A stretch of 64,000 nt of DNA, taken from an uncultured Lachnospiraceae bacterium. GTDB lineage: Bacteria > Bacillota > Clostridia > Oscillospirales > CAG-272. Location: NCBI GenBank assembly GCA_964403505.1, contig CAYOFP010000005.1, positions 7,655-71,654 of the forward strand, read 5' to 3'. The position numbers and the translations under genes are program-made. Each line of letters begins with the position of its first letter. Positions within the stretch are counted from its first letter, which is position 1. The notes beneath the pieces are model-generated. The model searched no databases, was not told the origin of the DNA, and saw nothing but the letters and a program-made list of their open reading frames with translations. Positions 1 through 64,000 of this stretch are shown here, in pieces.

Positions 1-168
1 CGTACTCGTCTTTTCAAATATCAGAGCGACATTCTTTCCCTCACATATCTTATGCGCAATACCGGCCTTTTTCTTTGCCTTAAAATCAGCAGCAAGGTCG
101 ATAAGATACGCGATCTCCTCGGGTGTATAGTCAAGCAGCTTGAGAAAATCTCTTCCTTGTAAATTCAT
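1..168 (-). CDS. argF: ornithine carbamoyltransferase, N-terminal fragment (gene continues beyond window start)
   Basis: This gene is truncated and so is not in the ORF track. A minus-strand ATG at 168 is preceded by GGAGG. It translates to [56 protein letters not shown], a typical OTC N-terminus leading into the STRTR motif. It lies directly downstream of the argD stop at 170. Confidence 0.85.
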
Positions 169-169
169 A

Positions 170-1336
170 TTATACCTCCGCACATACTTCCTTAATTATT
201 TCGAGCGCCTTTGTCAGTGTATCATCGGGTATATTCAGCGCCGGCAGGAGCCTTACCTTTGTTTTTGCCGTCAGCACCAACACGCCCCGCTCAAGGCAAG
301 CGGAAACGACATCCTTCGCCGGTTTTTCGGTCTCGATGCCGAGCATGAGTCCCTTGCCCGAGACACCCTTGATTCCTTTTAAACCCGAAAGAGTGTTTTT
401 AATTAACTCACTTTTTGCCCTGACTGATTCGAGCAGTTTTTCATCGATCCGCTCTAAAATATTGAGCGCACCTGCACAGCACACGGGGTTTCCGCCAAAG
501 GTCGAGCCATGCGTGCCGGGCGTATAGACATCTGCGCATTTCTCTGCGAGCATACATACGCCGAGCGGCAGTCCGCCGCCGATGCCCTTTGCCGTAGTTA
601 CGATATCGGGAGTGACACCGTAATTCATATAGCCGTAAAGAGCGCCCGTACGTCCGTTTCCGGTCTGCACCTCGTCATCGATAAGAAGCACGTCGTATTC
701 CTTTGCAAGCCGGGCAAGACCCGATACAAAATCAGCATCGAGGGGATTTACTCCGCCCTCTCCCTGCACCGTCTCAAACATGACAGCGGCGCATTTATGA
801 TTTTCGAGAAGCTCCTTTACCGAGCCGAGGTTATTTGCCTCGGCATACAGAAATCCGTCGGTCAGCGGCAGAAAATCGTGATGGAACACATCCTGACCCG
901 TTGCGGCAAGGGTCGTTATCGTCCTGCCGTGGAAACTGTTTACCAGTGTGATGATATGATAATACTCAGCACCCTTAGTCTCTTGTGCGTACTTTCTCGC
1001 CGCTTTAATTGCACATTCGTTTGCCTCTGCACCCGAATTTCCGAAAAAGACCTTTTTCATTCCCGTACGGGTGCAAAGCGCCTCTGCGAGCTTTGCACAG
1101 GGTGCGGAATAATAGAGATTTGACGTATGCTGGAAGTGATCGAGCTGTGCCTTTACGGCGTTTGTCCACTCCTCGTCGCACATGCCGAAAATATTTACGG
1201 CGATGCCCGTGCCGAGGTCGATATACTCTTTTCCGTCAGCGCCGTAAACGACCGAGCCTTTGCCGCCTGTTATCTCGATAGGAAAACGTGCGTAGGTCGG
1301 CGCAATATATTCTTTATCAAGGGAAAAAATATCCAT
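170..1336 (-). CDS. argD: acetylornithine aminotransferase (class III PLP aminotransferase)
   Basis: ORF 170..1372. The likely start is the internal [19 protein letters not shown] at 1336. It shows class-III aminotransferase signatures ([29 protein letters not shown]) and sits in the arg operon. Confidence 0.9.
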
Positions 1337-1337
1337 C

Positions 1338-2195
1338 TTAATTATCCTCAAACATCGTGCCGATGCCCTCATCGGTCAGCGTCTCTATCAGTATCGCATG
1401 GGGAATGCGTCCGTCGATGATAAATACCTTCTTAACGCCCCACTTGATAGCATTTGAACAGCACTCCACCTTCGGTATCATACCGCCGGAGATAATGCCC
1501 TCGTCGATCAGCGTCTGTGTCTCGGAGATCGAGATATGAGGAATCAGCGATGCGGGATCGTTCTTATCGGCTAAAATACCGTCGATATCGGTCATGGAGA
1601 TAAGGCTCTCTGCGCCGAGCGCACCTGCGATCCTTGCAGCGGCGGTATCGGCGTTGATATTATATACATTCCCCTCGCTGTCACATCCGATGGTGGAAAC
1701 AACGGGGATATACCCCTTCTCGAGTACATCGAGGATCGGCTCGACATTCACTGCCGTAATATTGCCGACATAGCCGAGCGCCTCATCCTTCATCTCTGCC
1801 TGTATCATATGTCCGTCAATGCCCGAAAGGCCGATCGCCTTGCCGTCCTTATTTTCAATAAGACCCACGAGGCTCTTATTTATCTTGCCGGCGAGAACCA
1901 TCTGCACGACCTCTGCCGTCTCCTTATCGGTGACACGCAGACCGTTTACAAATTCGGTCTTTTTGCCGATCTTTTCGAGCATCTGGGTTATCTCGGGCCC
2001 TCCGCCGTGTACGAGTACGACCTTCACCCCGATCAGCGACAGGAGGACGATATCCCGCATGACGGAATCCTTTAACTGTTCGTTTATCATCGCTCCGCCG
2101 CCGTATTTGACTACAACGACCTTTCCGCTATATTCCTGTATGTACGGAAGCGCATGGACAAGTATCCGTGCGCGATCCTGATTTGATATTTCCAT
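1338..2195 (-). CDS. argB: acetylglutamate kinase
   Basis: The 285-aa product carries the VVVKYGGGAM and VLVHGGGPEI amino-acid-kinase motifs and lies in the arg operon. Confidence 0.92.
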   Translation of the reverse strand: MEISNQDRARILVHALPYIQEYSGKVVVVKYGGGAMINEQLKDSVMRDIVLLSLIGVKVVLVHGGGPEITQMLEKIGKKTEFVNGLRVTDKETAEVVQMVLAGKINKSLVGLIENKDGKAIGLSGIDGHMIQAEMKDEALGYVGNITAVNVEPILDVLEKGYIPVVSTIGCDSEGNVYNINADTAAARIAGALGAESLISMTDIDGILADKNDPASLIPHISISETQTLIDEGIISGGMIPKVECCSNAIKWGVKKVFIIDGRIPHAILIETLTDEGIGTMFEDN

Positions 2196-3409
2196 TATGT
2201 TCTGTAATCTCCGTTAATTTTTACATAATCGTATGTGAGGTCGCATCCCCATGCGGTAGCCTCGCCGTCGCCCGAGTTCAGTGCGACATTGATGATTATC
2301 TCATTTTCGAGCAGTATCTCTTTTGCCTTTTCCTCGGAAAAATCGATTCCTGCGCCATCCTTGCATACCGGGATGACCCCCTTCACCGATTCAAAGGAAA
2401 CATCGACACGGTTTACATCGATATCCTCTCCGCTGTATCCGAGAGCGCACAAAACACGTCCCCAGTTTGCGTCAGAGCCGAACATCGCCGCCTTGGTAAG
2501 GGACGAGCATATCACGCTCTTTGCCGCCGTCTTTGCAGTAGCCTCATCCTTCGCTCCGGTGACCTTACATTCGATAAGCTTGGTCGCTCCCTCTCCGTCA
2601 CCTGCAATATTCCGGCATAGATAGACCGTGACGGTATTGAGCGCACGCATAAACTCCGTAAAGTCTGCGCCTTCCGCTGTTATCTCGGGGTTTTCCGCCA
2701 TACCGTTCGCAAGGACGGTGACCATATCGTTTGTCGAGGTATCGCCGTCGACGCTGACCATATTGAATGTATTTGCGATATCGGAGGAAAGCGCCTTTTT
2801 GAGCATGTCGGTGCTTATCGCACAGTCCGTAGTGATAAAGACGAGCATAGTAGCCATATTCGGGTGTATCATGCCCGAGCCCTTTGCTATACCGCCGATC
2901 TTACATTCCTTACCGCCGCACTCAAAGGAAACGGCGATCTGCTTTAAGCGTGTATCGGTAGTCATGATACCCTCTGCCGCATCCTCGCTGTGATCGCCGA
3001 GCTCATGCACGAGCGTCGGGATCGCCGATGCGATCGGCGTAATATCAAGGCGCTGACCGATGACTCCCGTCGATGCGACTACGATATCGTCGCTGTCGAT
3101 GCCCAGCTCGTCCGCTATGAGCGTGCTCATCTTCTCTGCGATCTCGATGCCGTCGGCATTGCAGGTATTGGCGTTTCCGCTGTTGCATATGACCGCCTGC
3201 GCATATCCCGACTCAAGATGCCGCTTCGTGACGATAAGCGGTGCGCCCTTGACAAGATTTGTCGTATAGACAGCCGCAGCATTCGCCTTTTTCTCGCTGT
3301 ATATCAGAGCGAGGTCACGTTTATTCTTATTTTTGCGTATACCGCAGTGTACTCCGCTTGCGCTGAAGCCCTTGGCTGCCGTAACGCCTCCTTCTATTGT
3401 TTTTATCAT
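2195..3409 (-). CDS. argJ: bifunctional glutamate N-acetyltransferase / amino-acid acetyltransferase
   Basis: ORF 2195..3457. The likely start is MIKTIEGGVTAAKGF at 3409. It has an ArgJ-typical N-terminus and the autoproteolytic region ...ATMLVFITTDC. The start overlaps the argC stop. Confidence 0.9.
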   Translation of the reverse strand: MIKTIEGGVTAAKGFSASGVHCGIRKNKNKRDLALIYSEKKANAAAVYTTNLVKGAPLIVTKRHLESGYAQAVICNSGNANTCNADGIEIAEKMSTLIADELGIDSDDIVVASTGVIGQRLDITPIASAIPTLVHELGDHSEDAAEGIMTTDTRLKQIAVSFECGGKECKIGGIAKGSGMIHPNMATMLVFITTDCAISTDMLKKALSSDIANTFNMVSVDGDTSTNDMVTVLANGMAENPEITAEGADFTEFMRALNTVTVYLCRNIAGDGEGATKLIECKVTGAKDEATAKTAAKSVICSSLTKAAMFGSDANWGRVLCALGYSGEDIDVNRVDVSFESVKGVIPVCKDGAGIDFSEEKAKEILLENEIIINVALNSGDGEATAWGCDLTYDYVKINGDYRT

Positions 3410-4320
3410 ATTACAAGTCCTCGTGTCTGTTCTTCTCCCATTACTATATTCATACACTGTATCGCCGCACCCGATGCGCCCTTACCGAGGTTATCGTATC
3501 TCGAAATAAGGAGGATCCGCTCGGCATTTCCTGCGACGGTGACGCTCATGCTGTCTTTGCCCGAATACCCTGCACCCGAATAAAAGCCCGATTCATCGTC
3601 CGTTTCCGAATATCTTACGACAGGCCCTTGATACAGCTCGGCATATACCTTTTTGATATCGTCGACGCTGCCGTTTATCTGCGAAGCAAAGAGCGGAACG
3701 GTGACCTCCATGCCGCTGTAAAAATCCGATACGACAGGGCAGAAAAGCGGTTCGCTCCCGAGCGAGCACATCGCCTTCATCTCGGGCAGATGCTTATGGC
3801 ACTGCGTGATGCCGTACTGTCTCGGCGCTTTGAGCAACGGGTCGTCGCTGCTCTCATACTGCTCGATCATCTTCTTTCCGCCGCCGCTGTAACCCGTGAG
3901 GGAAAAACAGCTCAGCTCTGCGCTCTGCGGCAGGATCCCTGCCTGCACGAGCGGTGCGACGAGAGATATAAAACCGCTCGCATGACAGCCGGGAACGGCA
4001 ATACGTGTCGATGATGCTATCTTTTCCGCCCCGCAAAGCTCGGGGAAGCCGTAGGTCCAGCCCGCTTTCGTTCTGTGCGCAGTCGAGGTGTCGAGTATGA
4101 CCGTATCCTCGGGTGCAAGCGCTACCGCCTCGATTGCTGCCGCATCAGGCAGGCACAGAAATGCGATGTCCGCCTCACACAGAGCGTCCCGTCGGGCGTT
4201 TATATCTTTTCTTTTATCATCCGATAAAATAATCAGCGATATATCGTCTCGTTCGCTTAATCTGTCATAGATACGCAGTCCGGTAGTGCCGGCGCTGCCG
4301 TCGATAAAAACTTTTTTCAT
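3406..4320 (-). CDS. argC: N-acetyl-gamma-glutamyl-phosphate reductase (short form)
   Basis: The 304-aa product has an N-terminal GxxGxxG-like MKKVFIDGSAGTTGLRI and the active-site context VPGCHASG. It lies in the arg operon. Confidence 0.88.
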   Translation of the reverse strand: MKKVFIDGSAGTTGLRIYDRLSERDDISLIILSDDKRKDINARRDALCEADIAFLCLPDAAAIEAVALAPEDTVILDTSTAHRTKAGWTYGFPELCGAEKIASSTRIAVPGCHASGFISLVAPLVQAGILPQSAELSCFSLTGYSGGGKKMIEQYESSDDPLLKAPRQYGITQCHKHLPEMKAMCSLGSEPLFCPVVSDFYSGMEVTVPLFASQINGSVDDIKKVYAELYQGPVVRYSETDDESGFYSGAGYSGKDSMSVTVAGNAERILLISRYDNLGKGASGAAIQCMNIVMGEEQTRGLVI

Positions 4321-4381
4321 AATAATTAATTCTCTAAAATGCCATTTTTGACCGTTCGGCGAGCCAAACGGTCAAAAATAC

Positions 4382-5611
4382 TTATTTCTTTTCGTTTTTC
4401 TTTGCTACCTGAGCCTGAACCGAGATGGGCAGTCCCCAGAGGTTGATAAAGCCCTTTGAATCCTTCTGATCATATACGTGATCCTCGCCGAAGGTTGCGA
4501 TCTCCTCAGAGTAAAGCGACCAGTCGCTCCATGCACCGGCTTTTATCATATTGCCCTTATAGAGCTTTACCTTTACCTTACCCGTGACGTGCTCCTGCGT
4601 CTTTGTGACAAAGGCGGAAAGAGCCTCACGCAGGGGTGTGAACCACTGACCGTTGTAGAGCAGGTCGGCAAATGTTATTGCGAGCTCATCCTTCTTGTGC
4701 ATCGTCATCTTATCGAGGCAAAGAGACTCGAGATAGCTGTGCGCAAAGTAAAGTATCGCTCCGCCGGGAGTCTCATAAACGCCGCGGCATTTCATACCGA
4801 CGAGACGGTTCTCTACGATATCGAGAAGTCCGATGCCGTTCGCTCCGCCGACTTCATTTAATTTCAGAATAATATCCTTTGCGCTCATTTTCACGCCGTC
4901 GAGCGCAACGGGAACACCCTGTTCAAAATCGAGCGTTACATAGGTAGGTGTGTCAGGCGCCTGAATCGGAGAAACGCCCATTTCGAGGAAGCCCTCCTTC
5001 TCATACATCGGCTCGTTGCCTGCATCCTCGAGATCGAGACCCTCGTGAGAAAGGTGCCACATATTCTTATCCTTTGAGTAGTTTGTCTCACGGCTTATCT
5101 TAAGCGGAATATTGTGTGCCTCCGCATAGTCTATCTCCTCATCACGGCTCTTGATATCCCACTCACGCCAGGGAGCGATGATCTGAATATCCGGCGCAAA
5201 AGCCTTGATCGCAAGCTCAAAACGAACCTGGTCGTTGCCCTTACCGGTACAGCCGTGGCAGATAGCGTCAGCGCCCTCGGCGATCGCTATCTCTGCAAGG
5301 CGCTTTCCTATGATCGGACGTGCGAGCGCCGTGCCGAGCATATATTCCTCATATTTTGCGCCTGCCTGTACTGTCGGAACGATAACATCATTTACGAATT
5401 CATCAGTCAGATCCTCGACATAGAGCTTGGATGCGCCGCTTTTCAGCGCCTTTTCCTCGAGACCCTCGAGCTCGTCCGCCTGTCCGACATTTCCCGATAC
5501 GGCAATGATCTCGGGATCATTATAATTTTCCTTTAACCACGGAATGATAATAGATGTATCAAGTCCGCCCGAATACGCAAGTACGATTTTTTTGATTTCT
5601 TTCTTATTCAT
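4382..5611 (-). CDS. argG: argininosuccinate synthase
   Basis: ORF 4382..5701. The likely start is [20 protein letters not shown] at 5611, which includes the ATP-PPase SGGxDTS motif. An RBS (GGAGG) lies upstream. Confidence 0.92.
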
Positions 5612-5642
5612 AACAAAGCCTCCGCTTAAATTTTCTTTCGTT

Positions 5643-5725
5643 TGCATAATTATACTATCAAAAATGCATATTGTCAAGGTTTTTATGCATAAATAATGCA
5701 TATTTGCGAATGTTTTTGCATTTTT
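5643..5725. promoter_or_regulatory. candidate ArgR/AhrC operator cluster (TGCAT-rich AT palindromes)
   Basis: Five TGCA(T)-W-rich motifs overlap the promoter. They include the 17-nt ATGCATAAATAATGCAT (5685-5701) just upstream of the -35, one in the spacer, and one abutting the -10. They resemble ARG boxes (TGAAT-W4-ATTCA type) but with C in place of A. Confidence 0.35.
5649..5677 (-). promoter_or_regulatory. sigma-A type promoter of the arg operon
   Basis: On the minus strand the sequence reads TTGACA (5677-5672), a 17-nt spacer, then TATAAT (5654-5649). The -10 element lies about 38 nt upstream of the argG start at 5611. Confidence 0.6.
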
Positions 5726-5764
5726 ATAGTTATCATCTAAATTCAGCGCCTGTTTTTGTGCAAT

Positions 5765-6721
5765 TCAACCATTCAATTTCTGCATACGGATATCTTTACC
5801 CGAAAAGACAAGCGGGATATACTCTCCCATCAGACGGGAAAGAATCCGGTCTCCGTATTTCGAGCGTATCTCGTTCGGTGACAGATTGGTACTGATGATC
5901 GTCTTTTTGCCCGAGTTCATCCTGTCGTTGATTAAACTATACAGGAAAGGAACATTATATTGGCTCGGCGCCTCGGTGCCGAGGTCGTCGATGATAAGCA
6001 GCTCACACGAGGTATATCTCGCCGCCTGATTCTCGCTCCTGCCGAATTTATCGTTTTCAAATGCGGTAATGACATTCTGAGCAGTCTCATACACCACGTC
6101 AAAGCCACGCTCGACCACGACACGGGCAATCGATGTAGAAAGATGTGTTTTCCCGAGTCCGGTCCCGCCTAAAAACGTCAGGTTCATCGAGGTATTCACG
6201 TCGAAATCCTCTGCATACGCCCGACAGAAATTCAGATTGTTTTCCGCATGTTCCCTGTCCGTTCCGGTATAATAATTGAGAGAAAATGTATCAAATGATT
6301 GTGCCTCTACGAGTTTTCCGAGGCCGCTTGCCTTCAGAGTCTCCTCCGATAACATCCGCTTGAAGCATGAGCACATCTCGCCGTCTGCAAATCCTCTGTC
6401 CATACATTTCGGGCACTCATACTCCGGGTCGGTGGCGCTCGCCGTGTAACCGTACGACTCGAGCAGACTCGCACGGGAACGCTGGAGCTGCTCGTTATCA
6501 TGACGAATCGCCGCAATGCGCTCGTCTATCCCGACAGGACCTTTTTTTATCTCGGTTATCACATGGTTTACAGTCCCGGACAGCGCCTCATCGATCTCCT
6601 TCAGTCCTTTACACTCTTTATAAAGGCGCAGGCGTCTCTCGTCCGCTGACTGCTCGGCACGAAGGCGCTTCTCATCAAAGGCGATCCGTACCTTGCGGTA
6701 TATCCCGTTATTTTGTGCCAT
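5765..6721 (-). CDS. DnaC/DnaI-like helicase loader ATPase (IstB-like AAA+)
   Basis: The 318-aa product has a Walker A (GGTGLGKTHL), a Walker B (LLIIDDLG) and an N-terminal Cys cluster (CPKCMDRGF...CSCF) like DnaI. It overlaps the upstream DnaD-domain gene. Confidence 0.8.
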   Translation of the reverse strand: MAQNNGIYRKVRIAFDEKRLRAEQSADERRLRLYKECKGLKEIDEALSGTVNHVITEIKKGPVGIDERIAAIRHDNEQLQRSRASLLESYGYTASATDPEYECPKCMDRGFADGEMCSCFKRMLSEETLKASGLGKLVEAQSFDTFSLNYYTGTDREHAENNLNFCRAYAEDFDVNTSMNLTFLGGTGLGKTHLSTSIARVVVERGFDVVYETAQNVITAFENDKFGRSENQAARYTSCELLIIDDLGTEAPSQYNVPFLYSLINDRMNSGKKTIISTNLSPNEIRSKYGDRILSRLMGEYIPLVFSGKDIRMQKLNG

Positions 6722-7730
6722 TTCCTTCTCCTATTTTTTTACTTCCACGCTTCAGCGCCGCCTCAAAAAATTCATCGGTGTCAAAGCTGGTATTCTGCAT
6801 CTTCTGCTGTCTGTATCTGTCCCGCGCCGCCTCGACGTCTGCAACGGACTTGTATCCCGATGCGTTCCATTTTTCAAGCACCTTTGCCGTGTAGGAAAAA
6901 GGCACCTTCGCTCCGTTGTTGATCGCCACGTCATATGCGAGCTTGATAAACTCCTCGGGGTATTCCTCGGCGCACCAACCGGCGATGGTCTCCTTCTCCT
7001 TTGCAGAAAGCGCGCGTGTGCCCATGCCGAAGATCGTCCGTACCTTGGATACCGTATGATCAAACAGCTCGGAGGTCTTGACATATTCTTCAAAAGCAGG
7101 CAGGCTGTCAATTCCCTGATTATACAGGGTATATGCCGTCTTTGTGACATATGCGACAGAGTTTTTGCCCTTGCCTGCGCAAAATGAAAACATGAGCAGG
7201 ATATGCTCGAGGCTCATTTTGAGATAATCTGCCATACCGACTACCCTGCTTATCTCGGTCGGAGTGAACATCGTACCGCATATCTTCTGCGCCTCGTCGA
7301 TGATTACTTTATATTCGGGGTGGGCATCCACGAGAGACGCGATCTGCTCTCCCGTATAATCCGCATGAGATGACGGCAGTACGGCGACATCCGCCTTTGT
7401 GCTCCCCGATTCCTTCTTCTCTTCTTTTACCGTCGGCGCTTTTTCCTCCGCCTTGTTTGCAGACATGGAGGACGGGGTCTTTGTCGCTCTCAGAGTCCTC
7501 GCAAATAAGCCGTGCGCTCTCAGATTCTTTATCGCCTGTGCGACATCATTGTCACTGAGTGAAAGCTCTTTTGCGAGCTTGGCGGCCGCCTGACCTTCCT
7601 CGCCCCTGTATTCGGACGAAGAATAGATCAGGATGAGCGTACGCAGCTCCGCATCCGAAAGCTTGGGAAGCAGCTTCACCGCAGCACCCGGCAAGGAAAG
7701 CACACTCCTGCCGAATTCTATCTCTATCAT
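6708..7730 (-). CDS. DnaD/DnaB(Bsu)-domain replication initiation protein
   Basis: The 340-aa product has two C-terminal DnaD-like repeats (…AYVTKTAYTLYNQG… and …FSYTAKVLEKWNASGYKSV…). It is paired with the loader ATPase, as in the Firmicutes dnaB-dnaI arrangement. Confidence 0.7.
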   Translation of the reverse strand: MIEIEFGRSVLSLPGAAVKLLPKLSDAELRTLILIYSSSEYRGEEGQAAAKLAKELSLSDNDVAQAIKNLRAHGLFARTLRATKTPSSMSANKAEEKAPTVKEEKKESGSTKADVAVLPSSHADYTGEQIASLVDAHPEYKVIIDEAQKICGTMFTPTEISRVVGMADYLKMSLEHILLMFSFCAGKGKNSVAYVTKTAYTLYNQGIDSLPAFEEYVKTSELFDHTVSKVRTIFGMGTRALSAKEKETIAGWCAEEYPEEFIKLAYDVAINNGAKVPFSYTAKVLEKWNASGYKSVADVEAARDRYRQQKMQNTSFDTDEFFEAALKRGSKKIGEGNGTK

Positions 7731-7742
7731 ATTGAAACACCT

Positions 7743-8399
7743 TTATTTTTCATTCTTTTTTTCTTTTATGGTATAACACAGAGTCATCAGCGTATCGCCG
7801 AGATAAACATCCTGCACCGTGACGCCGCTATCCTGTATGCCGAGGTCGACATTTGTATAATTCCATATGCCGGAAATACCTGCCTCACACGCAAGGGCGG
7901 CCGCATCCCGTGCAGCATCCTGCGGCACGGTGAGCACGGCGATATCGATCTTCTTATCCCTGCAATACCCGACAAAAAGCTCCATGGGAATGACCCGACA
8001 CCCGCCGATCATAGCGCCGTATTTATTCGGGTCATTATCGAAGACCGCCATCAGCTTAACACCCCGATGAGTAAACATCGTACCCGAGGATATCGCACGG
8101 CCGAGGTTTCCTGCACCGACGATAACTGCGCTGAAATTATCCTGAACGCCGAGTATTTCACCTATTTTTTTATATAAATACACCACATTATATCCGTAGC
8201 CCTGCTGACCGAAACCGCCGAAGCAATTCAGGTCATGGCGTATCTGGGATGCGGTGACGCCCATTATTTTTGCAAGCTCCCCGGAGCTGATGCGCAGGAT
8301 ATCCTTACAGTATAGATCACGTAAAAATCTGTAATACCGCGGCAGTCTGTTGATAACTGCGCTCGAAACGCCGTCTTTATTTATTTCGTTTTTTGCCAT
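7743..8399 (-). CDS. rex: redox-sensing transcriptional repressor Rex
   Basis: The 218-aa product has the Rex wHTH (RLPRYYRFLRDL…ISSGELAKIMGVTASQIRHDL) followed by a Rossmann motif (IVGAGNLG). Confidence 0.9.
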   Translation of the reverse strand: MAKNEINKDGVSSAVINRLPRYYRFLRDLYCKDILRISSGELAKIMGVTASQIRHDLNCFGGFGQQGYGYNVVYLYKKIGEILGVQDNFSAVIVGAGNLGRAISSGTMFTHRGVKLMAVFDNDPNKYGAMIGGCRVIPMELFVGYCRDKKIDIAVLTVPQDAARDAAALACEAGISGIWNYTNVDLGIQDSGVTVQDVYLGDTLMTLCYTIKEKKNEK

Positions 8400-8538
8400 T
8401 AAATCACACCGATTTCCGAAGTTCTCAACAATTTGAACAGGGTTTGAACAGGTTTGAGCCTATATTATCCCATTTTTTCCATTGAACGAACGTTATCAAC
8501 ATTATAATGCACAGGTTTTGCACAGGAAAGGCAGGTTT

Positions 8539-9162
8539 TCAGTTCTGATATTCTTCGGGGATAAAGTCCCTGTTACATTCATAAACAACATTAAATCTTC
8601 CGTCCTCATATTCGAGCAGAGCGACCGATGCGTTTTTATCAAATTCACGCACCGACATTTTTCCGGGATCGCCGAAGTGGACATATGTCATGAACGCACG
8701 CATGAATCCGCCATGCGTACATACCGCCACATACTTTCCGTCATTTTCACGGGCGATACGCTCCATGGTATCCACGGCTCTTTCATACACCTCGAGAAAT
8801 GACTCTCCCCCGACCGCACGGAAATTTTCAAAATCGGGCCCCCAATGGGACATCTCCCCAGGGTAGTCACGGAACAGAGACTCCCACGTCTTATTCTCAA
8901 ATTCCCCTGCGAATATCTCGATGACGCCCGGCTCGGGTATTAACGGTATGTCATGATATTTCGCCACAGCCTCGGCGGTACGCCTCGTCCTGATCAGAGG
9001 CGAATGATATACCTTATCGAGCGGTATATCACGGAAAAAATCTGGCAGGCACCCGAGCTGCTTTTCCCCGAGCGGAGACGGCGGCTCGTCTGTATGCCCC
9101 TGAAAAACACGGCGGACATTACCGAGCGCCTGAACATGGCGCACCATATAGATCCTCGTCAT
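8539..9162 (-). CDS. histidine phosphatase family protein (phosphoglycerate-mutase-like)
   Basis: The 207-aa product has the N-terminal RHG-type motif (IYMVRHVQALGN) and a distal catalytic His (VCTHGG). Confidence 0.8.
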   Translation of the reverse strand: MTRIYMVRHVQALGNVRRVFQGHTDEPPSPLGEKQLGCLPDFFRDIPLDKVYHSPLIRTRRTAEAVAKYHDIPLIPEPGVIEIFAGEFENKTWESLFRDYPGEMSHWGPDFENFRAVGGESFLEVYERAVDTMERIARENDGKYVAVCTHGGFMRAFMTYVHFGDPGKMSVREFDKNASVALLEYEDGRFNVVYECNRDFIPEEYQN

Positions 9163-10166
9163 TTGCCCGTCGCCCTCGCATTCAGATCATACTCTGCAGT
9201 ATTGCCTGCGATATATTCATAGTATCCCTGCGCCGCTATCATTGCGCCGTTATCTCCGCAGAGACTCTTCGGCGGAGGGCAGAAATCGATGCCGTGAGAC
9301 TTCGTGAAGTCCTCTATCGCCGCACGCAGGTGGGAATTTGCCGCAACTCCTCCGGCAAGCACGAATTGATCGAAATGATATCTTTCATATGCGAAAGCGA
9401 GCTTTTTGACAACCGAGTCGCACACCGTCTTTGTAAACGATGCGGCAATGTCCGCACGCCTAAGCTCCTCGCCCTTCTGACGGGCAGTGTTGATATGATT
9501 GATCACAGCGGTCTTAAGACCCGAAAAAGAAAATTCGAGATTATCTCCCGGTATCGCCGCACTCGGAAAGCGTATCGCCGTAGGATCACCCAATGCGGCG
9601 AGCTTATCCATCTCCGCTCCCCCGGGATAGGGCATATCCATAACACGTGCGACCTTATCAAACGCCTCGCCGATCGCATCGTCCCTGGTTCTTCCGACCG
9701 TCTCAAAGTCGGTATAACCCTTTACCCGTACAAGCGACGTATGACCGCCCGAGGCGACCAGCGCAAAAAAGGGCGGCTCGAGGGCGGGATACGCAAAATA
9801 AGATGCGGCAATATGCCCGTGGATATGATTCACGGGGACAAGCGGTTTTTCATATGCGTATGCGAGTCCCTTTGCAAAATTAACCGCAACGAGCAGTGCG
9901 CCGATAAGGCCGGGGGTATAGGTGACTGCGATGATATCGATATCATCCATGGTCACGCCTGCCTCGGCGAGCGCCTGATAACACAGAGGCGATATCGCCT
10001 CGGCGTGGGCACGGCTGGCGATCTCTGGAACTACGCCGCCGTATAACTTATGTATTTCTATTTGTGAGGAAATGCAGTTTGATAATACCGTGCGCTCGTC
10101 CTCTGACATTCTGCACACGGAAACCGCAGTCTCATCACATGAGCTCTCAAAACTTAAAACTAACAT
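9159..10166 (-). CDS. tsaD: tRNA N6-adenosine threonylcarbamoyltransferase
   Basis: The 335-aa product shows Kae1/TsaD signatures (LVLSFESSCDETAVSV, HIHGHI, GGVAANSHLR). Confidence 0.92.
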   Translation of the reverse strand: MLVLSFESSCDETAVSVCRMSEDERTVLSNCISSQIEIHKLYGGVVPEIASRAHAEAISPLCYQALAEAGVTMDDIDIIAVTYTPGLIGALLVAVNFAKGLAYAYEKPLVPVNHIHGHIAASYFAYPALEPPFFALVASGGHTSLVRVKGYTDFETVGRTRDDAIGEAFDKVARVMDMPYPGGAEMDKLAALGDPTAIRFPSAAIPGDNLEFSFSGLKTAVINHINTARQKGEELRRADIAASFTKTVCDSVVKKLAFAYERYHFDQFVLAGGVAANSHLRAAIEDFTKSHGIDFCPPPKSLCGDNGAMIAAQGYYEYIAGNTAEYDLNARATGK

Positions 10167-10567
10167 TTATATAATATAGCATCCTCTGTGGGATATTTAT
10201 AGTAATTCTTTCTTCTTCCGTACTCAGAAAAGCCGTGCTTTTCGTACAGTGCACGTGCGGCGGCATTGCCCTCCCGCGCCTCGAGAAAATACTGCATACC
10301 GCTTTCTCTCATCACAAAATCAAGGAGCATACCGGCGATACCCTGCCGCCTGTACTCAGGCGCAACGGCGATATTCGCTATCTCGCACTCACCCAAAACG
10401 CTCCACGATACGATATATCCGCAGACGCCGTTTTCATATGCGCATAAGATACGCCCCGCCTCCGCTTCATATTCAAGAGAAGCATAGGACCACGGATCCG
10501 AAAAGCATTTCCGCTCGATTTCCGATACCTCATGCACCATCTCAGCGGTACATTTCACGATCTTCAA
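10160..10567 (-). CDS. rimI: ribosomal-protein-alanine N-acetyltransferase (GNAT)
   Basis: ORF 10160..10591 begins at a GTG. A TTG at 10567 has AGAGAGG 8 nt upstream and avoids overlap with the upstream gene. The GNAT motif RRQGIAGMLL is present and tsaD lies immediately downstream. The start is uncertain by about 8 codons. Confidence 0.75.
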   Translation of the reverse strand: MKIVKCTAEMVHEVSEIERKCFSDPWSYASLEYEAEAGRILCAYENGVCGYIVSWSVLGECEIANIAVAPEYRRQGIAGMLLDFVMRESGMQYFLEAREGNAAARALYEKHGFSEYGRRKNYYKYPTEDAILYKC

Positions 10568-11019
10568 AAGGAAAACCTCTCTTTTAGGCACCCGACGATC
10601 TCGTCAAGGCAGGCGGAATACACAGCGTCATCTCCGCCGTAGGGATCGGATATCTCATGCCTCATGCACTCAAGCTTCGCCGTATGCTCGGGATAGGACT
10701 GCACAAGCGACATAAAATGCACACCCGTCATGGCAATGATAATATCATTATCCCGTGCCGTATTCTCGGTAAAGGGACGGGAGATATGGGGCGGCGCTTT
10801 TATGCCCATTCCCTCGAGCGCTCTTTGCGCCCCGGGGGTCATATCGCTTCCGGCGCCGGCACAGATCCCTGCGCTCGTTGCAATAAACCTGTCGGGCGCA
10901 TAGTGATTCAGGACAGCCGCCGCCATGGGAGAGCGGCAGGTATTGCCCGTGCAGACAAAGCAAACACGCAGCTTTTTATCTGTTTTATTTTCCGTTTTCT
11001 TTTTTTCTTGTAAAATCAA
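10564..11019 (-). CDS. low-molecular-weight protein tyrosine/arginine phosphatase family
   Basis: The CX5R(S/T) P-loop is present (CFVCTGNTCRSPMA) together with a downstream DP motif (ISDPYG). The start is uncertain. A TTG at 11019 overlaps the upstream TGA, and the ORF track extends to 11058. Confidence 0.75.
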   Translation of the reverse strand: MILQEKKKTENKTDKKLRVCFVCTGNTCRSPMAAAVLNHYAPDRFIATSAGICAGAGSDMTPGAQRALEGMGIKAPPHISRPFTENTARDNDIIIAMTGVHFMSLVQSYPEHTAKLECMRHEISDPYGGDDAVYSACLDEIVGCLKERFSF

Positions 11020-11498
11020 TATCCCAATTCCAGAACAGTATCGTCGTTTTCCACCCACTCGAATACACTTATCACACGGTAATTACTCTCATCTTCACGA
11101 ATCACGACTCTGTCGATTCCCGCATTTATAATAAGACGCTTGCACATCGCACAGGAATTCACACCTCCGACGACCTCTCCCGTCTTCGGGGAAACGCACG
11201 CCATATAAAGAGTTGCGCCCAGCATCTGCTCCCTCGGTGCGGCAATGATGGCATTTGCCTCTGCATGGACGCTCCGGCAGAGCTCATATCTCTCACCCCG
11301 GGGTATGTTAAGCTTATCACGCAGGCAGGTGCCCATATCCGAGCAGTTCTTTCTGCCTCGGGGCGAGCCGACATAACCTGTCGAGATAATGACATCGTTT
11401 TTCACGATGATCGCACCGAAATGGCGCCGCAGGCAGGTGCCCCGCTCGGCAACCGTCTGTGCGATATCAAGATAATAGTTTTCCTTACTTACCCTCAT
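11016..11498 (-). CDS. comEB: dCMP deaminase (ComEB-type cytidine/deoxycytidylate deaminase)
   Basis: The 160-aa product has the zinc-binding HAEANAI and PCAMCKRLI motifs. Confidence 0.85.
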   Translation of the reverse strand: MRVSKENYYLDIAQTVAERGTCLRRHFGAIIVKNDVIISTGYVGSPRGRKNCSDMGTCLRDKLNIPRGERYELCRSVHAEANAIIAAPREQMLGATLYMACVSPKTGEVVGGVNSCAMCKRLIINAGIDRVVIREDESNYRVISVFEWVENDDTVLELGY

Positions 11499-12367
11499 AG
11501 ACCTTTTACAAACTCCACTAAAAATTTTCTGAAGTCTTCGCCGACCTCGGCGCTTTTTATCCCCTCGATGACGTTCGCCTCGAGGAAACCGAGCTTTGAG
11601 CCCATATCATATCTTCTGCCATCAAAATCGACTGCCATCATGCCGCTTTTTCGTGAAAGCTCCGCCATAGCGTCGGTGAGCTGTATCTCGCCGCCGGCGC
11701 CCGGCTCTGTTTTCTCTAAAATACCGAAAATATCGGACGGCAGAATGACACGGCCGAGGATCGAGAAATTTGAAAATGCTTCTTCCCTTGTCTTCGGCTT
11801 CTCGATCATATCGCTCACTTTATAGACATTACCGCCGACGCTGTCTGTCTTAAGTGAGCAATAACGTGTCACATCCTCCCACGGAACTGCCTTCACTCCT
11901 GCAACTCCGAGACCGTATTTTTCATAAACATCGGCAAGCTGCTTTGTGACAGGCACGTCCGAGATGATGATATCATCGCCGTAAAGCACGGCAAAATCGT
12001 CATCCCCGACAAAGGCACGTGCCTTGAGAATGGCATGTCCGAGCCCCTTTGCTTCCTTTTGTCTGATAAACGTGATATTCGCCATATCGGCGACCTCATG
12101 CAGGAGGCGCAGATCGTCCAATCTGCCCTTTTCACTGAGTCGCTTATCGTATATCGGCGAGTAATCGAAATAATCTTCGATACATTCCTTGCCTGCGGCG
12201 GTAACGATCAGTATATCTTCGATGCCTGCATCCGCCGCTTCTTTGACAAGATAGGATATCGCAGGTCTGTCAACGATAGGCAGCATCTCCTTCGGAACTG
12301 CCTTGGATATCGGGAGCATACGGGTGCCGAGCCCTGCCGCCGGAATCACCGCTTTCTTTATTTTCAT
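11495..12367 (-). CDS. galU: UTP--glucose-1-phosphate uridylyltransferase
   Basis: The 290-aa product has the N-terminal KAVIPAAGLGTRMLP motif and further GalU-type motifs (VEKP-like IEKPK). Confidence 0.9.
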   Translation of the reverse strand: MKIKKAVIPAAGLGTRMLPISKAVPKEMLPIVDRPAISYLVKEAADAGIEDILIVTAAGKECIEDYFDYSPIYDKRLSEKGRLDDLRLLHEVADMANITFIRQKEAKGLGHAILKARAFVGDDDFAVLYGDDIIISDVPVTKQLADVYEKYGLGVAGVKAVPWEDVTRYCSLKTDSVGGNVYKVSDMIEKPKTREEAFSNFSILGRVILPSDIFGILEKTEPGAGGEIQLTDAMAELSRKSGMMAVDFDGRRYDMGSKLGFLEANVIEGIKSAEVGEDFRKFLVEFVKGL

Positions 12368-12388
12368 AACAAAACCTCACAAACACAG

Positions 12389-12439
12389 TTAAGCTATTTT
12401 ATATATTAAGCTATTTTATATATTAAGTTATTTTATCAT
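12389..12439. repeat. 17-bp tandem repeat x3 (TTAAGCTATTTTATATA) in the galU upstream region
   Basis: Units lie at 12389-12405, 12406-12422 and 12423-12439. The first two are identical and the third has 3 mismatches. Confidence 0.9.
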
Positions 12440-12465
12440 ATTATTTATATAAAATCAAGATAGAA

Positions 12466-13329
12466 TCAAGTTTCGAACGGCGGAATGTACGCCGCCTTTG
12501 CCGACGTCCGCTCTTGCGTATAACCGTCTATATGATACCCATTAAGGATACTCAGCACCTTGTTTTGCTCAAATGTCGTTATCCTGCGCCCGAGTTCTTC
12601 CGGGGCGCCCGGCATGGGTGTATATTGGCTCATGAGAGATATCATGATCTGCTCGCCCGAATAGCGCTCGCAAAGCCACTTGACGATCTCTATACTGTCT
12701 TTATAACATCCCGGCAGTATCAGATGCCGCACGATGACCCCACGCCGCATGATGCCGTCTGAAATTTCTATCTTTCCGCACTGGCGCACCATCTCGGCAA
12801 GGGCGACGCCCGCCCTCTCAAAATAGTCGGGAGCGTGGGAATATTTTCCCGATAATTCGCTGCTCATATATTTGATATCCGGCAGATATATGTCTATAAG
12901 TCCGTCGAGCGCACGGATGGTCTCTGCCTTCTCGTATCCGCCGCTGTTCCATACAACGGGTATTTTCAGCCTCGGCTTTGCCCGCTCGAGGGCGGCGATC
13001 ACGCCGTGCGTATACTGCGTCGCCGTGACAAGATTGATATTGTGCACACCCTCATCCTGTAAGCGCAAAAATATATCGGAAAGTTCCGACACGCTCACGC
13101 TCCGCCCGACGCCGCCGTGGCTGATCTGTGCGTTCTGACAGAACACGCAATGCAGAGGACATCCCGTGAAAAACACTGCGCCCGAACCCCGCTCACCTGA
13201 TATGCAGGGTTCCTCCCACATGTGCGGTGCGGCACGTGCGATACGGATATGATGATCTGCACCGCAATAGCCGACTGTATTCTCTCTGTTTGCCCCGCAT
13301 TCTCTCGGGCAAAGATTACAAATATTCAT
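12466..13329 (-). CDS. radical SAM protein (PflX-like activating-enzyme family)
   Basis: ORF 12466..13401. The likely start is MNICNLCPRECGANR at 13329. A CX3CX2C cluster is present (CPLHCVFCQN), along with an N-terminal Cys-rich motif typical of the PflX/YjjW group. Confidence 0.8.
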   Translation of the reverse strand: MNICNLCPRECGANRENTVGYCGADHHIRIARAAPHMWEEPCISGERGSGAVFFTGCPLHCVFCQNAQISHGGVGRSVSVSELSDIFLRLQDEGVHNINLVTATQYTHGVIAALERAKPRLKIPVVWNSGGYEKAETIRALDGLIDIYLPDIKYMSSELSGKYSHAPDYFERAGVALAEMVRQCGKIEISDGIMRRGVIVRHLILPGCYKDSIEIVKWLCERYSGEQIMISLMSQYTPMPGAPEELGRRITTFEQNKVLSILNGYHIDGYTQERTSAKAAYIPPFET

Positions 13330-13433
13330 GTGATAATTATACCACCATTTACAAAATGAAACAACAGAATATTTTTTTGTAAAAAAACTTGACAATTTCA
13401 TTTGAGTGTGATATTATTTATAAGCGCATTTAT

Positions 13434-13507
13434 GCGGATGTAGTTCAATGGTAGAATCCCAGCCTTCCAAGCTGGTCGTGCGGGTTCGATTCCCGTCATC
13501 CGCTCCA
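13434..13507 (+). tRNA. tRNA-Gly (anticodon TCC)
   Basis: It folds by hand into a cloverleaf. The acceptor is GCGGATG/CATCCGC, the anticodon loop is CTTCCAA, the T-loop is TTCGATT, and CCA is encoded. Confidence 0.9.
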
Positions 13508-13510
13508 AGC

Positions 13511-13536
13511 TTATTGCCGGTATATACCGGCAATAA
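13511..13536. repeat. perfect 26-bp palindrome in the tRNA-Gly/tRNA-Arg spacer
   Basis: TTATTGCCGGTAT|ATACCGGCAATAA has 13-nt arms with no mismatches. Confidence 0.95.
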
Positions 13537-13540
13537 TTAT

Positions 13541-13617
13541 CTACCCTTAGCTCAGCAGGATAGAGCAACTGCCTTCTAAGCAGTAGGTCGAGGGTTCGAA
13601 TCCCCCAGGGTAGGCCA
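13541..13617 (+). tRNA. tRNA-Arg (anticodon TCT)
   Basis: The acceptor is CTACCCT/AGGGTAG, the D-arm is GCTC..GAGC, the anticodon loop is CTTCTAA, and the T-loop is TTCGAAT. There is one A-C mismatch in the T stem. CCA is encoded. Confidence 0.85.
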
Positions 13618-13622
13618 AATAC

Positions 13623-13700
13623 GGTGGGTGTAGCTAAGTTGGTCATAGCGCCAGGTTGTGGCCCTGGAGGCCGTGGGTTCGAATCCCATCACTCACCCCA
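13623..13700 (+). tRNA. tRNA-His (anticodon GTG) with encoded G-1
   Basis: An extra 5' G can pair with discriminator C. The acceptor is GTGGGTG/CACTCAC, the anticodon loop is TTGTGGC, the T-loop is TTCGAAT, and CCA is encoded. Confidence 0.9.
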
Positions 13701-13733
13701 GAAAAAAACCGATGCTTTAGCATCGGTTTTTTC
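13701..13733 (+). terminator. rho-independent terminator of the tRNA cluster
   Basis: The hairpin AACCGATGC-TTTA-GCATCGGTT is followed by TTTTT. Confidence 0.85.
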
Positions 13734-13737
13734 AACT

Positions 13738-13901
13738 AAATCCGTCCTGCGGACGGGTGAAATCCATCTATGATGGATGAAATCACTTCGTGATGAAATC
13801 CGACTTCGTCGGGATAGAGACGGATTTAATTTCATCTGAGGCGCAGCCGAAGATTTCATCCGAACAGAGTGAGGATTTCATCGCACTTTGTGCGATTTCA
13901 T
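13738..13901 (+). repeat. tRNA-proximal hairpin/linker array, copy A
   Basis: Four short hairpins built on ATCC..GGAT bases are separated by GAA(A) (13741-13815). Four segments spaced by ATTTCAT follow (13823-13901). It is paralogous to 42392-42562 in inverted orientation. Confidence 0.9.
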
Positions 13902-13916
13902 TAGGTCTGTTTTGGG

Positions 13917-13995
13917 TTTACGAGAGCTCAAATCCATCAGCCGAAATCGTAAGAACATCTCTTTCGCAACCTCTTTACACACTCAAACACCAATT
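13917..13995 (+). repeat. X module copy 1 (tRNA 3'-end-like repeat: ..ACGAGAGCTCAAATCCATCAGCCGAAATCG..AAACACCAAT)
   Basis: It is roughly 70% identical by eye to 15247-15310. Related copies lie at 42353-42391 and 42134-42166 on the minus strand. Confidence 0.8.
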
Positions 13996-14031
13996 TTGAT
14001 ACAGTGTGTCATGATTGGTGTTTGTTTTTTT
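13984..14031 (+). terminator. rho-independent terminator
   Basis: The hairpin AAACACCAAT-(19 nt)-ATTGGTGTTT is followed by GTTTTTTT. Confidence 0.7.
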
Positions 14032-14091
14032 CAGACAAGTTTCATTCATGTAAAATAAACAAATCGGCAAACCGGAATTCAGGAGGCGAAT

Positions 14092-14523
14092 ATGCACAAG
14101 ATTTTTGGAATAAAAGAAAACAAAAAATATGTTGACAGATACGGCGCATATATCATCCCGATAAAAAACGGAAAAGTAGGAGTTATCGAAACATCCAAAG
14201 GTTATTTTTTTATCGGCGGAGGTTCTGAGCATGATGAAACAGACGAACAATGTATCGTAAGAGAGTGTTTGGAGGAGATCGGTTATCGTGTTATAGTAAA
14301 GCAAAAAATATGTTCGGCCGAGACTTTTTGCCTCCATCCTGAAATAGGGTATTTTCATCCTATCCAAACATACTATATAGGAGACTTATTGGATAATGTA
14401 AGACAACCGTGCGAAGAAGGTCACAATTTTGTTTGGATTGAATATGAAAGAATAAAAGGTAAAATGCACCTTGATATGCAAAATTGGGCAATAGAACAAG
14501 CGACTTTTCCGGAGAAGAGATAA
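14092..14523 (+). CDS. NUDIX hydrolase
   Basis: The 143-aa product has a Nudix box (GGGSEHDETDEQCIVRECLEEIGY, i.e. GX5EX7REUXEEXGU). An RBS AGGAGG lies 7 nt upstream. The segment is AT-rich compared with its flanks. Confidence 0.85.
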   Translation: MHKIFGIKENKKYVDRYGAYIIPIKNGKVGVIETSKGYFFIGGGSEHDETDEQCIVRECLEEIGYRVIVKQKICSAETFCLHPEIGYFHPIQTYYIGDLLDNVRQPCEEGHNFVWIEYERIKGKMHLDMQNWAIEQATFPEKR

Positions 14524-14605
14524 GTAGCTTTGCTTCGCAAAGCGATTGATTAAACTAAAAATCCATGATATAATTGATGTAATCTTTATTTTTCGGAGAG
14601 AGAAT

Positions 14606-15223
14606 ATGGATAAACCTTCTTTTAAGGACAATATTAAAAAATATTATAATCAAGAAGCGGAATTAAGAGAGAGTAAGTCTGTAAAGTCCGAATGGAAGAT
14701 TAAAGTCAGACAAAATTTTTACGACATTTTAAAGCAAGAAAACAAAAAAACTCTGCTTGAATTAGGTGCAGGCGCCGGATATGACAGCGTGTTCTTTATG
14801 GATAACGGATTATCTGTCATAGCGGTTGACATATCAAATGAAATGGTAATCAAATGTAGAGAAAAAGGAATTGAAGCATACGAACTTGACTTTTATGATT
14901 TATCAGCATTAAATGTTAAATTCGATTGTATTTATGCCATAAACTCTCTATTGCATGTTCCGAAAAATGATTTGCACAAAGTTCTTCATGAAATAGATTT
15001 ATCATTGAATCAAAATGGGTTGTTCTATTTAGGACTGTATGGCGGAGATGATACCGAAACCGAATTTGTGAAAAATGATATTTCCGATGCTCCGAGATTT
15101 TTCGCATTTCATTCCGATAATTACTTAAAAAATGTGTTGAAAAATCAGTTTAATATTATTAGTTTCGAAACGCTTGATCTCGGAACAGATATTTTTCACT
15201 CAATTATTTTAAGGAAGAAATAA
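14606..15223 (+). CDS. class I SAM-dependent methyltransferase
   Basis: ORF 14546..15223. The likely start is MDKPSFKD at 14606, with GGAGAGAG upstream. Motif I is present (LLELGAGAGYD). The segment is AT-rich. Confidence 0.8.
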   Translation: MDKPSFKDNIKKYYNQEAELRESKSVKSEWKIKVRQNFYDILKQENKKTLLELGAGAGYDSVFFMDNGLSVIAVDISNEMVIKCREKGIEAYELDFYDLSALNVKFDCIYAINSLLHVPKNDLHKVLHEIDLSLNQNGLFYLGLYGGDDTETEFVKNDISDAPRFFAFHSDNYLKNVLKNQFNIISFETLDLGTDIFHSIILRKK

Positions 15224-15246
15224 TCGACTATTGATCAAAAATAGTC

Positions 15247-15310
15247 ACAAGAGTTCAAATCCCTTATTCGAAATCGCAAAAAATCTTTTTCGTTACCTAT
15301 AAACACCAAT
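15247..15310 (+). repeat. X module copy 2
   Basis: CACAAGAGTTCAAATCCCTTATTCGAAATCGCAAAAAATCTTTTTCGTTACCTATAAACACCAAT aligns with 13917-13995. Confidence 0.8.
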
Positions 15311-15341
15311 ATCCCCCGGAGACACTCTCCGGGGGATATCT
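15311..15341 (+). terminator. GC-rich hairpin (terminator-like, no clear U-tract)
   Basis: ATATCCCCCGGAG-ACACT-CTCCGGGGGATAT. Confidence 0.45.
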
Positions 15342-15435
15342 TCTGCGGTCTTTATACCGTTATCCCGGAGGTGCGCACTTGATTTTTTCCTTTTCTCGTG
15401 TTATCATAATATCGAAAAAAAGCGGAGGAAAAAAC

Positions 15436-15810
15436 ATGGCACTGAAAGAATCAGGCGAAATGTATCTCGAGACGATACATATCTTATCTAAAAAATCATC
15501 CTGTGTGCGCTCTGTCGATGTCGGCGAGTATATGGGATTTTCAAAACCGAGCGTCAGCCGTGCCGTCTCCCTGCTCAAAGCAGGCGGATACCTGACAATG
15601 GAAAAGGACGGCGCTCTTTTGCTCACCGAACAGGGAAAGGAAATCGCCGAAAAAATATACGAGCGTCATACCATCCTCACCGAAATGCTCATCAGGCTCG
15701 GCGTCGACGAGCAGACCGCCGCCGAGGACGCATGCAAAATAGAGCACGATATCAGCGATAAAACATTCGATGCGATAAAACGCCATATCGAAAAATTCAA
15801 TGACCGATAA
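15436..15810 (+). CDS. DtxR/MntR-family metal-dependent transcriptional regulator
   Basis: ORF 15379..15810. The likely start is MALKESGEMYLETI at 15436, with GGAGGAAAAAAC upstream. The N-terminal wHTH and dimerisation helix (ERHTILTEMLIRLGVDE) are typical of MntR/DtxR. Confidence 0.8.
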   Translation: MALKESGEMYLETIHILSKKSSCVRSVDVGEYMGFSKPSVSRAVSLLKAGGYLTMEKDGALLLTEQGKEIAEKIYERHTILTEMLIRLGVDEQTAAEDACKIEHDISDKTFDAIKRHIEKFNDR

Positions 15811-16456
15811 GCAGTATACGATACTATCGAAAATATTTTTATCACTTTCTCTTTCGCTCGGGGCGTATTCTCTGTATTATGCCGTAGTGCCGACCGTATT
15901 TCTCTCTGCTGCAAATTATCTTGTAATCAGTGCGGTTGTGATGGCTTTTCTGTATTTCGGCGTTAACTTCCACAATAAGACCGTCCTGAAGCAAAGCAAA
16001 AGGGATAAAGCCACACGGACAGCGCACATCGCCGCTTTTTTATATTATACGGTCATACTGATCTGCGAGATATGGTTCAATGCATACTCAAACAGGCTCT
16101 CAGGCTTTTCACTTTCCGAGCATTTTACAAAATACCGCCTCATTCCGTTTGATACAGTAGTATATGTCGTCGGCTTATATAAAAGAAATCTGAATTTCGG
16201 TTATCTTTTATCGAATTTATTCGGCAATTTTCTCATCTATATGCCGCTGTCCTACTTCCTGCCGTATTTTTTTAAAAAAATGCGAAAAACCCTTCCCTTC
16301 AGCGTCGTTTTATTCATTGTAACATCGTTTTTTGAGGTGGCGCAGGCATTCTTCTGCCTCGGTGAATTCGATACCGATGATATATTATTCAACTTCGTCG
16401 GGGCGTTTGTTTTTTATATTATAATTATGAAATCGCACATATTCGCAAAAAATTAG
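15800..16456 (+). CDS. VanZ-family membrane protein
   Basis: The 218-aa product is multi-TM and has the VanZ-type C-terminal motif (DTDDILFNFVGAFVFY). Its start overlaps the regulator stop. Confidence 0.65.
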   Translation: MTDKQYTILSKIFLSLSLSLGAYSLYYAVVPTVFLSAANYLVISAVVMAFLYFGVNFHNKTVLKQSKRDKATRTAHIAAFLYYTVILICEIWFNAYSNRLSGFSLSEHFTKYRLIPFDTVVYVVGLYKRNLNFGYLLSNLFGNFLIYMPLSYFLPYFFKKMRKTLPFSVVLFIVTSFFEVAQAFFCLGEFDTDDILFNFVGAFVFYIIIMKSHIFAKN

Positions 16457-16470
16457 CTCTTTCGAGCTGA

Positions 16471-17910
<1,440 letters not shown>

Positions 17911-17933
17911 TTGAATTAAGAATTAAAAAAATG

Positions 17934-17967
17934 TCGCATGAGCTTTATAGCTCATGCGATTTTTTTA
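17934..17967 (+). terminator. rho-independent terminator of gdhA
   Basis: TCGCATGAGC-TTTAT-AGCTCATGCGA is followed by TTTTTTT. Confidence 0.85.
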
Positions 17968-17971
17968 TAAA

Positions 17972-18282
17972 GTGTTTCGCTGTCTGCGGACAGCGACAAG
18001 GGCCGCTCCCCGTTTGCGGTACCCGGCTCTGCCTGCGGTGCGAGACGCACCTTGTCAATCGCCGACCGCTGCACTTCGTTTTGCCCACTTCATCCGCCAC
18101 CGGCGGCGCGGGCAACCTCACCCTTGACCCGGCCGCTTGCCCAAAAAAAGCGACGCAAAAACTTTCAGAAGGAGTTACATCTCTGTCGCTAATAACATCT
18201 CGGCGCAAGACAAGTCTTGCGCCCAACAAAAGTTTTTGAGGGGGGTGTGGGGGACACTTTTTTCAAAAAGTGTCCCCCACAA
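17972..18282 (+). repeat. GC-rich mosaic hairpin repeat, copy 1
   Basis: It shares three modules with 49260-49446 in the same orientation: GTGTTTCGCYGTCTGCGGACRGCGACAA(A)GGG, AAAAAAGCGACGCAAAAACTTTCA, and GGCGCAAGACAWGTCTTGCGCCCAACAAAAGTTTTTGAG.GGGG..GGGGGACAC..GT.TCCCCC. Confidence 0.9.
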
Positions 18283-18290
18283 TAATAATC

Positions 18291-18914
18291 TCAGATAACC
18301 GAAACCGAGATAAAAAATGCTGCGGCAGAGCAGAGCGAGCCTGCGATAAATTCGTTTCTCGTGTGGCGTTTGGTGCGAAGGGATGCCCAGAATACTGCGA
18401 CATATAATGCGGCACATACAGGTAAGGTTACCCAGCCTGCGAAATATACCATATAGAGCAGCGGTCCTGCAATTCCTGCGGCGTGACCGCTCGAGCGGAA
18501 TTTTATCGCCTTATTCATAATGAGCAGCAGAACATAAGATACGAAATATCCGAAGAATATTTCCTTTAAGCCGGTGCTTACCCCTGCCGTAAACGCATAG
18601 ATGATTCCGGCGATATAGCCGACAGCGGTAAATGCGAACGCCATATTCCTCTGACATTCACGTCCTCTGCGCCGGAGAGCAGGGACGAGCGCATGTACGA
18701 TATAAGCCAAGACCGGGACAATACCGAGGAAAAATAAACTGATAAAAAACTGCCCGGCGTTTTCTATGATCTCATCTGACAGGAGAAATGCGGTAAGTAA
18801 AGTCATCAGCACAAAAAGTGACGGTATACTGAAAATCCGTATGATCTTTGCCGCCTTGTCTTTGGCGACATTTCTTTTGTAATTGAGTACAAAATCGCTT
18901 CTTTCGTTTAACAT
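18291..18914 (-). CDS. integral membrane protein (weak PAP2-like SGH motif)
   Basis: ORF 18291..18965. The likely start is MLNERSDF at 18914. It has about 6 hydrophobic helices and an RSSGHAAG motif. The function is not securely assignable. Confidence 0.5.
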   Translation of the reverse strand: MLNERSDFVLNYKRNVAKDKAAKIIRIFSIPSLFVLMTLLTAFLLSDEIIENAGQFFISLFFLGIVPVLAYIVHALVPALRRRGRECQRNMAFAFTAVGYIAGIIYAFTAGVSTGLKEIFFGYFVSYVLLLIMNKAIKFRSSGHAAGIAGPLLYMVYFAGWVTLPVCAALYVAVFWASLRTKRHTRNEFIAGSLCSAAAFFISVSVI

Positions 18915-19067
18915 ATGTGACCTCGCTTGTTTTTTTCTGATATCAGTATACCCAACGGGGCGCAAAACATCAACCTACTGTTCGATTTTTGATTCTACTA
19001 AACGAAAAGCGGTCTCTACTGTGAGTAGAAACCGCATAGTATCAAGGGTTTGAGTGGTGTATTTGCA

Positions 19068-19118
19068 TCTTCAAAAAACAAGGACGCTGATTTTCATTTT
19101 ACCGGAAATCAGCGTCCT
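19068..19118 (-). terminator. rho-independent terminator of pheT
   Basis: On the minus strand, AGGACGCTGATTT-(loop)-AAATCAGCGTCCT is followed by TGTTTTTTG. Confidence 0.85.
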
Positions 19119-19132
19119 ATTCTATGTTTGTT

Positions 19133-21529
19133 TTATGAACGAAGGGTTATACCGAGCTCTTTTTCGAGCAGAGTGCGGATCTTGCCTGCGATCTTATCTG
19201 CCTCTTCATCGGTAAGCGTTCTGTCGCTCGCTCTCATGGAAACGCTGAAAGCGACGCTCTTTTTACCCTCGCCTACCTGTGCGCCCCGGTAGATATCAAA
19301 GAGCTTTATTTCCTCGACATTCTTGCCGCCTGCCTTCTTCATCACTGCCTCGATTGCACCGACCTCAAGCGCATCGTCGCACACGAATGCAAAGTCACGT
19401 GTGAGCGCAGGGAATTTGGGAAGCGGAGCGTAATGCCGATCGAATTTTGCGATAGACAGAAGCGAGCCGAAATCAAGCTCTGCGGCATAAACCTCACAAT
19501 CGAAGCCGTAATTTGCGGCGACACTCGGATGTATCTGACCGAGCACACCGAGCTTGTTTCCGTCTTTGTCGGAAACACTCGCACATCTTCCGGGGTGGAA
19601 GGAGGGCTCTGTATCGCACACGGTATATGTCACGCCGTCGATCGCCGAGTCACGCAAGAGCGCATCGATCATACCCTTTAAGCGGTAGAAGTCACCTTTG
19701 CCGTAAAAGGCGATCGCCACTTTCAGCGGCTCTTCCGGCAGTTTTTCGGTGTCGCTATCCTTGATATAAACACGGGATATCTCGAAAAGTCCCGTGGGGG
19801 TACCGTGCCTGTTATCGTTGAGCACAAGGCAGTCGAGCAGTGACGGCAGGAGCATGGTCCTCATGATGCTCGTATCCTCGCCGAGAGGATTCGAGATAAC
19901 GATGCTGTCACGCCTTGCATCATCCGGTGCAAGACCGAAGCGGTCATAACTCTTGGGCGACATAAACGAGAATGTGCAGCTCTCATAAAGTCCCATAGAT
20001 ACGAGCAGGTCTGAAAGACGAAGTTTGTATTCAAGCTGAGCGTTATATTTACCCGGCTTTACCTTTGAGGCAAACGGTACGCTCTCGATGCTGTTATAGC
20101 CGTAGATCCGTGCGACCTCCTCTGCGATATCGTTCATGCATCTGACATCGTCACGCCACGAGGGAACGACGATCTCGTCTCCGTCAAACGTGAAATCGAG
20201 TAGCTTCAGTACGCCTACCATATAATCACGGGAAAGCTCCGTACCTAAAAATGCGTTTATTTTATCGCAGTCAAGCGGGAGTCTGACGATTTCCTTCTTC
20301 TCGGGATATGCGTCGATCACACCGTCGACGACCTCGCCTGCGCCGAGCATCTCAACGAGCTCGCATGCACGCTCGACCGCACCCATCGTATTCTCGCAGT
20401 CAAGGCCCTTTTCAAAGCGGCCGCTCGCCTCTGTTCTCATACCGAGCGCACGGCTCGTGATACGCACCGATGCACCGTCGAAGCAGGCGCTCTCGAATAC
20501 GACAGTCGCCGTGGTGTCCTCTATCTCCGAGTTTGCGCCACCCATGATACCGGCGAGCGCCACTGCCTTATTGCAGTCGCAGATAGTGAGCATACCTTCC
20601 TTCAACACATGATCGATATCGTCAAGGCTCTTGAAGGGCTGACCGTCCGCCGCTTCTTTTACGACGATCTTTTTACCGTCGAGGCACTTATAGTCAAAGG
20701 CGTGCATGGGCTGACCGTACTCGAGCATGACATAGTTTGTAATATCGACGATATTGTTGATCGGTCGGACGCCTGCCGCATGCAGACGCATACGCATCCA
20801 CAAGGGTGACGGCTCTATCTTCACATTTTTAACGACTCTCGCAGTATAGCGTGAGCAGAGCTTACTCTCGATTGCGACATCGAGATAATTCTCTATCTTG
20901 TCGCCTGCTCCCTTTACCTGCGGCGTATGATAGGTCACCTTACGGTCGAAGGACGCTCCTGTTTCACGGGCAAGTCCGATGACCGAGAGGCAGTCGGGGC
21001 GGTTGGGCGTTATCTCAAACTCGACGACATCGTCACGCAGTCCGAGAAAATCACATATATCCGTACCGAGCGGAAAAGGCCCGTCCATCACTTCGTTTAA
21101 AAGCAGTATGCCGTTCGGATCAGCGCCCGGCATCTCATGATCGGTAAGACCTAATTCCGCAAACGAGCACATCATACCGTATGAGTCTATCCCACGGAAC
21201 TTCGTCGGCTTTATCTTCACTCCCTCAGGGAGAGTTGCGCCGACAAGGCAGGCGGGGACGACAGCGCCCTCGTATACATTCTGTGCGGATGTGATGATCT
21301 GCACGGTCTCGGCTTTGCCGACGTCCATCTGGCAGATATTCAGCCTGTCTGCGTCGGGGTGTTTTTCTTTTTTCACTATTTTAGCTACGACAACTCCGGA
21401 TATCTCCTTTGCGAGCGTCTCCCAACCCTCGACCTTGCTTCCGGTGTCTGTCATTCTGTCGCAGTAGTCCTTGATCGGGATATCCGATACGTCGACGAAC
21501 TCCTGCAGCCATTCCTTTGGTAAATTCAT
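19133..21529 (-). CDS. pheT: phenylalanine--tRNA ligase beta subunit
   Basis: The 798-aa product has the tRNA-binding N-domain, B3/4 and B5 domains and the C-terminal FDX-ACB region. It lies directly downstream of pheS. Confidence 0.93.
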   Translation of the reverse strand: MNLPKEWLQEFVDVSDIPIKDYCDRMTDTGSKVEGWETLAKEISGVVVAKIVKKEKHPDADRLNICQMDVGKAETVQIITSAQNVYEGAVVPACLVGATLPEGVKIKPTKFRGIDSYGMMCSFAELGLTDHEMPGADPNGILLLNEVMDGPFPLGTDICDFLGLRDDVVEFEITPNRPDCLSVIGLARETGASFDRKVTYHTPQVKGAGDKIENYLDVAIESKLCSRYTARVVKNVKIEPSPLWMRMRLHAAGVRPINNIVDITNYVMLEYGQPMHAFDYKCLDGKKIVVKEAADGQPFKSLDDIDHVLKEGMLTICDCNKAVALAGIMGGANSEIEDTTATVVFESACFDGASVRITSRALGMRTEASGRFEKGLDCENTMGAVERACELVEMLGAGEVVDGVIDAYPEKKEIVRLPLDCDKINAFLGTELSRDYMVGVLKLLDFTFDGDEIVVPSWRDDVRCMNDIAEEVARIYGYNSIESVPFASKVKPGKYNAQLEYKLRLSDLLVSMGLYESCTFSFMSPKSYDRFGLAPDDARRDSIVISNPLGEDTSIMRTMLLPSLLDCLVLNDNRHGTPTGLFEISRVYIKDSDTEKLPEEPLKVAIAFYGKGDFYRLKGMIDALLRDSAIDGVTYTVCDTEPSFHPGRCASVSDKDGNKLGVLGQIHPSVAANYGFDCEVYAAELDFGSLLSIAKFDRHYAPLPKFPALTRDFAFVCDDALEVGAIEAVMKKAGGKNVEEIKLFDIYRGAQVGEGKKSVAFSVSMRASDRTLTDEEADKIAGKIRTLLEKELGITLRS

Positions 21530-21544
21530 CTCACTGCTCCTCCC

Positions 21545-22567
21545 TCAAAACTGCTTGAGAAAACGCTTGTCGTTTTCATAGAAAAGTCTGATATCGTCAA
21601 TTCCGAGTCTGGTCATGGCAATACGCTCGATGCCCATGCCGAATGCAAAGCCCGAGTATACCTCAGGATCGATATCGCATCCCCGGAGGACATTCGGGTG
21701 TACCATGCCTGCGCCGAGTATCTCGATCCATCCCTCGCCTTTACACAGTCTGCATCCCTTGCCTCCGCAAACGAAGCAGGAAACATCGACCTCAGCCGAC
21801 GGCTCTGTGAACGGGAAATGATGGGGACGGAAACGCAGACGTGTCTCGGCACCGAACATGTTTTTCGCAAATGTCTCGAGCATATCCTTGAGCGCACCCA
21901 TGGTAATACCCTTGTCTACGACGAGACCCTCAAACTGGTGGAATACCGGAGAGTGGGTCGAATCCAACGTATCCGAGCGGTAGACCGCACCGGGGGATAT
22001 AATTCTGATAGGCGGTCTCTGCTGTTCCATAGTTCTTACCTGAACAGGCGAGGTTTGAGAGCGCAGAAGTATTTTATCGGTAATATAGAATGTATCCTGC
22101 GTATCACGTGCCGGGTGATTCTCGGGAATATTGAGCGCCTGGAAATTGTAATAATCGAGCTCGACCTCGGGTCCGTCAACGACGTCAAAGCCCATGCTGA
22201 CGAAGATATCCGTCATCTCCTTTCTCACCTGAGAGAGCGGATGATGTGCGCCCATCTCGACTGCGTCGCCCGGGACGGTGACATCGATCTTCTCTTTTGC
22301 GAGCTTCTCGCCCAGCTCTTTTTCTTTCAGCATCTCTGCCTTTTTGGAGAGGACGGCGTCGATCTCCTCTCTGACCTTATTTGCCAAAGCGCCGATGATC
22401 GGCCTTTCCTCGGGCGTGAGCGCACCCATGCCCCGCAAAAGAGCGGTGAGCTCGCCTTTCTTTCCGAGGTATTTTACACGGACGACATCGAGAGACGGCA
22501 TATCGACAGCTTCAGTCTCTATCGCCGCTTTTGCATCGGAAAGTATTTTTTCAAGCTTTTCTTTCAT
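21545..22567 (-). CDS. pheS: phenylalanine--tRNA ligase alpha subunit
   Basis: ORF 21545..22621. The likely start is [11 protein letters not shown] at 22567. Class II aaRS motifs are present ([27 protein letters not shown]). Confidence 0.93.
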
Positions 22568-22599
22568 ATCTTTTATCCTTTCGTGGAATTTACAAAATA

Positions 22600-22835
22600 A
22601 AAAAATGCCGCCCCGTATCAACAGGGCGACTGATTATCGCTGTACCACCTGAATTCGCATATAAGAATATGCCTCATTGCGCTGTAACGGGACGACCGTG
22701 CAGGTATTTCCCCCTGCCTGCTCCGAGGTGAAATGCAAAAATATCCGTATCCGTTCGCCTCTCAGCCCATGGGCGCCCTTCTCTTCTGAACACTTCCGAT
22801 ATTTTGCTGCCTTTTCATTGCATTTACATTAGTTT
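22600..22835 (-). promoter_or_regulatory. T-box leader (Phe specifier) controlling pheST
   Basis: The minus strand carries the T-box sequence AATTCAGGTGGTACAGCG (reverse complement of 22641-22658). A terminator follows (GTCGCCC-TGTTGATAC-GGGGCGGC then ATTTTT). Stem I elements are present (GCAATGAAAAGGCAGC..., AGAGA). A candidate specifier is UUC followed by A (gtgTTCAgaag). A TTGACA-18-TAAACT promoter lies at about 22860-22831. Confidence 0.85.
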
Positions 22836-22986
22836 ATCATGTCTCAGGCGATTTTGTCAAGAGATTTGGACAATTATTCAGAAACTGAACGAAAAAGACC
22901 CGTTTTTATTGAATATTTCGTATTTACAAGAGAATCCGTATCATATATAATGTAAATACAGAATCAGAACAGCAACGGAGGAAAAA

Positions 22987-23700
22987 ATGTTAAAAATTGA
23001 ACATCTGACGAAAACATACGGTGATAAAAAGGCAGTGGACGATCTCAGCCTCGAGATCGCTCCCGGACAGATCTACGGCTTCATCGGTCACAACGGCGCA
23101 GGTAAAACCACAACGATAAAGGCATGCTGCGGACTTCTGAATTTCGACTCGGGAAATATCAGCATCTGCGGTCACTCGATAAAAAATGAGCCGCTCGAGG
23201 CAAAAAAGAACATCGCATATATCCCCGACAACCCGGATCTCTACGACTTTATGAGCGGTATCAAATATCTGAATTTTATCGCTGATATCTACGGTGTTCC
23301 CAAAAACAAACGGGAGGAAAATATCAAGAAATACGCCGATATGTTCGGCATAACCGCAAATTTAGCGCAGAAGGTATCCTCATACTCGCACGGCATGAAG
23401 CAAAAGTTAGCTATCATCGCAGCCCTCATTCACGAGCCGAAGCTGCTCATCATGGATGAACCCTTTGTCGGCCTCGACCCGATGGCAGCCCACAGCGTCA
23501 AGGAGATCATGCGTGAGATGTGCGAAAAGGGATGCGCAATATTCTTTTCGACCCACGTTCTCGAGGTCGCCGAAAAGCTCTGCGACCACATTGCGATCAT
23601 CAAGGACGGAAAACTGCTCCTCTCGGGTGCGACAAAGGACGTAATGGGCGAAGCTTCTCTTGAGGATGTCTTCCTCGAGCTGGAGGAACGTGATGATTAA
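22987..23700 (+). CDS. ABC transporter ATP-binding protein
   Basis: The product has a Walker A (GHNGAGKTT), the signature LSSY-like SHGMKQK, and a Walker B (LLIMDEP). Confidence 0.9.
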   Translation: MLKIEHLTKTYGDKKAVDDLSLEIAPGQIYGFIGHNGAGKTTTIKACCGLLNFDSGNISICGHSIKNEPLEAKKNIAYIPDNPDLYDFMSGIKYLNFIADIYGVPKNKREENIKKYADMFGITANLAQKVSSYSHGMKQKLAIIAALIHEPKLLIMDEPFVGLDPMAAHSVKEIMREMCEKGCAIFFSTHVLEVAEKLCDHIAIIKDGKLLLSGATKDVMGEASLEDVFLELEERDD

Positions 23701-25336
23701 GACACTTTTACGCGCCCAGATCGGCGTTATGCTGTCGGGCTTCAACAGAAACAGCGCAAAAAACAAAAAGAAAAACCTCCTCTCGAAGCTCGGCGGAGTC
23801 GGAAAAGGCATCCTTTTCACCCTGCTTTTTGCATATATCTTTGTGGTATTCATCGCCCTTTTCGCCGGCATATCGTTTGGCTTTCACGAAATATGCTTTG
23901 CGCATGAGAACGGAGTCTCGGTCTATGTCAGCTCGTTTGCGCTTATCGCATTTATACTCTCCTTTGTGGGGACGGTATTTGCCTGCGAAAAACAGCTTTA
24001 CGAGAGCCGTGATAACGACCTGCTCTTATCCATGCCCGTAAAGCCCGGCGATATCGTCATATGCAGACTGCTCTCCCTTTATATTATGAACCTCGTGTTC
24101 TCTTTTGCGGTGCTTGCGCCCTCGTATGTCATACTGCTCATCATGGGCGGCGCACCGAGCGCCTTCTTATGCACGGTAACCTACCTCCTCGTCCTCGCTC
24201 TTATGCCGCTTCTCTCGCTTGCGTTTACTGCGATATTTGCGGCGGCAGTCGCCTTTCTTTCCCGCAAGCTCCCGTTTAAGAATTTCACGACGGTGGCGCT
24301 GAGCCTCGTATTCTTATTTGCATATTTTTATGTCTATGCAAATATCGAGCGCTTTCTTCCTGCGATGGCAAACGGCATATCAAGTGCGGCTCTGGCTATT
24401 CCCTTCTTCTCTTTTGCAGGAAAAGCGGCGGCAGGTGATATCGCATCGATATTCATATTCATTGTAGTAAATATCTTGCCGTTTGCTCTCGTTCATTTCG
24501 TTCTCGCAAGATCGTTTTTTGCGATCACACAGATGAACCGAGGTGAGAGGCGTGTCAAATACCGTGAGAAAGAAATGCACACCCGTTCACCCCTCTTTGC
24601 CCTGTATACGAAAGAGGCGGCAAGGTTCTTTGCGACGCCGACCTATATGCTCAATGCCGGTCTCGGCGTGCCGTTGCAGATCATGTTAGCGGTTCTTGTA
24701 GTCATAAAGCGTGATGCGATAATTTCTGCTGTCGGTACGATAGGCGAAGAAATGGAGATATTCAATATCGGCTCGATACTGCCCTTTGCCGTTTGCATGG
24801 TATCTGCATTCTGTGCAATATTCAACTTTGTTACGGCTCCGTCCGTATCGCTCGAGCGCAACTGCATCTGGCAGCTGAAAGTATCTCCCGTTTCGGCGAG
24901 AACCGTTCTTTTATCCAAACTGCTGTTCGGCATGTCGGTCACCGTCCCGTCGACCGTGATCTTTACGGCGGTTTCGAGCGTTGCTCTCTCTCTCGGATTC
25001 GGCGGATTTCTGTGCATTATCATCGTGAATCTCCTGCTCATATTCTCGGCGAATTCCTTCGGTCTTGCATGTAACCTGTGGCTGCCGAGGCTCGATTATC
25101 CCTCGGATATCCACGCCATAAAGCAGTCGGCGGCAGTCATGCTCGCCATGTTCGGTTCCATGGTGATCTACGGCATCCCCATGCTGTTCTCTTTCGTTTC
25201 AGGTATCATGCTTTCCTCGTATGCTGTATCTGCGGCGCTCGCCGGATGCTTCGCCGCCGCAACAGGTGCGGCGTTCTGCGCATATGATCTGACGGCAGGC
25301 GCAAAGAAATTCGAGAAAAAGATAGGTATGAGCTGA
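23693..25336 (+). CDS. ABC transporter permease-like polytopic membrane protein
   Basis: ORF 23660..25336. The likely start is MIKTLLRAQ at 23693, forming an ATGA overlap with the ATPase stop. It has at least 10 hydrophobic helices. The substrate is unknown. Confidence 0.65.
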   Translation: MIKTLLRAQIGVMLSGFNRNSAKNKKKNLLSKLGGVGKGILFTLLFAYIFVVFIALFAGISFGFHEICFAHENGVSVYVSSFALIAFILSFVGTVFACEKQLYESRDNDLLLSMPVKPGDIVICRLLSLYIMNLVFSFAVLAPSYVILLIMGGAPSAFLCTVTYLLVLALMPLLSLAFTAIFAAAVAFLSRKLPFKNFTTVALSLVFLFAYFYVYANIERFLPAMANGISSAALAIPFFSFAGKAAAGDIASIFIFIVVNILPFALVHFVLARSFFAITQMNRGERRVKYREKEMHTRSPLFALYTKEAARFFATPTYMLNAGLGVPLQIMLAVLVVIKRDAIISAVGTIGEEMEIFNIGSILPFAVCMVSAFCAIFNFVTAPSVSLERNCIWQLKVSPVSARTVLLSKLLFGMSVTVPSTVIFTAVSSVALSLGFGGFLCIIIVNLLLIFSANSFGLACNLWLPRLDYPSDIHAIKQSAAVMLAMFGSMVIYGIPMLFSFVSGIMLSSYAVSAALAGCFAAATGAAFCAYDLTAGAKKFEKKIGMS

Positions 25337-26088
25337 TGACATCACAAATCGTGATCGTTTCCGAGATATCGGACATACCGCCGTATGTGCGCAATTTATC
25401 AGACGCTCTCGGCATAGAAATATGCAGGAAGTCTGATCCGCAGGATGAAAAACTGATACTGCGTGTCAGCGCAGACGGGCTTACCCTCGAGGGGGACGGG
25501 CAGACGATGCGGTGCGACCTCGAAAACATGGTTCGCCGTCTGAGGCGCTCGAACCTCTCGGCTGAGCTGCTCGTGCGTGCGGCAAAAATAAAAAACGCCG
25601 ATATGCCGCTGACCGTCATCGATGCGACGGCGGGACTCGGCGAGGATTCCCTGCTCCTTGCGGCGGCAGGGTTCAAGGTGAAGCTATACGAGCGTAATCC
25701 CGTCATCGCCGCACTGCTCTCCGATGCGCTCGGGCGTGCAAAGGATTCGGCTGACCTCAAAAACATCGTATGCAATATGGAGCTTTTCGGGTGTGACAGC
25801 ATCGAAGCTCTCGGGGAGATCGACTACCGCCCCGATGTGATATATTTGGACCCGATGTTCCCGGAAAAGACGAAAAATTCTTTATCGAAAAAGAAATTTC
25901 AGCTTTTGCATCATCTGGAAGCTCCCTGCTCGGACGAGGACGATCTGCTCGGTGCGGCACTTGCGGCGCACCCGAGAAAGATCGTGATAAAACGTCCGCT
26001 CAAAGGCGGTTATCTCGCAGGGAAAAAGCCCGATTATTCCCTCACCGGCAAAACAATAAGATATGACTGTATCGTCTTCACGGAGTAA
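25336..26088 (+). CDS. rsmJ: 16S rRNA (guanine1516-N2)-methyltransferase-like (RsmJ/DUF548 family)
   Basis: SAM motif I (VIDATAGLGEDSLLLAAAGFKV) and DPMFP are present (YLDPMFPEK). Confidence 0.8.
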   Translation: MTSQIVIVSEISDIPPYVRNLSDALGIEICRKSDPQDEKLILRVSADGLTLEGDGQTMRCDLENMVRRLRRSNLSAELLVRAAKIKNADMPLTVIDATAGLGEDSLLLAAAGFKVKLYERNPVIAALLSDALGRAKDSADLKNIVCNMELFGCDSIEALGEIDYRPDVIYLDPMFPEKTKNSLSKKKFQLLHHLEAPCSDEDDLLGAALAAHPRKIVIKRPLKGGYLAGKKPDYSLTGKTIRYDCIVFTE

Positions 26089-26175
26089 CAAAAAGGAACT
26101 GTCGCAATAAGACATATCACCCGTGCGCAGGTGGCCTCCATCCTCATGCGCTATTGTCAGAATGTCGCAAAATAA
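26089..26175 (+). pseudogene. orphan 28-codon relic ending in an SLH-domain-like tail
   Basis: Directly after the rsmJ TAA and in the same frame, the sequence reads QKGTVAIRHITRAQVASILMRYCQNVAK*. ITRAQVASILMR resembles the conserved end of S-layer-homology repeats. There is no start codon or RBS. Confidence 0.4.
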
Positions 26176-26195
26176 AAGAGAATAATTATAAAAAC

Positions 26196-26226
26196 AAGAC
26201 GCTGATCCTTAAGAATCAGCGTCTTT
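26196..26226. terminator. bidirectional terminator hairpin between rsmJ and the U32 peptidase gene
   Basis: AAGACGCTGAT-(loop)-ATCAGCGTCTT is flanked by A-run and T-run sequence. Confidence 0.75.
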
Positions 26227-26240
26227 ACAATGTTAAGGAA

Positions 26241-27464
26241 TCAGCACGAGCGGATGATATCCCCCTCTTTACATTCAAAAGGCATTTCCATTGTGAACGT
26301 CATATACGGATGCGGCGTTGCTTCGATCTCCTCGCCTTTTTCGTTTTTCATTCTGCCGACGGTCAGCGGCACGCCGCATTTTCCGGGCGTTATGAGCTCG
26401 ATCTTATCGCCGAGGCACATTTTATTGCGCTGAGTAAGAGTTGCAATGCCGTTCTCATATCCCACCACAGTCGCAAGATACGCCTTTTCTCTCATATATC
26501 CGGGGTTTTCGCATAGCTGTGCATTTTTCATCGGGTCGTCATAATAATACCCTGTCCCGTATTCACGGTGACTCACGCTCTCGAGCTCACGCATCCATTC
26601 AGGGTCATATTTATATTCATCGGGCGAGGCGATATACCTGTCTATCGCCATACGGTAAACATTCGAGCAGACGGCAGTGTAATATGCGCTTTTCATCCTG
26701 CCCTCGATCTTAAACGATGTGATACCGCTCTCCATAAGATCCGGAATATGCTCTATCATACACATATCCTTGCTTGACATAATGAAAGTTCCGTCCGGCG
26801 TTTCATTCACGGTCAGGCGATCGCCCGGGCGCTTCTCCTCCGCTATTTCAAAAGCATTGAAATTCCAGCGGCAGGGCTGTGCGCATGCGCCCCTGTTAGC
26901 GTCTCTGCCGGTATAATGCTCCGACAGTAAGCACCGCCCCGAGAAGGAAACGCACATCGAGCCGTGAATGAAACACTCGAGCTCGATGATTCCTCTCGTC
27001 TGTTCGCTGATGGCACGTATATCATCAAACGAAAGCTCACGCGCGAGGACCGCACGCTTTGCGCCGTATTTCGCATAAAAAAGGCAGTCCGCCGCCGAGA
27101 CGATCCCCGTCTGCGTGGAAATATGTATCGAGGTATCGGGCATGAGCTTTTTTGCGAGCTCCATAACGCCCGGATCGGCAATGATCAGTGCGTCAAGATG
27201 TGCGCCCGCTATATCCTTTAAATATTTTTCGAGCGCAGGATACTCCCCTGTCCTCGGCATGGTATTTAAGGTAAGATAAACCTTTTTACCGAAAGAATGC
27301 GTATATTTTACCGCATCATATATTTCACCGACAGTGAAATTCCCCGCCGCCGCACGCATGCCGAAAACCTCTCCCGAGAGATACACGGCATCGGCGCCGT
27401 AACGAAGTGCGGCGATCATTTTTTCGTAATTCCCCGCCGGGGAAAGAAGCTCCTTTGTATACAT
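26241..27464 (-). CDS. peptidase U32 family protein
   Basis: ORF 26241..27545. The likely start is MYTKELLSPAGNYEK at 27464. U32 signatures are present (ELLSPAG, GADAVY, E.F.HGSMC.S.SGRC). Confidence 0.85.
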   Translation of the reverse strand: MYTKELLSPAGNYEKMIAALRYGADAVYLSGEVFGMRAAAGNFTVGEIYDAVKYTHSFGKKVYLTLNTMPRTGEYPALEKYLKDIAGAHLDALIIADPGVMELAKKLMPDTSIHISTQTGIVSAADCLFYAKYGAKRAVLARELSFDDIRAISEQTRGIIELECFIHGSMCVSFSGRCLLSEHYTGRDANRGACAQPCRWNFNAFEIAEEKRPGDRLTVNETPDGTFIMSSKDMCMIEHIPDLMESGITSFKIEGRMKSAYYTAVCSNVYRMAIDRYIASPDEYKYDPEWMRELESVSHREYGTGYYYDDPMKNAQLCENPGYMREKAYLATVVGYENGIATLTQRNKMCLGDKIELITPGKCGVPLTVGRMKNEKGEEIEATPHPYMTFTMEMPFECKEGDIIRSC

Positions 27465-27618
27465 ATAAACCCCATTTGACCTTAATTTGTATATCATTAT
27501 ATAATTTATTTTAAAATAAGTCAACGAATATCGCTCTTTTAACAAAATTTACGTTGAAAAATTATATAATGAGTGTTAAAATGTTACTATTAATTCAAAA
27601 ACGGTAACAAGGTACAAA

Positions 27619-28761
27619 ATGAAAAAAACAGAAAAGAAAAACAAAAAGATCAATATGATAAAACTGCGCAATACGCTGACTGTCGTTTTGATCTGCATTT
27701 TATCAACGCTCATCGTAGGATACAGCTTATTTGTTTTCGCACCCATTCCGTTTATACGGAATCTGCGTGACCTTTACATCGAAACGGCGATGAACACCCG
27801 CACCCATCAGTGGCTCGCGGAGGCGTTCATTCCCCACTCGATCATTGATGATGTAATGGCAATGCAGACCTACGGCGAGGGCGGAGACCTCAGTAACCTG
27901 AAGCCAATAGACAAGATCCAAGATACCGAAGATCCCGACGCAACGGACGCTCCCGAGCCAATCGAAAACGATATCCTCGGACTCTCACGTCTGCACGAGG
28001 GAGGTCTCGACTACATCGGAAACACACTCGATATCGTCGACGAGGAGCAGGGGCTCTTTGTCTCGAGCATCAAAGGCACCGACTCTCTCGGTACATATAC
28101 GGGAAAAATAATGCTCATTGACGATCCCTCCCGTGTTTTCGTCGCTTTTACAAAATACCCGGGAGACCGCGGACAGCGGCTCGGCGAGCTCGTAGAAACC
28201 TACGACGCCATCGCCGGTGTAAACGCCTCCGGCTTCTACGACCCGAACGAAAACGGCGACGGCGGCGATATCGTCGGTATGTCGATGAGCGAGGGAAAAA
28301 TATGGGGCGATTATATTTCGGCTTATCCGAGCATGATGCTGACAACAGATAATAAGCTCGCCGTCGGATGGCTTGATAACTGGACTGATTATAACGTGCG
28401 GGACGGAATGCAATTCGGCCCGATCCTGATAGCGGACAGAGAGATCAAGGTCGAGGGAAGCGCAGGATGGGGGCTCCAGCCGAGAACCGCTGTCGCTCAG
28501 CGAGGCGACGGGGCGATGATGTTCCTCGTAATAGAAGGAAGGCAGACAAAAAGCGCAGGTATCACCGTCGGCGAAATGGCAAAGATCCTTTACAGATACG
28601 GCGCAGAAAACGCCTGCTGCTGTGACGGCGGCGCAAGCACCCTGATGAACTATAACGGGCAAACTCTGATCCAGGTAGCAACCTGCCTGAACCCGGAGGG
28701 CAGATGGCTGCCGAATGCCTTTTTAGTAAAGAAAAAAATACAAGAAACACATGAGGATTAA
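27619..28761 (+). CDS. phosphodiester glycosidase family protein (NAGPA-like), N-terminal membrane anchor
   Basis: The 380-aa product has one N-terminal TM helix. The C-terminal domain carries GVNASGF, PRTAVAQRGDG and CCCDGGAST, which are typical of this family. Confidence 0.75.
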   Translation: MKKTEKKNKKINMIKLRNTLTVVLICILSTLIVGYSLFVFAPIPFIRNLRDLYIETAMNTRTHQWLAEAFIPHSIIDDVMAMQTYGEGGDLSNLKPIDKIQDTEDPDATDAPEPIENDILGLSRLHEGGLDYIGNTLDIVDEEQGLFVSSIKGTDSLGTYTGKIMLIDDPSRVFVAFTKYPGDRGQRLGELVETYDAIAGVNASGFYDPNENGDGGDIVGMSMSEGKIWGDYISAYPSMMLTTDNKLAVGWLDNWTDYNVRDGMQFGPILIADREIKVEGSAGWGLQPRTAVAQRGDGAMMFLVIEGRQTKSAGITVGEMAKILYRYGAENACCCDGGASTLMNYNGQTLIQVATCLNPEGRWLPNAFLVKKKIQETHED

Positions 28762-28764
28762 CAC

Positions 28765-31008
28765 ATGAAAAACAGCGCCCTACTCCGTGATTTTGACACA
28801 CCGAACAAAGAGTTTTCCATCATGCCGTTCTGGCTGATCAACGATACGCTCGACCTCGAAAAAATGTTTGAGCAGATAGACGATCTGAAGGAAAAAGGCG
28901 TCGACGGTTTCGTCTTTCACCCACGCATGGGAATGGCACGCACGCCGGAATATCTCTCAGACGAATACATGGACTATGTAGCAGCCTGCGTCGAGCGGGC
29001 AAAGCAAAATGACATGAAAGTCATCCTGTACGATGAGGCGGCATACCCCTCCGGCTCGGCGCACGGTCTGGTCGCAAAGACAGATCCGATGTACGCCTCA
29101 CGCCGTTTACAGAAAAGGCCGCTCGATACCCTCGATCTCTCGGAAAACGAATCGGTATTTCTATATGTTTCCCACACGGAAAACGGCGAATATCACAGTG
29201 CAAAAATTGCCGGAGCGCTTCCTGATGGTGAAAAATATGCCCTCGTCGAGTGCCCGACCTTCGGCTATATACGGGGCATTTACGATGACGAGGACGACGG
29301 CATGCCGAATGCGCCTGCATCCGCAGACCTGCTCAATCCCGATGCGGTCGATTGCTTTATCCACCTTACCCACGATAAGTATTACAGCCGCCTGAGCGAG
29401 CATTTCGGTAAAACGGTCATCGGATTTTTTACCGATGAGCCATCGATCTGCGGCAGAGGAGCGAAGCTCGACAACTCTATTATATGGAGCGGCAGGCTGA
29501 TCGACGATATCATCGCCGTCGGCGGAAGCGAAGAAACTGTTGTATCCGTGCTTTTTGACAGAGAAGACACACAAGACGCATGGCGCATATACGGTGAAGC
29601 AGTGCGCATCCGACTCGAGCGGGACTATTACGGAAAGCTATCTGCATGGTGCCTCTCACACGGCATAGACCTCATGGGTCACCCGGCAGACTCGGGAGAC
29701 ATGGACTCGCAGAAATTTTTCGGCGTTCCCGGCCAGGACCTCGTATGGCAACAGGTCGCACCCGATAAGCCCCTCGACTCATGGGAGGGCGTGATGGGAA
29801 AGTGCTCCTCCGACGCTGCACGTATGCTCGGCGCACGCAGGAATTCAAACGAGGTGCTCGGCGTGTGCGGCAGACCCGGAAACCCATGGGACTTTACCGC
29901 CTCCGACATGCTATGGTATTTTAATTTCCTTTTTGTACGGGGAGTCAACCTGCTCATTCCTCACGCTTTTTATTACAGCCTGCGTACAAAGGTACAGTCA
30001 GACGAAAGACCACCGGACGTGGGACTAAACAACATATGGTGGGAGGACTACCGTATGTATTCCGATTATGTAAAGAGGATGTGCGCGCTCAACACCGACG
30101 CATACAACCATCCCTATGCCGCCGTGCTCGCACCCGGACAGACCATGCCGCAGACGCCCGTCGTGCCTTTATATGAAAATCAGATAGAATTCAACTATAT
30201 CAATGAAAATTTCCTCGATCGTGCCGAGATCGTCGAAGGCGGCTTTCAGGTAAGAGACAATTTCTACAATATCCTTCTCGTTTCCTATGAGCCGCAGGAA
30301 AAGACCGAACGCTTCATAAAGAAGTTCGAGGCGGCAGGCGGAAAGGTATGCAGAAATGCAGAAGATTTTCTGCCGTTCGTGCGTGAAAACGCTGCCTTTA
30401 ACGAGAGTTTATCGCCTGCGTGTGCAAATATACGACTGTCTCATCAGACAAAAGGCGGTATACACTACTACATCCTTACAAACGAAGGAAAGGAAGCATA
30501 TTTCGGTACGCTCAGAACCTCGCTCACAGGCAGGTGCTACGCCCTCGCCCCCATGACGGGAGAAAAAAACGCACTTTTGGAAAACCCGGCAGACGGCATG
30601 AGGGAGATACCCATCTGCGTGACGGCGAGAGTCGCCACAGTGCTCGTTTTCGATCCTGATGAAGCACCGCTGACAGGCTCGGCGCCCAAAAAGCAGACGG
30701 TAACCGTAATACCCGAAAACGGCAGGTTCACATTACCCGAAAAGTATGATAAGATAACGCTCGCACTCTCCGAAGTTCACGATATGTGCGACATCAGCGT
30801 AAACGGTTCTCACGCCGCACGTCTGCGATATTTTGACGGTATTCACAAGGAGTATCCGTGGTCGTGTGACATCACGGCGGCGGTGCGTCCCGGTGAAAAT
30901 ACGTTAGATTTCGCCGTAACAGGCAGTATGTCGAATACATACGGCTCACCCGTTCCCGTCGGTATCGGAGAATGCATGATCTATATTGAATGTTGCGATG
31001 AGAAATAA
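28765..31008 (+). CDS. putative glycoside hydrolase-like protein (family not assignable by eye)
   Basis: This is a 747-aa uninterrupted ORF with no signal peptide. Its N-terminal region resembles TIM-barrel glycosidases (VDGFVFHPRMG…VILYDEAAYPSGSAHG). It sits next to the phosphodiester glycosidase gene. Confidence 0.45.
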   Translation: MKNSALLRDFDTPNKEFSIMPFWLINDTLDLEKMFEQIDDLKEKGVDGFVFHPRMGMARTPEYLSDEYMDYVAACVERAKQNDMKVILYDEAAYPSGSAHGLVAKTDPMYASRRLQKRPLDTLDLSENESVFLYVSHTENGEYHSAKIAGALPDGEKYALVECPTFGYIRGIYDDEDDGMPNAPASADLLNPDAVDCFIHLTHDKYYSRLSEHFGKTVIGFFTDEPSICGRGAKLDNSIIWSGRLIDDIIAVGGSEETVVSVLFDREDTQDAWRIYGEAVRIRLERDYYGKLSAWCLSHGIDLMGHPADSGDMDSQKFFGVPGQDLVWQQVAPDKPLDSWEGVMGKCSSDAARMLGARRNSNEVLGVCGRPGNPWDFTASDMLWYFNFLFVRGVNLLIPHAFYYSLRTKVQSDERPPDVGLNNIWWEDYRMYSDYVKRMCALNTDAYNHPYAAVLAPGQTMPQTPVVPLYENQIEFNYINENFLDRAEIVEGGFQVRDNFYNILLVSYEPQEKTERFIKKFEAAGGKVCRNAEDFLPFVRENAAFNESLSPACANIRLSHQTKGGIHYYILTNEGKEAYFGTLRTSLTGRCYALAPMTGEKNALLENPADGMREIPICVTARVATVLVFDPDEAPLTGSAPKKQTVTVIPENGRFTLPEKYDKITLALSEVHDMCDISVNGSHAARLRYFDGIHKEYPWSCDITAAVRPGENTLDFAVTGSMSNTYGSPVPVGIGECMIYIECCDEK

Positions 31009-31071
31009 ATTACCTTTTTCTGTATTATTTTTATTACAATAATGAAATAATAAATAAAAAGGAGAAATATT

Positions 31072-31677
31072 ATGGGAATAGATAATATGGCATTAAATAG
31101 TATCAGTTACGGTCTTTATGTCCTGACATCGCGTGCAGACTGCACCGACAACGGATGTATCATCAATACCGTAATGCAGCTCACATCGTCGCCTCTCTCT
31201 ATCGCCGTCTGCGTAAATAAAACAAATTACACCCACGATATGATAAAGCGCAGTAAACGCTTTAACCTCTCGCCACTGACACAGGGCGTCGGATTTGATC
31301 TCTTTGAGCGGTTCGGCTTTGCCTCGGGCAGAGAGCGTAAGAAATACGAGGGTTTGGCAGGTTCTGCACGCGCGGAAAACGGACTGATGTATCTGACGGA
31401 GGGCGCAAACGCACTGATCTCCGCCTTTGTCACAGACGAGGTCGATATGGGAACGCATACCCTCTTCATCGCCGAGGTGACCGAGGCCCGAGTGCTGAGC
31501 GATGAAAGCTCGGTCACATACGAATACTACCACAAGAATATCAAGCCGAAGAAAGAGAAAAAAAAGAGCGGCTATATCTGCAAGATATGCGGATATGTCT
31601 ATGAGGGAGACGAACTGCCCGAGGACTTTATCTGCCCTCTGTGCAAGCATCCTGCATCCGATTTTGAGAAACTGTAA
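31072..31677 (+). CDS. flavin reductase domain fused to C-terminal rubredoxin (Hrb-like high-molecular-weight rubredoxin)
   Basis: The N-terminal domain is flavin-reductase-like (YGLYVLTS…NTVMQLTS). The C-terminal part has the rubredoxin CxxC…CPxC pattern (YICKICGYVYEGDELPEDFICPLCKHP). An RBS AGGAG lies upstream. Confidence 0.8.
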   Translation: MGIDNMALNSISYGLYVLTSRADCTDNGCIINTVMQLTSSPLSIAVCVNKTNYTHDMIKRSKRFNLSPLTQGVGFDLFERFGFASGRERKKYEGLAGSARAENGLMYLTEGANALISAFVTDEVDMGTHTLFIAEVTEARVLSDESSVTYEYYHKNIKPKKEKKKSGYICKICGYVYEGDELPEDFICPLCKHPASDFEKL

Positions 31678-31874
31678 TGAAAATACGTTTGAATGAAAAT
31701 GAAGAGATCGTCGCCTCAATAAAAGAGGGACTCGACCGCACGGGCGGATACTGCCCGTGCAGACTCGAGCGCACCGAGGAAAACAAGTGTATGTGCGCAG
31801 AATTCAAATCTCAGATCGCAGATCCCGATTTTGAGGGATACTGCCATTGTATGTTGTATTATAAGGAGAAATAA
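31677..31874 (+). CDS. ferredoxin-thioredoxin-reductase catalytic-subunit-like small protein
   Basis: The 65-aa product has the Cys pattern CPC…CMC…CHC (GGYCPCRLERTEENKCMCAEF…GYCHCMLY), as in the FTR catalytic chain. A TAATG stop/start overlap joins it to the upstream gene. Confidence 0.7.
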   Translation: MKIRLNENEEIVASIKEGLDRTGGYCPCRLERTEENKCMCAEFKSQIADPDFEGYCHCMLYYKEK

Positions 31875-31875
31875 A

Positions 31876-32184
31876 ATGGCAATTTTTCATGTAAACGAAC
31901 AGGACTTCGAGGAGAAGGTTCTGAAATCGCAGAAAACGGTGATCGTCGACTTTTTCGCCGCATGGTGCGGCCCCTGCCGTATGCTCTCCCCCGTTCTCGA
32001 GGAGATCGCAGCGGAACGGGAGGATATCGACATCGCAAAAGTCGATACCGATGAATGCCCCGAGCTCGCAAGAGAATACGGTATCATGAGCATCCCGTCA
32101 CTAAAGGTCATCAAGGGCGGCGAATGTGTGCGCTCGAGCGTAGGTCTCATACCGAAAGAGCAGGTACTCGACCTGTTGGACTGA
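31876..32184 (+). CDS. trxA: thioredoxin
   Basis: ORF 31831..32184. The likely start is MAIFHVNEQDF at 31876. The WCGPC active site is present. Confidence 0.92.
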   Translation: MAIFHVNEQDFEEKVLKSQKTVIVDFFAAWCGPCRMLSPVLEEIAAEREDIDIAKVDTDECPELAREYGIMSIPSLKVIKGGECVRSSVGLIPKEQVLDLLD

Positions 32185-32191
32185 CATAACT

Positions 32192-32222
32192 AAAAAGCTG
32201 TCGCATAAGCGACAGCTTTTTT
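32192..32222. terminator. bidirectional rho-independent terminator
   Basis: AAAAAGCTGTCGC-ATAA-GCGACAGCTTTTTT lies between convergent trxA and the acyltransferase gene. Confidence 0.9.
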
Positions 32223-32232
32223 GACGAAAGAA

Positions 32233-33345
32233 TCATTTTTTCGGCTTCCCTGCTGCAAGCGCGCGCAGTTTTCCGGAGAGCGGTGCGAGCACCAGGCGCA
32301 GGATGCGGGCGGCAAGATATACAAAAACAAAATTACACAAGAAGACCTGCCACGAATTGAGACGGTTCAGCGAGAGTAAGAACGCAGGGGCATTCAACAT
32401 ATTCTTAGGCGTATAGAAAATGCGGTCAGTCAGATAGGATATCAGATACATCTCAAAGGAGCAGACCGATATCTCTTTCAGCGGTAATGCGAGCACAGCC
32501 GGCAGGCGCTCGACACGGTAAAAGAGCAAAAAGAGTGCAACTGCGGCGATCACATGGGTGAGCGTATTGTATTCCTTAAAGAGCCACCATGCGGCCTGAC
32601 CGTCGTGTGAAAAATAACGGTAGAGTGCGATCTCTAAAATAAGGATCGCCGCCACAGTGCCGATACAGTAGATCGCGCGCGGGCGCGGCTTGTAACGGGC
32701 GATATAACCGCCGATGAGAAAGAAAGTGACCGCGTAGCATGCTCCGAAATAATCCGGCAGGATATCGAGGTATACCTCAGCGAGCTTAAAGCTTTTGAGT
32801 ACCTCCGGCACTAAGGTAAGAAGGGCGAGCACAGCGATCAGCTGCCGCTGTCCACGGCGTTCGAGCCGATCGAACAAAAGATTCAGATACGGCATCACGA
32901 GATAAAGGCACAGGTACATTTCAACGTACCATGTATAACCGTAATTAAAACTGAATATCTTCAGAATAGCATGGATTATTCGCACATCGCCTGCGCCGAA
33001 TAAAAACCGTTCTGCGAATGTAGTCGCAAGGGAAAGTACCAGCCAGGACAGCATAACGGGAATGACCGCCGCAGCGTGCGAACGTCCGGGGCGGCGGGAT
33101 GAAAGCAAATATCCGGACAACAAAAGGAAGATCGGAATACTCAAAATGACAGAAAACCGTGCAAGCGCACAGATATACCACTGCACAGAGCCGATCTGAG
33201 AGTTAATGATACCGAGATAACGGTAATTTATCAGGTGCGTCAGCATTACAAAAACGATCGCAATCGTGCGCAAAATATCAAGACCTGCGACACGTGACTT
33301 TTTAGACTGTACGGAAGTGCTGTTACGATTAGATATGAGGTTCAT
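32233..33345 (-). CDS. acyltransferase family 3 membrane protein
   Basis: The 370-aa product is polytopic. It has the N-terminal motif (GLDILRTIAIVFVMLTH) typical of the acyltransferase_3 family. Confidence 0.8.
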   Translation of the reverse strand: MNLISNRNSTSVQSKKSRVAGLDILRTIAIVFVMLTHLINYRYLGIINSQIGSVQWYICALARFSVILSIPIFLLLSGYLLSSRRPGRSHAAAVIPVMLSWLVLSLATTFAERFLFGAGDVRIIHAILKIFSFNYGYTWYVEMYLCLYLVMPYLNLLFDRLERRGQRQLIAVLALLTLVPEVLKSFKLAEVYLDILPDYFGACYAVTFFLIGGYIARYKPRPRAIYCIGTVAAILILEIALYRYFSHDGQAAWWLFKEYNTLTHVIAAVALFLLFYRVERLPAVLALPLKEISVCSFEMYLISYLTDRIFYTPKNMLNAPAFLLSLNRLNSWQVFLCNFVFVYLAARILRLVLAPLSGKLRALAAGKPKK

Positions 33346-33527
33346 GGTCGAATCCTTTCAAAACATTTGTATTCGCAAAATGATAGAACTACAAGGGTAT
33401 TATACAATAAAAATTAACTGTGTGCAACTTTTTTCAGCTAAAATAATGATATGCACCTCAAAATGATAGACACATTTGGAGGTGCATATCAACGGCGCCA
33501 TCCCGTTTAAATCTTATGCCGCTTTGA

Positions 33528-35618
33528 TCAGCTCTTTACATTTGCATAGAGGATAGCCTGAGCAGGTCCGAAGAACGGACTCGTCTCAAAGTTCTCGATA
33601 TTTGCATTGTAAACATCATAGTAGTAGTTGGAGTACAGCGGGATATCGGGCATGAGCTGATTCCATCTCTCGATGTATGCCTGCCACCATTCATTGTACT
33701 CGTCCTCTGTTTTAGCGTTATAAACCATCGCCATCGACAGATAGTCCATGCCGAGCTTACCGCCGGACTGCTCGAGAGCCTGTTTATACGAGAGCCTTTC
33801 AGCACTCATATCATACGGAAATGCCTTATCATATTCGTCATAAAACTTGTTTACGGAGTAGTCGAAATACGCAGGGTCGAGCGACCAGTTGAATGCGTAG
33901 TCATATACAGCCGAGGGCCAACTTATTGATAAGTTGTACATCCCGTATGTGGGTATCCCTCCGTAGCCGTATGTGGGCTCACGGTAGATCTCGCCCTGGA
34001 GTCGGTCAAAGTCACCTGTTGTTTCACGGATAACGATACCTGCAGCCGCAACATCCGTGCTGTTTACAAGGGCTGCGGATAACAGATCTGTCACTGTACC
34101 CGGCGTTATGCAGAACCAGTTGATTACGAGAGGCATGTAGTACTCGCCGTTTATCTCAACGGTCTTATATGTTATTCCGTCTGTATTAGCAACAGATGCA
34201 TATGTCTTGTTCACACCGTCAAGAATCTCTGCCTCTTCCGCAGAAAGCTTCTTATAACGTACTGCGTCAACACCGCTCTGTCCCTCGGCGTAAGCTTCAC
34301 CATGGGAATTGTAGATCCAACCGCCCCCTTCAAGGAGCTTCTTCGCTTTTGCAGGAGAGTAAGAGTAGTCGGTCAGGTTGATCTTATTTTTTACTGCCTG
34401 CCACATAGCGAAGTCAGGGCTGTAAGGGCCGTCAACGATTGTACCGTAACCGCCCGTAAAGCTCTGGCAGAGCTCTTCTCTATTGAGCAGATAAGCGATC
34501 GCCTGACGAACCTCAGCAAACATTGTGGGACCGAAGTCGCAGTCAAACTGCACTTTACCGTAGCCGGCTCTCTGGTAGTGGGTTTCAGCGAATCTGCCTG
34601 AGCCGTCGTTCGTAACGGCGAGAGCCGCCTTTATATCGTTTCCGCCCGTGATTCCGCCGAGGATGTCAACGCCTCCGCTCGTGAGAGCCTCGAGCTGTGT
34701 TTCACTTACGAGAGGAATGTAAACGATCGTTTCGATTGCCGGGGTCATACCCTCAAAATTACCCTTGAACTCAGGATTAGCCGCAAGAGTCACCCGGCTC
34801 GTGGAGTTATCCCACTCCTTGATCATGTACGCACCTGAGAAAGGATACTTTGTTACGTCATAACGGTTGTCAGCTAATTCCTTAGCCTTTACATACTCCT
34901 TGCCGTCCATCTCATAGTAGTTGTCGCTAAGGTAGCAACCATTGCCATCGTCCTTTATTTCAACCCCCTCTCCGAGGATAAGTCCGAGCGGTGCAGGCTC
35001 TGTTGCCGCATATGTGTATGCGAAGTAGTAAGGATAGAAATCGGATGATACCGTATAGGAGAACGTGTAATCGCCTAAAAGACGAACACCCGAGAATTCC
35101 TTCGTTGCGCCCTTGGTCTCTTTTCCGCCATATGCTTTGAATGTATCATAGCCAACGAAAAACTGACCGGCTGTACCCGAGTGGCCTGCCGCAAAGGAAA
35201 CAGGTGAAGAAAATGCGAGTATACTTGCGACATAGTTCACAGCCTTGATATCCGAGCCGTCGCTGAATTTAAGACCCTCGTTAAGCTCGACGGTGACAGT
35301 ATATGTACCGTCTTTGTTTTCTTTTTCCGTGTAGCTCTTTACCGATGTTTCATTCCATACGTATGTGCCGTACCGATCGATCTCCATCGTGCCGTAGCCT
35401 ACTGTAAGCTTTGCGATATCCCGGTCAGAAGCGCCTGCGGCGCCGCCGAATCCCGGAAAGCGAAAGTCGCCGGATAGCTTAGTACTGCTGCCGAGGATCA
35501 CCTTTGTGCCTGCCGCGATCGCACGGTCGCCTGTGTTGTCTCTCTCTTTGCCGCAAGCAACAAAACAACAAAGGATCATCACAAGCGCAAGAAGTAAAGC
35601 AATAATTTTTTTATTCAT
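33528..35618 (-). CDS. ABC transporter substrate-binding lipoprotein (family 5, peptide/nickel type)
   Basis: The 696-aa product has a lipobox (LCCFVACGK). The overall SBP_bac_5-like layout was judged by eye. No cognate permease or ATPase genes are adjacent. Confidence 0.65.
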   Translation of the reverse strand: MNKKIIALLLALVMILCCFVACGKERDNTGDRAIAAGTKVILGSSTKLSGDFRFPGFGGAAGASDRDIAKLTVGYGTMEIDRYGTYVWNETSVKSYTEKENKDGTYTVTVELNEGLKFSDGSDIKAVNYVASILAFSSPVSFAAGHSGTAGQFFVGYDTFKAYGGKETKGATKEFSGVRLLGDYTFSYTVSSDFYPYYFAYTYAATEPAPLGLILGEGVEIKDDGNGCYLSDNYYEMDGKEYVKAKELADNRYDVTKYPFSGAYMIKEWDNSTSRVTLAANPEFKGNFEGMTPAIETIVYIPLVSETQLEALTSGGVDILGGITGGNDIKAALAVTNDGSGRFAETHYQRAGYGKVQFDCDFGPTMFAEVRQAIAYLLNREELCQSFTGGYGTIVDGPYSPDFAMWQAVKNKINLTDYSYSPAKAKKLLEGGGWIYNSHGEAYAEGQSGVDAVRYKKLSAEEAEILDGVNKTYASVANTDGITYKTVEINGEYYMPLVINWFCITPGTVTDLLSAALVNSTDVAAAGIVIRETTGDFDRLQGEIYREPTYGYGGIPTYGMYNLSISWPSAVYDYAFNWSLDPAYFDYSVNKFYDEYDKAFPYDMSAERLSYKQALEQSGGKLGMDYLSMAMVYNAKTEDEYNEWWQAYIERWNQLMPDIPLYSNYYYDVYNANIENFETSPFFGPAQAILYANVKS

Positions 35619-35850
35619 AACTTTCCTCCGGAATTCTATATGTTTTTCCGTTAAACACTCTATATAATATGATTATATTTTATATTTTTCAAAGTGTCAA
35701 TAGAAGAACCATAAAATCAGTATTATGCAAAAATATATCGTTCGATACTTGGTTTTCGCCATCATTATTGTTGCAAAATTATACATTTTTAACAAAAAAC
35801 AACAAATTAAACCACATGCATATAATGTAATAAAAAACGAGGTATACAGC

Positions 35851-36345
35851 ATGAACTATTTCAGAGATATCTATTCCGTAATGAAAAGACGTGCGGATGC
35901 TGTTGCATTTATCAACGGCAGTGAAAAATATCCCGATATCCACGGCAGGGTCTTATTCTATCAGTTACGGTACGGCGTCATCATACAGACTGAGATTATC
36001 AACTTACCCACGGGAACGGAAGCATGTGACAGTCCCGTATTTGCTTTTCACATTCATAGCGGCGACAGTTGTACGGGAAACGCAGAGGATCTCTTTGCCG
36101 ATGCAGGTACGCATTATAATCCGGATCGCTGTCCGCACCCGTACCACGCAGGAGATCTGCCGCCGTTATTCGGCGCTGACGGAAGGGCATTTTCCGTCTG
36201 CCTTTCCGACCGCTTTACCGTCCGTGAGGTCATCGGAAAAGCCGTCATCGTGCACCGCTCCCCCGATGATTTCACGACGCAGCCCTCCGGAAACGCAGGA
36301 GAAAAAATCGCCTGCGGCATTATATCCCCGACATCGAGAAGATAA
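35851..36345 (+). CDS. sodC: Cu/Zn superoxide dismutase family protein
   Basis: The metal-ligand pattern is FHIHSG…THYNP…PHPYHAGDLP…VIVHRSPDD…GNAGEKIACGII. The ATG at 35851 has a GAGG 9 nt upstream. The longer ORF from 35725 would add a hydrophobic N-terminus but has no RBS. Confidence 0.8.
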   Translation: MNYFRDIYSVMKRRADAVAFINGSEKYPDIHGRVLFYQLRYGVIIQTEIINLPTGTEACDSPVFAFHIHSGDSCTGNAEDLFADAGTHYNPDRCPHPYHAGDLPPLFGADGRAFSVCLSDRFTVREVIGKAVIVHRSPDDFTTQPSGNAGEKIACGIISPTSRR

Positions 36346-36355
36346 ATATCACACG

Positions 36356-36385
36356 CAAAAACGCACACAAAAAGTGTGCGTTTTA
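36356..36385 (+). terminator. rho-independent terminator of sodC
   Basis: AACGCACAC-AAAAA-GTGTGCGTT is followed by TTAT. Confidence 0.7.
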
Positions 36386-36408
36386 TGCTCTTCATTTCGA
36401 TAGGCTCT

Positions 36409-36445
36409 TTCGGCTGATTTAATATCTGATATTAAATCAGCCGAA
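36409..36445. repeat. perfect 17-bp-stem inverted repeat at the left edge of the AT-rich island
   Basis: TTCGGCTGATTTAATAT-CTG-ATATTAAATCAGCCGAA. There is no U-tract on either strand. Confidence 0.9.
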
Positions 36446-36521
36446 ATAAAGAAAAATATCAACCCATTTTAGGATAAAATCTCAAAAAAAGGAAGACATT
36501 TTTTGTATTTTTCAGACAAAC

Positions 36522-37064
36522 TCATTGATTCACTGCGGATATCTCCTCTTCCTCTGCAGGCCGCCATGCGATACCGAAATTCACATCCTTAAAAAGTGCG
36601 GCCAGTCCTGTAATCTGTTTCAGTCTCAATATTTCATCCTTATCCATGCCTAAGTGTTTGGAGATCCATGCATCGGAACGCCCAAGCTCATGCAGCTCCT
36701 TTACGATGTTACTCATCAGATCGACATCGTGAGAGCCTCTTGCCCTGTTGTGACGGATCGTACTTGCCATTCTGTGGTCGATCGGTTTATCTATCACCGA
36801 TACCGGAAGCAAACCGCCTTCACGCTCACGGATATCGGGATAATCCAACATAACGCGATAGCGGTGAAATCCGTCGACAATAATGTACTCATCACTGCTC
36901 TCCACATAATAACATACAATCGGCATAGTATAGCCGTCCTCTTTTATGCTGTCGTACAGAAGCTTCATTTCAGGAGGTGCGACCGCATTCGGGTTATATG
37001 TATTCGGCACGATCTTCTCGATCGGAACTGCCTTTATGTTATATACCGGACTTTTTTGTGCCAT
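36522..37064 (-). CDS. ParB-like nuclease domain protein (IbrB-like)
   Basis: ORF 36522..37073. The ATG at 37064 has AGGTGA upstream. ParB/Srx-fold motifs are present (NPN…, VDGFHRYRV, STIRHNRARGSH). It lies immediately downstream of the PAPS-reductase-like gene. Confidence 0.8.
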   Translation of the reverse strand: MAQKSPVYNIKAVPIEKIVPNTYNPNAVAPPEMKLLYDSIKEDGYTMPIVCYYVESSDEYIIVDGFHRYRVMLDYPDIREREGGLLPVSVIDKPIDHRMASTIRHNRARGSHDVDLMSNIVKELHELGRSDAWISKHLGMDKDEILRLKQITGLAALFKDVNFGIAWRPAEEEEISAVNQ

Positions 37065-37065
37065 G

Positions 37066-38382
37066 TCAATCACCTACTTTGCTGTATTTATCTTTTAAAA
37101 TATCAATACGTTTTTGCTGTTCTCTTGTTAATCCGAAGCCCATGAAACGACAGATGTGATCATTTTTAAGAATGCAATAACACATCCTCTTCCAGCTTGG
37201 GATATCCTTTGTTGATTTTATATCGTCTGTATGATCGGGAATCTTACTTAAGAATACAATTCGGGAGTTTTTCATAATTGTATAATTTGATACGCCGTTT
37301 CGCTTAATTTTATATCCCTTATCGATCAGTTCCTGTATCACATGTTCTTCGAGACCTCCGCCTGTCTTATGCCAGAACTCCATAGATGCCTTAAACTTTT
37401 TGATATAATTATTACGGAGACGGGCAGGCAGGGTGCTTAAAAGAAATTTTGTATACGATTCCCATGTATGACCTTCCGGCAATGTGATATTGCGGTATCC
37501 CATGGCTTTCGTCTTGCCGTAGATCGCACCGAAATTAGCTCCTCTTACACGACCGACAAGTTTAGCCCATATTTCAGGATCGAGTACACGGTAAAGGTTA
37601 AGGCTGTCTTTTGCATAATCGTTAAATGGAGAAGCCACACGCATCTGATCCGGCTTCAATCCTGCCATATAATACAGATCATATATCCGGTTGTATTCAT
37701 AATTAAATGTGTAAATGGCATGCCAGACATCACTTTTTGCCCAATCGTACAGAGGAGATGCCGCCCACACATCCTTAAACTGTTTACTGATCCAACACTG
37801 ATCTTTATAACCGTATTTTTTATTGAGAATTGCGCTGTAACGCTGAAGGGACTCGTCTGCACGTATGCCCAAAAGACATACTGTTTTCTTCTCTCCGTGA
37901 GAAAGTCTGTACCACCGTCCAAACTGTTTCGCTAAATCTTCCTGATGCATACGGTAATGATATGTCGTGATAGGATTATTCTGAAGATTAATCACATAGG
38001 GATATTCCGGCATCGGACGAACCCATGCAGATTCCTTTGTATCATCCCATGGATACCAATACATCTGATAACTGCTGAGCGCCGTTCTCGTTGCCATAGG
38101 AAGGCAGACCCAGTACGGTTCAACCTCATCTTTGATTCGCTCGAAGGTTCGCTCTACATACTGAGTAGTCACACTGTATTGAGCTTCAAAATCCTGATGA
38201 AATACACCGATCCTTTTGTCGGGATAATATTTGCGTTGAAAATCAAGCGTAAGGTTCAGCAGAAGTCCGCTATCCTTGCCGCCGGAAAAAGAGACAAAAA
38301 TATTGTCAAACTCTTCAAATATAAATCTCAGCCTCTCCTGAAGTGCTTCATATACATTCTGATTTGTGTATTCTCTTTTCAT
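37066..38382 (-). CDS. PAPS-reductase-fold ATP pyrophosphatase with DUF3440-like C-terminal domain (IbrA-like)
   Basis: The 438-aa product has a PP-loop (VSFSGGKDSG) and a C-terminal region (…WKRMCYCILKNDHICRFMGFGLT…) that I recognise from IbrA-type proteins. Confidence 0.8.
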   Translation of the reverse strand: MKREYTNQNVYEALQERLRFIFEEFDNIFVSFSGGKDSGLLLNLTLDFQRKYYPDKRIGVFHQDFEAQYSVTTQYVERTFERIKDEVEPYWVCLPMATRTALSSYQMYWYPWDDTKESAWVRPMPEYPYVINLQNNPITTYHYRMHQEDLAKQFGRWYRLSHGEKKTVCLLGIRADESLQRYSAILNKKYGYKDQCWISKQFKDVWAASPLYDWAKSDVWHAIYTFNYEYNRIYDLYYMAGLKPDQMRVASPFNDYAKDSLNLYRVLDPEIWAKLVGRVRGANFGAIYGKTKAMGYRNITLPEGHTWESYTKFLLSTLPARLRNNYIKKFKASMEFWHKTGGGLEEHVIQELIDKGYKIKRNGVSNYTIMKNSRIVFLSKIPDHTDDIKSTKDIPSWKRMCYCILKNDHICRFMGFGLTREQQKRIDILKDKYSKVGD

Positions 38383-38437
38383 TGTGTTATCATTCCATAT
38401 GCCAAGCTTCGACAGATTTCGCTATTGAATCAGGTAC

Positions 38438-38466
38438 ATTTTACCATAATTTTACTCCGGAGTAAA
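38438..38466 (-). promoter_or_regulatory. promoter of the IbrA/B-like operon overlapped by a perfect 16-bp palindrome
   Basis: On the minus strand the sequence reads TTTACT-17-TAAAAT with TG at -15/-14. TTTACTCCGGAGTAAA (38451-38466) covers the -35 and part of the spacer. Confidence 0.55.
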
Positions 38467-38518
38467 TATTTTCCTGTGAACTTTTCGTTTACTCTGCGAC
38501 ACGAGCGACACAAAAAAT

Positions 38519-45224: not shown

Positions 45225-45730
45225 AAAAACACTCGCTCAGAGATCTATTGATATTCGCAATGCTCGGCTCGCTGATGTTTGCTGCCACGTGCGCCATGAA
45301 GGCATTGCCGAATATCCATCTCCTCGCACTTTTCATCGTGACTTTTACACGGGTATACCGTGCAAAGGCGCTCATCCCCATTTACGTATATGTAATATTA
45401 GAGGGAATCTATCAGGGCTTCTCGCCGTGGTGGGTACCGTATCTCTATATCTGGGCGTTTTTATGGGCGATAACAATGCTTTTGCCGAAGAAAATACCGA
45501 AATATATCGAGCCTGTCGCATATTGTGCCGTGGGCGGAATATCGGGTTTTACCTTCGGTGCGTTATGGGCGCCCTGGCAGGCGCTGATGTTCGGACTGTC
45601 GGTAAAATCCATGATAGCATGGATCATTACCGGATTTCCTTTTGATATCACACACGGAATATCAAATGTGTGTATGTGCACATTATGCGTTCCGCTGATA
45701 CGGATACTCCGCAGACTTGAGCGCAGGTAA
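45221..45730 (+). CDS. small polytopic membrane protein, possible vitamin-transporter S component
   Basis: The 169-aa product has about 5 TM helices. An ATGA overlap joins it to the upstream gene, and it sits under the B12 riboswitch. The family was not recognised with certainty. Confidence 0.5.
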   Translation: MKKHSLRDLLIFAMLGSLMFAATCAMKALPNIHLLALFIVTFTRVYRAKALIPIYVYVILEGIYQGFSPWWVPYLYIWAFLWAITMLLPKKIPKYIEPVAYCAVGGISGFTFGALWAPWQALMFGLSVKSMIAWIITGFPFDITHGISNVCMCTLCVPLIRILRRLERR

Positions 45731-45805
45731 ATAAATATATGATAAAACAGATGCCTAGACCGTTATGGGTTCATAGGTATCTGTTTTTTCATAACCTTTT
45801 TTGAT

Positions 45806-47065
45806 TTATTCGTAGCAAGCACTGAATGCAGGCCGCATATCTTCGATTTTACCGTGCGGGATATTATACTTTACAGCGAACTTCTCCCAATTGCTTTTTA
45901 CCGTTTCGATGATTTCCCTTGCCATTTTTTCGGCGTCTTTTTTATCAATATTGAAGCGGTAGGCGGTTTCAATCGCCAACGGAATCGAAATACGATTATC
46001 GTCTTCATTGACATTGAGAGATAATTCATCACCGTAAGGAACAGGATTCACATCATAGAGAGGTGAAAGTGTCCATCCGTTCTTTTTCAAAATAAATGCG
46101 TGATTTCGCAGATGATCGTCCGTATTGGAAACCGCCATATTAAATACAATTCGTTTCCACAATTCGACTAAATCATTTTTGGGATTGCATCCGCCTGATT
46201 TTATGATCGATGCAAGATCCAAGTAGCTTGAACCATCGACAGCGGAAGCGCCGTCTGTTTTGCCGAGCAAAGTCATGGCAGAAGCAAAGTGAATACGCTT
46301 ATCCCCCTCACGGTCAAAACGCTTTACGAGAAATGTACTGCCGAGTTTTGAAAATGTTTCAAGTTTAGATTCGGGAACATTCAAGCCACACATACGGGCC
46401 AAATCGTGAACAACCTTCTCCCATGCACCGGTATTGTTATCATCGTTTTTTGAGGGGAATTTTGCAATCCACAGATGTCCCTCTGTATCAACAACAGTTG
46501 CTTTCGGACGGGCTCCGCCGAGGGAAGAACCGGGTCTGATCAATTGATTGAGCCATTTTTCATTCAAACCGGCGCTATCATTTTCAAATTGCCTTGAAGC
46601 TTCTTCTAATGTACGAAGCGTTGTCCACGGAGGAGCGGCTGTCTCTTTATCGTCAGATAAGAATGCACCCTCTTGCTCTAACTTAAAACGAATTCCGCCC
46701 ATACGGGTTTCATCGTAAACACCGAGCAGAAAATCACTGTCATTCAGTTTTCGGGGTTTGCGTGCTTCCCTTTCCGCCTGCAAGCGCTCACGCTTCATCA
46801 TCAAGACTCTGCCCCAGCGATCAGGAGATGCATCGGCAAATATTCCGAAGATCGCTCTTCCGCTTGGAAACTGTCTGCCGCCATATGTGCTCAAATCGGG
46901 ATCAAGAGAAACAGACAGTTGCGTATTCATAAGCCATTTGTCGTCATATTCAAAGGAATAATTCTCTCCGCCCTTTATGATATCTACATATAGTCTGCCG
47001 AGCAGTATCGGAGCATCGCTGCTGAAGTCATCATATACGAGTATGGTTTTTTGATTTACTGACAT
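45806..47065 (-). CDS. hipA: HipA-family toxin kinase
   Basis: The 419-aa product has a HipA N-terminal coupling domain (LGRLYVD…) and a kinase core (GGARPK, NTDDHLRNHAF). A small HTH gene lies directly upstream. Confidence 0.85.
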   Translation of the reverse strand: MSVNQKTILVYDDFSSDAPILLGRLYVDIIKGGENYSFEYDDKWLMNTQLSVSLDPDLSTYGGRQFPSGRAIFGIFADASPDRWGRVLMMKRERLQAEREARKPRKLNDSDFLLGVYDETRMGGIRFKLEQEGAFLSDDKETAAPPWTTLRTLEEASRQFENDSAGLNEKWLNQLIRPGSSLGGARPKATVVDTEGHLWIAKFPSKNDDNNTGAWEKVVHDLARMCGLNVPESKLETFSKLGSTFLVKRFDREGDKRIHFASAMTLLGKTDGASAVDGSSYLDLASIIKSGGCNPKNDLVELWKRIVFNMAVSNTDDHLRNHAFILKKNGWTLSPLYDVNPVPYGDELSLNVNEDDNRISIPLAIETAYRFNIDKKDAEKMAREIIETVKSNWEKFAVKYNIPHGKIEDMRPAFSACYE

Positions 47066-47068
47066 ATA

Positions 47069-47389
47069 TTAGTCCCCCTTTCGAGGTGCTCTTTTTCTGG
47101 TTGTTAAATTCAAATCCTGCATTTTTCTGCCCATAGCATCATCCTTTGCCACAAGCAAAAGATCTTTGTCCATATTATTTAATGCATGCAATACGGCAGC
47201 GTATATGCCGATAGCAACAGATGGACTTCCTTTTTCAACATTCCATAGGGAAGCTCTGCTGATACCTGCTCGTTCTGCCACCAACTGAACAGATAGATTA
47301 CGGCGAAGTCTTGCTAATTTGATCTGTTCTCCCATAGTTTTTAGTATATCCTCTGTCGCCGGCAATATATTATATGATGTTTTTTTCAT
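47069..47389 (-). CDS. hipB: XRE-family HTH antitoxin (HipB-like)
   Basis: ORF 47069..47398. The ATG at 47389 has AGGTGA upstream. The HTH is LSVQLVAERAGISRASLWNVEKG. Confidence 0.8.
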   Translation of the reverse strand: MKKTSYNILPATEDILKTMGEQIKLARLRRNLSVQLVAERAGISRASLWNVEKGSPSVAIGIYAAVLHALNNMDKDLLLVAKDDAMGRKMQDLNLTTRKRAPRKGD

Positions 47390-47401
47390 GGCAATCACCT
47401 C

Positions 47402-47458
47402 TTAATGTTTATTATTATAAACTATATTAAATATTTTGTCAATAATTATAAACATTAA
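47402..47458 (-). promoter_or_regulatory. hipBA promoter bracketed by an 11-bp inverted repeat
   Basis: The minus strand reads TTGACA (47442-47437), a 17-nt spacer, then TATAAT (47419-47414). TTAATGTTTAT (47402-12) and ATAAACATTAA (47448-58) flank the -10 and -35. Confidence 0.6.
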
Positions 47459-47555
47459 ACACAAAATTTATTATTTCATTCTGTACAGAATCCTTGTCAT
47501 AAAAAAACGATATTTATAAAAATACGAAAACAAAGACTTATTTTGTATTTTATTA

Positions 47556-47584
47556 TTGACACGTTAAGCGAATCTTGGTATAAT
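47556..47584 (+). promoter_or_regulatory. guaB promoter
   Basis: It is a consensus TTGACA-17-TATAAT. Confidence 0.7.
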
Positions 47585-47618
47585 ATTTGGAAATAATAAA
47601 AAATCAGAGGTGGAGAAT

Positions 47619-49121
47619 ATGGCTTATTTTTATCCCGAACAATCGCATACGTTTAATGAATACCTGTTAGTGCCGGGCTACTCCTCGTCCGAGTGCATTC
47701 CGGCTAATGTGACGCTTACGACCCCGCTTGTGAAATACAAGAAGGGCGAAGAACCTTCGATCAAAATGAACATTCCGCTCGTTTCTGCTATCATGCAGTC
47801 TGTCTCGGGTGACAGGCTCGCCGTGGCGTTAGCGCAGGAGGGCGGCGTATCGTTTATTTACGGCTCACAGTCGATCGAGGACGAGGCAGCTATGGTCGCA
47901 CGTGTCAAAAGCTACAAGGCAGGCTTTGTAAAAAGTGATTCCAATATCTCCCCCGATCAAACACTCGAAGATATATTGAAACTGAAGGAGGAGACAGGTC
48001 ACTCCACCGTCGCAGTAACGGAGGACGGCACGGCAAACGGTAAGCTCGTCGGCATCGTCACGGGCAGAGACTACCGTGTCAGCCGCATGAGTCGTGATGA
48101 AAAGATATCCACCTTCATGACTCCGATCGACAGACTCATCACCGCCAAAGAGGGCACGACCCTGAAAGAGGCAAACGACATCATCTGGGATCACAAGCTC
48201 AATTCCTTACCTATTATAGACAACGACGGCAAGCTCGTCTCCTTTGTCTTCCGCAAGGACTACGACCAACACAAGAAAAATCCGAGCGAACTGCTCGATC
48301 CCGACAAGCGTTACGTAGTCGGCGCAGGTATCAATACCCGTGACTATGCAGAGCGTGTGCCGGCACTCGTCGAGGCAGGCGCAGACGTGCTTTGCATCGA
48401 TTCATCCGAGGGATACTCCGAGTGGCAGAAGCTCACCATCGACTGGATCCGTGCGAAATACGGCGAGCGCGTCAAGGTCGGCGCAGGCAACGTCGTCGAC
48501 GCAGAGGGATTCCGATTCCTCGCTGACTGCGGCGCAGATTTCATAAAAGTAGGTATCGGCGGCGGCTCGATCTGCATCACCCGTGAAACAAAGGGTATCG
48601 GACGCGGTCAGGCAACGGCGCTGATTGACGTATGCAAAGCACGTGACGAATATTTCAAGGAAACAGGCGTATATGTCCCCGTCTGCTCGGACGGCGGTAT
48701 CGTCCACGATCATCATATCACCCTCGCACTTGCAATGGGCGCAGACTTCATCATGCTCGGCAGATATTTTGCACGATTTGATGAAAGCCCGACAGAAAAA
48801 GTAAATGTCAACGGCACGCTCATGAAAGAGTATTGGGGCGAAGGCTCGAACCGTGCGAGAAACTGGCAGAGATACGACCTCGGCGGAGCGTCAAAGCTCT
48901 CGTTTGAGGAGGGCGTTGACTCGTATGTTCCGTACGCAGGCAAGCTCTCGGATAACGTACAGCAGACGCTCGCAAAGGTGCGCTCCACCATGTGCAACTG
49001 CGGTGCGATGAACATCGCCGAGCTCCAGGAGAAAGCGAAACTCACTCTGATCTCCTCCGTCAGCATCGTCGAGGGCGGCGCCCACGACGTCATGCAGAAA
49101 ACGTCTAATAAACACGTATAA
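47619..49121 (+). CDS. guaB: IMP dehydrogenase
   Basis: ORF 47610..49121. The ATG at 47619 follows GAGGTGGAG. It has tandem CBS domains and the catalytic loop [11 protein letters not shown]. Confidence 0.93.
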
Positions 49122-49126
49122 TAATT

Positions 49127-49161
49127 AAAAGGCTGTCGCAATGCAAATGCGACAGCCTTTT
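49127..49161 (+). terminator. rho-independent terminator of guaB
   Basis: AAAAGGCTGTCGCA-ATGCAAA-TGCGACAGCCTTTT. Confidence 0.85.
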
Positions 49162-49259
49162 GCAAAACAGCGAGCAGTAGGGCGAACCCCCGGCGAGGGT
49201 TCGCCCTCTTTTGCGCTCTGCGCAAAATTCACCCACTCCTGCGCTTTTATAAGGCATGG

Positions 49260-49446
49260 GTGTTTCGCCGTCTGCGGACGGCGACAAAGGGCGCTGCCCT
49301 TTGAACCCGGTCGCTTTTTGAAAAAAGCGACGCAAAAACTTTCAATCGGGCGCCGTTCTTTTCCCGGCGCAAGACATGTCTTGCGCCCAACAAAAGTTTT
49401 TGAGAGGGGTGCGGGGGACACTTTTTGTAAAAAGTATCCCCCGCAA
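49260..49446 (+). repeat. GC-rich mosaic hairpin repeat, copy 2
   Basis: It shares three modules with 17972-18282. Additional GC hairpins lie upstream at 49162-49258. Confidence 0.9.
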
Positions 49447-49454
49447 AAACCCCA

Positions 49455-50903
49455 TCAATTATTTATCCCATGATGTACCGTAGGCGAATACGCATCGAGC
49501 GTGGCGAAGGTATATCCCCGTGCGATGCAATACTCGAGTATCCTCGGCATAGCGGCGATTGTCGCCGGCTTCAGGTCGTGCATGAGTATCACGGCGCTCG
49601 ACTGCGCCTCGATGCCGTTTATCACATTATGATAGATCACATCGGGGTCGGTCGTCCCCGTATCGTTCGAGCCGACATTCCAGTCGAAATAGTGATACCC
49701 CATCGACTGAACGAGCTCTGACAGCTTCGTCATGATTCCCTCGCAAAAACGTGCGCTGACGGTATTCGAGCTGCCGCCCGGGAAGCGCATGATGTTCGCA
49801 TACGAGCCTGTCTGAGCCTTAACTACCTCCTGCATGGAATTGAAATCATGCAGATACGTATCGACAGAGGCATAGATCGAAAACTCGTGTGTATATGTAT
49901 GGATCCCTATTGCGTGCCCTTCATTCTTTTCCCGTGCGATAAGCGGCAGATAATCCGGGAACTGCGCCGTGACAAAGAATGTGGCCCTGACGCCGTATTC
50001 TTTCAGAATATCGAGCAGCTCGGGCGTGTAATGGCAGGGGCCGTCATCGAATGTCAGATACACTATATGATCTCCCTGCGGCGTACCGTCCGACGGCGGA
50101 GGAGCAACGGGAACATATACCGTGACAGTCCGTGTCTGCGTAGCGGTATTCCCTGCCGCATCGCTCACGGTATATCTGACCTCGTAGACGCCTGCGATTT
50201 CACAGTTCACGTTGTTTTCTACCGTCACCCGATCGGTAACATCGCCGTCGGCATTATCGGAAGCGGTATATCCCGGTTCGTCATATTGACCGCCGACCTT
50301 AATATATAGTTCCGTATCGCCCTCGAGGGACAGAACGGGAGCCTCGGTATCATCGACGGTTATAACGGGTATCTCGAGCACAGCCTCATTGCCCGACAAA
50401 TCAGACACGCTGAGCCGGAGCATGGTATCGGTGCGTTCCTCGACCACCTTATCCGTGATATCGCCGTCATAATTATCTGTCGCTTTATAATGCGCAATAT
50501 ATTCCTTACCACGGAATACCGTAAATTTTTCCTCCTCGCATACGATCACGGGTTTTGTCGTATCGACGACCGAGACCTTACGGTATGCGGTGATCTTTTT
50601 ATTCCCATACTCTGTGACATACTCGACGGTATATTCTCCGATCGTATTTACATCGATATCGTCGCTTTCCTTTACCTCTGTATCACGAAAACCGGTGATG
50701 TTACCCCCGTATTTTCCCTGCGCTCCCTCATCGGTATACTCGGAAAAGACCTCGATCGCCTTATTTCCGCCGTTTATCGTCAATGAGAGTTTTGGATAAA
50801 AGATAAAAATATAACAAGCTGCGCCGATAATGAGCGCACATACAGCCAGACAAATGGCCGCAAATAAAACTTTTTTATTCTTTAATAAATATTTGATTTT
50901 CAT
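49455..50903 (-). CDS. polysaccharide deacetylase (NodB domain) with N-terminal anchor and Ig-like repeats
   Basis: The NodB motif is YLTFDDGP…RATFFV…HTYTH. Repeated DNYDGDITDKV/DNADGDVTDRV Ig-like modules are present, along with an N-terminal TM. Confidence 0.85.
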   Translation of the reverse strand: MKIKYLLKNKKVLFAAICLAVCALIIGAACYIFIFYPKLSLTINGGNKAIEVFSEYTDEGAQGKYGGNITGFRDTEVKESDDIDVNTIGEYTVEYVTEYGNKKITAYRKVSVVDTTKPVIVCEEEKFTVFRGKEYIAHYKATDNYDGDITDKVVEERTDTMLRLSVSDLSGNEAVLEIPVITVDDTEAPVLSLEGDTELYIKVGGQYDEPGYTASDNADGDVTDRVTVENNVNCEIAGVYEVRYTVSDAAGNTATQTRTVTVYVPVAPPPSDGTPQGDHIVYLTFDDGPCHYTPELLDILKEYGVRATFFVTAQFPDYLPLIAREKNEGHAIGIHTYTHEFSIYASVDTYLHDFNSMQEVVKAQTGSYANIMRFPGGSSNTVSARFCEGIMTKLSELVQSMGYHYFDWNVGSNDTGTTDPDVIYHNVINGIEAQSSAVILMHDLKPATIAAMPRILEYCIARGYTFATLDAYSPTVHHGINN

Positions 50904-50950
50904 TTTTCACTTATTTCCCTTTTTCTGAAAGTCGAAGCTGTCGGGTCTCG

Positions 50951-51442
50951 TCAGCTTAACATTTCTTTGATATCATGCGCCGCATCACCGGCACTTCCGC
51001 CCCTCCACTCATATGTGATATCCGCATATTTTTCGTAATACGGCACTCGCTCACGGTACATATCCGACAGCGTCTGCCCGTCATGCAAAACGATACCCCG
51101 TGTGGTGGGATTCTTTATGCGCCTGTTCATCTCTTCGCAGGAGATCTTGATATATATTATCTTGCCCGTTTTACGGAAATGCTCCATCGCTTCCTCGCAG
51201 AAGACTGTACTGCCGCCCGTCGCGATCACGGTATGATCAACGTCGAGCGAGGCGTTGATCTCGTTTTCGAGGCTCGAAAAATACGCATTTCCCTGTTTGT
51301 TTATTATCTCCTGCAGCGGCATGCCTGCCGCCTTTTGTATAACAAGATCGGAATCGATAAAATCATACGACAGCATCTTCGCTAAGATAACTCCGACAAT
51401 GCTCTTTCCGCTGCTCGGCATTCCTATCAAAATATAATTCAT
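50951..51442 (-). CDS. aroK: shikimate kinase
   Basis: ORF 50951..51472. The likely start is MNYILIGMPSSGKS at 51442, which includes the Walker A. The size is typical of AroK. Confidence 0.85.
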   Translation of the reverse strand: MNYILIGMPSSGKSIVGVILAKMLSYDFIDSDLVIQKAAGMPLQEIINKQGNAYFSSLENEINASLDVDHTVIATGGSTVFCEEAMEHFRKTGKIIYIKISCEEMNRRIKNPTTRGIVLHDGQTLSDMYRERVPYYEKYADITYEWRGGSAGDAAHDIKEMLS

Positions 51443-51540
51443 ATTATCCCTCGTTTCCCCTTTATTCAACAAATATTATACAATTATTTTTGAATAATGT
51501 AAACACATAAATATTACTTTTTCAGAAAAACAGTGAGGTA

Positions 51541-51578
51541 AATAAAACAGACGCTGATTTTTATAAAAATCAGCGTCC
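51541..51578 (-). terminator. rho-independent terminator of asnA
   Basis: On the minus strand, GGACGCTGATTTTT-ATAA-AAATCAGCGTC is followed by TGTTTTATTT. Confidence 0.8.
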
Positions 51579-51590
51579 TATCTTTTATTA

Positions 51591-52598
51591 TTACAATAGC
51601 TGTATTCCTGCCGCTTTGCACAGGCGCTTTGTTTCCTCATCCCATACAGAGACCTGCACCTCGCCGATATGCGCCTTTTGTAAAAGAAGCATGCAGAGCC
51701 TCGACTGACCGATGCCGCCGCCGATCGTATACGGCAGATTCCCTGCGAGCAGTTCACGGTGAAACTCCATATTCCTACGCTCGTCTGCACCTGCCTCGGA
51801 GAGCTGTCTGTCGAGTGACTCGGGGCTGACACGGATGCCCATACTCGACACCTCGTATGCGATATCGAGGAGCTCGTTATAAAAGAGGATATCGCCGTTC
51901 AGCGACCAGTCGTCATAGTCGGGCGCACGTCCGTCATGCTTGATACCGCTTTTCAGCTTACCGCCGATCTCCATGATAAACGCCGTGTGATGCTCACGCA
52001 GGTAGTTATATTCCCTCTCCTTCGGCGAGAGATCGGGCCACATATCCTCAAGCTCCTGAGTCGTTACAAACGATACTTCTCTCGACAGCTCGAGCGTTAT
52101 CTCGGGAAATATCTTTTTTATCTCGTCGAGGGTATCGCATATGGCGCTCACCTCTTTTTTTACAGTATCTTTGAGATAATCCTTATTACGGTCGTTTACA
52201 TTTATAATCTTTTCCCAGTCCCACTGGTCGGTATATACCGAATGGATGCAGTCAAGCTCCTCGTCACGCCGGATAGCGTTCATGTCGGTATAAAGACCCG
52301 TTCCCTCGTGGAAATCGTACTTTTTCAGCGCCATACGCTTCCATTTAGCAAGAGAGTGAACGATCTCCGCCTCTGTCCCTGTCGCCATAATGTCAAAGGA
52401 TACGGGACGCTCGACTCCGTTCAGATCGTCGTTCAGGCCGGTGGAATGCTCGACAAAAAGAGGCGCCGAGACACGCTTCAGATTCAGCGCATCGCACAGC
52501 TTTTCGGCAAATGTCTTCTTTATGATATCGATCGCCCTCTGTGTATGGTAAATATCGAGCGCACTATGATAATTATCAGGTATAATTACTTTTTCCAT
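51591..52598 (-). CDS. asnA: aspartate--ammonia ligase
   Basis: The 335-aa product has a class-II-synthetase-like AsnA pattern (…RVSAPLFV…, GGGIGQSRLCMLLL). Confidence 0.9.
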   Translation of the reverse strand: MEKVIIPDNYHSALDIYHTQRAIDIIKKTFAEKLCDALNLKRVSAPLFVEHSTGLNDDLNGVERPVSFDIMATGTEAEIVHSLAKWKRMALKKYDFHEGTGLYTDMNAIRRDEELDCIHSVYTDQWDWEKIINVNDRNKDYLKDTVKKEVSAICDTLDEIKKIFPEITLELSREVSFVTTQELEDMWPDLSPKEREYNYLREHHTAFIMEIGGKLKSGIKHDGRAPDYDDWSLNGDILFYNELLDIAYEVSSMGIRVSPESLDRQLSEAGADERRNMEFHRELLAGNLPYTIGGGIGQSRLCMLLLQKAHIGEVQVSVWDEETKRLCKAAGIQLL

Positions 52599-52632
52599 TG
52601 CTTCCTCCGTAGGATCATTCTTTTTTCATCTT

Positions 52633-52695
52633 ATTTTATTACATATCACCTATTTTGTCAAGCAAATTGACAAACGAAAGATGATATTATATAAT
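52633..52695. promoter_or_regulatory. back-to-back divergent promoters (asnA / glutamine synthetase) forming a TGTCA-N7-TGACA box
   Basis: The minus strand reads TTGACA (52661-56), 17 nt, then TAAAAT (52638-33). The plus strand reads TTGACA (52667-72), 17 nt, then TATAAT (52690-95). The two -35 elements together give TGTCAAGCAAATTGACA (52656-52672), which fits the GlnR/TnrA consensus TGTNA-N7-TNACA. Confidence 0.6.
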
Positions 52696-52727
52696 TATAT
52701 ATAGACTACATTACGGAGGATGCCCGA

Positions 52728-53876
52728 GTGAAATATAATTATGATGAAATAATGCAGTATATCGAGGAGAACGATGTCAAGTTCATACGCTTATCGTTTT
52801 GCGATGTTTTCGGAGTTCCGAAAAACGTATCCATACTGCCGTCTGAATTAAAGCATGCATTTGAGGAAGGAATCGGCATAGACGCATCACTCATCGACGG
52901 GTTCGGCGGAAGTGACGAGGTGGTATATCTTCGCCCCGACAAGGGTAATCTCGCTTCCCTGCCGTGGCGTCCGTCACACGGAAGGGTTATCCGCCTGTTC
53001 TGCGATGTCAAAAAAGCGGACGACACATCGCTTCCTGCGGACACGAGAAAGATTCTGCGCCGTATGATCGCACGGGATGTTCGATCACAGGGTCTTGTGT
53101 GCAATGTCGGCAGTGAATGTGAATTTTACCTGCTCAAGCTTGACTCGGACGGAGAGCCGACGAGCATTCCCTTCGACCATGCGACCTATATGGATATCGC
53201 ACCGATCGACCGTGGCGAAAATGTCCGCCGTGAGATCTGCCTCGACTTAGAGCGGATGGGTATCTATCCCCTTTCCTCGCATCACGAGCAGGGGCCGGGA
53301 CAAAACGAGATCGACTTCAAATACTCCGACGCAGTCTCGGCCGCAGACGACCTGATCACATATCAGTCGGTCGTTCGCACCGTCGCAAATCACAACGGAC
53401 TGTGGGCGTCATTTGACCCGAAACCCCTCGCAAACAAACCCGGCAACGGTTTACACATAAATATGTCCCTCACCCGTGACGGCGTGAATATCATGCAGAA
53501 AGAGACAATGTCCGCCTTCGTTGCGGGAATATCACGCAGGCTCGCCGAGATAACGGCTTTTCTCAATCCCATCAAGGAATCCTATGAGAGATTAGAATAC
53601 TATCGGGGTTCTATCATCATACACGAAGATAAGGGAGAAGGCAGAGTCGAGGTAACAACGCCCGACTCGAGGATCAACCCGTATATTGCCTTCGCTCTGC
53701 TGATCTGTGCAGGCATGGAGGGCATCCGTGAGAAGCTCACATACGACAGGAAAATGCCCGACTTACCGGAGACACTCGATAAAGCCATAGCGCTCGCCGA
53801 AAAGAGCGAATTTGTAAAAGACGTACTGACAGAAGAAGCGCTCGAAGCTTATTTAAGTGCAATAAAGGAGAAATAA
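52728..53876 (+). CDS. glnA: glutamine synthetase family protein (short, 382 aa)
   Basis: It starts at GTG after GGAGGATG. It has an N-terminal beta-grasp (VKFIRLSFCDVFG) and catalytic motifs (HHEQGPGQNEIDF, KPGNGLHINMSL). Confidence 0.8.
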   Translation: MKYNYDEIMQYIEENDVKFIRLSFCDVFGVPKNVSILPSELKHAFEEGIGIDASLIDGFGGSDEVVYLRPDKGNLASLPWRPSHGRVIRLFCDVKKADDTSLPADTRKILRRMIARDVRSQGLVCNVGSECEFYLLKLDSDGEPTSIPFDHATYMDIAPIDRGENVRREICLDLERMGIYPLSSHHEQGPGQNEIDFKYSDAVSAADDLITYQSVVRTVANHNGLWASFDPKPLANKPGNGLHINMSLTRDGVNIMQKETMSAFVAGISRRLAEITAFLNPIKESYERLEYYRGSIIIHEDKGEGRVEVTTPDSRINPYIAFALLICAGMEGIREKLTYDRKMPDLPETLDKAIALAEKSEFVKDVLTEEALEAYLSAIKEK

Positions 53877-53880
53877 GCGG

Positions 53881-54471
53881 ATGCAAGAGGGGATCGGCCG
53901 TGTTCTGATCGTATCGGGAAACGATAAAGGCGCCGAATTCATCGAAAATATGCTGACGCAGTTTGGGCCGGAGACGGTGGTGACACTGCATGCAGGAACC
54001 GAAACACGCCGTATCCTGCTCGACGGGTGCACCTTCGACTATGTTTTCATCAATATGCCCTTGCCCGACGAAACGGGCGCAGACCTCGCACGGCGCATCG
54101 CCGAGGGCGAGGGTACCGTGATGGCACTGATCAAGGGCGATACCGCCGAGCAGATCGGCTATTCGCTCGCACGAAGCGGAATATATACTATGCCAAAGCC
54201 TGTCACACGAACGGGATTTGTCTGCGGAATGTATATGATGATGGCATCCCGTGCCCATATCGATGAATATAGGAATAAAAATGAAAAACTGCAATTAAAA
54301 ATTGATGAAAATTCCATTATTTCCCGTGCAAAATGTCTGCTGATCGAAAAGCGGAGCATGAGCGAACAGGATGCACACACATATATAGAAAAGCAGGCGA
54401 TGAACGCACGAAAAACCAAGCGTGAAATAGCCGATGCAATTATCAACACATATGAAGAAGACGCATTTTGA
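53881..54471 (+). CDS. ANTAR-domain response-regulator-like antiterminator
   Basis: It has a receiver-like N-terminal half. The C-terminal ANTAR domain is IISRAKCLLIEKRSMSEQDAHTYIEKQAMNARKTKREIADAII. Confidence 0.8.
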   Translation: MQEGIGRVLIVSGNDKGAEFIENMLTQFGPETVVTLHAGTETRRILLDGCTFDYVFINMPLPDETGADLARRIAEGEGTVMALIKGDTAEQIGYSLARSGIYTMPKPVTRTGFVCGMYMMMASRAHIDEYRNKNEKLQLKIDENSIISRAKCLLIEKRSMSEQDAHTYIEKQAMNARKTKREIADAIINTYEEDAF

Positions 54472-54540
54472 GAAAAATGTGTCTTTTTTCATTTTATTTT
54501 TAAAAATAGATACTGAAAATATTGCGCAAAATAATTACGG

Positions 54541-55299
54541 GTGATAAAAATCAAAAATATTTTATCTATGCTTGCCTTAACAGCGATTATCGCAACCGGC
54601 AGAAGCCCGATCGTGATAGCGCATCGGGGAGCACCCGATTTTGCGCCGGAAAATACGTTATCCTCCTTCGTTATCGCCGCAGTGCAGGGCGCCGACGCCA
54701 TCGAATGTGACATATGGCTCTCATCCGACGGGAAGCTCATCGTAAACCACGACCCGACGACGGGCAGAGTGTGGAGCGAGGACCTCGAGATCGAGAAAAC
54801 AGACAGCGAAACGCTCACTTCCCTTTCGCTGAACCACGGATTCTGCGCCGCTTTTCCGAAATACAAAAACGAGCATATCCCGTTATTCCGGGACGTTTTT
54901 GAAAACACGGAAGACATGCATATTTTTGCAGAATTGAAAAGCGGGACACCTCAAGCAAACAAAGCTTTTTTGGAAGAGTTAGAAAGGTTGGGCGCAAAAG
55001 ACCGGGTCACTGTCATCTCATTTTCCCGTGAAAGCGTGGAGTTTTTCATATCCCACGGATATGAGAGCGCATGGCTCGTCGCATGCGAGGAAGACGAGGT
55101 CGCAGAACTCGACATACCTAAAGAAGCGATTCTCGATATCTCGGCAAATGCGCTGACAGAAGAAAACATCACACTGTTACACGAAAGAGGCGTTACCGTC
55201 TATGCTTGGACCGCACCCGGTGAGGCAAAATACAGGTATCTTGCCTCCATCGGAGCAGACGGCGTGACATGCGATAATATCTCATTTTGCGCAAAATAA
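54541..55299 (+). CDS. glycerophosphodiester phosphodiesterase family protein
   Basis: The GDPD motif is IAHRGAPDFAPENTLSSF…ECDIWLSSDG. The start is uncertain (GTG 54541 or ATG 54568). Confidence 0.8.
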   Translation: MIKIKNILSMLALTAIIATGRSPIVIAHRGAPDFAPENTLSSFVIAAVQGADAIECDIWLSSDGKLIVNHDPTTGRVWSEDLEIEKTDSETLTSLSLNHGFCAAFPKYKNEHIPLFRDVFENTEDMHIFAELKSGTPQANKAFLEELERLGAKDRVTVISFSRESVEFFISHGYESAWLVACEEDEVAELDIPKEAILDISANALTEENITLLHERGVTVYAWTAPGEAKYRYLASIGADGVTCDNISFCAK

Positions 55300-55328
55300 A
55301 AATCGCGGCGTTTTTCGCCGCGATTTTG
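55298..55328. terminator. bidirectional terminator hairpin
   Basis: AAAAATCGCGGCG-TTTTT-CGCCGCGATTTT lies between convergent genes. Confidence 0.85.
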
Positions 55329-55330
55329 AA

Positions 55331-56128
55331 TTATAACTGACTCGGTATATCAGAGTCCGACGATTCGGAAATATCCGATATGTCTTCGCCGTCCTCACTT
55401 TCGAGCTTTGAAAGCATGATAACGACTAATATCATAGCCGCACAGGAACAGCCCGAGCCAAGCCCAACGACCTGTGCATACAATAATGAATTCAATGCGC
55501 CAATGCCTGTTAATACGGCTAAAACTATCATCCATATTTTTACAGTCTGCAGCTTTTCGAGCTTTACGTTTCCTGTCTCAAAAGAAACGCACACGCTCTT
55601 CGTGAGCTTATGCAAATTGCGGATATAGAATATATTTATCAGAGTGCACACCACAACGCATAGGAACATAACAGTACTGACAACGCCGATGAAAATACCG
55701 GATGCGAGCTCCGCATCGTAATAATCGTAAACAGTATGACCCGGTGTAATCGAATTGATATATCCGTCAATTGACATCCCGCTCAGCGTAATATTGCCGA
55801 GTTCATGAAGGAAAGCAGGACCTACCGCCATCAAAATAACGGAAAGCGAAACGACCGCACCGATAATCACCCACATAATAATAAACTGCGCCTTGATACA
55901 TCCGCTCAGCATTTTAATGCCCGTCTGCTTTTCGCTTAGCTTACCTCCCTTTGCCGCAGCAAAGGCGAGCCACATCCCGATAACGATCAGAAGGGAAATC
56001 ACATCAAATCCGCCGGCGCTCAGTCCGATCGCAAACGATGCGGAATACAAAATAGCAGTAGCTAAAAATAACGGTGAGGCAAATGCCGCCTCCAATTTTT
56101 TGAGAGTCATATTAACCTCCGAATTCAT
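55331..56128 (-). CDS. hypothetical polytopic membrane protein with acidic C-terminal tail
   Basis: The 265-aa product has about 6 TM helices and a tail reading ESEDGEDISDISESSDSD. No family was recognised. Confidence 0.55.
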   Translation of the reverse strand: MNSEVNMTLKKLEAAFASPLFLATAILYSASFAIGLSAGGFDVISLLIVIGMWLAFAAAKGGKLSEKQTGIKMLSGCIKAQFIIMWVIIGAVVSLSVILMAVGPAFLHELGNITLSGMSIDGYINSITPGHTVYDYYDAELASGIFIGVVSTVMFLCVVVCTLINIFYIRNLHKLTKSVCVSFETGNVKLEKLQTVKIWMIVLAVLTGIGALNSLLYAQVVGLGSGCSCAAMILVVIMLSKLESEDGEDISDISESSDSDIPSQL

Positions 56129-56330
56129 TTTATTATACTAATTATATTCCGAAAATTTTATTATGTCAATGATATAATTCAAATTTTGAGGGAAATGATG
56201 TACAGGAATATCATATTCCACAAATAAAAAAGAATAAATTTCTGAAAATTATTCAAAAAAACTATTACAAAATAAGCAAAAAAATGATAAAATATATATA
56301 TAATACAGTCGCTGTGAAAGGATGATAGCA

Positions 56331-56840
56331 ATGGACAGAAAATTCAAGACCGGAGATATGGTATTATACGGAACGACCGGGATTTGCGAAATTACCGATG
56401 TGACGCAAAAGACATTTAACCGTGAGAGTGCCGAATACTATGTACTCACACCAAAAAAACAAAAGGGGTCTACCGTCTTTGTTCCTGTCAACAGCGAAAA
56501 GCTCGTCTCCCGAATGAAAAAGCTGCTCTCCTGTGATGAAATAAATAACACCATAGGAAGCACCAAGGGATGCGAATATCCATGGATCGATAACGACAGC
56601 GAACGCAGAAAGGGCTTTTCCGAAACGATCCTTTCCGGTGACAGGGCGCAAATAATACTCATGGCAAGAGCCCTGTACAGCAAGCGCAAGATGCAGATCG
56701 AGTGCGGAAAAAAACTGCACGTCGCCGATGAAAAATTCCTCATGGAGGCGGAGCGCATCATCAACGATGAATTCTCGGCAGTGCTCGGCATATCGCCCGA
56801 CGAAGTGCCGTCATATATAAAAGAAGAGATGAACGCTTAA
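56331..56840 (+). CDS. CarD/CdnL-family transcriptional regulator-like protein
   Basis: The N-terminal CarD_TRCF-like Tudor motif is FKTGDMVLYGTTGICEITDV. The ATG at 56331 lies 9 nt after AAAGGA. Confidence 0.7.
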   Translation: MDRKFKTGDMVLYGTTGICEITDVTQKTFNRESAEYYVLTPKKQKGSTVFVPVNSEKLVSRMKKLLSCDEINNTIGSTKGCEYPWIDNDSERRKGFSETILSGDRAQIILMARALYSKRKMQIECGKKLHVADEKFLMEAERIINDEFSAVLGISPDEVPSYIKEEMNA

Positions 56841-56859
56841 GCACAACAAATCCATACAG

Positions 56860-56895
56860 CGAAACGCCGATATATCTTTTCCGTCCCGAATGGAC
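56860..56895 (+). repeat. direct repeat, left copy (brackets phd-doc)
   Basis: CGAAACGCCGATATATCTTTTCCGTCCCGAATGGAC compares with 57787-57823, CGAAACGCCAATATATCTTTTCCGCCCTGAATAGAAC. Confidence 0.85.
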
Positions 56896-57091
56896 AAAAC
56901 AAATAGTTGAGTAGTCAATAAAATAACCGTCTTGTACATTGTACGAGAGGGTTATTTTATCGTTATATGGTAAAACGGTTCGCAAGTTTTCACCGTATCA
57001 AAAGAAAAATTTTCAACAATTTTTCAATATAGGTTGAATTTATCCTAAATATCGCATATAATATAATTGAATATAAAATGGAGGTCACATT

Positions 57092-57334
57092 ATGACAGTA
57101 AATACTGACAACTTGGTTTCTATAACGGAAGCGAATCAAAATTTTTCTCGTGTTGCAAGAATGGTTGATGAAAGCGGCTCTGTCATTATTTTAAAAAATA
57201 ATGTTCCGCGTTATCTTCTTGTTGAATTTAACGCAGCAGAACAGGAACAGATAGCAAAAGAAGATGATGTCCGAGAGATTTCAAAGAGAATCATTGCAAA
57301 GAACAAAGCTGCTTATGAGGTTCTTGCAAAATGA
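57092..57334 (+). CDS. phd: Phd/YefM-family antitoxin
   Basis: The 80-aa product has the typical N-terminus (VSITEANQNFSRVARMVDESGSVIILKNNVPRYLLV). GGAGG lies upstream and an ATGA overlap joins it to doc. Confidence 0.85.
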   Translation: MTVNTDNLVSITEANQNFSRVARMVDESGSVIILKNNVPRYLLVEFNAAEQEQIAKEDDVREISKRIIAKNKAAYEVLAK

Positions 57335-57708
57335 TAAGACTTACCAAGGAGCTTATCATGCTTCTTCATGATGATTTGATTCGTGAAACAGGCGGAGCAC
57401 ATGGAGTTCGTGATGAAGGTTTACTTGAATCTGCAATCAATGCACCATTTGGCGGATACGGTGAGATTGAGCAGTATCCATCAATTCAACAGAAAGGTGC
57501 AAGATTATGTTTTGGACTTGTAAAGAATCATGCCTTTATCGATGGTAACAAGAGAATCGGCGTCCATGCTATGCTTGTATTTCTTGAGTTAAACGGTATT
57601 GTATTAGAATACACGCAGAAAGAATTGTCTGATATCATTTTGTCCGTTGCTTCTGACAAAGCTTCATTCAAAGATTTATTGAAATGGGTAACCGAACACC
57701 AGCTATAA
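57331..57708 (+). CDS. doc: Doc (death-on-curing) Fic-fold toxin kinase
   Basis: The Doc motif HAFIDGNKRIG matches HxFx(D/N)(A/G)NKR. Confidence 0.88.
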   Translation: MIRLTKELIMLLHDDLIRETGGAHGVRDEGLLESAINAPFGGYGEIEQYPSIQQKGARLCFGLVKNHAFIDGNKRIGVHAMLVFLELNGIVLEYTQKELSDIILSVASDKASFKDLLKWVTEHQL

Positions 57709-57786
57709 TAGAGTCCCCCGTAATTATAAAAAAACAGCCGTATTTTCAGTATAATACGACTGTTTTTGCTTTATAAATCTATATAT

Positions 57787-57823
57787 CGAAACGCCAATAT
57801 ATCTTTTCCGCCCTGAATAGAAC
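57787..57823 (+). repeat. direct repeat, right copy (brackets phd-doc)
   Basis: See 56860-56895. The first 24 nt have a single mismatch. Confidence 0.85.
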
Positions 57824-57895
57824 CCGACGGTGCTTTTTTGTTGCAAAAACGGCGGAAATATAGTATAATAATCGAAATGAAACGAGGTGAAGAAA

Positions 57896-59128
57896 ATGCC
57901 GTATCAACCGCTTGCAGACAAAATGAGACCGTCTGATTTTGACGAAATAGCAGGACAGAAGCATCTTTTCGGCAAAAACGGTGCAATACGCAATATGCTC
58001 GAGCGCTCATATATGACGAATATGATATTCTACGGCCCTCCGGGCACGGGAAAAACAACGGCCGCCAACATCATCGCAAAGCACTCGGGTATGGAGATAT
58101 ACCGCCTGAATGCGACGACCGCCTCCCTTTCCGACGTCAAGGAAATCGTCGCAAAAACGGGGACTATTTTCGGCTCAGGCGGAATACTCTTGTATCTTGA
58201 CGAGATGCAGTATTTCAATAAAAAGCAGCAGCAGTCCCTGCTCGAGTATATCGAGGACGGCAGGGTCACGCTCATCACCTCCACTACTGAAAATCCCTAT
58301 ATCTACATATACAATGCGATCATATCCCGTTCCGCCGTCTTTGAGTTCATGCCTGTCACGAGCGAGGATATCAGGCCCGTGCTTTTGCGTGCGATCAACA
58401 AGCTCGAGGGCGAGGGCGGAACAAAAAAGGAAATTTCCGATGATGCGCTGACATATATCGCAGAATCGGCGGCCGGCGATGTGCGCCGTTCTCTTATGCT
58501 GCTCGAAAACGCATATTATTCCTGCTCTGATAAGATCGAGAAGGAAGATATCATAGCTTTCACACCGAAGATCATAGGAAACTTCGATAAAAGCGGAACG
58601 GTCCACTATGATATGCTCTCCGCTCTGCAAAAGTCGATCCGGGGCTCTGATCCCGATGCGGCGATATTCTATCTCTGCAAGATACTCGAGGGTGGAGGCC
58701 TCCCCGGCGCATGCAGGCGGTTGCAGGTCATAGCGAGCGAGGATATCGGCCTTGCCTATCCGCAGGCGGCGGCGATCGTGCGTGCATGCGTGGAAAGCGC
58801 ACGCGACCTCGGCATGCCCGAGGCGACGATACCCCTATCAAATGCGGCGATCCTCCTCGCCACGGCGCCCAAATCAAATGCGGCAAACTCTGCATACGAG
58901 GCGGCAAAGGCCGCAGTCGACCGAGGCAAGGGGCAGGAGGTGCCCCCGTATATGCGCCCGTCCAACCGTTACTCAGGTTACAAATATCCCCACAGCTATA
59001 CAAACAGCTGGGTAGACCAGCAGTATCTGCCCGACGATATCAAAAACATGCATTTTTATGAATATGGCCTTAATAAGACCGAACAGGCCGCAAGGGCGTA
59101 TTGGGATAAAATAAAAGGCAACAAATGA
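57896..59128 (+). CDS. rarA: replication-associated recombination protein A (AAA+ ATPase)
   Basis: ORF 57887..59128. The ATG is at 57896. It has a Walker A (GPPGTGKTT), a Walker B (ILLYLDEMQ) and the MgsA C-terminal domain (SDPDAAIFYL…). Confidence 0.9.
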   Translation: MPYQPLADKMRPSDFDEIAGQKHLFGKNGAIRNMLERSYMTNMIFYGPPGTGKTTAANIIAKHSGMEIYRLNATTASLSDVKEIVAKTGTIFGSGGILLYLDEMQYFNKKQQQSLLEYIEDGRVTLITSTTENPYIYIYNAIISRSAVFEFMPVTSEDIRPVLLRAINKLEGEGGTKKEISDDALTYIAESAAGDVRRSLMLLENAYYSCSDKIEKEDIIAFTPKIIGNFDKSGTVHYDMLSALQKSIRGSDPDAAIFYLCKILEGGGLPGACRRLQVIASEDIGLAYPQAAAIVRACVESARDLGMPEATIPLSNAAILLATAPKSNAANSAYEAAKAAVDRGKGQEVPPYMRPSNRYSGYKYPHSYTNSWVDQQYLPDDIKNMHFYEYGLNKTEQAARAYWDKIKGNK

Positions 59129-60864
59129 AAAATCTCTCTATGATAAAACGGTTTTTACCGTACTATAAAAAATACACGGGAACGCTGTTTTCCGATCTTT
59201 TCTGTGCGGCGCTGACCACCGTATGTGAGCTGATCCTGCCCATGATCGTGCGGCAGATCACCAACTATGCGACCTATGATCCTAAAGCTCTTACGATAAA
59301 ATACGTTCTCATCGTGGGCGCTTTCTACCTTGCCCTGCGCCTCGTGGATGCTGCAGCGTACTATTATATGGCGTCAGTCGGCCATATCATGGGCACAAAG
59401 ATCGAGACGGATATGCGCCGTGATATGTTCTCCCACTTGCAGAAATTATCCTTTAATTTCTATGACACCACGAAGATCGGCTCGATCATGAGCAGGATAA
59501 CGAGCGACCTTTTCGATGTAACGGAGTTTGCGCACCACTGCCCCGAGGAGTTTTTCATCGCATTTGTGAAAATAATCGTCTCATTTGTCATACTCTGCAT
59601 CGTGGATATCCCCCTGACTCTTATCATCTTCGCTGTAATTCCTCCCATGCTTTTTATCCTCATCAGGCTGAACAGCAGACTGCGCCAAGGATTCCGTGAC
59701 CAGAGAAAAAAGGTCGCCGAGCTGAATTCTCAGGTGGAGGACAGCCTGCTCGGTATCAGAGTCGTGAAATCCTTCACAGGTGAAAAGACCGAAAAGAAAA
59801 AGTTTGAGCAAGGAAATGAAGGTTTCTATAGAATAAAAAGCCATGTATATAAATACATGGGGCAATTTCAATCGACAACGAGGCTTTTTGAGGGAATATT
59901 ATATATTGTAGTAGTCGTCACAGGCGCACTCTTTATGATTTATGATAAGATAAGCGCAGGCGACCTCATCGCATATCTTCTGTACGTCACAACGCTATTA
60001 AACTCCATAAAAAAGATCGTCGAATTTGCAGAGCAGTTTCAGCGAGGAATCACGGGCATCGAGCGCTTTTATGAAATCATGGACGAGATACCCGATATTA
60101 CCGACAGTGAAAATGCAAAAGAGATCGAAGAGGTCAAGGGCGATATCGAATTCAGCGATGTTGACTTCTCATATGATGATAACGGAAAAAAAGTGCTTTC
60201 CGGCATCAATCTCTCTATCCCGGCAGGACAGAATGTCGCCCTCGTCGGTCCGTCCGGCGGAGGAAAGACCACCATGTGCTCGCTCATTCCCCGTTTTTAT
60301 GATATCACCTCGGGAAGCATAAAAATAGACGGCTGTGATATCAGCAAATACTCGATATCTTCCCTGCGGCAGAAGATCGGGGCGGTACAGCAGGATGTCT
60401 ATCTCTTTTCGGGCAGTGTAAAGGAAAATATCGAATACGGCAAGCCCGGTGCGACAGATGAGGAGATAGAAAATGCCGCACGTATGGCAGGCGCTCACGA
60501 ATTCATCTGCTCTCTCCCCGAAGGCTACGATACCTATGTCGGAGAAAGAGGCGTGAAGCTCTCGGGCGGACAGAAGCAGCGCATATCCATCGCACGTGTT
60601 TTCCTCAAAAATCCGCCGATCCTGATCCTCGATGAAGCGACGAGCGCACTCGACAACGAAAGCGAAAGAATCGTGCAAAAATCCCTCGAAAAGCTCGCAA
60701 GAGGCAGAACGACCATTACCGTCGCCCACCGACTCACTACCATACGCAACGCCGACAAGATCGTCGTGGTAATGCCCGACGGCATATCTGAGGAAGGCAC
60801 TCACGACGAACTCATCAAGCGGGGCGGCGAATATGCGGCACTATATAAAACATACACCGAATGA
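59125..60864 (+). CDS. ABC transporter fused permease/ATP-binding protein (exporter type)
   Basis: It has a six-TM N-terminal half. The ATPase half has GPSGGGKTT, LSGGQKQR and ILILDEATS. Confidence 0.88.
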   Translation: MKNLSMIKRFLPYYKKYTGTLFSDLFCAALTTVCELILPMIVRQITNYATYDPKALTIKYVLIVGAFYLALRLVDAAAYYYMASVGHIMGTKIETDMRRDMFSHLQKLSFNFYDTTKIGSIMSRITSDLFDVTEFAHHCPEEFFIAFVKIIVSFVILCIVDIPLTLIIFAVIPPMLFILIRLNSRLRQGFRDQRKKVAELNSQVEDSLLGIRVVKSFTGEKTEKKKFEQGNEGFYRIKSHVYKYMGQFQSTTRLFEGILYIVVVVTGALFMIYDKISAGDLIAYLLYVTTLLNSIKKIVEFAEQFQRGITGIERFYEIMDEIPDITDSENAKEIEEVKGDIEFSDVDFSYDDNGKKVLSGINLSIPAGQNVALVGPSGGGKTTMCSLIPRFYDITSGSIKIDGCDISKYSISSLRQKIGAVQQDVYLFSGSVKENIEYGKPGATDEEIENAARMAGAHEFICSLPEGYDTYVGERGVKLSGGQKQRISIARVFLKNPPILILDEATSALDNESERIVQKSLEKLARGRTTITVAHRLTTIRNADKIVVVMPDGISEEGTHDELIKRGGEYAALYKTYTE

Positions 60865-60901
60865 AACAAACAGCTCTGCGTTACAATTATTTGTTGAATT
60901 T

Positions 60902-60947
60902 GGCAATAGTAAAACACGCTTTTCAGCGTGTTTTACTATTGCCTTTT
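60902..60947 (+). terminator. rho-independent terminator (18-bp perfect stem)
   Basis: GGCAATAGTAAAACACGC-TTTTCA-GCGTGTTTTACTATTGCC is followed by TTTT. Confidence 0.9.
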
Positions 60948-61000
60948 GACATTTTATATGGTAGAATTTCGATATAAGAATATACAACGGAGGTATATTT

Positions 61001-62887
61001 ATGAAACTGGTAATAAAAAATAAGTTGCCGGCGATCGTATGCGAGGACGGTACAGTTCTCCTCGAAAACATGTATGTCGGCACACGCTATTGGGGTACGA
61101 TGTACAATCTGCTCAAGGACTATCGCCCGAAGGAATGGCAGGTAAGAGAATGCGATAAATTCGAGAGCGAAAAGGACTTTTCCCCGCTCGGAGATGCGAA
61201 ATACTATATCGCCGAGTGTGACAATGCCGTAATCTATGCGGCACTCGGAGAGGACAAGGCTCTTTTGAAGACTGAATACAAGAATATCGGCGAAGACAAG
61301 AGTGTCGAGCATTTCATCCCCTTGGGCGGTTTATGGAAATGCCGTCTCGAGCGTGCGATGACGAACACCTACACCGCTTACAACGGCGTGAAATGCTTCG
61401 ATATGAACTCACGTACCGCCAACTATATCTTCGACGAAAACGGCTATTGCGAGAGTGCGGTGCATATGCCCATCATCGATCGCAACGGACAGTGCTTCAA
61501 TATCGGCTTTGTCTCATATGAAGAAATGTTTTCGGGTACGTTCGCCTGCGAGGGCGGTACGCTCGAGTTCCGTCAGTTTATTAACGGAGGAAAGACAACG
61601 GCAGGACAGACGGTACGCTCCGACTGGATGCTCATCTCCCTCTTTGACGATATGAACGACGGTCTGTGCGACTACACGAAATTCATACACGATTTCAACA
61701 GATTCCCTGAAACCCACACGAAATCGGTAGCAGGATTTTGCTCGTGGTACTACTACATGGGAAATATCAACGAAAGAACCGTGTACGAAAATCTCGAGGC
61801 AATCGAGAAGATAAAGGACAAGGTTCCGCTCGACTGCTTTCAAATTGATGCAGGCTGGTGCAAAAGCGATACGAGGGACGATACCGATCTCGAACGCTTC
61901 CCTCAGAATATGGACACATACGCAAGGCTCATTAACGAAAAGGGGCTCAGGGCAGGTCTATGGCTGACTCCCTTGGGTTATAAGCTCGACGGCGAGCTTT
62001 ACAAGGAGCACCCCGATTGGTTCGTAAAGCGCTTTGACTCCGACGATGCTGTAGTAATAAGAAAAGACGTCGTCATCCTCGATACGACAAACCCCGAGGT
62101 GCAGGAGTACGTAAAGGCACTGTACAAAAAAATCACATACGACTGGGGCTACAGATATCTGAAAATTGACATGGTCTCCGATGATCTGGTATTCGGCAGA
62201 TACTATAAAGAAGGCGCAGGACCGATTCACTGCCTGCGTGAATTCTTCCGCTGTGTCAGAGAGGCGGTGCACCCGGATACCTATATTCTCTCCTGCACAT
62301 CTCCGATGTTTGAAATAGCGGAATATGTCGACGCCGCTCGAATTTCCGTCGATATTTTCGAGCGCTGGGAATCGCTTATTAAGGTATTCCGCCTTTCACT
62401 GAAACGCCTTTATATGCACAAAAATCTCTTTCTATGCGACCCTGACTGTCTCATGATAAGAAAAAGCGAAAATGAGGACGACGACTGCCGCAGATTCTGC
62501 TCACGTACCGATGAGGAGATACTCACATATATGCGTGCCGTATACTGCTGTGGCGGTATCTTTATGATATCCGACAAGCTACCGCTGATGAGCGACAAGC
62601 AGATCGATATGTACTCGAAATTCTTCCCTCTGAACGACAAAGCAGGAAAGCCACTCGACCTTATGAGCTCGTTTATTCCCTCGCTTGTCGACCTCGGTTA
62701 TGACGGAGACACGAGGACCGTCGGCTTCTTCAACTGGGGCGAGCGTGAAACGACCCTCACACTCGAGCTCGACGGTGTGCATACGGCAAAGGAGCACTTC
62801 ACCGATGAAGTGTATGATGCGACGGATAAATTTACAATAACCCTCGCACCGCACTGCTCCGCTCTCATTGAGTTTACAAAAGAGTAA
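61001..62887 (+). CDS. putative alpha-galactosidase-like glycoside hydrolase (GH36/GH27-type TIM barrel)
   Basis: The 628-aa product has FQIDAGW (the DDGW-type motif region) and YLKIDM, which is typical of the melibiase clan. The family call is by eye only. Confidence 0.55.
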   Translation: MKLVIKNKLPAIVCEDGTVLLENMYVGTRYWGTMYNLLKDYRPKEWQVRECDKFESEKDFSPLGDAKYYIAECDNAVIYAALGEDKALLKTEYKNIGEDKSVEHFIPLGGLWKCRLERAMTNTYTAYNGVKCFDMNSRTANYIFDENGYCESAVHMPIIDRNGQCFNIGFVSYEEMFSGTFACEGGTLEFRQFINGGKTTAGQTVRSDWMLISLFDDMNDGLCDYTKFIHDFNRFPETHTKSVAGFCSWYYYMGNINERTVYENLEAIEKIKDKVPLDCFQIDAGWCKSDTRDDTDLERFPQNMDTYARLINEKGLRAGLWLTPLGYKLDGELYKEHPDWFVKRFDSDDAVVIRKDVVILDTTNPEVQEYVKALYKKITYDWGYRYLKIDMVSDDLVFGRYYKEGAGPIHCLREFFRCVREAVHPDTYILSCTSPMFEIAEYVDAARISVDIFERWESLIKVFRLSLKRLYMHKNLFLCDPDCLMIRKSENEDDDCRRFCSRTDEEILTYMRAVYCCGGIFMISDKLPLMSDKQIDMYSKFFPLNDKAGKPLDLMSSFIPSLVDLGYDGDTRTVGFFNWGERETTLTLELDGVHTAKEHFTDEVYDATDKFTITLAPHCSALIEFTKE

Positions 62888-62899
62888 ATTATAATTATT

Positions 62900-63136
62900 G
62901 TCATGCAATTTATATATTGCATGACGATAATTTTGATTCAGGAGCAAGTTTACAGAACAAAAAACACACATATGCAATATATAACTTGCATATGTGTGTT
63001 TTTGAATTCAGTGGCAGCTCATCAGGAAACGCTTAATGCAATTTATATATTGCATATAGTTGATTCAGATATACGAATCAATTCATTAAAAAAGCGCCTT
63101 AACGCAATATATAAATTGCATTAAGGCGCTTTTTTA
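62900..63136. repeat. cluster of four hairpins sharing a TGCAAT-TTATATA-TTGCA core in alternating orientation
   Basis: The cores lie at 62903-62922 and 63036-63055, which are identical 20-mers reading ATGCAATTTATATATTGCAT. The reverse-oriented cores lie at 62972-62993 and 63102-63121. The outer stems differ. Hairpins 2 and 4 carry A/T runs typical of bidirectional terminators. Confidence 0.85.
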
Positions 63137-63147
63137 TTACAAAATGT

Positions 63148-64000
63148 TTATTTTAATTTTCTTGCATTCCTTGAGAAATAGAAGATTGCGACTGTGTCCG
63201 GGCCTATGTGCGCTCCCGTGCAGAGATCGTAATATCTGAGCATAAAGTTCTCTGCAGGAATACGTTCCTTTATCATGTCCACGAGCATGTTTGCGGCATC
63301 CTCACAATCGGCATGAGAAATACAGATAAGGTCGTCGCACGAACGGATATTTTCGGCACAGGAATCGGCAAGAGCCGAAAGCGCCTTGATTCTGCCGCGC
63401 ACCTTACCGAACGACTCTATCTTGCCGTCGTCATTTCCGTACAGAAGCGGCTTGATATTCAGCATTCCGCCGATCATCGCCGTAGCCGGGGAAATCCGTC
63501 CGCCGCGCTTAAGATACTTCAGATCGTCGACGGTAAATTCCTGACGGATATTGATCCTTATCCGCTCTAACCTCGTAGCCGTTTCCGCAAGGGACTTGCC
63601 CTCATCACGCATTTTGACCGCCTCAAATACGAGCAGTGCCTCGCCGAGGGATGCACACAGCGAATCGACGATAATGCATTTGCGTTCGTTATGCTTTTCC
63701 ATCGCCTCCTCGGCCGCCATCCGTGCCGCCTGTATCGTGCCGGTAACGCCGCTTGACATACCGATGAACAGTATATCCTCGCCGCCCTCCATGATAGGCT
63801 CAAAGGCCGCCAAGAACTTATCGGCGTTTATAAGCGATGTTTTGATATCTGCACCCTCACGGAGTATATTATAATACCGCTTTGCATCCTCGACTCCGTC
63901 GGAATTGGGATTATAACATTTATAGTCCTTACCGAGGGTGGAAAATGTATACGATAGCATATCGATTCCGAGTTTTTTTACATCTTCGGCAATGAGATTT
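63148..64000 (-). CDS. DegV family fatty-acid-binding protein (N-terminus beyond window end)
   Basis: ORF 63148..63960. The frame stays open to the window edge (…NLIAEDVKKLGIDMLSYTF…). The DegV pattern is present (FIGMSSGVTGT, PATAMIGGMLNIKPLL). Confidence 0.85.
   Translation of the reverse strand, partial: NLIAEDVKKLGIDMLSYTFSTLGKDYKCYNPNSDGVEDAKRYYNILREGADIKTSLINADKFLAAFEPIMEGGEDILFIGMSSGVTGTIQAARMAAEEAMEKHNERKCIIVDSLCASLGEALLVFEAVKMRDEGKSLAETATRLERIRINIRQEFTVDDLKYLKRGGRISPATAMIGGMLNIKPLLYGNDDGKIESFGKVRGRIKALSALADSCAENIRSCDDLICISHADCEDAANMLVDMIKERIPAENFMLRYYDLCTGAHIGPDTVAIFYFSRNARKLK

Follow-up and report, generated by a model that had tools for sequence, protein, structure and literature searches.

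Gut-1 is an RNA motif of gut bacteria that entered the catalogues in 2010 without an assigned function (Weinberg et al. 2010, Genome Biol 11:R31, PMC2864571). The published model is 77 nt long and has three hairpins; its occurrence was given as human gut metagenomes, with nothing more on context, and it was classed as not cis-regulatory (PMC2864571). Rfam has listed the family since 2010 as 43 metagenomic sequences without host, context or function, under the type 'Gene; sRNA' (RF01706). A search of the literature on Gut-1, and on PF05635 proteins in connection with tRNA, found nothing past the 2010 paper.

The window, a stretch of 64,000 nt from a clostridial contig, holds two arrays of short hairpins: copy A on the plus strand after tRNA-His, and copy B on the minus strand after tRNA-Ser. 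Both match RF01706 over the whole model (1-77 of 77), copy A at 13733-13804 (+) with 64.0 bits (E = 2e-10) and copy B at 42492-42566 (-) with 70.6 bits, the curated Rfam gathering threshold being 50 bits. Both arrays belong to the Gut-1 RNA family, and the element, for which the original prediction knew of no described counterpart, is therefore not undescribed: its 5' half is Gut-1 (PMC2864571). It shares with the published motif three successive variable hairpins with covarying stems, (G)UGAAAU linkers conserved between them, typically GUGAAAU, a T-rich CAAC-TAAAT lead-in, and a gut-bacterial origin, more than 120 related loci being nearly all from MAGs of gut or rumen Clostridia and some from a human gut metagenome. 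Absent from the 2010 description are a fourth hairpin, a long-range helix (P1), an inverted 3' half with three more hairpins, a tail, the position after tRNA or tmRNA genes and an associated PF05635 gene (PMC2864571). The RF01706 model spans the first three hairpins alone (H1-H3), half of the seven-hairpin element. What is new here is that the catalogued Gut-1 motif makes up one half of a bipartite element of fixed layout, which has an alternative helix built in.

Several other systems bear a partial likeness. The 3'ETS-leuZ of E. coli, a tRNA 3' external transcribed spacer, reportedly serves as an RNA sponge; it is a functional non-coding RNA from the 3' flank of a tRNA operon, made from the tRNA promoter, as we propose for the array, but it pairs with small RNAs and lies, as tRNA 3'ETS sponges do, downstream of the mature tRNA 3' end but ahead of the operon terminator, whereas the array lies beyond the first terminator, T1, and has a repeated modular design. 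CsrB/RsmZ-type RNAs are protein sponges with repeated short motifs between hairpins, and the array likewise presents many copies of one short motif, alike within a molecule, on a scaffold of variable hairpins; its motif, however, reads (G/A)UGAAAUC and not GGA, reverse complements account for half of the copies, and the number of motifs is fixed at 4 + 4 instead of being variable. PF05635 ORFs are carried in 23S rRNA intervening sequences (Leptospira, Coxiella), which sit inside 23S helices and are cut out by RNase III. There, too, a PF05635 gene lies in or beside a stable-RNA gene, with structured flanks and use of the stable-RNA promoter (proposed, for the array), but the array module comes after tRNA/tmRNA genes and has many short hairpins in place of one long stem. 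REP/BIME and MITE elements and integron attC sites resemble the array in being multi-copy, hairpin-rich, intergenic and near terminators, and attC also in conserving structure over sequence. Copies of REP/BIME and MITE elements within a genome share sequence, though, and attC is one long imperfect hairpin, whereas the stems of the array differ and covary, with 14-24 distinct stem sequences at each hairpin position, its hairpins are seven and short, no target-site duplication was recognised, and no RAYT, transposase or integron integrase lies nearby. ToxI-like arrays of type III toxin-antitoxin systems repeat an identical unit of ~34-45 nt in tandem, ahead of a terminator and a gene for an endoribonuclease toxin; here the units are non-identical and half of them inverted, and the downstream gene, where there is one, is of the PF05635 family, not ToxN, AbiQ or CptN.

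Copy A follows a Gly-Arg-His tRNA cluster (13434-13700, +; ARAGORN) with a promoter-like site upstream (13389-13417, +; promoter scan). The encoded CCA end of the last gene, tRNA-His(gtg) (13624-13700; ARAGORN, and an Rfam tRNA match of 68 bits), abuts the element. Terminator T1 (13702-13732, in a narrower delimitation 13709-13732) is composed of an A-run, the stem-loop CCGATGC-TTTA-GCATCGG and a T-run; the two flanking runs give T1 a bidirectional look. In relatives the flanks of T1, CCA-GAAAAA and TTTTTCAAC, are constant and the stem sequence varies, to the extent of 128 distinct upstream terminator stems. The stretch matched by RF01706 (13733-13804) covers L0 (CAACTAAATCC, 13733-13743), H1 (CCGTCC-TGC-GGACGG, 13742-13756), linker L1 (GTGAAATC, 13757-13764), H2 (ATCCATC-TAT-GATGGAT, 13762-13778), linker L2 (GATGAAATC, 13776-13784), H3 (ATCAC-TTC-GTGAT, 13782-13794) and linker L3 (GATGAAATC, 13792-13800), L2 and L3 being placed by motif count and the hairpins by sequence and covariation. 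H4 follows (ATCCGAC-TTC-GTCGGGAT, 13798-13815), and after it the 3' arm of P1, X'dist (GACGGATTTA, 13819-13828), which pairs with TAAATCCGTC at 13737-13746, so that the 5' arm of H1 doubles as the 5' arm of P1. The 3' half (13829-13902) comprises R1 (ATTTCATC, from 13829 on), H5 (13835-13853), R2 (13852-13860), H6 (13858-13876), R3 (13874-13882), H7 (13880-13896) and R4 (GATTTCATT, 13894-13902), with a tandem G.A internal loop in both H5 and H6.

The four mini-hairpins and four ATTTCAT linkers that had been predicted behind the tRNA-His terminator are present, by sequence and ARAGORN. The linkers start at 13829, 13853, 13875 and 13895, a spacing of 24, 22 and 20 nt and not 20-23, and the inserts of 17, 15 and 13 nt are themselves hairpins. 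Similarity between copies A and B carries on for ~60-80 nt past the predicted end, to ~13965-13979, as a tail conserved in both (13903-13979; alignment and tail motif search), which in copy A holds further AAATC-type motifs. Beyond it lies a second intrinsic terminator, T2 (CAAACACCAAT...ATTGGTGTTTG then T7; 13984-14031). T1 and T2 were called from the sequence by eye, and the consensus terminator scan listed neither.

Copy B extends on the minus strand from 42599 to about 42330-42340, downstream of tRNA-Ser(tga) (42600-42688; ARAGORN, Rfam) and of a promoter-like site at 42749-42721 (promoter scan). Its terminator (GAAAAA, TCCGTCGAC-TTTT-GTCGACGGA, TTTTT; 42567-42599) is followed by an array laid out as in copy A, with L0, H1-H4, the P1 partner, R1-R4 and H5-H7 (42390-42567; Rfam and the full-length model), and by the tail (CTGTTTTTGGTTTACGAGAGTTCAAAACCATCATCC..ACATCTTTTT, 42330-42389). 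The copies align at 86% identity across ~270 nt, and the three compensatory stem differences reported for this second copy after tRNA-Ser on the other strand are all found: GTCC/GGAC to ACCC/GGGT, CAC/GTG to CCCC/GGGG and CGAC/GTCG to CGCC/GGCG. At one mismatch or fewer, GATGAAATC occurs 50 times in the window, against 29.4 +/- 5.2 after shuffling (0 of 100 shuffles reach 50), and 14 of the 50 matches fall inside the two arrays. Both copies are orphans, array and tail without a PF05635 gene, and neither tblastn nor a motif search revealed a remnant of this four-helix-bundle gene in the window.

Further copies sought in related genomes gave a comparison set of about 140 related loci, with 58 complete relatives from gut and rumen Clostridia. 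In 50 of these 58, four (G/A)TGAAATC-type linkers are followed by four complementary GATTTCAYC linkers, with seven hairpins of variable sequence, all covarying, and the covarying long-range helix P1. The complete element is a structured module of ~170 nt, or ~250 nt with the tail, in which seven free-sequence hairpins stand between eight near-invariant 9-nt linkers. Its 3' half is the reverse-complement image of its 5' half, in linkers and in loop types alike. Linkers inside one element share one variant, GATGAAATC, GTGAAAT or GTGATAT, the last in Weinberg's sequences, and among 50 elements their spacing ranges over 16-31 nt at every inter-linker position. Some arrays have point-mutated linkers or missing hairpins, an example being the second array of locus L232.

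Covariation was assessed on a near gap-free alignment (A4) with a hand-set structure, together with a covariance model; an automatic consensus structure from a MAFFT alignment (A3) had proved too noisy and was replaced. Among the 80 aligned relatives 95.7% of stem cells are paired, compared with 75.7% in shuffled and 26-43% in slid alignments; 38 of 47 stem pairs have changed on both sides, compensatory cells number 640 versus 166, and none of 500 shuffles reaches the observed values. Within the catalogued part, pairing is 95.9% in H1, 97.6% in H2 and 97.2% in H3, and 16 of the 19 pairs of these three hairpins, including all six of H1, have changed on both sides. The selection on hairpin structure with conserved linkers that the original prediction had read from two copies is strongly supported. 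Inner stem pairs are nearly pure Watson-Crick (G:T 0.56% and A:C 0.85% of ~1770 pairs); the corresponding values in neighbouring terminator stems are 2.8% and 1.5%.

The long-range helix P1 and the hairpin H1 are mutually exclusive. At least five extra complementary nucleotides are available to P1 in 44 of 58 relatives, as against 22% in shuffles, and four covarying variants exist; 93.2% of its cells are paired versus 87.9%, with 69 versus 29 compensatory cells, values attained by 0 of 500 shuffles. P1 lowers the predicted energy by ~6 kcal/mol on average and belongs to the predicted minimum-free-energy fold of copy B. The 5' domain is accordingly modelled as closed by a switchable long-range helix, P1 or H1. 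A pairing of 5' with 3' linkers, giving a rod of four-way junctions, was chosen by RNAfold but rejected by us as a conserved structure: at 91.9% paired versus 90.6% in shuffles (80 sequences) it reflects conservation only, and degenerate L1 linkers (ATAAAT, AGAAAT, TAAAAT) lack compensation. We keep this rod as an option.

About 60% of arrays come directly after a tRNA or tmRNA 3' end and its terminator, on the same strand; the link with tRNA genes is real and general. ARAGORN detected an upstream tRNA for 29 of 64 arrays, representing at least 12 isotypes, and manual reading of the upstream sequence gave ~39 of 63; at one locus (L073) a tmRNA takes this position. Array and upstream tRNA or tmRNA share their strand without exception. 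Carriers are Oscillospiraceae, Acutalibacteraceae, Ruminococcus and related gut bacteria. When ORFs within ~3 kb around 64 arrays were clustered, the sole recurrent neighbour was a gene of the PF05635 "23S rRNA intervening-sequence" four-helix-bundle family. The reverse test gave the same association, an array lying directly upstream in 56 of 60 loci picked by the PF05635 protein alone, or 93% of one PF05635 clade, and array and downstream gene are always co-oriented. In 14 of 61 loci the PF05635 start codon comes no more than 34 nt past the first base of the last linker, too short a distance to hold a separate promoter. Many loci have a strong promoter immediately behind the last linker, its -35 TTGAAA adjoining ATTTCAC. 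At loci L232 and L161 the same type of tail closes a four-helix-bundle cassette or precedes the next tandem unit. To our knowledge PF05635 proteins have been met only in 23S rRNA intervening sequences, as Avd of diversity-generating retroelements, and in uncharacterised pentameric crystal structures such as 2RLD. In one clostridial PF05635 protein (L126), counted manually, basic and acidic residues are about equal in number, which does not suggest a nucleic-acid binder. The PF05635 link, the conserved tail, the competition of P1 with H1 and the hairpin nature of the 3'-half inserts all go beyond the original prediction.

We give a probability of about 0.5 to the reading that the element is a structured RNA which arises when transcription from the tRNA promoter reads through, and which acts as a leader or scaffold. 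It would be active as single-stranded RNA of the tRNA strand: polymerase would start at the strong tRNA promoter and a fraction would pass T1 and transcribe the array, for which no promoter of its own is visible. In about one third of family members the transcript would run on into the PF05635 gene, which would make the array that gene's leader; at orphan copies such as those in the window it would stop at T2 and leave a small stable RNA. Since orphan copies are structurally intact with no gene in cis, a pure leader role cannot be the whole story. The identical linkers between hairpins could serve as a multivalent platform on which one trans-acting partner docks, most likely a protein and perhaps that of the PF05635 family, which is pentameric. 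The idea of an RNA co-transcribed past the tRNA terminator, raised in the original prediction, is favoured by the genomic context, namely strand, PF05635 position and promoter space. The variable linker spacing is also what hairpins inserted in a single strand would give, unlike duplex sites kept in phase.

As to which strand acts, H5 has tandem GA/GA in 25 of 58 relatives and TC/TC in none, one variable linker position shows 53 G.U cells against at most 9 non-pairs, and the full-length covariance model scores copy B at 135.7 bits in sense and 34.8 in antisense; all three point to the plus strand. Inner-stem counts of G.U and A.C, 10 versus 15 in ~1770 pairs, are uninformative as a strand test. 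Predicted folding is more stable on the plus strand for the left half in 52 of 58 elements and shows no difference for the right half, a test to which we attach little weight because stems that are all Watson-Crick make its result reflect loop parameters. Against the RNA reading, besides the charge balance of the L126 protein, the intact orphan copies and the want of a promoter of the array's own, stand three observations: T1 looks like a strong terminator; G.U pairs are very few, where selection on RNA only usually leaves more, though these stems are very short; and a reader of single-stranded UGAAAU would find its motif in only half of the linkers on either strand.

The near-perfect Watson-Crick stems without wobble bias would suit an element that acts as DNA, through single-stranded or cruciform hairpins, the array marking where a small cassette (terminator, array, four-helix-bundle gene, cargo, tail) ends, lands or recombines, a cassette that would colonise the post-CCA position of tRNA/tmRNA genes. 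We regard this as unlikely. In its favour, GAA, GCA, GTA and GNRA-type loops are classic stable DNA mini-hairpin loops, and the ATTTCA strand has these; as a whole the element is laid out as a quasi-palindrome. The element is multi-copy, with tandem units, four copies at a 240-nt period in Weinberg's data, and many matches at contig ends, and an independent assembly of the same strain breaks within the tRNA/array region. Units start right after ...CCA, the tails in tandem arrangements close with ...GCCA or ACA ahead of the following GAAAAA-terminator, the tRNA-His locus has array and tail in the window and array and four-helix-bundle gene in L169, and one copy lies in a phage-like contig beside a weak terminase match. 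Against these stand the lack of any integrase, transposase, Rep or reverse transcriptase recurring within 3 kb, and of any target-site duplication or identical terminal repeats among the copies; nor are the copies identical in sequence as MITEs and REPs are, their stems covarying instead. A regular expression that misses degenerate arrays such as the second of L232 matched no further array in any of the 41 four-helix-bundle loci for which 1.5 kb or more of downstream sequence was available. A single functional strand, which could still be DNA, agrees with the strand-specific G.A loops and the excess of G.U over A.C.

Narrower versions of a mobile-DNA origin were rejected. An integrase att or arm site does not agree with the want of an integrase nearby or with a right-hand tail that is the same after different tRNAs, and thus is not a displaced copy of the local tRNA end. 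The tail is not the right end of longer cassettes, its motif being found only beside arrays (L232-type cassettes excepted) and arrays generally not lying on both sides of a cassette. A phage origin was set aside in view of a single true array among 44 pattern matches in viral contigs, and of a four-helix-bundle gene in 2 viral contigs only, both times near contig ends. No Rep, integrase or recombinase gene lies near either window copy, and the boundaries of the tRNA-less sub-family show no recognisable target-site duplication.

The linkers might instead be read in duplex DNA by a dimeric or oligomeric protein, as an array of eight or nine convergent, palindrome-like GGAT-GAA-ATCC sites that would regulate the PF05635 promoter as an operator or upstream region, or would act behind highly transcribed tRNA genes as a roadblock or insulator. 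Having one linker variant per element is what co-evolution with a single reader would produce, the number of sites is fixed at 4 + 4, and in many loci the last linker abuts the strong promoter noted above; but a promoter beside the array is lacking in 14 of 61 loci, the spacing of 16-31 bp at each position does not keep helical phase, and binding to a duplex gives no reason for covarying palindromic spacers. We hold this reading to be improbable. The related proposal of iteron or recombinase arm-like sites two helical turns apart fails on the same spacing and on the absence of any recombinase, Rep or transposase recurring nearby.

A pair of convergent Gut-1-type RNAs, with the plus strand giving the 5' half and the minus strand the 3' half, meeting at the centre and each with (G/A)UGAAAU linkers and UUC/UGC loops, seems to us quite improbable. 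The 3' half does match Gut-1 on the opposite strand in both copies, but at 30 (copy A) and 27 bits (copy B), far below the threshold of 50. Loop types in one half are the reverse complements of those in the other; where the left half has outer U.G pairs (71 cells), the right half, read on the plus strand, has C.A mismatches (42 cells); and the A-run and T-run of T1 could terminate both ways. No sub-family, however, has a conserved leftward promoter right of the array, the tandem G.A loops of H5-H7 make sense on the plus strand only, and both P1 and the constant 4 + 4 layout speak for one unit. Repeat DNA in decay, serving no function at present, to which the orphan copies (both in the window) and some degenerate arrays might point, is very improbable indeed given hairpin potential kept through hundreds of compensatory changes in many genera, an architecture constant in at least 50 of 58 elements, and window copies that differ by compensatory and not random changes.

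Returning to the read-through RNA, we tentatively extend it to a module of terminator, bipartite seven-hairpin array, PF05635 gene, variable cargo gene and tail, which would sit right after the CCA of tRNA or tmRNA genes, be expressed by tRNA read-through in gut Clostridia, multiply inside their genomes, and leave orphan arrays behind; Gut-1 would then not be a free-standing small RNA. Gut-1 arrays explain assembly breaks beside tRNA genes in the taxa that carry them. With a fuller element, a genomic address behind tRNA/tmRNA terminators and a gene partner, Gut-1 is now testable, and the meeting of an orphan RNA and an orphan protein family, both at stable-RNA genes, makes binding or regulation between array and protein testable as well. 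If the module reading is true, PF05635, the family of the intervening-sequence proteins and Avd, would be tied to a second class of stable-RNA genes, a hint of dedicated, possibly RNA-mediated, targeting of stable-RNA loci.

An Rfam scan of the window with curated thresholds placed the Gut-1 RNA (RF01706; gathering score 50) at two sites: 13733-13804 on the plus strand (64.0 bits), in the array that follows tRNA-His (copy A), and 42492-42566 on the minus strand (70.6 bits), in that following tRNA-Ser (copy B). Both matches span the entire 77-position model, with its three hairpins and GUGAAAU linkers. The original prediction held that no element of such layout had been described; since both arrays match Gut-1 above threshold this was wrong, and they are bona fide members of a known family, not a new kind of element. 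Gut-1 was reported as 43 sequences, graded certainly an RNA and flagged as not cis-regulatory (Weinberg et al. 2010, PMC2864571); a full-text literature search found no later work on it.

The layout predicted behind tRNA-His is real, with tRNA, terminator, hairpins and ATTTCAT linkers all present. The tRNA gene, with its encoded CCA end (13624-13700, +; sequence and tRNA call), is followed by a terminator, T1 (13702-13732, +), made up of an A-run, the hairpin CCGATGC-TTTA-GCATCGG and a T-run. Directly after the T-run come CAACTAAATCC, four hairpins spaced by GTGAAATC or GATGAAATC, and four ATTTCAT linkers starting at 13829, 13853, 13875 and 13895 (+). The inserts between these linkers have the predicted size of 13-17 nt and are themselves hairpins, H5-H7. 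Copy B, after tRNA-Ser(tga), runs from 42599 to about 42340 (-), shows precisely the compensatory stem changes that had been listed for it, and is 86% identical to copy A across about 270 nt. The similarity runs past the predicted end coordinate into a shared tail, reaching about 13965-13979, and copy A then has a good second terminator, T2 (13984-14031, +). Both tRNA loci in the window have an array. Matches to the linker 9-mer with at most one mismatch number 50 across the window, vs 29.4 +/- 5.2 in shuffles, and 14 of them fall within copies A and B.

Other features of the window were recorded alongside. Downstream of copy B is a gene for a Fic-domain protein with an N-terminal HTH (41086-41985, -; Pfam Fic E = 5e-16), and a small ORF (40353-40643) is by eye XRE-type regulator-like; the genes of this stretch beside tRNA-Ser (40353-41985) resemble accessory or island-like ones. 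At 22619-22827 (-) a T-box leader match covers the whole Rfam model (1-219; 87.4 bits, E = 1.4e-17) at slightly below the gathering score of 93, and hence was missed at curated thresholds; this is probably a true T-box riboswitch. A cobalamin riboswitch aptamer is matched over part of its model (44576-44704, +; model positions 48-166; 40.3 bits, gathering score 31.5), and some 50 nt further downstream an ORF begins at 44754.

The complete Gut-1 element extends beyond the Rfam model, and its 3' half appears at both copies as an opposite-strand Gut-1 match, at 30 and 27 bits, below threshold. A pattern scan with one genome per species gave more than 120 loci among the matches listed, almost all in gut or rumen Clostridia MAGs (Oscillospiraceae, Acutalibacteraceae, Ruminococcus, Faecousia, 'Eubacteriales'). 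One true array copy is in an IMG/VR contig. Wherever a cluster contains both types of linker, the TGAAAT repeats precede the ATTTCA repeats, never the reverse, and 50 of the 58 complete elements have exactly four linkers of the 5' type and four of the 3' type, the exceptions being mostly one point mutation in a linker. The consensus, with hairpins H1-H7, begins with a variable terminator and reads TTTTTCAACTAAATCC-H1-GTGAAATC-H2-GATGAAATC-H3-GATGAAATCC-H4-spacer-GGRYGGATTTA, then ATTTCATC-H5-GATTTCATC-H6-GATTTCATC-H7-GATTTCAYT. Any one element uses one linker variant throughout (GATGAAATC, GTGAAAT or GTGATAT), which speaks for one trans-acting reader and not for structure alone.

Each hairpin position holds 14-24 distinct stem sequences among 50 elements, and stems are 87-96% Watson-Crick, vs 38-63% after swapping 3' arms from one element to another. 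The full covariance model, built on a near gap-free seed with the structure set by hand, scores copy A at 101 bits sense vs 32 antisense, and copy B at 136 vs 35. Covariation was calculated with 500 shuffles on the best 80 sense matches, an alignment fitted to the model's own structure and so favouring it: 95.7% of stem cells are paired (75.7% in shuffles, 26-43% with partners slid), 38 of 47 pairs are changed on both sides (25.5 in shuffles) and 640 cells are compensatory (166 in shuffles), values that none of the 500 shuffles reached. The swapped-arm comparison, which parses the elements independently, agrees.

Combined, the first linker (L0) and the 5' arm of H1 (TAAATCC+RYCC) are also complementary to GGRYGGATTTA, just 5' of the first 3' linker. 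This long-range helix, P1, has at least 5 additional complementary bases in 44/58 elements (22% in shuffles), occurs in four covarying variants (CACCC/GGGTG, CGTCC/GGACG, CGCCT/AGGCG and CGTCT/AGACG), and recurs in divergent members such as loci L205 and L232. On the 80-sequence alignment P1 is 93.2% paired vs 87.9% in shuffles, with 69 compensatory cells vs 29 (0/500 shuffles); folds forced to include it are on average about 6 kcal/mol lower in predicted energy, and the minimum-free-energy fold of copy B includes it. H1 and P1 are mutually exclusive and, since they cannot coexist, the 5' domain has a built-in alternative. Pairing between 5' and 3' linkers, favoured by RNAfold, is conserved without covariation (91.9% vs 90.6% shuffled).

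ARAGORN placed the array on the same strand, 120-137 nt downstream of a tRNA 3' end, at 29 of 64 loci, with at least 12 isotypes; in our own reading of upstream sequences about 39 of 63 arrays directly follow a tRNA-type end, and at one locus (L073) a tmRNA (157 bits) is upstream. The junction is stereotyped: CCA-GAAAAA, a variable-sequence hairpin, then TTTTTCAAC. A third sub-family of arrays, in unrelated contexts and with no tRNA, has a 5' hairpin of another kind and a large 3' terminator. Its loci (L050, L051, L105, L119, L156) carry after the 3' terminator a conserved non-coding stretch (1100-1200 in L156), with a TATAAT-like box, then GGGTTTGGGCTTAGCCCATAAAGTATTTGAC..GTCAAATGC with two small palindromes; it may represent an operator or a second RNA that is unannotated.

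The element is multi-copy, with numerous matches at contig ends, tandem units at loci L161, L140, L079 and L082, and four Gut-1 copies with a 240-nt period in the data of Weinberg et al. 2010. The same strain has been assembled independently from short reads (Logan SRR9335148), and that assembly is broken both within the tRNA cluster and within the array, its contigs (L245, L246) ending inside tRNA-Gly and resuming inside the array 3' half (window 13469-13853); tRNA cluster and array act as a genomic repeat that breaks assemblies. At tandem junctions (L062, L082, L131, L161, L232) the upstream tail, which begins with a T-loop-like GAGTTCGAATYC, ends ...TTTTTTGTAGCCC(A/T)TAGCCA, ...ACA or ...CAA directly before the next GAAAAA-terminator, mimicking the CCA-GAAAAA junction after real tRNAs. 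The sole clearly phage-borne array (L001 5180-5420, IMG/VR contig 3300031867_000663) is directly followed by two tandem-repeat blocks, GGTAACTTGCC x4 and about 15 CTATCTGCTATCGG-type units, and lies upstream of a weakly terminase-large-subunit-like gene. Packaging sites or origins are often found in the region upstream of the terminase large subunit.

When all ORFs up to about 3 kb from an array were clustered, only one recurrent neighbour emerged, a protein of about 115 aa that starts MAENKLADLS and contains the motif RS(G/A)TSIGANIRE. Its gene is immediately 3' of the array and co-oriented in 20/64 loci. The protein belongs to PF05635, '23S rRNA-intervening sequence protein' (E = 1e-25), and its closest solved relative is 2RLD, an uncharacterised five-chain entry (E = 8e-30). 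The strongest result is the reverse test from this protein: 80 metagenomic loci were chosen only because they encode a relative of it (61-88% identity). Upstream sequence of 280 nt or more was available at 60 of these, among which 56 (93%) have an array directly 5' of the gene and 35 a same-strand tRNA within 420 nt.

Genes 3' of this four-helix-bundle gene are highly diverse, many overlapping its stop codon by 4 nt, and look by eye from their sequences like GNAT acetyltransferases, MazG, cytidine deaminase and P-loop kinases, as if the four-helix-bundle gene were portable and took first place ahead of unrelated genes. Across the reverse-test loci (L165-L244) the following gene differs almost every time, often with an ATGA overlap (L176, L196, L205, L214, L218, L226, L230). 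At L232 the order is tRNA-Tyr, terminator, array, four-helix-bundle gene, kinase-like gene, tail (GAGAGTTCAAATCCATAC...CATCTTTTTTGTAGCCCTTAGCCA), terminator and a second, degenerate array. A search of the window found no PF05635 gene or remnant of one. Because a tail of the L232 type directly follows both window arrays, these are array plus tail minus the genes; a related organism's tRNA-His locus (L169) is the version with the gene.

Array orientation is constant relative to upstream tRNA and downstream gene. In 14 of 61 four-helix-bundle loci at most 34 nt separate the start of the last linker from the start codon, leaving no room for a promoter, and the array must therefore be transcribed. 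H5 has a tandem G.A/A.G internal loop in 25 of 58 elements and never the complementary TC/TC, H6 and H7 often have a tandem G.A loop too (our own reading of individual sequences), and one variable linker position has 53 G.U cells vs at most 9 non-pairs. Constant orientation, promoter-less loci, variable linker spacing, G.A loops and G.U cells would make the functional molecule the single-stranded plus strand, most simply RNA. The main rival is a single-stranded-DNA or mobile-cassette role, which we consider unlikely. Against a purely RNA reading, the inner stems are near-purely Watson-Crick (G:T 0.56%, A:C 0.85%; in adjacent terminator stems 2.8% and 1.5%), the 3' half mirrors the 5' half in linkers and loop types, the ATTTCA-strand loops are of GNA and GNRA type, which stabilise DNA hairpins too, T1 looks strong, and the array lacks its own promoter. 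The linker spacing, anywhere between 16 and 31 nt, excludes helically phased duplex sites.

The full bipartite architecture with its H1/P1 alternative, the site behind tRNA and tmRNA terminators and the near-obligatory place upstream of one PF05635 clade are absent from the Rfam model and the 2010 paper, and appear to be new. The reading we prefer, at a probability of about 0.5, is that of a structured RNA: read-through from the tRNA promoter would produce the array transcript, which would be the leader of the PF05635 gene wherever that gene occurs, and would serve as a multivalent platform for one partner.

Follow-up and report, generated by a model that had tools for sequence, protein, structure and literature searches.

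What are the two similar direct repeats that bracket a two-gene cassette downstream of a tRNA-His gene in the window, the whole 64-kb stretch of DNA that we analysed? The earlier note had read them as decayed attL and attR duplicates of the tRNA-His 3΄ end, and had offered as an alternative some unknown system that recombines cassettes at these boundary sites. Our analyses support the alternative: the two repeats, here called X1 and X2, are the right-hand ends of mobile insertions and not decayed copies of the tRNA-His end. The general idea of foreign DNA stacking beside a tRNA gene was right.

The locus behind tRNA-His

The arrangement first described, two similar direct repeats around two genes and each followed by a hairpin, was recovered by a repeat search, MAFFT and blastn (Table 1). 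X1 and X2 are about 76% identical: the repeat search returned 13920–13955 / 15247–15282 as the top direct repeat in the window (78% identity over 36 nt), the aligned modules gave 75% identity with MAFFT, and blastn gave 75.4% over 61 nt (E = 3e-4). A 27-nt degenerate consensus of X matched only the X1 and X2 places in the window, with 0 matches expected from 100 shuffles. The terminal ACA lies at about 13977–13979 in the aligned X1 and at about 15303–15305 in X2. Pfam agrees that the cassette encodes a NUDIX hydrolase and a class I SAM methyltransferase, and its AT-richness was borne out by comparison with the flanks (GC 0.31–0.36 inside the bracketed segment vs ~0.50 outside). A third X between these two genes was looked for and found no support.

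The stack of units is anchored at the CCA end of tRNA-His. The first is an 'empty' unit, in which a terminator-type hairpin, of a module class also found after tRNA CCA ends in other genomes, is followed by a forward Gut-1 half (three hairpins joined by GTGAAATC), by an inverted half (hairpins and then GATTTCAT on the + strand) and by X1. Previous work on human gut metagenomes presented Gut-1 only as an orphan candidate for a non-coding RNA (PMC2864571). In our data this orphan motif fills the 'empty' unit that separates each tRNA from the first X, and the Gut-1 arrays between tRNA terminator and X surpass the RF01706 gathering threshold. In every case a tRNA gene lies 36–40 nt upstream of Gut-1, and an inverted half and X come after it, which places Gut-1 in a unit that is repeated and probably mobile. 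A second copy of the 'empty' unit lies behind tRNA-Ser in the same window: its Gut-1 scores 70.6 bits (gathering threshold 50), the inverted half 13824–13903 is nearly identical to its counterpart there, and X1 is part of a repeat common to both loci (77.6% over 303 nt, blastn). This locus also holds a remnant of the NUDIX cassette, with the terminal ~25 nt of the NUDIX ORF (about 42258–42281), a hairpin H that is 88% identical over 42 nt to the one after the NUDIX gene (42241–42200, minus strand), and a partial X4 consisting of the left arm of X only (42113–42166).

Table 1. Features of the window that bear on the X modules (positions are those of the whole stretch)
Feature	Position	Strand	Evidence
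tRNA-His(gtg), final gene of Gly-Arg-His cluster	13624–13700	+	ARAGORN; Rfam tRNA, 68 bits
Terminator-type hairpin with A-run and T-run, left end of unit 1 ('empty' unit)	13703–13732	+	14-nt perfect inverted repeat
Gut-1 RNA motif, forward half	13733–13804	+	Rfam RF01706, 64 bits vs gathering score 50
Inverted Gut-1-like half	13824–13903	-	RF01706, 30 bits, E = 0.003
X1, right-end module of unit 1	13915–13982	+	family profile E = 2.6e-8; family alignment
Hairpin and T-run, left end of unit 2 (NUDIX/methyltransferase cassette)	13984–14024	+	inverted repeat, 85% complementary
NUDIX hydrolase gene (cargo)	14092–14523	+	PF00293, E = 5e-8
Hairpin H after NUDIX gene	14512–14552	+	kept at the tRNA-Ser locus too
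Class I SAM-dependent methyltransferase gene (cargo)	14606–15223	+	Methyltransf_25 (E = 5e-13), Methyltransf_11, Methyltransf_23
X2, right-end module of unit 2	15243–15306	+	family profile E = 4e-10; family alignment
GC-rich hairpin 3΄ of X2	15309–15339	+	inverted repeat, 14-nt perfect arms
DtxR-type repressor gene, after hairpin 15309–15339	15436–15810		Pfam
NUDIX cassette remnant at the tRNA-Ser locus	42113–42281	-	sequence comparison (blastn)
Second 'empty' unit, behind tRNA-Ser(tga) (42600–42688): terminator 42567–42598, Gut-1 42492–42566, inverted Gut-1 half, X3 42332–42382	42332–42598	-	Rfam, alignment, blastn, X profile (X3, E = 2.6e-9)
Third bracketed cassette, away from any tRNA: Phd/Doc-like pair between degenerate X-like modules 56841–56900 and 57776–57830	56841–57830	+	profile E = 1.2e-4; sequences read directly

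The hairpin downstream of X2 is presumably the original terminator-type flank, displaced from the tRNA end, because similar flanks elsewhere begin right after ACA. Relatives of the flanking radical-SAM gene (73–85% identity) lie on contigs too short to reveal an empty site, and the 85% relative has no tRNA cluster at that place; neither an empty site nor a circular form was seen for this locus. NUDIX homologues at 67% identity occur in unrelated contexts and without X; an exact-protein search with the window repressor and NUDIX returned nothing beyond their own short contig.

A family of X modules and its junctions

A strict first DNA pattern gave no matches in the viral or genome collections, so genome_contigs does not include the genome of the window itself. 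The pattern search of genome_contigs recovered X as a conserved module of ~68 nt at at least 119 loci in gut and rumen Clostridia genomes, vs ~9 matches expected there by our own arithmetic. About 108 of the pattern matches come from Clostridia MAGs, and nearly all data on X units come from metagenome assemblies, although X is also carried by isolates such as Acutalibacteraceae bacterium SVS042 (L105) and Thomasclavelia cocleata DSM 1551 (L065). The family, which is real, spans more than 100 species and is found downstream of 13 tRNA species and of tmRNA. Its copies have in common a block (TATAGCCCnTAGACA) that the search pattern does not impose, a terminal CA that is at least 90% conserved in the family alignment, and a conserved 5΄ block (GCRAGRGTTCAAAT) ~50 nt from the junction. 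X was absent from INPHARED and PLSDB, had one true match in IMG/VR, and corresponded to no known RNA family in Rfam. Our literature search found no description of X or of the tRNA-stacked arrangement. X-ended insertions behind tRNA genes form a widespread and apparently undescribed family in gut Clostridia.

The position of X is as regular as its sequence. The nearest upstream ORF and X share their orientation in 70 cases vs 9, a tRNA lies upstream on the same strand in 68 of the 75 copies that have any tRNA in the fetched locus, and the tRNA–X distance has its mode near 210 nt. Genes next to X encode NUDIX, GNAT, methyltransferase, toxin–antitoxin and restriction-specificity functions, and the housekeeping-type genes for FBPase and transaldolase also precede it; clustering of the ORFs neighbouring X revealed no universally linked enzyme. 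Three other identities were considered for X and set aside: a structured RNA (individual folds have no common features, RNAalifold finds 0 consensus pairs in 105 sequences, and T-arm pairing stays at shuffle level), a promoter (by eye, the spacing matches no sigma-70 pattern) and a coding sequence (by eye, the variable part carries 1-nt indels).

Where do the units begin and end? A unit of 869 nt, 98.7% identical in its two copies, sits exactly after the CCA of a tRNA-Lys (L087) and of a tmRNA (L115), and directly after its ATAGACA the two loci continue with unrelated hairpins. What precedes the NUDIX cassette is X1 in the window and the CCA of a tRNA-Leu in another genome (L007), where homology begins at the hairpin 13984–14024, whose counterpart lies 6 nt past the CCA; there the NUDIX copy is 87% identical, the methyltransferase gene is missing, and the X downstream is the best match of X2 (86.7% over 45 nt). 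More left boundaries coincide with tRNA CCA ends, and at a tRNA-Ser the position after CCA is equivalent to that after the ACA of X. About 12 independent comparisons have their endpoints no more than a few nt from CCA or ACA, and some homology blocks stop at a T-run inside X (profile positions 53–56) rather than after ACA. The dinucleotide CA is terminal in tRNA and tmRNA (CCA) and in X (ACA); sequence alone does not give the position of strand exchange. The two ends of a unit are unlike, since it begins with a hairpin and finishes with X, and no target duplication extends beyond CA.

The inserted units consist, from left to right, of a terminator hairpin, a promoter, one or more genes and, as the right end, X with its final ACA, and these units sit exactly after a tRNA or tmRNA CCA or after the ACA of a preceding X; therefore they form co-oriented arrays, such as those at L053, L113 and L104. 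That the units are mobile between contexts is shown by these junctions, and one GrpB cassette was found beside different neighbours.

Link to large serine recombinases and proposed mechanism

Among nine loci that contain a large serine recombinase gene, this gene ends 2–129 nt before X in seven. An identical recombinase (P0336) followed by X is present on 10 contigs; their flanks, of at least five unrelated kinds, diverge right after TTGACA, and two of the 10 contigs end exactly there. In one locus (L146) the order is recombinase gene, 2 nt, X, ACA and terminator; in another (L147) it is tRNA-Arg CCA, cargo and recombinase gene, and X. The element with recombinase P0352 has the left arm of X only downstream of the recombinase gene, and at L150 the genes that adjoin the X-ACA end also occur on the left of that element, a hint of excision as a circle. 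Recombinase genes and X are linked, and X belongs to recombinase-bearing elements, because the identical recombinase gene with its X has at least five unrelated flanks after ACA. A recombinase gene at the element end, beside the attachment sequence, is seen in the relatives (the seven of nine loci, L146, L149–L158) and not in the window cassette, which is a relative without recombinase; tblastn with two large serine recombinases as queries found no such gene in the 64-kb window. We infer that the recombinase carries out the insertion, for which the shared CA may be the 2-bp crossover, and that recombinase-less cassettes would be moved in trans. The usual half-site of a serine integrase is shorter than the ~50 nt that separate the X 5΄ block from the junction. 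Since attL and attR are not normally used again by serine integrases, stacking after a resident X would need a relaxed, transposon-like specificity.

We propose, as the probable explanation, that X marks the right end of integrative elements, a family whose members insert behind the CCA of tRNA and tmRNA genes or behind a resident X and whose units stack. The conserved right end (~68 nt, ...ACA) would belong to elements of gut Clostridia that, when complete, would consist of an A-run/hairpin/T-run 'terminator', cargo, one or more large serine recombinase genes and X; many copies carry no recombinase and one or two small genes, and others the Gut-1 hairpin array alone (the 'empty' unit). Insertion would take place either just past the final A of a tRNA or tmRNA CCA, ahead of the terminator, or between the ACA of a resident X and the hairpin 3΄ of it, which would give head-to-tail stacks with all units oriented alike. 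The window would then read as tRNA-His, an 'empty' Gut-1 unit with X1, the NUDIX/methyltransferase unit with X2, the displaced terminator and the DtxR-type gene.

A more far-reaching form of this proposal, which we put forward tentatively, is an integron-like but differently built accretion of cassettes in gut Oscillospirales and their relatives. Here, trans-acting, multi-targeting large serine recombinases would insert promoter-bearing mini-cassettes exactly at the boundary between tRNA CCA and terminator; the terminal ACA of X would re-create the insertion site, so that arrays would grow behind most tRNA genes, and the Gut-1 'RNA' would be a cargo-less platform or satellite. If the proposed family of integrative elements is what X reveals, it would represent a common, unnoticed route of exchange of small accessory genes among uncultured gut Clostridia, with genomic context supplied for a motif orphan since 2010. 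Recombinases that target tRNA gene ends, a precise and universal boundary, could help to engineer these organisms, and the conserved 68-nt marker makes the cassettes easy to locate in metagenomes.

Alternative readings and known systems

Could X be instead a host cis-element at gene 3΄ ends, for instance an unstructured RNA motif or a DNA motif bound by a protein, with boundaries made by homologous recombination and no dedicated recombinase? The tRNAs, X and the terminator hairpins would then be portable homology, and several observations agree with this: in all cases X has a co-oriented gene before it and a terminator after it, FBPase and transaldolase genes included; its invariant positions persist in many species with no RNA structure; some breakpoints fall at the T-run within X; the terminator hairpins after tRNAs are a similar family; and INPHARED and PLSDB lack X. 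We nevertheless consider it unlikely, since tRNA-Lys and tmRNA offer no left homology and yet the 869-nt unit follows exactly after both CCAs, the ~12 comparisons end near CCA or ACA and are not spread through the anchors, and one identical recombinase-and-X element has at least five unrelated right flanks.

It seems very improbable to us that X is an analogue of attC served by an unlinked integron-type tyrosine recombinase. The arrays of small co-oriented cassettes with a site at each 3΄ end, and a cargo of GNAT, NUDIX, toxin–antitoxin and methyltransferase genes, are typical of integrons; however, X has no palindrome or hairpin (RNAalifold, 105 sequences), the cassettes hold their own promoter-like sites and terminators, and no tyrosine recombinase is prominent among the recurrent ORF clusters, where Pfam was run on the ORFs upstream of X. 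Even less credible is an RNA route, on the model of the Mauriceville retroplasmid with its template switching at 3΄ ends, in which a reverse transcriptase would copy transcripts while switching templates at CCA or ACA ends and the copies would enter behind tRNA genes. The junctions do fall at the mature 3΄ end of tRNA and tmRNA, an RNA landmark, and conservation is confined to the unit 3΄ end, as in retroelements with recognised 3΄ tails; but the units hold their own promoter and a 5΄ terminator hairpin, not expected in a single transcript, and the genes that recur beside X are those of serine recombinases, with no recurrent reverse transcriptase among the neighbouring ORF clusters.

As for the decayed tRNA-His duplicates of the earlier note, left by serial integration of a tyrosine integrase into the tRNA gene, the likeness of X to the tRNA-His T-arm is real, but it is generic and equal to the match with any tRNA. 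X contains a T-loop-like GGTTCAAATCC, the next-best matches of a profile of the window X copies are the T-arms of tRNA-Ser, tRNA-Arg and tRNA-His (E = 0.6–1.4 each), and Rfam places a weak tRNA match over X2 at 15202–15268 (16.9 bits vs a threshold of 29, E = 5.4), with none at X1; the low GC of the bracketed DNA also suits this origin. X1 and X2 match tRNA-His at 13–14 of 28 positions, and their mean against any tRNA is 12.8–13.6. X modules match their own neighbouring tRNA no better than unrelated ones (12.47/28 vs 12.49/28, p = 0.79), and the T-stem is paired in 60.8% of cells vs 61.6% in shuffles. With ~40 nt common to X1 and X2 outside any tRNA-like part (MAFFT), one family behind so many tRNAs and species, and insertions that begin after the CCA of intact tRNA genes and not within them, this origin has a negligible chance of being correct.

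The closest relatives of the proposed integrative elements among known systems may be the Tn4451/Tn4453 (TnpX) and Tn6104 transposons and the multi-targeting large serine recombinases. In these, as in the X elements, the recombinase gene lies at the element end beside the joint; neither Tn4451-type transposons nor X elements have inverted terminal repeats or a long target duplication, and X elements, like those transposons, seem to have a dinucleotide common to the two junctions. This dinucleotide is GA for TnpX and would be CA in the X elements, whose recombinase activity is putative. The X elements differ in their target, the point where a terminator hairpin follows the CCA of a tRNA or tmRNA or a resident X; in ending with a module of 68 nt whose sequence is conserved across more than 100 species; and in being mostly recombinase-less mini-cassettes or Gut-1-only units, in arrays. 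For clostridial large-serine-recombinase transposons a 2-bp direct repeat and a 2-bp target have been described (PMC3158075), and multi-targeting recombinases have many target sites for one cluster (10.1101/2021.11.05.467528).

Insertion at a conserved gene 3΄ end, tandem arrangement, short repeats and recombinase-less members also recall SCCmec-type arrays. There, Ccr serine recombinases insert SCCmec site-specifically at the rlmH 3΄ end, elements stack in tandem with short direct repeats between them, and pseudo-elements without a recombinase presumably move by action in trans. Unlike SCCmec, X units use many different tRNA genes instead of one protein gene, are much smaller (0.3–1.5 kb), and bear their boundary repeat on the element, whereas the SCCmec repeat is a copy of the target gene end. 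Tycheposons and tRNA islands grow by successive insertions that push older ones outward, with accumulation of degenerate remnants (10.1101/2020.12.28.424599), and X arrays share this outward growth beside tRNA genes and the remnants. Tycheposons and classical islands, however, integrate into the tRNA gene, mostly by tyrosine recombinases, with partial tRNA copies flanking them, while X arrays leave the tRNA intact and carry repeats that do not copy it. X cassettes resemble integron cassettes in being co-oriented, mostly single-gene, provided with a 3΄ module and found in different arrays; unlike attC, X is sequence-conserved and unstructured, there is no IntI or attI, and the cassettes bring promoter and terminator. 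The terminal inverted repeats and target-site duplication of a MITE or BOX-type repeat were not found in the units. In the way they are assembled from terminator, Gut-1 units and X, they do resemble BOX elements.

The repeated module and its family

We have analysed the two similar modules that bracket the NUDIX/methyltransferase cassette behind tRNA-His(gtg), here called X1 and X2, copies of a conserved module X of about 68 nt that ends in ACA. The repeat described by the earlier note is real: 13920-13955 versus 15247-15282 is the top direct repeat of the region (78% over 36 nt), the aligned modules are 75% identical (blastn E = 3e-4), and a 27-nt consensus has only these two sites within the window and none in 100 shuffles. 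The hairpin after each module and the cassette content (a NUDIX protein and a class I SAM methyltransferase) were likewise recovered, and the GC check gave 0.31-0.36 between the modules versus ~0.50 around them.

A search pattern drawn from six copies, used to scan one genome per species, returned at least 119 loci versus ~9 expected under a uniform model (our own arithmetic). Among the matches listed, ~108 loci come from MAGs of gut or rumen Clostridia (Oscillospiraceae, Acutalibacteraceae, Ruminococcaceae, 'Eubacteriales' and Christensenellaceae), and ~11 are obvious chance matches, all in other phyla. The true matches share TATAGCCCnTAGACA, a block outside the pattern's demands, and usually have a hairpin and a T-run on their 3' side. 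A profile made from the pattern matches found 139 copies in the DNA of the retrieved loci, with the consensus GCRAGRGTTCAAATyc-(~20 variable nt)-AAAATATCTTTTTTATAGCCCaTAGACA. Judged from these comparative data, almost entirely metagenome assemblies, X is a widespread family. At least two X-bearing genomes are labelled strains, not MAGs (Thomasclavelia cocleata DSM 1551, L065, and Acutalibacteraceae bacterium SVS042, L105), so the system is open to experimental testing.

Units ending in X

In the all-against-all comparison of loci, the common blocks consisted of an upstream gene plus X, and in both loci of a pair they stopped within X or immediately behind it. The plainest example is a unit of 869 nt that two species share at 98.7% identity; it is made of a hairpin, promoter region, 208-aa ORF (GNAT by sequence reading) and X. 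On its left it abuts precisely on ...CACCA, which belongs to tRNA-Lys in the first species and to tmRNA in the second, and at its right edge unrelated terminator-type hairpins start directly after ATAGACA. Further locus pairs start on the left at the CCA of different tRNAs, the sequence 3' of the tRNA-Ser CCA in locus L053 is that found 3' of X-ACA in L033, and the NUDIX unit starts after X1 in the window and 6 nt after the tRNA-Leu CCA in L007. By these junctions, a unit has the order hairpin, promoter, gene(s), X...ACA, and the CCA end of a tRNA and the ACA end of X are interchangeable as its left neighbour. The terminal CA of X is at least 90% conserved, and the neighbouring positions vary. 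Some breakpoints sit within X at its T-run (profile positions 53-56); secondary recombination between T-runs, or deletion between them, could account for these.

Among the loci listed, the ORF upstream of X shares its orientation in 70 cases versus 9, with a median gap of 48 nt from stop codon to X; the gene downstream of X has either orientation. X thus stands at the 3' end of the inserted units. These form arrays, such as that of L053 (two tRNA-Ser genes, X, GrpB, X, GNAT, X, a 220-aa ORF, X) and that of L113, with three X copies; the GrpB cassette is common to both (86% nt identity) and its neighbours differ. Among the cargo are type I restriction S subunits, GNATs, barstar, methyltransferases, NUDIX, GrpB and serine recombinases, and FBPase and transaldolase were met as well. 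ORF-less tandem X copies, every 200-260 nt (L104/L147 9190-9650; L110 40-310; L122; L036), are stacked cargo-less units with differing inner modules.

X and serine recombinase genes

Of the ~108 loci among the matches listed, 9 contain a large serine recombinase gene, and in 7 of the 9 the gene ends 2-129 nt before a same-orientation X; the 64-kb window encodes none of the X-linked type. A search with one X-linked recombinase gene revealed a large gut family. One identical recombinase, P0336, is encoded on 10 contigs that stem from different samples, with the same X after the gene in 9 of them. Its element has at least five unrelated flanks, which diverge right after ...TTGACA and each open with an A-run and a hairpin; two run on into Gut-1-type arrays, and two contigs terminate exactly at ACA. 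Since P0336 and X stay together beside these unrelated flanks, X moves along with the recombinase element, not the target. In L146 the recombinase gene is followed by 2 nt, X and a terminator, and in L147 the element lies between the tRNA-Arg CCA and X. The X end in L150 runs into genes also present at the element's left side, a hint that the joint may be circular or tandem. After the gene of P0352, from a related conjugative element, only the left arm of X is found.

Just inside the left end of the L147 element there are six copies of a ~22-nt repeat (CTCCGTGTAGCGAAT..., 850-985), which could be protein-binding iterons. The elements of L138-L146 and L149-L158 carry three consecutive serine-recombinase-type genes (~520, 285-300 and 545 aa), with a PemK-type toxin gene and a SHOCT-domain gene upstream.

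If X were a host 3'-end element and the units spread by homologous recombination, its conservation, its place before terminators and the T-run breakpoints would be accounted for, but the tRNA-Lys/tmRNA case and the multi-flank recombinase element would be left unexplained. A reverse-transcriptase route suits junctions at RNA landmarks, but is at odds with a promoter and terminator inside the units, and no recurrent reverse transcriptase was found among the neighbouring ORF clusters.

In Clostridia elements moved by large serine recombinases, the flanking 2-bp direct repeat is also the target (PMC3158075), and multi-targeting clades of these enzymes are known (10.1101/2021.11.05.467528). In the simplest reading of movement by such a recombinase, the element joint would be X plus the left hairpin, the crossover would be CA, and the target would be the boundary between (C/A)CA and a terminator. 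Recombinase-less units (the window's NUDIX/methyltransferase cassette, and units holding only Gut-1) may have been moved in trans, or may be fossils. At the window's own locus neither an excision product nor an empty site was seen. Neither the distant 5' block of X nor the stacking of units behind an X already in place matches a textbook serine integrase. X units resemble serine-recombinase elements with non-autonomous satellites, a known kind, and accretion beside tRNA genes is likewise known, in tycheposons. Our literature search found no paper on X or its arrangement, and four features appear to be new: a target lying exactly behind CCA, a conserved end of 68 nt, arrays of mini-cassettes and the connection with Gut-1.

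tRNA ends, Gut-1 and other sites in the window

A tRNA stands upstream on the same strand in 68 of the 75 X copies with any tRNA in the retrieved locus, at 120-260 nt in 25 of the 68; among the matches listed, these tRNAs represent 13 species, plus tmRNA. X matches the last 28 nt of its own tRNA no better than unrelated tRNAs (12.47 versus 12.49, p = 0.79), pairing in its putative T-stem reaches 60.8% of cells versus 61.6% in shuffles, and RNAalifold gave zero consensus pairs on X. On this basis the T-loop-like GGTTCAAATCC is a linear motif that has been conserved. An integron-type system fails on the same absence of structure. The match and T-stem values rule out X as a tRNA relic, and the earlier note's view of X1 and X2 as tRNA-His 3' ends, duplicated by serial integration and then decayed, is contradicted, X being a widespread family no closer to its own tRNA.

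Gut-1 (RF01706), known solely as an orphan motif from human gut metagenomes (PMC2864571), was matched in Rfam with 64 bits directly 3' of the tRNA-His terminator, and a weaker inverted copy follows. The same module order is found at the tRNA-Ser locus (Gut-1, 70.6 bits; 77.6% identity between the loci over 303 nt), which makes X1 part of a larger repeat recurring in the window. The tRNA-Ser locus also holds three relics: the final ~25 nt of a NUDIX ORF, a counterpart of the hairpin 3' of NUDIX at the tRNA-His locus, and a partial X, named X4. The Phd/Doc-like pair has no adjoining tRNA.

Positions of the features in the window
Feature	Position	Strand	Remarks
Hairpin after X1	13984-14024		
Hairpin after X2	15309-15339		
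Gut-1 copies	13733-13903 and 42395-42566		each right after tRNA terminator, with inverted half-copy, then X
tRNA-Ser(tga) of the second repeat locus	42600-42688	minus	order: tRNA, terminator hairpin, Gut-1, inverted Gut-1 half, X
Third pair of X-like modules	56841-56900 and 57776-57830		degenerate, without 5' block; flank the toxin-antitoxin pair
Phd/Doc-like toxin-antitoxin pair	57092-57708		low GC
Low-GC stretch beyond tRNA-Ser units	36500-42100		GC 0.35-0.45; includes small HTH genes
Fic-domain gene, N-terminal HTH	41086-41985	minus	by eye
PAPS-reductase-like and ParB-like genes	36522-38382	minus	by eye
Cobalamin riboswitch (RF00174)	44576-44704		40.3 bits; upstream of 44754-45730

In the Gut-1 copies, the 5' AAATCCGTC pairs with the central GACGGATTT, a pairing that covaries between genomes, and the linker motif differs by genome (GTGAAATC, GTATATCATC, GTGAAGTT or GTGATATC). 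When L002/L003 are compared with window positions 12466-13700, the nearest relative of the flanking radical-SAM gene (85% identity) has beside it a protein-coding gene in place of the tRNA cluster, so the neighbourhood is unconserved even at this identity. The low-GC stretch beyond the tRNA-Ser units looks like an accessory island, its gene families being assigned by eye.
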